A DNA stretch of 63,896 nucleotides, counting the filler, from Octopus bimaculoides (taxonomy: Eukaryota), in NCBI RefSeq assembly GCF_001194135.2. It is 5 parts of 5 records of this genome, joined end to end, with 100 filler letters (N's around TTAATTAATTAA, not from the genome) between each part and the next. Parts side by side here need not be neighbours in the genome. Positions count along the whole stretch, not along the records: positions 30,993 to 50,951 come from NC_068983.1; 4 more parts are not named here. One strand, 5' to 3'. The notes beneath the pieces are model-generated. The model saw only the letters and a program-made list of their open reading frames with translations, was not told where the DNA came from and made no database searches. The translations under genes and the position numbers were made by a program. Positions 1 through 63,896 of this stretch are shown piece by piece (the stretch's first letter is position 1; each line of letters starts with the position of its first letter).

Positions 1-19
1 GTCTCCCTGGAATATTGGA

Positions 20-20
20 A

Positions 21-85
<65 letters not shown>

Positions 86-123
86 TAATTATTATTATTA
101 TTATTATTACTATTATTATTATT

Positions 124-159
<36 letters not shown>

Positions 160-190
160 ATTATTATCATCATCATCAATATTATTATTA
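20..190. repeat. Compound trinucleotide microsatellite (TAT)n-(TGT)n-(CAT)n
   Basis: Direct read of tandem TAT, TGT and CAT units; explains the poly-Y/C and poly-L ORFs. Confidence 0.97.
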
Positions 191-346
191 CAAAACGGAA
201 TGTATGTGTGTATATATTATCTTTCATGTTACAGGCTACAGTTTACACCTAACTGGCTGAAATTGCATAGCCTACGTTATTTGTTTCAAAATGTAGACTA
301 TAGGTTGTAACATTTTCTACAAAATCGAAGAAAATTTAATGATGTT

Positions 347-348
<2 letters not shown>

Positions 349-386
<38 letters not shown>

Positions 387-402
387 TCTCTCTTCTCTCT
401 CT
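349..402. repeat. (CT)n microsatellite
   Basis: Direct read. Confidence 0.95.
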
Positions 403-3367
403 CTAAATATGCGTATGTGCACGTGTGTATATGTGTGAGCGCATGTTTGTAAGTATGTATGTATATATGTGCATTCCCTTCGCCGTTACAAAGCAGTAAA
501 AGTAACTCACCCTGGATATTTAAACACTTAGAAATGCAGTAAAGCATAGATTAGCCAGTTGGAAAAGAAAATTCGTAACTAACAACGGTAATGTTTACAA
601 ATTACAAGTATTAGAAAATTGAAAAAAAAAAGGCCCGGAAGTTGGAGGTTTGATTCTGTTAATTTTAGTTCAAGTCAAATTCTTGTCTCCTTGTTGTAGG
701 TATTTACTGTATCTGCAGATCTACTTACAATTATTGTTAGTGGTACAGCTGCTTCAATCAGTGTTGCAACAGTCTCATTAGCTGCAAGAGTGTTCAGTTA
801 TTTTTAGTGCTTCTATGAGAGTCGCAATGTATACTTGTCTTTAAGTAGTTGTTAATTAGTTGTTAATGTTGCTATTACGGATATATATTAATTATATGTC
901 GTAGCTGTTAGATTGTGTCTAGCAGTAGGACATATGCAGAATTTAGCTACTTCAGTCACAACTCTTCATAACGATTTTCCGAAACAGTAGACCCTATCTA
1001 AGAAAATTGTAGCATGACATATATAGCCCACGATACGTGGAGTAAGATACGTGTCACACATCTCACTTACTTCCAGTCAAAGTATATCTTCAAACTTTTG
1101 TCTGTTCATTCATTTTCCTTATTTTGTTGACCTGTCTTTAGCCTGAAATTAAAAGCTATTAGACCAGTGACTCAGTTCCTGGGATTTTACCTCTTATTCT
1201 AAGATGATTAGACAATAAAAAATTAAAATTCCAAGATTTACATAATGGTAATAGAGGAGGTTTTTATACGTCATAATATTTGCCTGTAGCTTCTATTACT
1301 AGTAAAAGAATTAACCAAATTTTGTTAGACTTGACTGAAGAATCCCGTGTTAAGTGATGTGATATTATCGTTTATCGTTCACACAGCTAAGGTTATGAGG
1401 ATACGGCTCTGTTTAAAAAGATATTTTAATCGGATTTAAATGTAGTTATATTTTAAAATGCTTATGATATCTTTGTCATGTTATTTAAAATAAAATTCAA
1501 TTGTTTAGGAAGCAAAAAACAATTATACAGAATTTATAAACAGACGAAATGAATTATCTTTAATATTTTGGCTGTTTGCTTAAAATCTCACTCGGTAAAT
1601 TAGCATTACAAAGCAAAATTGTTATTTCATAGAGAAAATGGCATTCTTGAAAATGGTCATAGATTTTTAATGATTAGATATCGTAACTCTTTTTCAATTG
1701 TTGTATTATTTCATTTGGAACTTATTTGATTCTTCCGCACATTTGTAAGATGTAAATCTTCTCAAGTATTTTAGCCTTGAATTTTTCTTTTTCTCGCTAA
1801 TATGAACGTTATCTTTTTAGACGGGAATAGTGTTAAATGAACACGGATTGAAATCAATAAAAATCAATAATGTCTAAACCATAACAGTAAAAATATAAAA
1901 TACAACAGTAAAATTACAAAATGTATCTTTAAAAAATACAAAAATCTGTAGAATCAAGACACAGCAATTCTAAGACCCGAAGGTTAAAGTTATACTTTTA
2001 TATGAATTTGAACTGATTAGTCATTATTGGAGGTGGGGTAGGAATAAATTGCAGAAAATTTCGAAATTAAGATGTAATCGTGAATCAAGTAAACAATCAC
2101 TTGGTTACTGGATAAAAAATAATTTCGTGATGTATTACTATAAATCGCTTATGTAAATTAGAAATATTTAAAATACCCATGATTCCATTAAATATACAAA
2201 ACTAAAAAACACTTCATTCAACTAAATGTATTAGGTAAGAAGAAATGAAAACGCGAGACTTCATTTTCTCTAAGTGTCCTTATTAAATGTTTCAAATAAC
2301 CACTTTGTAGTAAAATACTTCTCAATGAATATTCAGGATAATTTACGAAATAAATAATAATGATCTGTGATGAATAAACGTTTCCCTAAGAACCATTTGT
2401 TTTTAGGAAACATGCTATTAGTTGCACTCGAAGTATATATTTTCAAGAAACGTTAGGGCACTGTGGTACCTTATTAACGTTTAGAAATGCTAAAAGTTAT
2501 TTCTAATCATCAATGAGAAGTCTCTCCGATTTACTGTTTGTAAGTTCTTGCTTACAAACCGAAAGCAACGTGAACGTGTTGTAGAGTTGACAGAGAGCAA
2601 TGTGTATCTTGTAGAATACCAATGATATTTAAACAGTTTAGTCTTGATGCTATACGACTCGAAGAAGACGAAAGAGAGCTGAGATTGGAAGGCATACTTC
2701 ATGAAAGTAGACACTTCCACCATCAAATAATCTCTTCATGAACTGAAACTTTAATTTGAACAAATGCATCATCAAACAGTATATTATAAGAAGAAAATAG
2801 CCTTTTACTCTTATCTACAAAATCCCTTGACAAAATTTGTGAAATCAACCAATGTACTGCCTAGAACAAAACAAATGCTCAAGGTCTAGTACAGCATTAA
2901 ATTTCTATAAGCGGCAACATGCGAAGACCAGTAGAGTTTCTTATTGCACAATGCCATGTTCACACCTTACTTAAGAGTCTTCCCATTTGTTGAATCAGAT
3001 GCATAAGTAAAATGGATCTTTTTAAAAGGTAAAAATAGCTACAGCCGGCATAATAGCAGGCCAGAAATTCTATCAAATTAATCTTTGTATATATTCAATG
3101 AGATGTTTTACTGAAAGCGGAAATCGTAGAGATCTGTTCTATTACTCATACAGAACTAACATATATATTTCTGACGAAAGAGAATTGTTACATCAAGCAA
3201 ATGAGTGTGCTTAACATGCACTTACTAGACGAATATCTACTAATTATGGCCATTGATCAGATTACACGTCCCGGTTAAACCCTTTCTACAAAGTCCAAGT
3301 TCATTAGCACCGAGTTTTCGTCTGGGTGAATATTTCTCTGTAGTCTATGAAAATTACGTAAACAGCA

Positions 3368-3648
3368 GGCGTGGTTGTGTAGTAAGAAGCTTGCTTCCGG
3401 ATTCAATCCCACTGCGTGGCACCTTGGGAGACAAAGGCTTGTGAGTGGATTTGATAGACGGAAGCTGAAAAAGCCTGTCGTATATATATATATATATATA
3501 TATATNNNNNNNNNNNNNNNNNNNNNNNNNNNNNNNNNNNNNNNNNNNNNNNNNNNNNNNNNNNNNNNNNNNNNNNNNNNNNNNNNNNNNNNNNNNNNNN
3601 NNNNNNNNNNNNNNNNNNNNNNNNNNNNNNNNNNNNNNNNNNNNNNNN

Positions 3649-3682
<34 letters not shown>

Positions 3683-3876
3683 AGCCCACCACTGCTTGAC
3701 AACCCGTGTTGTGTTTTTGTGTTCCCGTAACTTACCGGTGTTCGGCTAAAGTAACCGATAAAATTAGTACTAGGCTTAAAAAATAAGACTTGGGGTCGAT
3801 TCATTCGACTAAAAATTCAAGGTGGTGCCCCAGTATGGCTACAGTCTAATAACTGAAACAGGTAAAAGGTAAAAGA
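3368..3876 (+). mobile_element. tRNA-derived SINE family A (CORE-like), with internal (TA)/(TG) microsatellite and gap
   Basis: GGCGTGG..GTGTAGTAAG head, CCCACTGCGTGGCACCTTGGG body, TTGTGAGTGGATTTG..ACGGAA, and 3' end ..ACTGAAACAGGTAAAAG, all shared with the copies at 21253 and 42034. Confidence 0.9.
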
Positions 3877-4019
3877 TAACATATACGGTTTAGCTGAGTG
3901 TTTGTTGTCTGACCAAATTTGTTGGGCTGAAATCTGCTAAACATCTGTCGCAGCAACCTCTATACTAGTTTCAGTTTCATTACTCTTAAACTTCAGCGTG
4001 AACCAAAGCGAGGTGAACT

Positions 4020-4620
4020 TGTGTTTGAAAACATAAGTTTCAGCGAGTTTCATAATTTGATAATCTACTATAATAACGATCTACGCACCATCTTATTCAT
4101 ACTTTCCCATAAACTTGCTGCGTGATTAAATCCAGATTCTCCCAGTAACCAATAGACATAGTGTGTGCTCTGACAACCATATCTTTTTGCTATTGGTGAT
4201 CCTTCACTTTTATTTATATTGTTTATGAAACTCTATAATCTGTAGTCAAATACGATCTCAACATCGTCAAAACCACACTTAGGAGAAGCAAAATCAATAA
4301 AAACAATATGCATTGATGTAGGACTTCCCCATTGTTATTTAAACCTCATTTTATAAGTTGCATCCCATTCACTGAAGTGTGTTAATGAATATTGAATACT
4401 AAAATTCTTTGTCCAGTTTACTTCTGATACGAAATATTTTTACTTTCAGAGAACAAAATGCATGCTTCTGTTAGAGATTGAAAGTAGTTCAGATACATCT
4501 AGTGAATCCATTAACGCTCATGTGAATTCATTTTTGCACGGACCAAATTAGGTTATTTAATGACTTTTAACCTTCTTGAGTTATATCCGATATATAGTGC
4601 ATAGATGACTGTTTATAAAT
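4020..4620 (-). pseudogene. Highly degraded non-LTR retrotransposon RT relic
   Basis: Minus-strand translation gives MHIVFIDF (4313-4290) and FNHAASLWESMNK (from 4130), resembling the RT 'VFIDF.KAFD.V.H..LW' region; many stops and frameshifts. Confidence 0.35.
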
Positions 4621-7600
4621 TTAAATTTTATCAAGGAATATCTTGCAAAGATCCTACAGGGCACTATGTCTTAGTAAGAAACGATGTAGTCATTGATTTA
4701 GTCCGTTGTTGCAATAATTCAACTATTGTGCTATTATGTATTAGACAAATATGCACACATATCTTGCCGCAATTGGGCATTGGGCCTGTTTCATTTCTGT
4801 ATAGTTGCTGATTTTCCTTTAGAACAAGGCTGATGATCTTAGGCAATCAATGAATTTATGCTACAATGGTCTTAGTAACTTTATTTTGCAACTTCCTAAA
4901 TTCATGCTTATCTTTCTTTCTTCCTCTTTTCTCTCACATTTTTATCTATCTATCTATCTATCTATCGACCGATCGATCGATTTATTTATCTATCTATTTC
5001 TCTCCGTGTTTGTGTATTAAATACATTCGTCAGTCTATCATCAGTCTACCATTATATTTTTGACTGTGAATATAAACACGCAGTGTTACGTACATAAGCG
5101 TGTAAATATGAGTACATACATTTATGTCGATGCACATACACAATTATATGCAATTCAAAGCAGGTTCCTAATCTTGTCTGGGTTACTACTACAATTTTAC
5201 TAGGCAGTCAACCATTTGTTATGCTATATTCATAGCTCGGGATAGCGAGTTGGCAGAATATCAAATGTTTATAGGAATTTGTAGCGGACAATTTATCAGA
5301 AAAAGAAAATGTTGAGAAAATTAATAAAAGATTTTTATACAAATTTCTTCCGTTATGCATGGACCACTTTTTATGTTACATTGCGAATATAATATCGGTA
5401 ATTAAAACTATTATATAATTACACGAAATAATGAAAATATCTAACATTTGGAAAAACGTGTAAGGGAGAAATACAAAAATACAAAGAAAACCATACAAAC
5501 AACATCCATTAAGTATAATTTGTATGTTTTAACGTAAACTAATTTAAAAGTATTCTCGATAACAAGAAATAACTAATGGTAGGGTTACCTAATCAAATTT
5601 CTGAGCCCCCAACACTCTTACTAGCAGGAACATTTCAGCCTTTTCTAGATTACTGAGGAAATATTCAGCAACAAGTTGATGTTCCTCTACCAATAACATA
5701 ATTTTGCTAAACACAGTGGTTCCATATAAATGAAAACTAGGTACTTTTATCGCTATACCTCATGACTTTTAGAAGTCTTTTCTGAGATCATCAAGATTCC
5801 GCTCTATTCAGAAACAATGGAGCTTGTTGCCAGTACTTAATTTTGCGTCATATATTTCAGTTAACTGGCGCGATATGACAGTCAGTTGTATTTAAAATGT
5901 AGTCGGAAAACTGGAAGAGATACGGCTGCGATATAAGATGTTGTAACGATAACATATTTCCCAATTGTTAGTAATGCTTTCCGTATATATTCTTTATCTT
6001 ATAAGTCAAAATAAAAAATTGTTTTCTTAATCAGTACAAGGATCCATTATGTAACGGCACTTCGAAAATCTGATCTGAGGTGTGAAATTTAAGACATTTC
6101 AATCATCGAAAAATATTTAAAATGTTTGCACGGTACGCTTTCCTGTTTTCTCCGTCAATTTGTCTTCATAAGTTTCTATGCTTATGGTCTGTAATTTACT
6201 TTCTTCATTGCCTACGCTATTGATATCTGAGAATCTCTTTATAGACTATACTACTTTCCATTTTAAATGAGATGTAACACATCGATCAGTATAGAAGAGA
6301 GACAATTATCAACAGACGAAGAGTTGAGGTAACATTCTATTTTATATCCATAATATTGAGTACACCCGTTCAGATTAGTATCCAGCAAGATATGGGCGTC
6401 AAACAATGATATTAATTTAACGATATATGTATGTACTCAAAAAATATAGTCACGTGATACTAACGCGGAGACTTAGCGGAGAACCCATAAAAATTCTTAA
6501 GGCTAATCGCAAAAATCTCAAGTTTTGAAAATCAGCGATATCTGTAAAACCGCTTAAGCCTTTAGAAATTCGAAAATAAAAATTTAAACGAATCCCAGCG
6601 CATTTTAAACTTTTGTATATACATATATATGTGTATGTGTGTAAATCTATATAGTAGATATTCAAGCATGTCAGCTTTCGCCGTTGATTGAAAAATCGAT
6701 TTAGAAGTGAGTATATCACTTCACAAATCCCAGACAAGCAATAGCCAATCTGTCTATACACAAATTAAATCCAATAGCTCCAGTTCTCTGGAGCTACTAA
6801 TTTGCATACTATAAGTTTTAAACTATATTAATAACACCCTGCTCGAAAATCTAAATATACAACTCTATATTAACATTTTAATGTGTAAGCTTTTCGGATA
6901 TATCATATCGTGTGTCTGAGTGAAGGTCTGAGTGCATCTAAAATATTGTACGCCACTGAGTTTGCGCTTTTCGTGTATACATATAAAATATAATCTCGGT
7001 GAAATCACTAAGCTATCATTAGTATTCTCCATTAACTCGACACAGTTCAATTGCCATTGATATTGAATTAATTTATGATATTATTTGCTGTTTTTATAAC
7101 ATCAACGTGGAACGTGTGACGCAATTAATTTTGGTGGATATGTACTAATAACTATTTTATAAAAAAATGTTTTAGTCCAACAACATGAACTCATTTCTTT
7201 GTAATTATGAAAAAACACTTCAGAGGAATAAGAACTACTTGATTTATTGATTTGAGATTGAACCGAGATAAATATATTTATTTGTAAAATATCTCTTTTC
7301 CTTGATGTTTCCAGATTATTTCAATATCAGTTTCTTGAATATCTTCTGAATGTTTTGGACTTTTAATGATATTTAAAGTAAAATATAATATAATTGTAAA
7401 ATATTTCTAAAACTAGATGTAAATTAATGTACATAATTTACTAAGTCACTTGAGGTATGGTACAGTCCTCTTATCTCATTATTATTATTTCATCAAGAAC
7501 TCTGAATGTTGAATTACTGATATATACACATATTTATACTTCAAAAAACTAGTGAGTGAGCCTAGTGCTGACACCAAGAAAGTCTAATGAGGTACAGGTA

Positions 7601-8034
7601 ACATGAAATTTTCCGCGTCTTCATACTTTCTATTCGGTCATTCAGTTCAAAACATCAAAAATAAAACAGCATGGTTAAATACATCAAAAGACATATTCAT
7701 TTGATTTAGTTCATCTATAATTTATATACATTTTTGCAGTCGTTACATTTCGCAGAAAAGGTAGGTTTGGTCTTGAAGTTACAAGATCTATTTATATTGA
7801 AATAATCTAGAAGTATTACTTTCTAATCATTAAAATATTCTATTTACCACTTTTATTAAAACGAAGGCTTTCAAGACTGTTTCAAAGCAGCTATTTTAGA
7901 CCTGACGATATCAGCGGATACATCCAAAGATATAATGAATTAATAAATCTTGTAAAGAGCTTAACACACCATATATGGTAGGGATGAATTTGGCTTTTAT
8001 TTCCTATTCTCAATTGTGTTTATTATATTTTCTT

Positions 8035-8134
8035 AGAATAAGTCCTGGGGTCGATTTGCTCGACTAAAGGCGGTGCTCCAGCATGGCCACAGTCAAATGA
8101 CTGAAACAAGTAAAAGAGTAAAAGAGTAAAAGAG
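8035..8134 (+). mobile_element. SINE family A, 3' fragment with (GTAAAAGA)3 tail
   Basis: GAATAAGTCCTGGGGTCGATTTGCTCGACTAAAGGCGGTGCTCCAGCATGGCCACAGTCAAATGACTGAAACAAG, essentially identical to the 3' end at 21568-21657. Confidence 0.93.
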
Positions 8135-8243
8135 TGGATGTCCTTCATTATTTTGTTATGGCAACGCAACTGATGTTTTTAGGATTACTTGACCTCCATC
8201 TTCTCAAATCCCCGCAATATACGTATTTGTATAAATCTTTTAT

Positions 8244-8598
8244 CTTTTACTTGTTTCAGTTATTAGACTACGGTCATTCTGGGGCACCGAGTAGAAAAAC
8301 ATTGGTCGAACAAGTCAACCCAGTGCTTATTTTTTCAAGTCTGGTTCTTATTTCATCCGTTTCTTACGCCATACCGCTCAGTTACGGAGTTGGAAACACA
8401 CTAGCACCGGTTGTCAAGCGGTGATAGTCGGAGAAAAACACAAACACACATATACACATACAATGGGATTCTTTCAGTTTCCGTCTATCAAATCCACTCA
8501 CAAGGTTTTGGTCGGCCCAAAGCTATAATAGAGGGCACTTGTCTAAGATGCTACGCAATAAAACTGAGGAGCAAACTTCTTAGTACACAGCCACGCCT
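8244..8598 (-). mobile_element. SINE family A, diverged near-full-length copy
   Basis: Reverse complement carries the head (AGGCGTGGCTGTGTAC), the body (ccttgtgagtggatttgatagacggaaactgaaag) and the 3' end. Confidence 0.88.
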
Positions 8599-9527
8599 GC
8601 GTTTATATGTAAAACATTCCTTCAATATACACAAGAGAAAAAGGCCAGGTCAGTTCCTTCTCAATTTTATTCGATTGTCAAAGAATATGTATGAGAATAT
8701 GTATATGTATATGTATTTTTCCATATGTGTATTTTCATACACTGTTTTTAACACTATTTTTAACAATTTCACCTTAATATGACAATCAGTATGTAACACT
8801 ACAAAGTTCATACAAAGCTTTATACTTTAAATATATTTTATCATCAAAGAATGTATATATGCATTTTAATACTCAGACTGTTTTTTAACATTTTTTATTA
8901 TTCTCAAAGACTTTTGATAATCTTTTTCTAAAAAAGTGAAACCGGTTAAGTANNNNNNNNNNNNNNNNNNNNNNNNNNNNNNNNNNNNNNNNNNNNNNNN
9001 NNNNNNNNNNNNNNNNNNNNNNNNNNNNNNNNNNNNNNNNNNNNNNNNNNNNNNNNNNNNNNNNNNNNNNNNNNNNNNNNNNNNNNNNNNNNNNNNNNNN
9101 NNNNNNNNNNNNNNNNNNNNNNNNNNNNNNNNNNNNNNNNNNNNNNNNNNNNNNTATATATATATATAAATATATATATGCGTGTATGTGTGTGTATGTG
9201 TGTATATATATTTCTGTGTGAATCTCTGTGTGTGTATGTGTGTGTCATTATTCAGTTTTATTTCACGATTTCTTGCCAATAGAGAAAGAGCCGGCTTTTA
9301 ACTTATATCCAAGGCTCCTTCACAGAAATTTCAACATCAACAAGGTAGCTTTGTATGTATGTATGTATGTATATATGTATGTATGTATGTATCTATGTAT
9401 GTATGTATGTTTTTATGTATGTATGTATGTCTCTTCTATTTTCGTTTTGGTTTATAGTGTTGAGAAGGAGGATAATTTTAGATCTTTTTTTTTAATGAAG
9501 TTACATTCACTAACTTTTTTCCTATGT

Positions 9528-9740
9528 TCAACAAATGTTGCTTAGTTCTGGATGCAAATCGTCCCAATGTGATTTCAATCGATTCATATACCCAACAGCG
9601 GGGTTTTGTTTCGCTCTTTTGTGACAGTTAAATAAACCAGTATTCAATTTATCACTCCAAGAAAAATGATTTGTAGTTACGTTTTCTTCTATAACTACAG
9701 CTAGAAACAATCTGTTTACCTGTTGAGCTGTTGTTTTCAT
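9528..9740 (-). pseudogene. Probable N-terminal fragment of an R4/Dong-type non-LTR retrotransposon ORF
   Basis: WSDKLNTGLFNCHKRAKQNPAVGYMNRLKSHWDDLHP resembles the recalled 'W..E.N..L..CY.....P..GY..RM...W...P' N-terminal motif; judged by eye only. Confidence 0.35.
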
Positions 9741-9977
9741 TTTGTTCTTCGGTTGTGTTGTTCATGTTGTGTCTAGATATGTGTTTGTAGTAACTCTCTG
9801 CATGGTAAACTCAAGTTTCAGTCGAGAATCACTACGAATTTGTATAAAAGCCTCCTTCAGTTAATTCATCTGAAGATTAGTAAATTATTTAACAAGGCTA
9901 ATAGTTGTGGCTTCAAGGTTGGAGATAGAATTCATCGTATTTTCGATAAATAGATTCCCACGTCAAATTCGCAAACC

Positions 9978-10098
9978 GTCCCCGTAACTTAGCGGTTCGG
10001 CAAAAGAGACCGATAGAATAAGTACTAGGCTTACAAAGTAAACGTCCTGGGTTCGATTTGCTCGACCAAATAGCGGTGCTCCAGCATGGCTACAGTCA
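9978..10098 (+). mobile_element. SINE family A, 3' half
   Basis: GTCCCCGTAACTTAGCGGTTCGGCAAAAGAGACCGATAGAATAAGTACTAGGCTTACAAAG...GCGGTGCTCCAGCATGGC. Confidence 0.92.
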
Positions 10099-10430
10099 TA
10101 TATANNNNNNNNNNNNNNNNNNNNNNNNNNNNNNNNNNNNNNNNNNNNNNNNNNNNNNNNNNNNNNNNNNNNNNNNNNNNNNNNNNNNNNNNNNNNNNNN
10201 NNNNNNNNNNNNNNNNNNNNNNNNNNNNNNNNNNNNNNNNNNNNNNNNNNNNNNNNNNNNNNNNNNNNNNNNNNNNNNNNNNNNNNNNNNNNNNNNNNNN
10301 NNNNNNNNNNNNNNNNNNNNNNNNNNNNNNNNNNNNNNNNNNNNNNNNNNNNNNNNNNNNNNNNNNNNNNNNNNNNNNNNNNNNNNNNNNNNNNNNNNNN
10401 NNNNNNNNNNNNNNNNNNNNNNNNNNNNNN

Positions 10431-10967
10431 NACCGAGAAATAAACTTCGACATGCCAAGTTCATTGTTCAGAAAATTCTCAACTCTCCCGAGGATATGCT
10501 CATAGCATTTACTATTTAATTTATAGTCAGTCGCATGTCATTCATCACTATGTGAGAACACAATAAATGTTTTCATTTTTGGTGGCAGTTGCAGAACGCC
10601 CAGACTTTGGGTCATATTCAAGACATTCCCTTCACCTCCTAAATTCAGCTGCCCACATTCCGCACTGTTGATAAAGCAAGAACGTCATCTCCTAATGTAG
10701 CAACTATGTCAGCATGAATGCTATTGGGGGCTAAATCCTTTTTCTGTGGGTACCTGATAAGACCACAGTGCTAAATTTTGTCCACTTTCAAGGAAAGTCG
10801 TTACTAGTTACTTTTGAAGTCATATTTGAACAGACAGATACCAGTTTACCGGGAATGAAACAATGTAGTTACTAATAAGTAGAGGTGAACTTAGTGTATG
10901 CGAGATTTCACAGCTCTAGCATCGTTCCTTCATAGTCAGCCTATGAACCTTTCACCCCCTCCCCTCG
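10431..10967 (-). mobile_element. Mariner transposon, 5' half (TIR plus decayed transposase N-terminus), cut by an N gap
   Basis: Terminus TA|CGAGGG at 10967. Frameshifted translation from 10785: DKI*HCGLIRYPQKKDLAPNSIHADIVATLGDDVLALSTVR/WAAEFRR*RECLEYDPKSGRSATAT/../LNNELGMSKFISR, matching the mariner HTH region that leads into WVP. Confidence 0.85.
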
Positions 10968-11020
10968 TATATATATATGGAAAAAGTCAAGGTAGAAAAT
11001 GCTAAAATTTTATAAAAAAA

Positions 11021-11063
11021 CATTTCAGTACCGCTTTCAGTCATTGAGACTTTTTCAACTGTA
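11021..11063 (-). ncRNA. Minimal type-I hammerhead ribozyme fold (U3-A8 core variant) in an inverted Penelope-type terminal repeat
   Basis: Minus strand reads TACAG-TTGAAAA-AGTC(TCAAT)GACT-GAAA-GCGG-TA-CTGAA: stem I, core, 4-bp stem II, GAAA, short stem III and GUA triplet. Confidence 0.65.
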
Positions 11064-11830
11064 TGGAAAATAATTATATTTTGGAAAAATTAAAAGAAAA
11101 CTATCCACCTTCACTAATTGACATATGCTTTCATCGTGCCCTGCAACTCAACATCCACGAACTCAGACATCCCAAATTTATGAAGGATTTACAACCAAAA
11201 GCCCTACCACACATCTCCACACACAACCCTCTTAACAATGAAGCCTTCGACACCATCCTTCAAAAAAGGACCACAGAATCAACAATCCTCTAAACACACA
11301 CCATCATAAAAAGCAAGAGACAAGTCTCCTAACACAACCCCGAAAAGTCTCCTAACACAACCCCGAATACGCTCAACAACAACACAGAAGCCGTCAGTAC
11401 AAAAAATGCGGAAGACCCAACTGTGGGATATGCGTCAATTTAATTGAGGGATCAGAGTTCTCCTTCAAACAGGGACAACGATTCATAGTGAAAAGCAGCT
11501 TCACATGTGCTTCGAAGAACCTGATATACGCACTAACCTGCTCTGGGTGTCAAGAGCAATACACAGGTCAAACAAAAAAACAATCTACGTCAAAGGATGG
11601 CTCTGCACAGATCCCAGATCAAAATCCCCCAAAACAGAAAAATAGCATTCAGCCAACACATCGACATTTTCACCAATAACAAAAATCCAGGCTTCAAAAT
11701 TTTCCCTTCTACCAATTCAGGGACGATACAACCAGTAGCCAACGAATTAGTAAAGAGAATCTCTTTATTACAAAATACAGGCCCATTTTGAACGCATCTA
11801 TAACAAACGACATATCCACCACGCAAATAT
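11063..11830 (+). pseudogene. Penelope-like element: RT C-terminus plus GIY-YIG endonuclease, frameshifted and 5'-truncated
   Basis: LKENYPPSLIDICFHRA..LPHISTHNPLN (PLE RT C-terminus); FTCASKNLIYALTCSGCQEQYTGQT (GIY-YIG start); HRSQIKIP..FSQHID..FKIFP; KENLFITKYRPILN (GIY-YIG end). Confidence 0.88.
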
Positions 11831-12223
11831 TAAAAATGATACATTCAAGAGATACCCAAGAATTCATTAAAAAACAGTCCCAATCACTGCTATAATCCAC
11901 AACAAGCCACTTTTAGGTCACTTGACCATTTACCATCCTACTACTATCATACCACCTGCATCCTTTATTATTCTATCTTCACCTTTCCCTTTCTTCTTCT
12001 TCGTCTTCTTCCTCTCCGCCACCCCCTTCCTTACTTTACTACTATTGCTGTTTAGAATAACACCTACGCAAGTATTATAAACAATGCATTCAAAAGAGAT
12101 GTCTCAAGAATTTAATCACTACTACCATCCACAAGTCACTTTCAGGGCACTTGATTATTTAAAATCCAACTACTATCATGGCACTCTCGCATCCTCCTCC
12201 TCCTCCTCCTCCTCCTCCTCCTC

Positions 12224-12323
12224 NNNNNNNNNNNNNNNNNNNNNNNNNNNNNNNNNNNNNNNNNNNNTTAATTAATTAANNNNNNNNNNNNNNNNNNNNN
12301 NNNNNNNNNNNNNNNNNNNNNNN
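12224..12323. other. Artificial scaffold-join spacer (44N-TTAATTAATTAA-44N)
   Basis: Exact 100-bp format repeated four times; the 12-mer has stop codons in all six frames. Confidence 0.95.
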
Positions 12324-12620
12324 AATTGTACTAAATTAACTAAAAGGCAAGTGTTTTTTACTCTTCTCTATTGTTTTTTGTTCTGTGTGTATCAAAAATA
12401 TCGCTATCAATCTGGAGTAATAATTTGTAGTTTTGAAATCAGTAGTTCTTTGACTGCTATTTCTGAATTCTCAGTATGTTGGAGAAGCAGGTTACTGTCA
12501 ATCCCTATATATTTATGATTATAAATTATTTACCGAAGAAGGTTTTTTCATACTGAGCTACCCGGCAGAAATTGTTAATTATTAATTTTATTACTAATTG
12601 ATGATTCCCTGCCCTGCATA

Positions 12621-12656
<36 letters not shown>

Positions 12657-13524
12657 CTTATGTACATAGAGATATGTACATATTCGAAGGAAACTGATAA
12701 TGTGCGTGCGCGCGTATCTATGTAAAAGTTCGGAAATGTATGCCAACATACATGTATGTATGTTTGTATGTTTATCACATAGATGCATCTTTTCCGTACA
12801 AATTTTGTTTCACTCATCTTATAAAATAAACAACAACACTGTCAAGACAAAACGCCCTCCTTCTTCTACAGAAACATCGCTTTGCTTGTAAAACTGATTT
12901 AGTTTCTATGGATGAGGTCCCTTTAAATAGTTGCTACAATGCCACACTTTAAAACGCAGCTTAGCGATTTAAAATTGACAATCGGATTTTAATAAATACC
13001 ATAAAGCAAGTTATTATAGAGAAACAATATATTTATTACTTTATAAAATTTTCTTCCCTTTTCACTCATATTTACTGAAGATTTTTCGTTAAATGTTTTA
13101 TTTTTATTTTCTAAGTAGGTTCAAAAATCATACTTTCATTTTTAAGACATTTGGGAATTGGGCATTGACATTAAAATATATTTTGTTTTTGCGTTTGTTG
13201 GAAACTGAATTAAATGAAAGCCATATACTGAATAATCTATCAAACAAGAGGGAGAGTTTCTTTTCCCCGAGAGAATTTGTGTCATTAGAAACTTGACGTA
13301 GGTTAAATAAATAAGACAATAATGTGAACGCAAAAGCATTGTTACCTCACTTATGTGTATGTAACTACAAAGACATACACACACACACATGCATGCACAC
13401 ATATAAACACATACATATATATATATATATATACATAATAGAATTACACACAAACATGTATATATATATCTACACATAATTGAATTACATATATATATAT
13501 GCATAATAGAATTACATATGGATG

Positions 13525-13565
<41 letters not shown>

Positions 13566-13657
13566 GGGGGAGAATATACAAATAATAACAACAGACGAGG
13601 ACAGGTGGTGTAAATAACAAAAGGATATATTAGTATGACGCTCGGGAATACGGAAAG

Positions 13658-13694
13658 TCTTTGACGTTTCGATCTACGCTCTTCAACAGAAAGA
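13658..13694 (-). ncRNA. Near-intact minimal type-I hammerhead ribozyme in a Penelope-type terminal fragment (about 13560-13730)
   Basis: Minus strand reads TCTTT-CTGTTGA-AGAGC(GTA)GATC-GAAA-CG-TC-AAAGA: perfect 5-bp stem I and GUC triplet, with one core change (A6>U) and one stem II mismatch. Confidence 0.65.
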
Positions 13695-13737
13695 ATACGG
13701 AGACATATATATATATACACACACACACAGATATCGT

Positions 13738-14102
13738 GGCACTTCATCGGTTGCGACGATGAAGGTCCCAGATGATCCGATCGACGGAACAACCTGCTCG
13801 TGAAATTAATGCACAAGTGGCTGAGCACTCCACAGACACATGTACCCTTAACTTAGTTCTCGGGGAGATTCAGTGTGACACAGAGTGTGACAAGGCTGGC
13901 CCTTTGAATTACAGGTACAATAGAAACAGGAAGAAAGAGTAAGAGAAAGAGTACAGCAGGGTTTGCCACTTCCCCTGCCGGAGCCTCATCGATCTTTAGG
14001 TGTTTTTGCTCAATAAACACTCACAATGCTCGGTCTGGGAATCGAAACCGCAATCCTACGACCGCGAGTCCACTGCCCTAATCACTGGGCCATTTCGCCT
14101 CC
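13738..14102 (-). mobile_element. tRNA-derived SINE family C, full length
   Basis: Head with A-box TGGCCCAGTGA and B-box GTTTCGATTCC; colinear with 30524-30892. Confidence 0.92.
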
Positions 14103-14225
14103 ACTATAAACGCATAATAGAACTACATATATATATATATAATAGAATTATATATATATATATATATATACACACTTTATAGAATTACTTACATATAGAT
14201 AGACATACATACATACAAAAATATA

Positions 14226-14322
<97 letters not shown>

Positions 14323-14599
14323 GCGTGTGTGTGTGTGTGTGTATACATACATATACACACAAGCATACATACACACACAAACACACGTATAAACATAGAA
14401 TCAAAACAAACCATGAACAGACATGAAGTGACATGAAAACATTGGTAACCTTGCTAATCCACAAATAAAGAATATTTTTTCACCATTACGGTTGTGTTGG
14501 CCACTCATTCTTGCTGTTCGACATTAGCGTGCGTATGTATGTATGTATGTATGTATGTGTGTATGTATGTATGTATGTATGTATGTATGTATGTATGTA

Positions 14600-16207
14600 C
14601 AGTAGCGAGAAAAAAAGAGAACGATTTATAATTTCTTAAATTTCGGAAAAGCTAGTAAACGCACAAATTCGGAATCGGTTTCCTAAATACGGTTAACCGT
14701 TAGCTAAATTCTGTGACCAGTTTGTACAATGGTCTTAATAAAAGTTAATAACACCTAATACTAGTTTCGTCCAAATGTTTCATGTGCAAAATAAGAGGAC
14801 GATCAAGCAATAATTTCTTCAATCAACTCAAAATCATAATAATAATAGAGAGAAATGTAAATATGAACTTAATACACTTAGTATGATGTTTGTAGACCTT
14901 TGCCGGAGATCACCTCGGCACATCGATTGACACAGGACATAGCAAGTTTCCTGCACAAGTCACGTGTTACTTTCTTCCATTCCTCTTTTTAATATCACCT
15001 ATAAATACCTCGTAGTAGTTGGTGCCCTTTGTGTTACTTTGTCTCCAAGTATCTTCCAAAGGTTTTCAATTGGATTTAAGTCTGGACTTTGAGCTAGCCA
15101 CTTCATTACTTGGTTATTTTGTTCACTAAAGAATCCAGTGACACACGCCTTACAGTATGATAACGGGCGTTATCTTGCATGAAAATGCACGGTTGATTCG
15201 GAAATGCTCGTAATGATGGGATCACATGTTGTTTAACCAAATTCAAATAGATATTAGCATTAATAGTTCATTTAATCTGCACTAGAGGGCCAACTCTTTC
15301 AGAAGAAACCATCTCCCACACCATGACGTTTCGTCCTCCAAACTTGGCAGATTTCTTCAGGCACTTGGATTTTAGTCGATCTCCTGTGAAGCGCCTAACA
15401 TACTGTCTACCATCTGAACCTACTCAATTGAATTTGCTTTCATCGCTAAATTGAACTTTTGACCTATTTCCATCCGTCCAGTTCACATTAGCTTCTGCAA
15501 ACGAAAGCCTTTCCAATTTGTTCTTTTTTGCTGATGGTAGGTTTCGTTACCGGGGAACACGTCTTTAATCCAAATTCCTTCAGATGACTAGACACTGTAA
15601 AGCAGCTCACTTCCATACCATTATTTACTCTTATTTTCTTAGAAATTTCCAGCCGCAGTCTCGAAAGGATCCTTCAGTACGTACCGTTTCATGGCTCGAT
15701 CATCTTGCATGATGGTTTTGTGTGGTCTACCAGTTGCCTTTTTTGGTTCAAATCCTTTAGTTTCTTCATAGAGCTTTAGAACACGTGACACTACACTCAT
15801 AGATCTCCTTACGCGTCGTGAAATACCGAGAGATTCATTCCTGAAACTTACATCCTGACAATTTCATTTCGGAGATCGGGAGTAAATTTAGCGTGGTGTG
15901 CCATGTTCGGAAGCTAGCACAATACTGAGACTGTACTAACGTTGAGCCTGAAAATGTAAACGATGTTTGAAATTTCCAGAAATTTCTGAAGGAAACTAAT
16001 CGTTCTCTTATTTTGCACGAGACATTTGGAGGGAACTAGTGTTAGTGTTAATAAATTTTATTAAGGCCTTTGTACAAAGTTAGAATTTTCAGAGAATTTA
16101 GCTAATGGTTAACCATGTTTACGAAATCAATTAAGGATTTGTACGTTCACTAGCACTTCCGACATTTAAAAAAATATATTAATCGTTCTCTTTTTTGCTC
16201 GCGACTG
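14600..16207 (-). mobile_element. Full-length decayed Tc1-family transposon (1608 bp) with ~220-bp IR/DR-type TIRs and TA TSD
   Basis: TA|CAGTAGCGAG..AAGAGAACGATT at the left end and its near-inverse at the right end ending CTG|TA; inner and outer AAGAGAACGATT direct repeats in both TIRs. Confidence 0.95.
14878..15904 (-). pseudogene. Tc1 DD34E transposase pseudogene
   Basis: ATG at 15904; TGRPHKT, FSDESKFN (D at 15442-15444), FGGRNVMVW, FMQDNARYH (D at 15172-15174), WLAQSPDLNPIENLW (E at 15065-15067). D-E spacing is 104 nt = 34 codons plus a 2-nt frameshift; several stops. Confidence 0.93.
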
Positions 16208-16237
16208 TATATATATATATATACACACACACACACA

Positions 16238-16368
16238 TACTTAATTTATCGACCCCGAAATGATGAAAGGTAAAGTCGACCTCGGCGGAATCTGAACTCA
16301 GAACATAACGGCAGACGAAATACCGCTCAGCATTTCGCCCGGCGTGCAAACGATTTTGCCAGCTTGCC
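16238..16368 (-). mobile_element. tRNA-derived SINE family B, 5' part
   Basis: Reverse complement of GGCAAGCTGGCA..CGCCGGGCGAAATGC..GTTCAGATTCCGCCGAGGTCGACTTT..GGGGTCGATAAATTAAGTA. Confidence 0.9.
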
Positions 16369-16548
16369 ATCTTACAATATAAGGAATGTTAATTATTTAG
16401 ATATCAATCTAGTAATTAAGGATTATAATGAGATATGTACTGACATTTATAATAAAACAAGATTTTGGCTTCCAAGTGGCTTCGATGCCATGGTTCAGTA
16501 GTAAAATTCCTTCTTTTATTGGTTACGGTGTTTTGCAGGACAAATTGT

Positions 16549-17128
16549 GGATCTTTTTTAAAACGGGGGCCACATTTTTCATTAACGAAACACTTTGAAA
16601 CTTGGAACACTGGTAGAACGTGTCATATAAAACATCTTTTTCTCTTAGTCTTCTTTAAAAAAAAAGAAATCCATAAGTTATTCCATGTAATTCTGTAATT
16701 TCAACCAATCACTGACGTCCATTCAGCCGATATACATTAAGTGCCGACTACATAAACAAACGATTCTGAAACAATTAACCCTAGCCCTAACCCTAACCCT
16801 AACCCTAGGGTTAGGGTTAGGGTTAGGGTTAGGGTTAAAGCAAATTTAAAATGAAAAAAGCAAATAAAACGAAGGTATGGAGATTAAATACGCTTTACAT
16901 CGCTTAATCAGCCAAAGGAGTAAATGTAAACAACTGAATACTTGTCAGTGATTGGTTGAAATTATCGAAATAAGACAATTTTTTACATGAAATAAATTCG
17001 AATACAAAAATATTTTTCTGTTCTATAACACAAAATAGATAAGTATACGAAGTTTGAAAGTCTTTCCGTACCAAAAACACTACGTAAAACATTAATGAAA
17101 AATGTGGTCCCCGTTTTAAAATAGATCC
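16549..17128. mobile_element. Non-autonomous inverted-repeat element with a central telomeric-repeat palindrome
   Basis: Termini GGATCTTTTTTAAAACGGGGCCCACATTTTTCATTAA / TTAATGAAAAATGTGGTCCCCGTTTTAAAATAGATCC; inner inverted pair TTTCAACCAATCACTGAC / GTCAGTGATTGGTTGAAA. Confidence 0.8.
16775..16838. repeat. (CCCTAA)5/(TTAGGG)5 inverted telomeric array; 64-bp palindrome with no spacer
   Basis: 32-bp arms centred on CCCT|AGGG (16806/16807), one mismatch. Confidence 0.97.
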
Positions 17129-17199
17129 AATAATGCTAATCAATTTTTGGAAAGAATAAACTGTTAGATATTTAGTTACACAAGGGTATAAATATGGTT

Positions 17200-18340
17200 A
17201 ATTGGTTAAAACTCTTAATCGCTGTTTAGGTGGGCAACTTGAAATTTTAAATAAATATTGGATAATATCTAGTTTTCAACTTGGCAAATTTTTGGAAGGA
17301 TTTGGAAGGTTTACGATTCGAGTTATTTGCTTACTACGTTACCAGTATTGTTTGAGACAATTGAGTAACTAGTAATTACGTACTACGTGATCAATATTTA
17401 AGTTGGCCCTTTTAATTCTTGGCGATGGAACCGCGTGTCAGATAAAACATATAAGTGTTAATACTTGTAGTTTTATTATCTTTTAAACAGTTTTAATTAG
17501 CTTTAAACATTGCAAGGTTTTTTAATAATAGTTAATTACAAGTACTTTTATTAGTTCCTATTTGATAAAATTAATGTTTATTAGTTACTGGTAATTTAAT
17601 ATTATAGCTTGTAGTGGTGATATATTAATGAGTATGTAATGAGTATGTAATGAGTATGTAATGAGTATGTAATGTTTTTTATTAACTTTTGAATGATGAA
17701 TTAATGTATTTCACTCATAATCATTATATTATTAGTTAAATTAATTTCAATCGTATTTGTTTTGTTTTGGAGAGATTTATATAAAGCTTTAACTTTTATT
17801 ATTAAAGACTAGTTGGATTATCATATGTATGAACTTAAAGATTGGTCGCGATTTAGCATATAATTTAGTTATTGCAGTTTACTATTAATACCGATACAAT
17901 GTACATTGGTTTATATGTTTCTTTATTGTAGTTTTATTGAAGTTAGTGTTTAATACTGCTTATAAATTGATTGATTGAATGAATGTAGAGATTAAGCTGT
18001 CACTTTTATGTACCATGTAAAACGGTAGGGATTATAATTTTTGTATGACTTAATGGATTGGTCGCTGTTTAGTTACGTATTTAGAAGTTGGTTGTAATTT
18101 TCTTATTGAATTTATTTACAGATACGGTTGTTCATAGGGTAAATGTGTTTGAAACTTGCGGTTTCTTTGGTTTGTTTGTTCCCAAACAACACTTATTTTA
18201 GTGCTGTTGACACCACCGGATTGTATGGTACTGCTCAGGTCTCATAACCATAATGATATCCGTGGAGTAGCTGATGATGGTGGTATGTTGGATTGTTAGT
18301 ATGGATGTTTTTGTATAAGTGGAATAGTACTACAACACAT
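17200..18340 (-). pseudogene. Very old LINE RT relic (tentative)
   Basis: Strong strand bias (A-rich on minus); fragments KGCVVVLFHLYK and LKLYINLSKTKQI weakly recall RT motifs. Confidence 0.3.
17626..17674 (+). repeat. 11-bp tandem repeat (TAATGAGTATG) x4.5
   Basis: Direct read. Confidence 0.95.
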
Positions 18341-19377
18341 CCTTTTGATATATATATATATACACAACATATATATAAACACACATGTTCGTGTGAGCGT
18401 GCACGAAGGCCAAACTCATGGTTCTTCTCGTTGAAACTGTTCCTTTCTCTCCCCACTTCCCCACAACCAGAGAAATTCTTTCTTCCCTTTTTCAGTTTCT
18501 TTTAGTTTTTCTCCCTCTTTTCCGCACTCTCTGAAGAAAGGCAACGTTCAAAACGTTTAAGCAGTAACCTGCCCCCTTCCCTTCAGCGTCAAACTTATAC
18601 TAATAACATTGATTAACNNNNNNNNNNNNNNNNNNNNNNNNNNNNNNNNNNNNNNNNNNNNNNNNNNNNNNNNNNNNNNNNNNNNNNNNNNNNNNNNNNN
18701 NNNNNNNNNNNNNNNNNNNNNNNNNNNNNNNNNNNNNNNNNNNNNNNNNNNNNNNNNNNNNNNNNNNNNNNNNNNNNNNNNNNNNNNNNNNNNNNNNNNN
18801 NNNNNNNNNNNNNNNNNNNNNNNNNNNNNNNNNNNNNNNNNNNNNNNNNNNNNNNNNNNNNNNNNNNNNNNNNNNNNNNNNNNNNNNNNNNNNNNNNNNN
18901 NNNNNNNNNNNNNNNNNNNNNNNNNNNNNNNNNNNNNNNNNNNNNNNNNNNNNNNNNNNNNNNNNNNNNNNNNNNNNNNNNNNNNNNNNNNNNNNNNNNN
19001 NNNNNNNNNNNNNNNNNNNNNNNNNNNNNNNNNNNNNNNNNNNNNNNNNNNNNNNNNNNNNNNNNNNNNNNNNNNNNNNNNNNNNNNNNNNNNNNNNNNN
19101 NNNNNNNNNNNNNNNNNNNNNNNNNNNNNNNNNNNNNNNNNNNNNNNNNNNNNNNNNNNNNNNNNNNNNNNNNNNNNNNNNNNNNNNNNNNNNNNNNNNN
19201 NNNNNNNNNNNNNNNNNNNNNNNNNNNNNNNNNNNNNNNNNNNNNNNNNNNNNNNNNNNNNNNNNNNNNNNNNNNNNNNNNNNNNNNNNNNNNNNNNNNN
19301 NNNNNNNNNNNNNNNNNNNNNNNNNNNNNNNNNNNNNNNNNNNNNNNNNNNNNNNNNNNNNNNNNNNNNNNNNNNNN

Positions 19378-19411
<34 letters not shown>

Positions 19412-19509
19412 GATATAATAATATTCGAGTCTGTGCTACATCATAAAACCCATCGATTTTTTTCTGGATCCTTATCAAAAATAATTCAATAAGTATTTGT
19501 ATGTGTCTG

Positions 19510-19546
<37 letters not shown>

Positions 19547-20509
19547 GTATGTTTGTGTGCCTGTGCGTGTGTTTGTGTTTCTGTTTTCTATGTGTGTGTG
19601 TGTATATGTATGTATATGTACGTATGTATGTNNNNNNNNNNTGTGTGTGTGTGTATATGTATGTATATGTACGTATGTATGTATCTATGTATGTATGTAT
19701 CTATCTATGTATGCATGCTTGTATGTATCTATGTATGTATATATGTATGTTTGTATGTATGTATGTGGAAAAATCTGGAACTCCCAGAATAGAGTGGGTG
19801 TAAAGAAGAATCCAATGGTAAATAAGAATCTATATGAGGGTTTGTTAGAATAGTTCGTGAAGCTGATTTGCAGTGGAGAATGGAAAGACATACTTTCTTC
19901 CGAAAGAGAAAGAGGAACAAAGAGGAGGTGGAAGAGGAAAATACATGTGTTAACACCTTGATCGCAAGACGAATGAAAAGAATATACTAAAGGAGTTATC
20001 TGGAGGAACAGAGGAGAGAGGTGGTGTGAATACTGTACTGTTTGAACGATGGGGAGGGGAGAAAATAAAACGGGGGTTTTAGAGTGGATGTGAAACGCAG
20101 AATAAAATGAATTTGGAGCGTGTATTGAGACCATGCAGTACAGAAGTTCATGGGGTGAAAATAAGGCGTCTATCTCATATTTATTGATTGTGGTGCATTT
20201 TATTGTGAGTAAAATTACCTGAATCAAACCCCATACTTAGCTCTGTCATGAAGCCAAGGGCTTATAAGACCGGAGCTTAACTTAGTTTACAACAGTCTCA
20301 ACAGAACGGGAAGCCAGTCCTTCGCAGCTGTAAATCATTTACACTTGAATGAAGTAATGAGGAATGAAGCGTTTTGCTCAAAAAAAAAAAAAAAGAAGTG
20401 GGTACACTCGGGTAGGAAACCACGATCTTGCGACAGAGTATGCACTTCCAACAAGCACTAGGCCACGCACTTCCCCTTAGACAGTAGGCTTGTAATATAT
20501 TCTATTTAA

Positions 20510-20634
20510 CCGAGGTCAACTTTGCCTTTCATCCTTTCAGGGTCGATAGATTAAGTAACAGTTACGTACTGGAGTCGATCTCATCGTCCGACCCCTCCTC
20601 AAAAATTTCGGGCCTTCTGCCTAGAGTAGAAAAG
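20510..20634 (+). mobile_element. 5'-truncated SINE family B with a perfect 16-bp TSD
   Basis: AATATATTCTATTTAA at 20494-20509 and 20635-20650; body ends GCCTAGAGTAGAAAAG. Confidence 0.93.
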
Positions 20635-20850
20635 AATATATTCTATTTAATGAGCCAACGGATGTATCTCTGTTGTCGCTCCATTTGCTGAAAATAGCAT
20701 CCAAATATTTAGCAAATATTAACCTACTTTAAAAGAAAGGTCGCTATAGACAATTTAGTTCTTTCTAGCAATTTATCCAGATAAAAGAAGGGTTGGTCTC
20801 GGCTGAATGTTGTTTTCTTGTTGCAGTACCTGTTCAATCAGGGGTGAGCT

Positions 20851-21093
20851 GGGACTAAAATATTCCTTCTACTACAGGCAAAAGACCTTATTTGAATTTA
20901 GTGAGAAGGGACTAATCTATTACATGCACTCAGTACTTGAGTGGTACTTATTTCTTCGACCTCGAAAGAGTACTTTTTTATCGACCCCGAAAGGATAAAA
21001 GGCAAATTAGATCTCGGCGGAATATGAACTCAGAACGTATAGATAGAAATACCGCAAAGTATTTTCCCCGGTGTGTTAACGATTCAGCCAGCT
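20851..21093 (-). mobile_element. SINE family B, diverged
   Basis: ATCGACCCCGAAAGGATAAAAGGCAAA..CTCGGCGGAAT..GAACTCAGAACG..GCCAGCTC. Confidence 0.85.
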
Positions 21094-21252
21094 CCACAAA
21101 ATCTGTACTATGAGGATGAGGAATATACTGGCCTCTTTTGTATAAAAGAAGCCGTATTTCTATGAATTCAGCTCCATCAGCTTATTTACAGCCATGTACA
21201 AGTTATGCGCACAAAAAAGCAAAAGGGTTGAAAATAATTAATCTAATTTTTC

Positions 21253-21657
21253 CGTGGCTGTGTGGTAAGTAGCCTGCTTACAAATCACATAGTCCCGGGT
21301 TCAGTCCCACTGCGTGGCACCTTGGGCAAGTGTCTTCTACTATAGCCTCGGGCCGACCAAAGCCTTGTGAGTGGGTTTGGTAGACGGAAACTGAAAGACG
21401 CCCGTCGTATATATGTATATGTATGTGTGTGTGCGCATGTGTGTATATGTTTGTGTGTCTGTGTTTGTCCTCCCAACATTTCTTGACAACCGATGCTGGT
21501 GTGTTTACGTCCCCGTAATGTAGCGGTTCAGCAAAATAGACCGATAGAATAAGTACTAGGCTTACAAAGAATAAGTCCTGGGGTCGATTTGCTCGACTAA
21601 AAGGCGGTGCTCCAGCATGGCCACAGTCAAATGACTGAAACAAGTAAAAGAGTAAAA
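21253..21657 (+). mobile_element. SINE family A, near-full-length young copy
   Basis: A-box TGGCTGTGTGG, B-box GGTTCAGTCCC, CORE-like ACCTTGGGCAAGT, internal (TA/TG)n, tail GTAAAAGAGTAAAA. Confidence 0.95.
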
Positions 21658-24241
21658 AACTTTTTTATTAAATAACAAAGCATTTAAGATTTCTTTCTTT
21701 TCTTATTTTTCTCTCTCTCCCTCTCTGTCTTTCGTTTGTTAATCTGCGTGTGGAGTCAGTCACCCTCGTACATTACAGGGAGACAACTCTCTTCCTTATG
21801 AACCTAACTTATCTGTCCGTTCGGATTAAAATTACTTAGTCCTTACAAGTTAATTAATATTGTTATTCTAGTCACAGTAAGTGGATAGCATTTTATCTGA
21901 TTGATTTCAGTCATTTAGATTGATAGCATTTATTTTCTACCATTTTGCTAATTCTTTCTCTTCTACAGCGAAATGTTTACGATAGAAATATTTTAGTTGA
22001 TATTGTTCATAAGCCGCAGATTTAGCCCTATGTACCTAGATTAAATTTATTATCAAAAACATTACAGCACTGACCATCGCAACTTTGCTCCGGGCACTGT
22101 ACACCGAACATCTCATAATGCAAGGTATCCTTATCCAGCTGGTTAGGCGCAATCAGTGAGAGATTTGGGTACTATTTCTAGTAAGTTGCGGAACAGCATC
22201 TACAGCCTCCCTCGTCTACTCCTAATTTTTCAGCCTAATTTCTAAGGTAATCCAACCTACATTTGAAATCGTTTCTTATTTTCATGTCCAGAGAAGAAAA
22301 CAATGATATCGATATTTTCTTTTTCCTGATTTCCACTTCATTTATTTAAAGGCATTAAGCCTCACCTCTCTCGTGCGTTCTCGTCCTCACACTTTACAAG
22401 GAGCTTTTCTCGTCTGTATCTCCATGGATCAGAGGAAAGGCAAAGCCAGTTTGATTGAGAAAAACAACTAAACGACCAAGAAAATTAACAATGCTCTTTG
22501 TTGTCTTCGTTAAGTTCACGTTTCCTTGAAAAAGGCAATTACTTCTATTTTTACTATCAGTGAGTCCATCCACGCTCCACTCACTAGGATAAGACCCTAG
22601 AGTGGTGGTCTGATAATAAAACAGAAAATACCGGTATCTTTAATTAACGGTAGCAAATCATTTTTTCATGAGGCCTGACATATTACCAATATTCATTAAT
22701 ATCAATCACAATTGTTTGCCAATAAAATGGCGACAAAATTTAGCATCTGTCAACATCAAATGTCTGAATGTTTGAGATGAGTTCTTGTGAATAAGGTTAC
22801 ATAATTTCCACAAAATGTTAACTGATACAAGTCTGCAGAATTTTTACTGCGATTCCACCTATCTACGCTCTGTGTTGAAATCCAGCCAAAGTCGACTTTT
22901 TCGGAATCGATAAAACACAAAAAAGTACCAATCTAGGGGTATACTGAAAGAAGAATGCTGAGCTGGACGCCTTACCATATTTCTTCCGGTTCCTTCAATT
23001 CAAATCCAGTTCAAAGGGTTCTTGACTCAATCCGCTGTCCGTGTAACCCTACCACTTAGTACCTTGGGTTTCTTTAGTGAGATCCATTCTGTTGCGAGCA
23101 CTCGGGTGGTGGTATCACAGCTGCTCTACTTCTAGACTAAAAATATTTCTTATAAAATTAACTTTTTTAATATTTACATCTACATATGCGTTTCGATCTA
23201 TCTGATCGCTGATCGTCATCATGTACCTTATTCCTTCATGTGTACCAGACTAGAATCGAACTTGGACCCGATATTTCTAAGCTAAAACGAATAATGCTCT
23301 TTTCCCATTTCGAGGTTCCGAATTTCAGTCCCTTTGGGAAATGTATTGACAACCAAAAATGAGGGCCTGGTTGACGATTGAAAATCAACTCAAACGAAAT
23401 ATAGTGGAGTAGTTTGCTTTTCATTCCGTATAATGAATAAATAATGAAATTATTAGCATCCAAATTTTTTACTCATCATCATCATCACCACCGTTGTAGT
23501 CGTTATGGTCGTTGTCATAGTGACCGTCGTCGTAGTCATACACGTTTTCACCATTGTCATCATCATCACTATCTATCGGCGACAACTTGCAATTGCATCG
23601 TGCACAGTGACGGGCGCGCGACTTATCTTGTCACCCCGATCCATCACCCGTGTCCTAAGTTCGTCAGTAGTCGTAGCAGTACTGATTTCCATCAGAGATT
23701 GAATATGGCATCGGAAGCACGCCCGTGATTTGTCCTCCCATGAGTCAAGCATTCTTAAAATTAACACAAAAACATTTACAATGCATATCGAATACCTTGA
23801 CAAATGGAAAGTGTAGATAGTGAATAGAAATACGAGCGCGTTAACACAAGGTAGTAACAATGGCAGATGATCGTAGTGTTGTGTAGACTGCATGCGCTTG
23901 GAAAAAGTAATTGAAAGAACAAGCGTAAAAAGGGAAAATACATAAGTTTCATTCAAGGAGTGAACGTTTTTTTCCTAGAGTGTGGTTACGTCCATCAAAA
24001 TCTTCGTTATTTAGGAGAATAACATCGCTGTTCCTTTCATCCACACGCTGGATGAAGAATGATACATCTCATACTTTTTCGATTCTCGTTTTCTTTCACG
24101 CAATTCTCACTAAAACTAGATATTTTATATCAAATATGCATTATTTTCAAAAGAAAAACATTGAAAATATACTCCGGTAAAACTACGACAACTACCAAAA
24201 ACACAGAGAAAAGAAACACATGTTAAAGAAACACGAAACTA

Positions 24242-24292
<51 letters not shown>

Positions 24293-24582
24293 CCTCTCTC
24301 TCTCTCTCTACCTCTCACTCACTCACTTACTCACTCACTCACTTTATCCGTGTACAACTTATAAATGTAACTGTTACACGCTTTACAAATGCTAGGCTCA
24401 ACTATATGATTACAAAGTTATGAAGATTCCTTCTCGACCATGTAAGTTCCAGGTGAGATCCAACTGCGAGGCATCTTGATCAAGTATCTTCTAGCATAGA
24501 ATAGCTTCAGGTATTCACCTGAATTTCCTCTAAAGTTTTTATTCGCAAATACACAGCATTTCATAAACAAGGAAAATACATA

Positions 24583-24798
24583 CAGGGTGGCCCGAAAGTA
24601 AGTTTACAGTTATCACGTAGGCACTTTAAATTTCTTTTAAAATAATTTATTACATTTAAATTTCTATATTACAAACTGAAAAGGGAGCTTGACAAAATTA
24701 ATTAAATTAGCATATTCATGTTTTTTAATACTTAAGATCTAAACTGTTAATATATGAATGCGAAAGACTAACTGTAAACCTACTTTTAGGCCACCCTG
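24583..24798. mobile_element. Tc1/mariner-type MITE (216 bp)
   Basis: TA|CAGGGTGGCCCGAAAGTAAGTTTACAGTTA ... TAACTGTAAACCTACTTTTAGGCCACCCTG|TA. Confidence 0.92.
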
Positions 24799-26018
24799 TA
24801 TATAAAGCATATATAACTGAATCATTGTTTTTGTTATCTATCTATCTATCTATTTATCTATCTATCGATCGATCGATTTTTGAATATTGATTACAACTTT
24901 ATTGGGTGAGTCAAAAGCATTAAAAAGATTGCTTTTCTGAAAGGAAGCTAGTCGTCATAAAGAACATTAACTCTTATATGGTATTTTAAAACTCTTAAGA
25001 GTTATTTCCCTTTAAACAAATAGCCCGATCTTTAGTTGCATAGTTTACTAATTTCCAGGTTTTGAGTTTATTTTTTCTTTACAAACATTCTTCAGTAAGA
25101 TGTTTGAAAACTTTAGATCACCTATTTTAAATATTAAATCCAGCATAGGATTCTTAAAGGTCATTGTCTAATTTTGCATTTATTTAGTACTCCAGTGTTT
25201 ATTTGTAGGTTATTGGAATGTATTTTCTCCTATAATATATAAAGTAGCGCATTTTCCCGATCGGATTTCTCTGAAAATAAATGTTTTTTGATTAATATTT
25301 TTGAATGAAATTTTAGGAATATAACGTAAATATAATTCTTTTGTCAAATTGTAATTCTATTATTTTCTTTTAACGTCAAATATTTCTATAAAATACATTC
25401 GTGAATGCCGGCTTTTCTGATGCTTTACGTTGAACTCCGTTATGGCTTTTATACGTGTATAATTAGTAATTAACATCAAAGGTCTTTATTCACATGCTGG
25501 GCTGGACTACTTTTAATTTGCTACCGAATTAGTCTGGCTCTATAAGCTTTATTTTAAAGGTATTCTAGTCATAACTATTCCTTCTTTTTCGTATATCAGA
25601 AGCTATACTATCCATCATATAATTCTTTGTTTTTAGATCGTAACGTATGATTTAGCTTCTATTTCTACAAGGTCAGGTGGTCACATATGAATTCCTTTGA
25701 TACTTCGTGAGATGATGTATTTTTGGACGTTGTTGTAGTGGCTTTTCGTGTACGTCCTCTTGGTTTATTAATAACGGATAAATCACTATTTCACCTCATT
25801 TGAGTAAAGTCTCTAGTTATGTTAGGCCTTACAATCACTGACATGATGATATTTATTCGCGATCTCACACCTGTAACTGCAAAATCTTAGTCCTGACGAT
25901 TAAATTTTTTCTTCAGTCACATATAATAGGTTTGTGTTTCAGCTACACACGCAAACATCCACTGCCAAATCGAAAAACTCTAGCGTAACTCACATGTACG
26001 TACGTATATATACGTAAG

Positions 26019-26052
<34 letters not shown>

Positions 26053-26059
26053 CACACAT

Positions 26060-26119
<60 letters not shown>

Positions 26120-26284
26120 CGTGTGTACATATATACATATACATACATGTGCGTGCGTGCGTGCGTAAATACCGGATACTGTCCCAATTGAAAATTGACC
26201 TGTTTGATATTGATTTCAAATTTTGAAAAATGGCCAGCAATTTCGGGAAAGCGGATAAATCCATTACATCGAGCCTAGTGTTCA

Positions 26285-26429
26285 ACTGGTACTTACTTTA
26301 TCAGCCCAGAAAGATGAAAGGCAAAGTCGATCCCAGCTGAATTTGAACCCAGAATACAGAGACGGAAAAAATGCCGCTAAGCATTTATATTTCACGGCGC
26401 GGTAACGACTATGCCAGCCCGCTGCCTTC
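26285..26429 (-). mobile_element. SINE family B, diverged 5' part
   Basis: GATGAAAGGCAAAGTCGA..AATTTGAACCCAGAA..GCCGCTAAGCATT..GCCAGCCCGCTGCC. Confidence 0.85.
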
Positions 26430-26819
26430 AGGCGCGTTTAATATTGAACTGTCTCGATTATAATCATATACTTACATTCTAAGAAGGTACCCTCCACCCC
26501 GCCAAAAAAGAAAAAGTGTCAGCCCTGCTGCGCATAACTCAGATACAAGCCAACGAACATGGTTATGTTGTAGCTCAGTCTACGCCTAGCACTGGGTTTA
26601 TTTTCCCAGAAACCCAGTAGGTCTGTGATGTATTTACATCCTAATAGTAGTGTTATTGCGGTTATTGTTGTATTAAGACATTTTGTTTTAGAGATCATCA
26701 TCATCATCATAATTGAGCTATTAATAATTGGCTACCGAATTAGCCTGGCTTCATAAACCTTATTTCCAAAAGTATTCTAGCCATGACTTTTCCTTCTTTT
26801 TCGTATACCAGAGGCTATA

Positions 26820-26990
26820 CAATAATCCCTTCCGCTGTGTTACGTTCCAAAACCCGCCGCGATAGGTGAAAATCCGCGAAGTAGAAAAAGTACTTGTACT
26901 GTATATATTTTTTAGAATTATATTTTTATAATTTATGCATATCTATTTTACTATTTTTATATATTTAAACGTTTATAAACTCTCCGCACA
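26820..26990 (+). mobile_element. Probable single end of a Tigger/pogo-like MITE
   Basis: TA|CAATAATCCC..GTTCCAAAACCCGCCGCGATAGGTGAAAATCCGCGAAGTAG; CpG-rich terminus; no partner TIR found. Confidence 0.45.
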
Positions 26991-27046
26991 CTCTTAGGAG
27001 TACCCGTGTCTTCTTTTGTTTTGCGGGTGAGAAACATGATGGTGGG

Positions 27047-27108
<62 letters not shown>

Positions 27109-27150
27109 ACCTATGATGGATAGATGGATAGATAGATAGATGTATGTATG

Positions 27151-27205
<55 letters not shown>
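27047..27205. repeat. (TATC)n followed by inverted (GATA)n
   Basis: Direct read; the two tracts are mutually complementary. Confidence 0.95.
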
Positions 27206-27209
<4 letters not shown>

Positions 27210-27449
27210 CCCTGTCCAACCCTCATTAAACCCCGACATCTCCCCATCACCATCTTTCCTCTCTTGTTTTGTTTTTTCTTTTGCAGTTTACCTGTAGGTT
27301 TCTTTTGAATCTCTTGCAATGTCAACAGCACAGTTTTCTTAATGATATATTAATTATTGATCTAATATGATATATTAATTATTGATCTAATAAAGCTGCC
27401 TGTTTCTTTCTACTAAACTCTATCTTTCGTTTCTTATTCAGCTTTACGA

Positions 27450-28440
27450 AATCAATGATCTATATATTTTTTCCTTTTTGAGTACAGTGTGTACAAACAC
27501 TACAGACTGGTACTTGTTGCACTTTGAATCTACCTTGTATAGTATCTTAAATTTTCTTTCTAACGTTCCTGGATTTGTCTTGATATCTGGGGCACACTCG
27601 ATTCACATCTTTACTGATGATAACACCAAACTTTTCCCCCCAACCCCTTCGTACAACCTTACTCTTTGCCATTGGTTATATCTGGAGAATTGTATGCGGT
27701 GGATGAAATCCTCAGGATTTTGTGGCTTGCAGATTTGATGCTAGCAGAATGCATTTCTTATCTTCTTTTATAGATACACTTTTAGGATGTTTATCTTTAC
27801 ATAGGGCAGGTCAGAGTAACCAAGTGCTGTACGACCATCGTTTCACATTATGTAAATACGAGAATTGTACTTCAGTTTTCTAGTGTTTGCAGCCAGTGTT
27901 CAATTTGTAAGATATATAGTGCCTGTAAGGATAGAAATTTTTCACCACGGTACTTTGGGTCTCCATGACGCTTTCTTTTAACTCCTAAATGTCATCCGCT
28001 GAATCTTTTTCCTAAATACTATCCTAGTGTCCATTCAAAAAGATCATAAAGTATTTGACTATGTCTGAAGTGATGCTGAAACATTGCCTAACCCATTTTC
28101 CTGAATATGTTATTAAACTTAAGTATGGATTATATCAATGTTGTTTCTATTCTGGCTCTGATAGCACTGAATTATATTTCTTAACTTAGCATAGTTTGCT
28201 GAAGTTTGGATATGTTTAGTTCGTCCGTTCCAGTACTTGTTATGAGGTTATTCTTTTACTGGCGAGGTAATGGTGGGTTGGTTTCCTCGACCAGGTCTGG
28301 TGGGAAAAAATTCTTTTTGGGTTATGTTTGTTTAAGTAATTATTATTGCATGTGATTTTTAGAAGTCCTGGTTTCTTGGAATTGTGAGAGTGATGTATAC
28401 AACTGCCAACATACTTATCTGCATATAACAATCCACATAA
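27450..28440 (-). pseudogene. Degraded LINE ORF2 3' portion
   Basis: LCGLLYADK (YADD-like, about 28440-28414), VKYF (KYLG-like) and a C-terminal C..PEDFIH..F..Y..W.RVRL-like segment; many stops. Confidence 0.4.
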
Positions 28441-28734
28441 TAGTCTATATATAACTACCTACACCCCCTTCACAATTCCAGCTCACAAGCTAACAATACA
28501 TAGATTCTTTGCAACACAGTTTCTTTCCCTCACCAGGCCCTGCTCTATTTAAGACTATCCCAAAACAAATCAAAGAAGAAAACATCCCATCACCTTCAAG
28601 CGAAACTTAGACAACTGCAAACTGGAGGAGTTTCATAAATAGAAAACCACTTTAAGCCCCACGCAAGCAGCATTAAACTCATGCTAAACAGACATAAGTT
28701 AAGATGCCTCAAACAAATAGTGCATATAGGCACC

Positions 28735-28826
28735 GGTGTGGATGTGTGGTTTCTATGATAGCCTTGAGCTAAGCAAGACCTTGTGAGTGGATTTGATTGA
28801 CGGAAACTGAAAGACGTTCATCGTAT
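28735..28826 (+). mobile_element. Internally deleted SINE family A
   Basis: GGTGTGGATGTGTGG joined directly to TAGCCTTGAGC..CCTTGTGAGTGGATTTG..GGAAACTGAAAG. Confidence 0.75.
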
Positions 28827-29034
28827 ATATATATATATATATTAAATATATATTTTTTTAACCAAAAAATTTGGTAAAAAATATAGTATCTGTTAACAAT
28901 CTTAGCAAAAAACTCAGAGTCGAGTTTTTGAATATATATCAACTTAAATAGAGCTCAAAATTGATCCGTTGAAAATACTTTATNNNNNNNNNNTAAAGTA
29001 TTTTCAACGGATCAATTTTGAGCTCTATTTAAGT

Positions 29035-29073
<39 letters not shown>

Positions 29074-29877
29074 AGTTGCAATTATTAAATTGTCGCCATT
29101 TTATTTTTTATTTCAAGCATGTGCATCGTTTGTTTTTGATTTTGTCGACTTCACAATATAATAGTCAGTTATATCTACCTTCAGTATTTTGACCCCGTCA
29201 TAGTTTTGGAAATAACTTGTTAATATTTTTTGTTTGCTATATTCCTTTCACAATAATGCAAAAATATGACAAACCTTAGTCAGGGTTGAAACCGGTAGGG
29301 AAGGTTCTGTTACTATCTTTTGCCATACAGTGTATTTTGAAATTATGTACACATTAAATGCTATTACATTCTGAAATTAAATAAAAACTTTTAGTACATT
29401 TTCGATTTTACTTTTTGTTTCTTAAATTGTTATACATATATATGATTTCAGTGATATTTTAAACTTCTAAACTTTTTCTCTGCAAACTCACACATATATA
29501 CACACATACATATATACACNNNNNNNNNNCATATATACACACATACATATATACACATATATACGTACATGAGAGAGTAAGAGAGACGCGAAGTTGGATT
29601 CCCGAGGGCGATGTTTACAACATTCTCTCGTCTTCACGTGTGTGTGTTTGTGTCTGTCTGTGTGTATGTATTTGTGCGTGTGTATGTGTGTACGCCTGTG
29701 TGTGTGTATCTGCGTGCGTGTTTGTTTGTTAGTAAGCACATCAGTCTATAAAATGATTAATAAAATTTGAGTATATTTCTAAAGTATCCAATAACTAGTA
29801 ATATGCTGGCAGGTTGTTTTCAGATAAAGATGAAATGAAATCTTGTTTGAATTTGCAAGTCCGAAAAAAAAAATATG

Positions 29878-29927
<50 letters not shown>

Positions 29928-30523
29928 CAACAGATAAAGTTTTTAGTACTAGAATTTCTAGCTGCGAGATATATTCTAGTTTATTGTAAAATGTGTTTTG
30001 TTGTAAGGTGAGTCTATTTGAAGTAGTCTGTTACAACAACAGTCATATCAACAACAGAAAGCAAATATTAATGTTTACACTAACAACGGTTTAGCCTTTA
30101 AGTAATTATTTAAAATTTGATCCAGACTTCACTTACACTATGGATCATAACAATTTTCTACACCTGTATTTGTTCGACAATGAGTAAAACAACGAAACAT
30201 GAGTATTATTTAACAGATTCTATAATAATCACCGCGTATTTCTCGGATAGAATTAATAAACAGACGGGTAAAAGAAAAAAATATATAACAACGCGTGTAA
30301 ACCATGTTTGCTGAATTGTGAAAAAGTGCTTTGTATTTTCAATTCTCCTTTTGGCTCTGAATAATACCAATTATAAAAGGAATCCACTTCTATGCTTTCT
30401 CGATTCAATTTGTTTCTGATACGTAAATGGTTCCAACCGTCTGTAAATATATGTTATAAATGCACCCACTTCACAACACACACGTCATATGTGCCCATGT
30501 GTAACAGTATATTATGCATATGT

Positions 30524-30892
30524 GGAGGCGCAATGGCCCAGTGGTTAGGGCAGCGTACTCGCGGTTTCGATTCCCAGAGTGGGCGTTTGTGAGTGTTTAT
30601 TGAGCGAAAACACTTAAAGCTCCACGAGGTTCCGGCAGCGGGGGTGGGGGTGGGGGCCGAACCCGGCTGTACTCTTTCACCACAACTTTCACTCTTTCTT
30701 CCTGCTTCTGTTGTACCTGTAATTCAAAGGGGTCAGCCTTGTCACACTTTGTGTCACGCTGAATCTCTCCGAGAACTACGTTAAGGGTACACGAGCCTGT
30801 GGAGTGCTCAGCCACTTACATGTCAATTTCACAAGCAGGCTGTTCCGTTGATCGGATCAACAGAAGCCCTCGTCGTCGTAACCGACGGAGTG
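30524..30892 (+). mobile_element. SINE family C, full length
   Basis: GGAGGCGCAATGGCCCAGTGGTTAGG..GTTTCGATTCCCAG; ends GTCGTAACCGACGGAGTG; matches 13738-14102. Confidence 0.92.
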
Positions 30893-30992
30893 NNNNNNNN
30901 NNNNNNNNNNNNNNNNNNNNNNNNNNNNNNNNNNNNTTAATTAATTAANNNNNNNNNNNNNNNNNNNNNNNNNNNNNNNNNNNNNNNNNNNN
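30893..30992. other. Artificial scaffold-join spacer
   Basis: 44N + TTAATTAATTAA (30937-30948) + 44N. Confidence 0.95.
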
Positions 30993-31276
30993 GAGGGGGA
31001 GAGAGAGATGACATTTATAAAATTCTTGCGCAACATTAAACGTTGAAAGTAGATATGATAGAAAACTCCACTGTAAATTGCATATAAAAGCTATATTTAT
31101 ACAGTTTCTATTCAATACGGCTAACATTGCTGACATTCAACATGAACGCCATCTTTCGTAAGACATCGTACAAACCGGTTTTCCAACTCACTGAAAGCAT
31201 TCTTCAATTGGTTTTCTGTGATTTCATTGATTGCTTGTGTAACTCTGTCCCTATGTTCATCTTAAGACTTGATGAA

Positions 31277-31479
31277 GGCGACGAACTGGCAGAATCGTTA
31301 GCACGCCGAGCGAAATGCTTTGTCTGCCGTTTCGTTCTGAGTTCAAATTCCACCGAGGTCGATTTTGCCTTTCATCCTTTCGGGTTGATAAAATAAATAC
31401 CAGTTGTGCACTAGGGTCAATATAATCGACTTAACCTCTTCTCCAAAATTTCTGCCCTTGTGGCAAAATTTGAAACCAG
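31277..31479 (+). mobile_element. SINE family B, older tail variant
   Basis: GGCGACGAACTGGCAGAATCGTTAGC..GTTCAAATTCC; tail CCCTTGTGGCAAAATTTGAAACCA. Confidence 0.9.
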
Positions 31480-31509
31480 CTTAAGAGTTGATAAGTAGAC
31501 AGTAGTTAT

Positions 31510-32140
31510 ACTAAGACTCTATAAAAATAGTCACATAGAGCCATATCAGGCGAACGGGGTGACCAAGCAATTTGTCGAGCCCTATCACTCTGTTTGTCTA
31601 CATAGGTATTATTCAAAACCCGTTGGATATCTGAAACCTAGTAACATGCTACGTCGCCTTGCTGAATGATCTAACTATCATAGCTCAGATGTGAGAGAAT
31701 TCAGCAACATTAGAAGGTAACACTTACTATTCACCGTTACTCCTTCAAATAAGAAGCGGCCGAAAGTGCATGACTTCCTGGTTGAGCGAGGGCTCACTTC
31801 TCTCTGAATTCAAGCAATTGTGGCGATACATTTTACCATTGAATTGAAAAGCAGTTTTTTCAGAAAATGTCAACAATTGGGAAGTAGTAATTTTGACAAA
31901 ACCTGTTGGCAAAAAATCCATTCATGCACCGAAGTCTTCTTCCTTTAGCATTTCAACTATTTACACGTTATAAGCAGGTTCATTTCGTTTCACTTTCAGA
32001 GTCTTCTATCATCACTGCTAATGTGGTGGGATGTTTAGCACAACAGGTGCACGTTATGCTAATTTTATTGAATTTTTATAAAGTGTTTCCTGGACTTCGG
32101 TCACAGCCTCCGATGCTAACAGTTGGCCATTCACTAACAC
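31510..32140 (-). pseudogene. Tc1/mariner DD41D (rosa/VS-type) transposase relic
   Basis: YNV*IVEMLKEED, FSEKTAFQFNGKMYRHNC, FEGVTVNSKCYLLML, IIQQGD, WSPRSPDMALCDYF. Exactly 41 codons (31533-31655) separate the mutated D2 position and D3 (31530-31532). Confidence 0.75.
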
Positions 32141-32469
32141 AGTTTTTTTTGTTGTTCTTTTGTTTTTTTGTTTTTTTATTCAAACTGCTTCATCTAATTT
32201 TTAGCTAATTCCTGTGTGGTACATCTTTCGTGTAATAAGTTCTACTATTGTAATAAACGCTAATTCTGCAAGTCATAGCACTCAGTTAACCTTTTCCTCA
32301 AATGTTGCCATTTACAAAGCTTAAAGTCGCAGGATTTTATAAACACCTTATATATCTCTATATACGTGTGTACAAATTGTATGCATGTATATTTGTGTAT
32401 ATGTATATTTGTGTGTATGTGTATGTGTACGTGTATCTCTGACTGTTTTTAATGTATATGACAATGCTA

Positions 32470-32532
<63 letters not shown>

Positions 32533-35177
32533 ATGGATGGATATATAATTCATTATAGGCTGAGTATAATTACAGTAGCTGTTCAAATGCCAAGAGTTTC
32601 GTGTCGAAGCACTTAAGAAACTAACAAATCAAAAATCTCACTGCAATGACATCGAATCGTCAATAAAATACCGATTTGGTCATAATATTACAGTATATAA
32701 ATTTTTAGAACTCAAGATAGATGATCGCGTATAATGTCTAGCAACCCGTTAACCACACATTATATTGAAGTACCACAAAATTAACTTATCCGACCCTACT
32801 TTAATGAAGACTCTGATTACTAAATTGTTATGCAAAGTACACGATGCACACAAATGCAAATGTTTGGGATGGAATTCAGCACTTCGTTAGTTAAACCTCT
32901 TTTACAGCAAGCACTAGTTTTAGGCAGCAGACTGTTCATTAATTAGAGTCATGGGCGCTAACGTGTTTTGCATGCTAGAAAGCCATTTCTTTTCTCTGGT
33001 GACTAATTTGGGGTCAAGCATAAAGACACAGAACTTTTTGACATTTCCACAGGGCGTTTTGATTGAGCCTGAATATGTAATTTAATAGAATTATTTACTT
33101 TAAACTCATTACAGGCAAAATTTCACTCCCAAGATACAGAGCTTTAATAGATGACAGACTAATCACATTACGTTATTAAAGTGACCAACAGCTTGAACGT
33201 TTTAGAAGAAAAGTCTAATTGAAATGTTCAAAGAATTTAATTTAAGAATCAACGTTAGGGCCAACATTAACATAGCTAATTTCTAAAAACATAACTTTAA
33301 ACTTAATCCCAGTAAAATCTAAAAAGATATTGTAATGCATAAATATTCCAACTATTCTGCTACTTCAAAAGTCTAGCCTAGTAATAGTAATCGGATCTTG
33401 GATATATCATAAGATGAAGAATTTTTAAACCATACTTCTGAGTATTGCAATGGTATAATAGAACGTATTTAAAGAAAGAAAAATTTTGTAAGATTTTATG
33501 ATTTAACCTACCATTTAGCTTTAAATGTCGGTTCAAATATTACTTTGTCTTTCTTAAACCTACGAAACAAAATCTTTCTTTAAAAAACTTAATTTTCTCA
33601 AAATTTTCAATAGAAGCAGTGTAATGTTGAGTCATAGCTGTTTCTACGACTCTGCACACCTCTTTAGCTATAATCAATCTGGAAATACACAAAATTCACT
33701 GCCTTAATACTAATATCCACTAATATCTATCCGCTAGTCTTTTTCAATAAAACTTTTCAATAAAATGTAATGTATACAACGAACATCTTTATTGGAAATA
33801 ACAGCGACGCAGAAAAAGGTTACAAGGGATTCACAGACAAAACAGAAAGATATATAAAAAAGATTTAACCAAAATACTTATTCGATTAGATATGAACGGA
33901 CAAGGATATTCACAATTTCTAGATCTGCCGGTTAAATGTCGGAACTGTGTTCTCATACATTACTAAATTCAAATTCATTCTCTGTTTATCTGAAAAGTAT
34001 AATATATCGATGCAACCACTTAATCTGTTAACTTCTCTCCGAATTTAGTCTCTCCTTATCTCACCAGAGAAAGAGCATCTTGCCAACATTCAGTTTGTAT
34101 ACCGGACAAATTTTGTAATACACTGTTATTTTCACTGTCAGAAACTTTTTCGTATCCTCTCAAAACTCGTATTTAATATCACAGTACTTTTTTTTCCCCC
34201 TATTCATTTCATCGCTGCCGTAGTTGTACAGCAGGTTATTTACGGGCAACCTCGCTTGCATTGTAGAATTTCACATCATATACTGGACCTCTTGCATGTA
34301 ACATTCACCTGAATTTTGATATCTCACTGCAGTTCCATTCCCCTTCATTTAAACAACTGAGGTAAATACAACTAAATGCATATATATTTATGCACATGAG
34401 GGTCGACTCCTGTACTCTATTTTACAACTTCTTTTTGTCTTCTTCTTTATTCAATGTACGTAAATGCGCCGTTGCAATTCCACTAAGAAATAAAATTAGA
34501 ATCTGCATACTCAAGCATGTACACATCATTACAACACCCATCTCGAAGTATGTAAAAATAAATGCGCATGTGGGGAGATTTCCAGGTATTTATACATGTA
34601 TGGACATACATATATGTGTATGTATATGTATGCTTGTAGGTTTTACATATTAGTGTATACGTGCATGAATGCATTTGCGTATAAGCCATACATGTACGTG
34701 CATGCATATATACACACGTCAGCGATCACTGAACTCTACAATTACGACTATATGGTCTTCATGGATATAATTCCACTGTGCCCAGATGAGAATGTTTAAA
34801 ACTGTAACTTATTGACGGGACATCTAAAATAAAAAGTCGGACTGCAAAAGGGTATAACATGTAGAAAGAAAAAAATTATATATACGTATTACTGAATTAT
34901 ATATGCATTACATGGGAGAATGGTATCAAAATAAGTGTGTGTGCGTGTGTGCGTATGTCTGTGTGTGTGCGTTTATGTGTGTGTAACATATTAGGAACAT
35001 AGTATATAGATATACACAGAATATAAGTATTTGTGGATTGCGATTGTGGGAAGAAATATATACTAAGCTTTGCTATGTGTGTGTACACACATTCTACATA
35101 TGTGTAGGCTTTTTATGTATATGCGCGACTATGTTTAAGAATGAGTGTTCTGACTGTGTGGGATGAAAATAACACAT

Positions 35178-35447
35178 TTTGGAAACTGAAAATGCCTAAG
35201 AACTAAAATGTTGTTATTTTTTAATTGCTAGAAAAATGCAAAATTTTCGCTGAGATCAATCAAGAGCATTTACTTCTTCAAGCTCCCTAAACTCCGAAAA
35301 TGAGGGATTTTTGTAAATTTTTTACAATAGCGGAGTTTGTGGGTTTGAGGGAGCAAATGCCCTTGACTGATCTAAGCGAAAATTTAGCATTTTTCTAGTA
35401 ATAATATACAGCAAGATTCTAGGCCTCAGGCATTTTCAATTTCTACA
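35178..35447. mobile_element. Foldback MITE with ~120-bp imperfect arms
   Basis: GAAACTGAAAATGCCT / AGGCATTTTCAATTTC and CTAGAAAAATGCAAAATTTTCGCTGAGATCA / TGATCTAAGCGAAAATTTAGCATTTTTCTAG. Confidence 0.8.
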
Positions 35448-36432
35448 ATTGTTTTTATTTTCACTCCAACTTAACACACATGTATGTGTGTGCGGGTAAT
35501 ATATATATACANNNNNNNNNNNNNNNNNNNNNNNNNNNNNNNNNNNNNNNNNNNNNNNNNNNNNNNNNNNNNNNNNNNNNNNNNNNNNNNNNNNNNNNNN
35601 NNNNNNNNNNNNNNNNNNNNNNNNNNNNNNNNNNNNNNNNNNNNNNNNNNNNNNNNNNNNNNNNNNNNNNNNNNNNNNNNNNNNNNNNNNNNNNNNNNNN
35701 NNNNNNNNNNNNNNNNNNNNNNNNNNNNNNNNNNNNNNNNNNNNNNNNNNNNNNNNNNNNNNNNNNNNNNNNNNNNNNNNNNNNNNNNNNNNNNNNNNNN
35801 NNNNNNNNNNNNNNNNNNNTATATATATATATATGGATGTATGTGTGTGTATATGTATATATATATATATATATACATGAACACACATATATATATATAT
35901 ATAGCTGCACATATATGCTTTTATGTATACATTCCTGTTATTGAATCGGTAGGTCTGTATAAATATTTCATACTCTTAGTTTTCTTCATCCTTTCCTCCC
36001 CAACACAATACACCCTTTCTTAAACACGCCACACTTCCACAATGCCACACGCATATTCTTATCACTCCCTCCAGAAATATGCTCTAATTTATGTAATCCC
36101 ATCATTCATAAACATATTTTTTTTAATTTTCTGTATATTTTATCTTATTTCATTCTACTCTGTTTTAATGGACATATGCGTGTACATGCGTATGTCTTTG
36201 TGTGTATGTGTGTACCTAAGTATGTATATATGCATGCATCATACTTAATATAAATACATCTCTGAAAGGCAAGTTTACTGCGGTATTCGCCCATAGATAA
36301 CATCTCTTGTGGGCACGCTGTTGTTAAAATACTATTCATCTCCAGAGGAAAATTAAAATTGTCCCAGCAACCATGATATATTTTCTGGTATACTATTTTC
36401 TATTACACTGATTCTATTGCATATAATTGATA

Positions 36433-36463
<31 letters not shown>

Positions 36464-36833
36464 NNNNNNNNNNATACATATGTAGATATAGGAGAATTTG
36501 TTGTTGAAAATGCATCTGAAATTGAAAAACTTGTAATTGTTTTTAAATAAATTTACTCACATACATACCAAACAAATTTGTATGTATGTATGTATATACG
36601 TATGTATGTATGTTTGTGTATGTATGTGTATATGTATGTATGTATATACAATTTATTGCTATATTTAATAATTTATAAATATGTGTGTATGTGTGTGCGT
36701 GTGTGGGGGTGTCATTTATAGTCTTAATTAATATTTTAATCTATTTATCTACTTAATTTTCTTGACCATAGCTGTCAGTACCTGAGCAATACCTTCTGTG
36801 ACATTGGCCGTCACGCACACACACACGCACACG

Positions 36834-36865
<32 letters not shown>

Positions 36866-38083
36866 TACATACATACATACATACATACACATTCTTATCA
36901 AACGAACAAAAATGAAAGCGTTTTGAGAACTTTTTCATGGACAAAAGTAAAAAAGTATTTACATTTTTATCAAAGTATGTTACCGACTTCACTTGCTTTA
37001 GAAAGATGATTTAGTCCTGCCGAAATGACAGGAACAATAAACTGAAATAAATTAAATTAATCTTTAGTGAGATTAGTTCTGTAAGTTCACATGTTTTTCT
37101 TACAAAAACCATATGGCGCTGGTGTTTTGTTTCCTTGTGATTGCTGTNNNNNNNNNNGATTAGTTCTGTAAGTTCACATGTTTTTCTTACAAAAACCATA
37201 TGGCGCTGGTGTTTTGTTTCCTTGTGATTGCTGTTGGATCGTGGTGGTATTTGCAGCATTACCAACACTCCTGCATTTTTTAAGCATTTACTTTTCTTTT
37301 TTGTGTTTTTTTTAATTGTACTCGTGTGAAACCTTTTAATCTTTTCAATATATATATATAGTTGGAATTTACAAAAAAAAAAGACGAAGATGGGTGTGTA
37401 AACAATAAACAAAGGCAGAACGAGCATCTCAAGTCATTTAGAATAATTTAATTAGGGTAAGGTGAATTTGAAGTCTTACAACCGTTTCTGAGATAACCCA
37501 AGTGGTAGGTTAACATGTCCACGCACTAGGTATTCCTTCATCAGAAACAAGGTATGAATATTTTAGATGGGGAAAAATTTAGTTTCCAAGGAATAAAATT
37601 CACAGTTTATAAAGAATAAAATAGAAGAATGAAGGAGTAGAATAAGAATAAAGAGTAAACGTGGTTAGAAGAATATAGGCAAGAGAATAATATTCACAAC
37701 TCAACTTTTTCCAGAGGATATGAAAATAATATAATATATACCTGCTATAACGGAACTCTAACATGGATCCCCAGATCCAACCTTAGTTGTAATCTTGGAA
37801 CCTAACGGACGACTAACTACAGTACTTACACAGCGTACCTATTCGCCTAGATCACAAGTGAACTAAGCCCCTCATATATATATATAAAGAGAATGAGGTG
37901 GGTTGAAGGTACAGTTCCTCACAGGGAATGACCATTGGCCCAATCACTGAGATCTGTACTCTCGATTCCGTCAATGAATATATAAACTGTATTTGATGGC
38001 ACTTTTTTCTCACAATGTCTCAAAATATCACCCCGAGTCCTATATGCGAAACTGGGCCTCCCTTAAATTGATTTTGTATCCAA

Positions 38084-38795
38084 TAGTGGCGGCTCGTGTG
38101 TAGGCACTGCGGAATTGCAGCACCTCCTATTTCCACTCGATATTATCGATAACATTCAATAGAATGAGTCCTTTTTTCTTTAATTCTTTCTTTATACTTG
38201 TACATCATATAATCCTTAAATTTAATGTCAGTAGCCATCCCCTAGTTTATGAAAAAAATACAAAAATTCTTGTATAGAATTGTACGCTTCGCAGTTCCAG
38301 CGACGCGGTGTTTGGCTGTTGTGCTCATGCTCACATGTCCGAGATAGGGAGCTTCACGCTAAGGAGAAAGAGCACTGTGGTTCATGCAGTGCCGACTCTG
38401 GTGTGCTGGTGAAAGGTAGTTTCTTTTTGACTCCATGTGTGTTGTGCTTAAAAACGTGTTTATATTCTTGAATGTGATTAAGTGTAGAATTAGGTTATTA
38501 TCCTGCTTCCAGCTACAGTGTTGCTTCTAGAATTTGAAAAATAGAGCAGATTCCCACCACCCACCACCCTAATTTTGTGATTTAGGTGGAATTTTTGAAA
38601 AGCAAGGGGGAATTTGCGGTGGTGTTCGGTGAACAAATCAAACACACTACCCGGCAGTGGCTAAAACGCGAACCAATTAGGTTTGTGTATAAATTTTCTT
38701 TTTATATGTTTGTTTTCTTTTACACAATATCAAAACAACGGCTAAAAATTTTCTGAAGCAGCACCCCAACTAATTTTATATACGAGCCGCCACTG
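38084..38795. mobile_element. Non-autonomous hAT-like element (712 bp)
   Basis: TIRs (T/C)AGTGGCGGCTCGT / ACGAGCCGCCACTG; 8-bp flanks GTATCCAA / GTACCTAA match at 6/8, consistent with a decayed hAT TSD. Confidence 0.8.
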
Positions 38796-38871
38796 GTACC
38801 TAACGTACCTTACTTTAATCTAATTATAATCCAAACTCACTCTTCTACCTAGCTTTACTCTGTAATAATAA

Positions 38872-39087
38872 TCGTTTCTACTCTAGGCACAAGGCCCGAA
38901 ATTTTGGGGGAGGGGGGAACCAGTCGATTAGATCTACCCCAGTACGCAACTGGTACTTAATTTATCGACTCCGAAAGGGTGAAAGGCAAAGTCGACCTCG
39001 GCGGAATTTGAACTCAGAACGTAAAGACAGACGAAATACCGCTTAACATTTCGCCCGGCGTGCTAACATTTCTGCCAGCTCGCCGAC
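38872..39087 (-). mobile_element. Full-length SINE family B monomer with a 17-bp TSD
   Basis: TTACTCT(G/A)TAATAATAA at 38855-38871 and 39088-39104. Confidence 0.94.
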
Positions 39088-40233
39088 TTACTCTATAATA
39101 ATAATATTTACTTACTGACGTCACAAGAATTTTAGAAATTTCAAGAACGCGAAATAATTATTTATTTGGATAGAAAACATTTTAAACCCAATATTTGCCC
39201 GCTATTATTTATAGCCTTATTTGATCGAGATTCACTCCTAAAAATGAAATATTTGCTAAAACATTATTTGTAGTGTTATTACACTACAAATGATAATATT
39301 GTTTAAGCAAATAACGATGGAGCGGCGACATTCGCCAATACCAGTTGATCCATTACGACTAAATAAGCTTAAAAACGTTCCTACAAAAAAAAATCAACAG
39401 GAAACCACAGAAAACGAGGCGTAACTGACAGCAAATGACGGTCATTGCAAAAAGCTATCGTAGGAAACATTAACATTCAGAGCATAAAGAAATGTCCCTG
39501 CCATACGAATTGGTAAGCTTTACTGGTGAAAGAGGTCGATGTATTTACATGTGGAGAGTTAGTGAGTACGTAAAGTAACTGAGTACGATTAGACTCCCTC
39601 CACAAAGGACGCCATTTGTCAAAGTAAAATAATCATGATCAGTTGCCAGTTCGTTTACTTAGAGTGCTTATCAGAGTTCCTTCTAATTTTTACTAGTGAT
39701 GTACGCAAAAAAAAATTGCATAATATGCCTAATTTTTTTTATAAGGTTCAAATTGTGTGCAGTACAGAGGCTACTGAAATTGGGATGCGTCTCACACGGC
39801 AGTATGCTATTAAATATGGTAGTCTATACACATACGGAATTCAATCAAATCTAGAATTATAGATGTGTATGTATACGCACACACGCACACATTCACACAA
39901 CCACACATACACACACGCACACATAAATATAAATATATATATGAATAACAGAAAAATGGATCGAACGACATTCTTTATTTCAATTGCGTCGTTTAATCCA
40001 TTTTCTATTATTCATCTGTATATATAAATTCTACGGATTCTATGGCCCTTCTGGTGTGTATCCACTCACAAGAGCCTTCTCACTGTATCATGACATCTGG
40101 TAGCTAATACCTATGGACGAGCTTTGCATCGCATACCACAAGGATTTTATACAAATCTTATTTAAGTGTGTATGTGTGTGTGTATATTTGTGTGTGTGTA
40201 TTTATGTACAGATGTATCTATGTATGAATGTAC

Positions 40234-40277
<44 letters not shown>

Positions 40278-40339
40278 GCGCGCGTTGTGTGTGCATGAGT
40301 GAGTGTGTATATGTGTACACATATATGCATACATGTAAG

Positions 40340-40475
40340 CTTCTGCATAGTTTCTGTTTGCTAGAATCCTTTTACAAGATATTGGTAAACTCGACGTTAT
40401 TCTAGAAGACACTTGGCTAATTCGAGTAGTCGAATCGTTGCGATGAAACCTTTTAACTACTCAGCCATGCTTGCA
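40340..40475 (-). mobile_element. Old, internally deleted SINE family A variant
   Basis: Reverse complement reads GCATGGCTGAGTAGTTAA..GCCAAGTGTCTTCTAG..CAGAAACTATGCAGAAGC. Confidence 0.65.
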
Positions 40476-40487
40476 CCTATATACACG

Positions 40488-40521
<34 letters not shown>

Positions 40522-41219
40522 TGTATGTATGTGTGTATGTATGTATGTATGTGTATATATTATATATATATGCATATAAACATATATGCTTTTATGTATA
40601 TATATATATNNNNNNNNNNNNNNNNNNNNNNNNNNNNNNNNNNNNNNNNNNNNNNNNNNNNNNNNNNNNNNNNNNNNNNNNNNNNNNNNNNNNNNNNNNN
40701 NNNNNNNNNNNNNATATAGGTATATATAAATATATATACATATATGTATGTGTGTGTATGTGTGTGTGTACATATATATGCATATATATATATATTCATA
40801 CACATGCATACATACATACATACATACATACAAACATACATACATATATACATACATACATACATACATACATACATACACATTACCATTTTGATTCACA
40901 AATTTTCTGCTGTTTTTGTAAATGTCAATGAGGAAGTGATACCGGATGTGCAAGTGTGTTTCAAACTATTACTTTATAATCTACTGTATTTCGCAATCCG
41001 GTTACCAAATTCTGGTTTAACTTTCTCAGTTGCATAAGTTGCATAAATATAATTTTAATTTTATTTTTCATTTTGTACTAAAAATCAGGTCTCAGAATTT
41101 GAGTGGGTATTAGCCTGTATCGTAACTTACCCCGCCCTGCAAAACTCATTAGCAAAATATGAAATCAAGAATTGGGTCTGGGACGCCGAGCCGAGGTCGC
41201 ATTGCCACTTTGATGGTGT

Positions 41220-41345
41220 TTACTACAAGTCAAAGATGGAGCTTCTGTGTAGTCGTTTAACCCGTTAGAAATATCAGCTAAATATGCATCAAATTATTAC
41301 CTGCGTTCTTGAAAGGGAGGTAACGTATTTGATATAGTCCTATAT
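41220..41345 (+). repeat. Old dispersed repeat (family D), core 'G(C/T)TAGAAATA.CAGC.AAAT..C.TCAAAT...AC'
   Basis: Similar diverged segments seen by eye near 20670-20780, 47120-47190, 50335-50390 and 56895-56960, and inverted near 22150-22220. Confidence 0.4.
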
Positions 41346-41397
41346 TCTCAAACCCGTGGAGAATGACTCTTTTAGTTATAGGCAGCATCTGTCTGCG

Positions 41398-41441
<44 letters not shown>

Positions 41442-42033
41442 GACATATACACACGCACACACAGACATGCACACGCACACGCTCACACTCACACACACAC
41501 TCTAAAGTCGTCGGCAGTCATAGACCGTCAAGCCAAAATTCAACGACTCATTAATTTTCTTGAGAAAGATACAGCAGTGTCTTCACTTTCTTTTCCATCG
41601 CTTTATCTACAGTTTACTCCCATACTCACCCAAACTTACTGCGAGGCACAGAACCTATTCAGCCCTTAAGCAGAGGATTGGTTAATACGATACCAGGGCC
41701 TGCCTACATATTGCTGGGCCTGTATGCAACATGAATAGTAATCAACCCTCCCAACCCTCCTCTGACTTGTATATCCTCAACTACAAAACCATCTTCTACT
41801 ACTTAAATCAAGGGTAAGGAAACTTTTTAGTGCGGAGGACAAACATTGCCAATGAAAAAGGACTGCGGGCAGACCACAAGTTCTAACTCTTATATCTGTG
41901 TAAATCTTGTATATATATATGTATAATTCGATATCTAGACATGTAAATTTGACATGGGCGATTCTTTCTTGTCTTGGGATTCACGATCAAACGGCTGGGT
42001 GGAATTGCGCGAAAAATTACACAAATAGGCGTA

Positions 42034-42432
42034 GGAGTGGCTGTGTGGTAAGTAGCTTGCTTACAAACCACATGGTTCTGGGTTCAGTCCCACTGCGTGG
42101 CACCTTGGGCAAATGTCTTCTACTATAGCCTCGGACCGACCAAAGCCTTGTGAGTGGATTTGGTACACGGAAACTGAAAGGAACCCGTCGTATATATGTA
42201 TATATATGTATGTGTGTATATGTTTGTCTGTCTGTGTTTGTCCCTCCAATATCGCTTGACAACCGATGCTGGTGTGTTTACGTCCCCGTAACTTAGCGGT
42301 TCGGCAAAAGAGATCGCTGGAATAAGTACTAGGTTTCCAAAGAATAAGTCTTGGGTTCGATTTGCTCGACTAAAGGCGGTGCTCCAGCATGGCCACAGTC
42401 AAATGACTGAAACACGTAAATGAGTAAATGAG
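42034..42432 (+). mobile_element. SINE family A, full length
   Basis: Colinear with 21253-21657 from head to tail. Confidence 0.95.
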
Positions 42433-42929
42433 ATGTCTAGACTGGTCCGGTGATGTTGCTAGGCTTTGTATTTTTTTCATAACTCGCATGGTTACCCAGA
42501 TAATCTACTATAATAATACTCTTGTGTTTATGAATGAGAAAGGAAGGGGTGATGTCATACTTGGTAGTGGGATGATGAAAATTGTACGCTGAAAAAATAA
42601 ATCAAACACCGTTTCAACTCTGTGTGAATATACGTGTGTATGCCAAAGGGGGTATGTGAATGTGGGTGTGTGTGCATGTGTGTGTGTTTGTGTGTGTGTG
42701 CATGCGCGCGTGCAATGGAAGTGGGATGGTTCATCTTTGTTCGCTTAGTATTTGGGTTTATTTTTTTGATTTGGTTGAATCTTGGTTGGGTTCTTTTTTT
42801 GTTCAGTTATTTTTAGCGTTTTGACAGAAAAATGTCATTCTAAAATTGTTTTTTAACGTAAGCATGCCCAAACAAATCGAATGCTTACACAGAGCAGGTT
42901 TTACATCCTTTCCCCAACTCTCTTTTCTT

Positions 42930-44070
42930 TGTACTTTGCTGTTGCTTTTACTCATGCTTTTGCTAAGATTAACTCTCTGGGAATATGTGTCAGGTATCGA
43001 TCTTCTGGCCGCCTCGTTAATCTGCACTGATTTGCTGCCAATTCAAAAGTTTTCCAGTCTCTTATTCGTGACCTCTTTTATGCAGATGACTGTGCCTTAG
43101 TCACTCATACAGTGGATGACATGCAAATACCTATGAATCGTATTTCTGCTTCTTGCAAGGCATTTGAACTTAGTATTAGCCTGGACAAGACTGTTGTAAT
43201 GTTCCAGCCTGCACCAGGAAATCCATATGTGGAACCAGCTATCTTGGTTGAAGGAACAATTCTGAAGGTGGTAGACAAGTTTGTCTACCTGGGAAGCACA
43301 CTCAGTTGTTCTTGCTCCCTGGATGATGAAATATCTTTCAGGCAGCAAAGAGCAACTGATTCCTTCCGGTCTCTTCAGTCTCGTGTCTGGTCCCAGCATG
43401 GCATCACAAAGCAAACAAAATTTGCTGTGTAGTGTGCATGTGTACTGACATTGTTCCTTTACTCATGTGAGACATGGACCCTTTACAAACGTCATGTAAA
43501 GGTCCTTGAACGCTTTCATCAGAGATGTCTCGGACTCATTCTGAATGTTGGCTGGACCTTAAAAACTCCAGACACACAGGTCCTGAGGACAGCTGATATC
43601 TTGAGTTTTGAGGTGATGGTGCACAAGCACCGGTTACCTTATTAAAATGAAGAATAGCAGGATCCCTAAGCAAATGTTATATGGGAACATGTGAATGGAA
43701 AGAGACCCCAGCAGAAACTAAAGCTGCGATTTAAGGACTGTGTCAAGTCTTCATTAAAGGCCTGTGATATGCAAGAAACTGACTGGGAGAGCAATACCTA
43801 TCTATCTTGCCACAGATGGAGGAAGCAGGTTAAGGAGAGGGTCGACACTTTTGGGAGAGCACGTATTCTGCATGAAGAACTTAAGCGCACTGCTGGTGCA
43901 TTGAATGGGGAAAGCTTGGTTTGCAATGTTTTGAGTCGTGTATGCTTGTCAAGAGCAGGGCTCATTAGCCACCAATGGAGCTGCAAATGCAAAATATACG
44001 TTATTCCTAGAGCGTACTGTTCCTGAATGTCAGTAATGGTCTTCCTCGATCACAAATGGACGGATCACAA
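42930..44070 (+). pseudogene. 5'-truncated RTE-clade LINE (RT C-half to 3' UTR)
   Basis: LFYADDCAL (YADD at 43079-43090), ISLDKTVVMFQP, KFVYLGSTLS, LYSCETWTLY, LERFHQRCL, RIPKQMLYG, KLRFKD and the C-terminal C.SRAGLISH; stops and frameshifts present. Confidence 0.95.
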
Positions 44071-44530
44071 ATGAACTCGAAACCACTTGGTTGCAAACGA
44101 AACATTAGCTGCATAAATAAACACTTGTATAAATGAAATGAAATAACTTCATCGGAGAATAGAGACCTAATTTTTTCATCAGATATGACAAGGCTTTGCA
44201 TCTACTCTACGAAAAGTGTTATATAATGAAACGAAATTATTATATGATGTACAAGGTAGTTCAAAAGTCTTTCCAACTATGATATAAAGCGGCTGATAAC
44301 TGAGGTCATTTCAGTTTCTCAATGTAGTGCTTGTCTCTTCCTCTCTCTCTCACTCTCTCACATTTCCTACTTTACATATATCAATGTGTGTGTATGTGTG
44401 TCAAACCGATGAAACGATGTGCGAATGTAAATTTTATCAAAAACATATTTTTCCCCTCTAAAAGAAGTTAATACATTCGAAATATTATGATCTTTCATTA
44501 ATTAAGAATTATTTTATAATCATTTTCCAG

Positions 44531-44684
44531 TTGATGATGATGTCCAATCAACTAATGCTTTGAAAACTAACTTACGGAAAAGTGCTGCCAAGAAACGACA
44601 GCGCAAGCAATTAATTCCAAACCAAACCAAAACAGACGATGACAAGAGCAAAAAGGACATAGAAGATAATAAAAAATCAGTTCG
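44531..44684 (+). CDS. Candidate internal exon of the otopetrin-like gene (charged cytoplasmic N-terminal region), phase 1 to phase 2
   Basis: Acceptor ATCATTTTCCAG, donor CG|GTATGG; open frame DDDVQSTNALKTNLRKSAAKKRQRKQLIPNQTKTDDDKSKKDIEDNKKSV(R). Splices in frame to 48132 (CG+T = Arg). Confidence 0.55.
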
Positions 44685-44692
44685 GTATGGAA

Positions 44693-44694
<2 letters not shown>

Positions 44695-44766
<72 letters not shown>
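44695..44766. repeat. (ATA)n microsatellite
   Basis: Direct read. Confidence 0.97.
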
Positions 44767-44769
<3 letters not shown>

Positions 44770-44785
44770 GTCATTTTTGACAAAT

Positions 44786-45190
44786 ATTGCTTGCTTGCTT
44801 GCTTCATGGTCTTGTTTGATGGGGCTGGGGTCATCCCAAGTTAGTGGTCCCGGGGGCGCCATCGTGCGTAGTGCCGACCAGGTCCACCAGTATCCTTCAT
44901 CACTGGCGGTCCTCCAAGATGACGTAGAGCTTCTGGAGATATTCCTTAATCACGTCCAGCCATCTAGTTCGGAGCCTGCCACGGGGCTTTGCCACGAGGC
45001 CTGCCACGGGGCCTGCCACGGGGCCTGCCATGAGGCCTCTTCCAGCCCGCAGTTACTGCGTCAAATGATATTAAAGACCTGGTAGGATGATCTGGTGGGA
45101 GGCCGAAGACATGTCCGTACCAGCGCATGAGATGAATAGCTATGAAGTGGGAGGCTGCGAGCTGGTACATGCATGCACGCAGTTCTATGT
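44786..45190 (-). pseudogene. 3' end of an RTE-type LINE with an (AGCA)n tail and an internal 12-bp tandem expansion
   Basis: RWYGHVFGLPPDHPTR..GWKRP(H/R)GRPRGRPRG../TRWLDVIK; five GCCTGCCACGGG-like units at 44974-45034. Confidence 0.88.
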
Positions 45191-45677
45191 TGACAAATAT
45201 CACCAAAAAAATAACGTTTTTTTAAAATTTGTTTCAGTTTGATTTTGCAAAGCTATGTATATATATATATTCATGGATTGAAAAAATCCTAAAGGCCACT
45301 GAGCGGTTCTCATAAATTTGATGCTCAGTTTTGCTTTTCATGGCATTTGGTGGGTTAGAAATGATTTACACTTGGTTCAGACGCCAGAATTTTGTGGATA
45401 TCATCAGACTCTTTGCTATGTATTCCCAACAGCTTATGAGCAGTGAGACGTGTCGAGTCAAGTGCACTACTGAAATACAAGTCACATAAATTTGAATTAA
45501 ATTTCATGTGATCTAACTCGGCTGTTTTTCATTTTATGGCTGCAACAGTGGTTCTCAGATATTTTCGTAAATAAAAAAATATTTTGGTGTAATTTGAGAA
45601 CAAAGTTGAAAAATATAAAAATATTTCTATTCAAAGAATGAAGTAATTCATAAATTTTAGCCTGTAAATACAAATGA

Positions 45678-45893
45678 TATTTTCTACTATAGGAACAAGT
45701 CCTGAAATTTTGTAAGGGTAAGGTTAATCGATAACATTGACCCCAGTCCTCAGTCGGTACTTATTTTACCGACTCCACTGAATAAAAGGCAAAATCGACA
45801 TCGGTGAAATTTGAACTCAAAATGCAAAGACGGAATAAATTGCTGCTAAGCATTTTTGCTCGGTGCGCTAACAATTCTGCCAATTCGATGCCC
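45678..45893 (-). mobile_element. Old SINE family B
   Basis: Colinear with monomer B; flanked by CCTGTAAATA at 45661 and about 45895 (possible TSD). Confidence 0.8.
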
Positions 45894-45944
45894 TCCTGTA
45901 AATAACAATAATATAAATTATAGGAGAGTATATAATACACCTTT

Positions 45945-46298
45945 ATTCTTTTCTACTCTAGGCACAAGGCCCGAAATTTTGAGGGAGGTGGGGCAGTCGA
46001 TTAGATCGACTCCAGTAAGATAGACGAAATAGCGATAAGCATTTCGCCCGGTGTGCTAACGTTTCTTATTTCTTTATTGCCCACAAGGAGCTAAACATAG
46101 AGGGGACAAACAAAGATAGACAAAGGATTAAGTCGATTACATCGACCCCAGTGCGTAACTGGTACTTAATTTATCGACCCCGAAAGGATGAAAGGCAAAG
46201 TCAACCTCGGCGGAATTTGAACGCCGAGGGTAACGGCAGACGAAATACCGCTGAGCATTTCGCACGGCGCGCTAACGTTTCTGCCAGCTCGCCGCCTT
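45945..46298 (-). mobile_element. Dimeric SINE family B with an internal deletion in the second monomer
   Basis: Same monomer junction (GGGCAATAAAGAAATAAGAAACGTTAGC) as 48413-48846. Confidence 0.9.
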
Positions 46299-46851
46299 CA
46301 CGAAATCATTATCGCTACACTCAATTCCAATAAGCTGTGTAGTTAAGAAGTTCGTGTTTGCAATGACATGACTCCTGGTTCAATCCCACTATGAGATAAC
46401 TTGGATAAGCGTCGCCTATAATCTCCTCATGTCGACCAATGTCCACTATGTAGAATTTTGTGGATGGAAATAATTGGCGGAGCTATATCAGTTCTTATGT
46501 GATTTAGCACCACAACCTTATCCTTCGATACCTTTAACAGAGTGCGTACTAAAATTTCTGGCGTACTAACGTTTCTGCTCCGCACCACCTTATAATACTT
46601 CTTTATTCAACGAATAAAACGTAAAATTTCACATTTTTTAAAATATAGTAACTCTGTCATGCGGTACACTGGTGTACCGCAACTCGCTGTGCGAGAACCA
46701 CTACCTTAAAGTTGTCCAATTAGGATCTCCTTTCCTTTTCTCCTTTTCCTCTTTATATAATCTTAAAACCTCGCATTTATGAAAGAAGGCAAAATAAGAT
46801 GTTATTATACGCATGGTCCTTCAGTGGATACGTAAAATTTATATCGTACAA

Positions 46852-47066
46852 GGCGGCGAGCTAGTAGAAACGTTAGCACGCCGGGCGAAATGCTTAGTGG
46901 TATTTCGTCTGTCTTTACGTTCTGAGTTCAAATTCCGCCGAGGTCGACTTTGCCTTTCATCCTTTCGGGGTCGATAAATTTAAGTACCAGTTGCATACTT
47001 GGGTTGATCTACTCGACTGCTCCCACCTCCCCAAAAATTTTGGGCCTTGTGCCTAGAGTAGAAAAG
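46852..47066 (+). mobile_element. Full-length SINE family B monomer with a probable 13-bp TSD
   Basis: TTATATCGT(A/C)CAA at 46839-46851 and 47072-47084. Confidence 0.93.
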
Positions 47067-48131
47067 AAAAATTATATCGTCCAAATACATAACAAGGAAC
47101 TTGATTTTCCTGAAAGAGCAGCTAAATCTGCTTTCAACCCTACTCTGTCGTTTTAAAAAGGAATAGACATATTGGATATTGTAATCTCAGATGCAATATG
47201 TTTTAAAAAGTTGTGATGATCATAGGGTGAATATTTTTTTACCAAGGATCTGCTCAAACAGGGAAAACTTTGGCTTAATAAACAAGAAATTGCTTTAATA
47301 TGAAAAATTGAAGACGAATGTTTATGCACATTCAACGTAATGTGTTAATGATATCATAATTACATAACATCATACTTATATGATATCATGTTCATATAAG
47401 ACATGGCAGCGGGTGATAGAAAGGATAGAGCGTTGAATAAAATACTTTGACGTTTCGTTATGTCATTCTATATTTTGAGTTCAAATCCTGCCTAGAAAAT
47501 TTTTGCCTTTCACCTTTTTGGGTTCGATGAACAATGTACCAGTCTACTAACACTAGGACCTAAGTGATATGGCTGTAACTTTGACCGTAATACCCTTACA
47601 TGACCATTGTCCGTTGAATGAAACTAGTAGAATAAAAATAATCATTCTTACGTTTGTAAATATCGTTCTCAACCCTGCTTTAATAATATCTCTCTCTCTT
47701 TTCTCTCTCTCTATTCCTCTCCCTCTTCATCTTTCTCTTGACATAGAGAGGGGAGGAGAAGGGTGAGATCAACTTCATTATACTTTAACAAACAAACTGA
47801 ACCTTAAGGGAAAAAAATGATTTTAAAAAATTTTATTTTAAATTTTAAGTCATAAATCGATATTATTTATAAATCGCTATTATTGAAAACTGGTCGAGAA
47901 TGATATTTACGTAAGCATGTAAGAATGATTCTTTGACTCTGTGTGTGTGTGTGTGTGTGTGCGCGTTCATGCGTTCATGTATGTGTGTATTTTTTTCATT
48001 TATTTATGTGTTTCAGCCAAGTGGTTGCGGTCATGCTGGTGCACCACCGTATGTATGTATACTAGTTAAAAAAACATGCGAAAATTATTCAGTTTAAAAC
48101 ATTTACTACGTTAACTCTTTATGTTTTGCAG

Positions 48132-48246
48132 TGATGGTTTCTTCATCATACTCAGTGGAATGTACGGTCTACTACTGGTGGTGCTTGGTGCTGTGATACC
48201 AATTTCTGAAACTTTTGCAAATCTTACGACCTTGTATTTCTTCGAT
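48132..48246 (+). CDS. Otop: Otopetrin-family proton channel, exon encoding the first TM region (phase 2 to phase 0)
   Basis: Acceptor ATGTTTTGCAG, donor GAT|GTATGC; encodes DGFFIILSGMYGLLLVVLGAVIPISETFANLTTLYFFD. This aligns without gaps to the recalled invertebrate otopetrin TM1 pattern DG....LS..YG.LLVV.G...P..E........F.E. Confidence 0.75.
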
Positions 48247-48412
48247 GTATGCATATTTTTATATCTTTAACATATATTTCAATCATCTTTGGTCTATGGC
48301 TGGTTGTATTTTCTTCCAGTGACATATTAGAATATTAAAATACCGTTTTGTTCATCGACTATAATTTCCCTTAAGACATGTTGTATTGTGCCAATGCTAT
48401 TAAACCAATGTA

Positions 48413-48846
48413 AGGCGGCGAGCTGGCAGAAACGTTAGCACTCCGGGCAAAAATGCTTAGCGGTATTTCGTTTGCTGTTACGTTCTGAGCTCAAATTCAG
48501 CCGAGATCGACTTTGCTTTTCATCCTTTCGGAGTCGATAAATTAAGTGCCAGTTACGCTCTGGGGTCGATGTAATCGACTTAATCCCTTTGTCTGTCCTT
48601 GTTTGTTCCCTCTGTGTGTAGCCACTTGTGGGCAGTAAAGAAATAAAAAAACGTTAGCTCGCTGGGCGAAATGCTTAGTGGTATTTCGTCTGTCTTTACG
48701 TTCTGAGTTCAAATTCCATTGAGGTCGACTTTGCCTTTCATCCTTTCAGGATCGATAAATTAAGTACCAGTTGCGTACTAGGGTCGATCTAATTAACTGG
48801 CCCCCTCCCCAAAAATTTCGGGACTTGTGCCTAGAGTAGAAAAGGT
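48413..48846 (+). mobile_element. Intact dimeric SINE family B (434 bp) with a perfect 15-bp TSD
   Basis: TATTAAACCAATGTA at 48398-48412 and 48847-48861; two tRNA-derived monomers with different tails. Confidence 0.95.
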
Positions 48847-48895
48847 TATTAAACCAATGTACAAATATATCCAATATAGATAAAAAACAATATTT

Positions 48896-49106
48896 GTGGC
48901 AAGCTGGCAGAATCGTTACCGCACCGGGCAAAATGCTTAACAATATTTCTTTTGTCTTTACGTTCAGAGTTCAAATACCGCCGGTGTCGACTTTGCTTTC
49001 ATCCTTTCGGAGTCGATAAAATAGGTACTAGTTGAGCACTGGGATTGATATAATCGACATAGCCGCTTCCCCGAAATTGCTGGCAATGTACCAAGACTTG
49101 AAACCG
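48896..49106 (+). mobile_element. SINE family B, older tail variant
   Basis: GGCAAGCTGGCAGAATCGTT..GTTCAAATACC; tail ACCAAGACTTGAAACC. Confidence 0.88.
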
Positions 49107-49476
49107 ATATTTATTTGTTGCAGAGAGTTGTCAATTGGCCAGATCAGTAAAATAGTTGGTAAATTAATTACGATATATAGATAGAGCTCTTTATTTTCCC
49201 AATTCAAACCCGGTCACCTTTACCTTTCATTCTCCCAGGGTTGCTAAAATACCCTAGTTAAGTACGGAGGATCAACATATTGGACCACACGCTTTTCCCT
49301 AAATATGAGGCCGTTTTGGAGAGAGGCGGAGAGTTTCGACAAAATTAGAAATGAATATATATTTATTTCGTGCACTATTACGATAAACAGAGCCTGTTGT
49401 TTGACTTTCTACAGCCAAAAATATCCATCAATGTGATATAGGATCTATTGATTAGGAAAGTTGAGAAATAGGTGCA

Positions 49477-49758
49477 GGCGTGGCTGTGTGGTAAGAAGCT
49501 TGCTTTCCAACCACATGGTACCGGGTTCAGTCCCACAGCGTGGCACCTTGAACAACTGTCTTCTACTATAGCGTCGGAACGACCAAAGCCTTGTGAGTGG
49601 ATTTGATAGACGGTAACTGATAGAAGGCTGTCGTACATATATATGTATGTATATATATGTGCGCGCGTGTGTGTGTGTGTCTTTGAGTCTGTGTTTGTCA
49701 ACCACCATCGCTTGATAACTAGTGCTTGTGTGTTTACGTCCCTGTAATTTAACGGATC
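49477..49758 (+). mobile_element. SINE family A, 3'-truncated
   Basis: Head and body match 21253; homology stops just before the palindrome at 49766. Confidence 0.9.
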
Positions 49759-50152
49759 ACCTACCAGTGATCTCATATGAGATCACTTAGAAATTACAAA
49801 TTTCGTAATTATCTGTCAATATTTACACATATCTAACCTTTTTGCTATATCTACTAGGTATATTTCTCTGATATTCAAATGGGGTTTGCTAATTTTTAAC
49901 CCACTATCTCGCTTATTTCTATTTAAAATGTTATTTTGAAATGTTATTTTGAAATGTTATTTTGATCATTTCAGCGTGTTTCTAGGGCTGTTTTATGCTA
50001 GAAACCAAAGTTTCATTAAACCGTTACAGTATCCACAGTTACAGTATAATTTTCACTGGATCTACGTCAGTTATTCCGCAGTGTTCGTTTAGTTTAGAAT
50101 TGATGAGGGAAACAGAAAATGGGTTTGGTATGAAACAAGATTCGTAGCAAAT

Positions 50153-50236
50153 CCTTGAGCAAGTGTCTTCTATAGCCTCGGGCCCACCAAAGCCTTGTGA
50201 GTGGATTTGGTAGACGTAAACTGAAAGAAGTCCATC

Positions 50237-50309
<73 letters not shown>

Positions 50310-50733
50310 TCAAAGGACATACTAAGTATGTTTACCTGCTGAAAATAACAGTCAAAACTCTTATTTAAATCGCCAAAATACACTGATAATAATTACAGAA
50401 ATCAACCGTCCGAGGGCAAACGGGTTTAGACAATCTCTCAGCATACATTCAAGTACTTCAAGTATTTTTAAATTGTTACACTAGATAATAATGGAGTTAA
50501 TGATATCGTCGCAAATTATCTTTTCTCTCGAATTTTCTCGTGAATAATTTGCTCCGTATATGTGTGTGTTTGTGTGTTTATGTCCCCTTAACTTAACGGT
50601 TCAGCAAATGAGACCGATAAAATAAGTACTAGGCTTACAAAGAATAAGTCCGAGGGTCGATTCGTTCGACTAAAAGCAGTGCTCCAGCATGGCCGCAGTC
50701 AAATAACTGAAACAGGTAAAGGAATAAAAGAGA
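50153..50733 (+). mobile_element. SINE family A pieces (50153-50240 body; 50570-50733 3' end) separated by (TA)n and unrelated sequence
   Basis: CCTTGAGCAAGTGTCTTC..CCTTGTGAGTGGATTTGGTAGACG, then AACTTAACGGTTCAGC..CTCCAGCATGGCCGCAGTC. Confidence 0.8.

Positions 50734-63896: not shown

What the first reader, a model, noticed from the sequence alone, without database searches (positions are those of the whole stretch)
44531..48246. Unannotated otopetrin-like proton channel gene hidden among SINEs
Seen: two AG/GT-bounded exons (154 nt and 115 nt) absent from, or mis-framed in, the ORF track. They splice in frame to give ...KKDIEDNKKSVR-DGFFIILSGMYGLLLVVLGAVIPISETFANLTTLYFFD. Established: otopetrins are proton-selective channels (OTOP1 is the vertebrate sour-taste receptor and is needed for otoconia formation). 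The 38-aa segment matches, without gaps, my recalled invertebrate TM1 pattern (LS..YG.LLVV.G..P..E). It has Leu where many invertebrate otopetrins have Lys in YGKLL. Inference: a candidate acid-sensing or statolith-related channel in a cephalopod.
Basis: partly seen in the sequence, partly recalled or inferred. Interest (0 to 1): 0.7.

Follow-up and report, generated by a model that had tools for sequence, protein, structure and literature searches.

The report
Two real exons, cephalopod otopetrin gene
The two short exons are real, conserved coding exons of an octopod gene of the otopetrin proton-channel family, the second encoding the first membrane helix; the gene is ordinary and functionally unstudied, and its orthologue is already catalogued in another octopod.

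Summary
Exons 44531-44684 (154 nt) and 48132-48246 (115 nt) have AG/GT flanks and splice in frame.

Pfam PF03189 gives no hit because the model starts at TM3, 79 residues past exon 2.

A TM1 profile built from 20 invertebrate otopetrins scores the exon-2 ORF at 55.3 bits (E 2e-16). The next ORF in the piece scores 5.6 bits.

The 89-aa spliced product aligns without gaps, across the junction, to residues 641-728 of Argonauta hians 'uncharacterized protein LOC115209666'. That protein is 1295 aa and carries a full PF03189 domain. Identity is 75% (E 3e-39).

In the Argonauta genome the two matching exons are also 154 and 115 nt, with the same splice positions. dN/dS between the species is about 0.10.

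The piece therefore lies inside a large OtopLc-like gene and holds exons 2 and 3 of 8. The other exons lie beyond its edges.

'Unannotated' could not be tested. A role in acid sensing or statolith formation is speculation. This is a new member of a known family, of modest interest.

The parts
44531..44684 (+). Coding exon of 154 nt (phase-1 acceptor, ends 2 nt into an Arg codon). It encodes the last ~51 residues of the basic, Lys-rich cytoplasmic N-terminal region. It is orthologous to Argonauta exon B (P0330 aa 639-690).
   Evidence: AG/GT flanks. tblastn with P0330 gives 67% identity over 52 aa, E 1.3e-8. The Argonauta exon has the same length and the same splice positions. dN/dS is 0.12.
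44685..48131 (+). Intron of 3447 nt between the two exons. It holds an (ATA)24 repeat at 44695-44767, a GC-rich 12-nt tandem repeat at 44970-45038, and interspersed-repeat copies at about 45760-46320 (-) and 46850-47070 (+).
   Evidence: The Argonauta counterpart is 4370 nt. Nucleotide similarity to Argonauta stops at the splice sites.
48132..48246 (+). Coding exon of 115 nt (ends in phase 0). It encodes otopetrin transmembrane helix 1 and the start of the TM1-TM2 loop (DGFFIILSGMYGLLLVVLGAVIPISETFANLTTLYFFD). It is orthologous to Argonauta exon C (P0330 aa 691-728).
   Evidence: TM1 HMM 55.3 bits, E 2.3e-16. Gapless hits to many otopetrins. 76% identity to P0330. Identical exon length and splice sites in Argonauta. 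dN/dS 0.06.
30993..44530 (+). Inferred 3' part of the long intron that follows the large N-terminal exon. No coding match to the orthologue. It holds microsatellites, assembly gaps, interspersed repeats, LINE-like ORFs at 43112-44026, and one conserved non-coding block at about 40917-41030.
   Evidence: tblastn with P0330 and P0316 finds nothing significant here. The Argonauta intron is 40.6 kb. A collinear conserved block is seen.
48247..50951 (+). Inferred 5' part of the next intron. The TM2 exon (AFYIYLY...) is not present here. At least ~1.2 kb consists of interspersed-repeat copies (48418-49111, 49457-49760, 50166-50268, 50567-50733).
   Evidence: A TM2 HMM and tblastn find no TM2 exon. 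The Argonauta intron is 1034 nt.

Best explanation
The piece lies inside a large gene of an octopod cephalopod. That gene is the orthologue of Argonauta hians LOC115209666, a member of the otopetrin (OtopLc-like) family.

The two exons are the second and third of eight coding exons. The first encodes the end of a long, probably disordered, Lys-rich cytoplasmic N-terminal region. The second encodes transmembrane helix 1 of the channel's N-terminal six-helix half.

By homology, the full protein would be a 12-TM otopetrin that forms a proton-selective channel: about 640 aa of N-terminal extension followed by about 600 aa of channel.

Shown here: the exons exist, they splice in frame, they are otopetrin TM1, they are orthologous to an annotated otopetrin-domain gene, their splice sites are conserved, and they have been under purifying selection.

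Inferred: the rest of the gene is intact outside the piece, and the product conducts protons.
For: Exons and frame.

Family assignment: a TM1 HMM from 20 otopetrins scores 55.3 bits, E 2.3e-16, against a next-best of 5.6 bits. Gapless alignments are seen to Argopecten, Nucella, Babylonia, Octopus, Gigantopelta, Patella and arthropod otopetrin-like proteins.

Orthology: the spliced product matches P0330 aa 641-728 at 75% identity over 88 aa, with no gap across the junction, E 2.75e-39.

Family membership of the orthologue: P0330 has a full-length PF03189 domain (profile 1-434, 446 bits). It also hits solved otopetrin structures (8ug4_A, E 7.5e-53), with the TM1-TM2 stretch aligned to chain residues 63-120.

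Gene structure: the Argonauta gene has exons of exactly 154 and 115 nt with the same AG/GT positions.

Selection: pS 0.68, pN 0.15, dN/dS 0.10.

Transcript evidence from another species: an intron-free 3346-nt contig (L002, run SRR27666085) encodes the related P0316, which is 60.7% identical to P0330 and has the same segment contiguous.
Against: Only two of eight coding exons are visible. The channel core (TM3-TM12, PF03189) lies outside the piece, so its intactness is not shown.

There is no transcript evidence from the source species itself.

The TM2 exon is not within 2.7 kb downstream, whereas in Argonauta it is 1.0 kb downstream. Repeat insertions explain this but do not prove it.

Direct searches with the peptide alone found nothing in Pfam, in the word-index protein search or in PDB. 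The first is explained by the model's start at TM3. The second was a false negative, because P0330 shares 14-16-residue identical words with the query and was still missed.
Confidence: 0.9

Rival explanations
1. The two exons are remnants of an otopetrin gene that has recently been disabled in this species. It would be a unitary pseudogene whose damage lies outside the piece.
For: Only 269 nt of coding sequence is visible. The next exon is not where it is in Argonauta. No full-length Octopus orthologue of P0330 appeared among the 120 best relatives of Octopus OtopLc, although P0330 itself did.
Against: Both exons keep open frames, exact lengths and all four splice dinucleotides. dN/dS is 0.10 with saturated synonymous change. 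The longer downstream intron is accounted for by several repeat insertions.
Confidence: 0.07
2. The exons are chance AG/GT-bounded open frames in AT-rich DNA, whose hydrophobic translation merely looks like a membrane helix.
For: The piece is 36% G+C and has 88 ORFs of 50 aa or more. T-rich DNA readily gives Leu/Ile/Phe/Val-rich peptides. A profile built only from vertebrate OTOP1 scores the ORF at -0.5 bits. Pfam and PDB gave no hit.
Against: E 2.3e-16 with an invertebrate TM1 profile. 75% identity across both exons to an annotated otopetrin protein. Conserved exon lengths, conserved splice sites and dN/dS of 0.10.
Confidence: 0.01
3. The exons are real, but in this species they are used mainly in a shorter, non-channel transcript. 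That transcript would carry the N-terminal region only, or would be a separately annotated 'uncharacterized protein', rather than the full channel.
For: The Argonauta protein bears the name 'uncharacterized protein LOC115209666', not an otopetrin name. This is compatible with a partial Octopus model as the source of the name. This is inference only.
Against: A TM1 helix under strong constraint (dN/dS 0.06) makes little sense without the rest of the channel. The Argonauta model and the L002 transcript join it to a complete PF03189 domain.
Confidence: 0.02

Closest known systems
Argonauta hians 'uncharacterized protein LOC115209666' (P0330, 1295 aa; GCA_054771915.1, contig BAAFZT010000015.1)
   Same: Orthologue. 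It is 75% identical over the 88 residues encoded here and contiguous across the junction. Exon lengths are identical (154 and 115 nt), as are the splice positions. It has a full PF03189 domain.
   Different: It comes from a different octopod lineage, and synonymous sites are saturated (pS 0.68). Its introns are 4370 and 1034 nt, against 3447 nt and more than 2705 nt here. There are 22 amino-acid differences in the 88 residues.
Octopus bimaculoides, O. sinensis and O. vulgaris 'proton channel OtopLc' (P0258 cluster, e.g. XP_052828448.1)
   Same: Same family and same TM1 motif (DSIMANLSGIYGMFLTVMGAVIPISEVFS). It is 59% identical to exon 2 over 29 aa.
   Different: Paralogue, not the same gene. 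It is only 43% identical to P0330 overall, and its N-terminal region is shorter and unrelated.
Gastropod and bivalve 'OtopLc-like' proteins with long N-terminal extensions (Nucella P0252, Babylonia P0237/P0315, Patella P0310, Aplysia P0318, Argopecten P0238)
   Same: These are the closest non-cephalopod relatives. They are 45-48% identical to P0330 over the channel and 68-72% identical to the core of exon 2.
   Different: Other molluscan classes. Their N-terminal extensions cannot be aligned with this one.
Functionally studied otopetrins: vertebrate OTOP1-3 (solved structures 6nf4, 6nf6, 6o84, 8ug6), Drosophila OtopLA (PMC8713817, PMC8211824), nematode OTOPs (PMC9909269)
   Same: Same family. 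The orthologue matches the solved structures by sequence. Exon 2 lands on the vertebrate TM1 'LSSQYGL' segment.
   Different: Similarity of the exon to vertebrate TM1 is not significant on its own (E 0.6-11). No functional data exist for any cephalopod member in the searched literature.

Membership tests
Otopetrin / otopetrin-like (ODP) family | N-terminal transmembrane helix 1 with the conserved LS..Y[GA]..L.V.G..P..E segment, followed by [FY][FY][ED] before TM2 | tested here: met
   A profile of 20 family members scores the window ORF at 55.3 bits, E 2.3e-16, covering profile positions 1-37.
Otopetrin / otopetrin-like (ODP) family | Pfam PF03189 Otopetrin domain (TM3-TM12) | not testable with these tools
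   The domain begins 79 residues after the end of exon 2 (P0330 aa 807). It is therefore encoded outside the piece. The miss is uninformative. The orthologue P0330 has the whole domain (446 bits).
Otopetrin / otopetrin-like (ODP) family | Twelve-TM topology and a C-terminal FYR box (PMC2268672) | not testable with these tools
   Only TM1 is in the piece. The orthologue ends ...GIFFRFHSTVCLSNIWKNAWK, aligned to the C-terminus of solved otopetrin 8ug4_A.
Otopetrin / otopetrin-like (ODP) family | Proton-selective conductance | not testable with these tools
   This needs electrophysiology. It is inferred from homology only.
Orthogroup of Argonauta LOC115209666 | Collinear exons with the same lengths, phases and splice sites, and higher identity to P0330 than to any paralogue | tested here: met
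   Exons of 154 and 115 nt in both species, with the same AG/GT positions. 75% identity to P0330, against 49% to P0316 and 59% or less to Octopus OtopLc.
Functional (non-pseudogene) coding sequence | Open frame, intact splice sites, dN/dS well below 1 | tested here: met
   dN/dS 0.10 (exon 1: 0.12; exon 2: 0.06), pS 0.68, pN 0.15. This holds only for the 269 nt visible here.

The most novel reading that the evidence does not exclude
In Octopus-type genomes, this second otopetrin paralogue is missing from, or truncated in, current protein annotation. The paralogue has a roughly 640-aa disordered N-terminal extension encoded by one giant exon tens of kb upstream. It would represent a mollusc- or cephalopod-specific otopetrin subfamily with a specialised role, such as statolith mineralisation or acid detection in chemotactile organs, possibly controlled through the conserved intronic element at about 40917-41030.
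Probability: 0.15. Interest if true: 0.5.

Novelty: new member of a known kind. Interest (0 to 1): 0.3.

Why it matters
Otopetrins are the proton channels behind vertebrate sour taste, otoconia formation and insect acid taste. No cephalopod member has been studied in the literature I searched.

Cephalopods build aragonite statoliths and taste by touch, so a second, well-conserved otopetrin paralogue is a reasonable candidate for either process.

The practical gain here is modest. The exon pair is validated, placed as exons 2-3 of 8, and tied to an orthologue that gives the full gene model. This would allow the gene to be completed in the source genome.

The work also shows that PF03189 cannot detect the first two helices of otopetrins. 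Exon-level scans with Pfam will therefore miss 5' exons of this family.

Tried and rejected
(1) Pfam scan of the spliced peptide and of exon 2 alone found no otopetrin hit. I rejected this as evidence after showing that PF03189 starts at TM3.

(2) The word-index homologue search with the 89-aa peptide returned nothing. This was a false negative, because P0330 shares 14-16-residue identical words with the query. It cannot support 'unannotated'.

(3) A PDB sequence search with the peptide returned nothing.

(4) A profile of vertebrate OTOP1 only, run against all ORFs, aligned the exon-2 ORF at the right place (profile 56-73) but at -0.5 bits. It is too remote to be useful.

(5) I tested the idea that the exon once ran on into TM2 and is now broken. 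The read-through VCIFLYL*HIF... and the +2 frame MHIFISLTYISIIFGLW... look a little like TM2. A TM2 HMM gives neither any score, and Argonauta has an intron at exactly this point. Rejected.

(6) A minus-strand ORF at 49031-49213 weakly resembles the otopetrin C-terminus (E 0.002-0.5). It lies in a repeat copy on the wrong strand. Rejected as chance.

(7) A + strand hit at 50664-50798 to the TM2 region (E 0.027) is translation of a (TA)n/(CATA)n microsatellite. Rejected.

(8) Exact-product look-ups of window ORFs, tried to extend the locus, were not on record.

(10) A Pfam scan of nine other ORFs in the piece gave no family. Rfam and tRNA scans of the piece gave nothing.
Full report
**Observation.** The piece (30993-50951, 36% G+C, several N gaps) contains the two segments exactly as described. 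The first is AG|44531-44684|GT (154 nt) and the second is AG|48132-48246|GT (115 nt). Spliced, they read DDDVQSTNALKTNLRKSAAKKRQRKQLIPNQTKTDDDKSKKDIEDNKKSVR|DGFFIILSGMYGLLLVVLGAVIPISETFANLTTLYFFD, with the Arg codon split CG|T. In a mechanical ORF list, exon 1 is buried in a 94-aa ORF that reads through the donor into an (ATA)24 repeat. The exon-2 ORF is only 49 aa. This explains why an ORF track hides them.

**First tests, and why they failed.** Pfam gave no otopetrin hit for the peptide, a word-index search of 5.8 billion proteins found nothing, and PDB sequences gave nothing. I then checked what PF03189 covers.

- On human OTOP1 the best stretch starts far inside the protein.
- On the molluscan proteins found later, profile position 1 aligns to the 'YLRLGA(I/V)GFGIG' helix, which is TM3.
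- This agrees with Hughes et al. 2008, who place the N-terminal end of pfam03189 just before TM3 (PMC2268672).

TM1 and TM2 are outside the model, so the Pfam miss is uninformative. The miss was a false negative of the word index, because a protein sharing 14-16-residue identical words with the query exists in the same collection (see below).

**Getting real family members.** Human OTOP1 retrieved only vertebrate OTOP1. A profile of 12 vertebrate OTOP1 sequences, searched exhaustively against 1.84 billion representatives, gave 837 hits. The best 150 were returned.

- Local tblastn of these against the piece hit one place only, the exon-2 ORF, with a series of invertebrate proteins.
- The alignments are gapless. 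Examples are Argopecten RDDIVIILSGLYGILLVVIGLVLPIAETF, Nucella/Babylonia FMILSGLYGILIVVLGAVIPLTEIF, Octopus OtopLc DSIMANLSGIYGMFLTVMGAVIPISEVFS, and the ostracod DGMFQMISAMYGKLLVVMGLAFPLSEIISSRIPDAFYE.
- In every case the matched segment lies just upstream of the part of the protein that matched the OTOP1 profile. Exon 2 also falls on the vertebrate TM1 'LSSQYGL'.
- An HMM built from the TM1 segments of 20 of these proteins, with the window excluded, scores the exon-2 ORF at 55.3 bits, E 2.3e-16, among 1266 ORFs of the piece. The next best scores 5.6 bits.

The recalled motif is therefore real and the match is not chance. Lys occurs in arthropod-type sequences, while molluscan ones have I, L or M.

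**Orthologue and gene model.** A search with Octopus OtopLc brought in an Argonauta hians protein, 'uncharacterized protein LOC115209666' (P0330, 1295 aa).

- The whole 89-aa spliced product aligns to its residues 641-728 at 75% identity without a gap. NKKSVRDGFFIILS is identical across the exon junction (E 2.75e-39).
- P0330 carries a complete PF03189 domain (446 bits).
- P0330 matches solved otopetrin structures (8ug4_A, E 7.5e-53), with its TM1-TM2 stretch aligned to residues 63-120 of that chain.
- An intron-free 3346-nt Logan contig (L002, run SRR27666085) encodes a related 1008-aa protein, P0316. It is 60.7% identical to P0330 and has the same segment contiguous. This is transcript-level support for the junction in a related species.

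The Argonauta genomic locus (L001) resolves into eight coding blocks.

- A 1.9-kb first exon (aa 1-639) comes first, followed by a 40.6-kb intron.
- Exon B is 43553-43706 and exon C is 48077-48191.
- Five more exons follow.
- Exons B and C are exactly 154 and 115 nt, with the same acceptor and donor positions as in the window. Nucleotide similarity stops at the splice sites.
- Between the two species pS is 0.68 (saturated) and pN is 0.15, giving dN/dS of 0.10 overall (0.12 for exon 1, 0.06 for exon 2).

**What the piece is.** The piece lies wholly inside the gene. It holds the tail of intron 1 (at least 13.5 kb), exon 2, intron 2 (3447 nt), exon 3, and the head of intron 3 (at least 2.7 kb).

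Neither the N-terminal exon nor the TM2 exon is in the piece. The first is expected, given the 40-kb Argonauta intron. The second is 1.0 kb downstream in Argonauta. Here that interval carries at least six interspersed-repeat copies, so a longer intron is plausible, though not proven. I tested and rejected the idea that TM2 is present in a shifted frame right after the donor (intron position conserved).

**Mechanism.**

- Shown: exon 3 encodes TM1 of an otopetrin, and exon 2 encodes the basic end of the cytoplasmic N-terminal region.
- Inferred from family knowledge: the full protein is a 12-TM otopetrin forming a proton-selective channel. This rests on OTOP1-3 as proton channels, Drosophila OtopLA in acid taste (PMC8713817, PMC8211824) and nematode OTOPs (PMC9909269).
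- Untested: a role in statolith formation or acid sensing. I found no paper on cephalopod otopetrins.

**Comparison and novelty.** The gene is a paralogue of the annotated Octopus 'proton channel OtopLc', which is 43% identical to P0330. Its nearest non-cephalopod relatives are gastropod OtopLc-like proteins, at 45-48% identity.

Whether it is annotated in the source genome cannot be decided with these tools. The Argonauta name points to an Octopus sinensis locus. Yet no full-length Octopus orthologue appeared among the 120 best relatives of Octopus OtopLc, although P0330 did. The Octopus model may therefore be partial.

It describes an ordinary, conserved gene of a known family, a new member of a known kind, and interest is modest.

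Noticed in passing
window ~40917-41030 (+), with L001 ~41203-41315: A single-copy, collinear conserved non-coding block lies in the intron 3.5 kb upstream of exon 1. It is 78.5% identical over 107 nt between the two octopods, with a 24-nt perfect core CTGTAAATGTCAATGAGGAAGTGA. That makes it as conserved as the coding exons, although synonymous sites are saturated. Stop codons occur in all frames in Argonauta, and the block is absent from transcript L002. A hairpin is possible in the window (minus strand z -3.2) but is not supported in Argonauta (z -0.6 to -1.4). There is no Rfam match apart from a weak microsatellite-driven mir-297 hit beside it.
   Followed up: partly
window 44695-44767: A perfect (ATA)24 microsatellite starts 11 nt after the exon-1 donor site. 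It makes the exon-1 frame read on as poly-Ile in ORF lists. The Argonauta intron does not align here.
   Followed up: partly
window 45760-46320 (-), 46850-47070, 48418-48600, 48636-48850, 48898-49111 (+): Six copies of a ~220-250-nt interspersed repeat (consensus ...GGCGGCGAGCTGGCAGAAACGTTAGC...GAGTTCAAATTCCGCCGAGGTCGACTTTGCC...) occur here, with a box-B-like GTTCAAATTCC. This is consistent with a tRNA-derived SINE, though ARAGORN finds no tRNA. Related copies occur in the Argonauta locus.
   Followed up: partly
window 42014-42433, 49457-49760, 50166-50268, 50567-50733: A second interspersed-repeat family is present here. It also has many copies in the Argonauta locus at 75-89% identity.
   Followed up: no
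window 43112-44026 (+): Three consecutive ORFs (106, 64 and 111 aa; e.g. ...LYSCETWTLYKRHVKVLERFHQRCLGLILNVGW...) look, from memory, like the region after the reverse-transcriptase domain of a LINE ORF2, broken by frameshifts. Pfam gives no hit, so the label is unverified.
   Followed up: partly
window 44970-45038: A GC-rich 12-nt tandem repeat (CGGGGCCTGCCA x5.7) lies inside the otherwise AT-rich intron 2. It gives Arg-Pro-Arg-Gly and His-Gly-Ala-Cys repeats in ORFs on both strands. No family hit.
   Followed up: no
window 35512-35819, 36464-36473, 37148-37157, 40610-40713: Assembly gaps of variable length (308, 10, 10 and 104 N), flanked by microsatellites, point to a short-read draft scaffold. 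Sequence next to the gaps may be unreliable.
   Followed up: no
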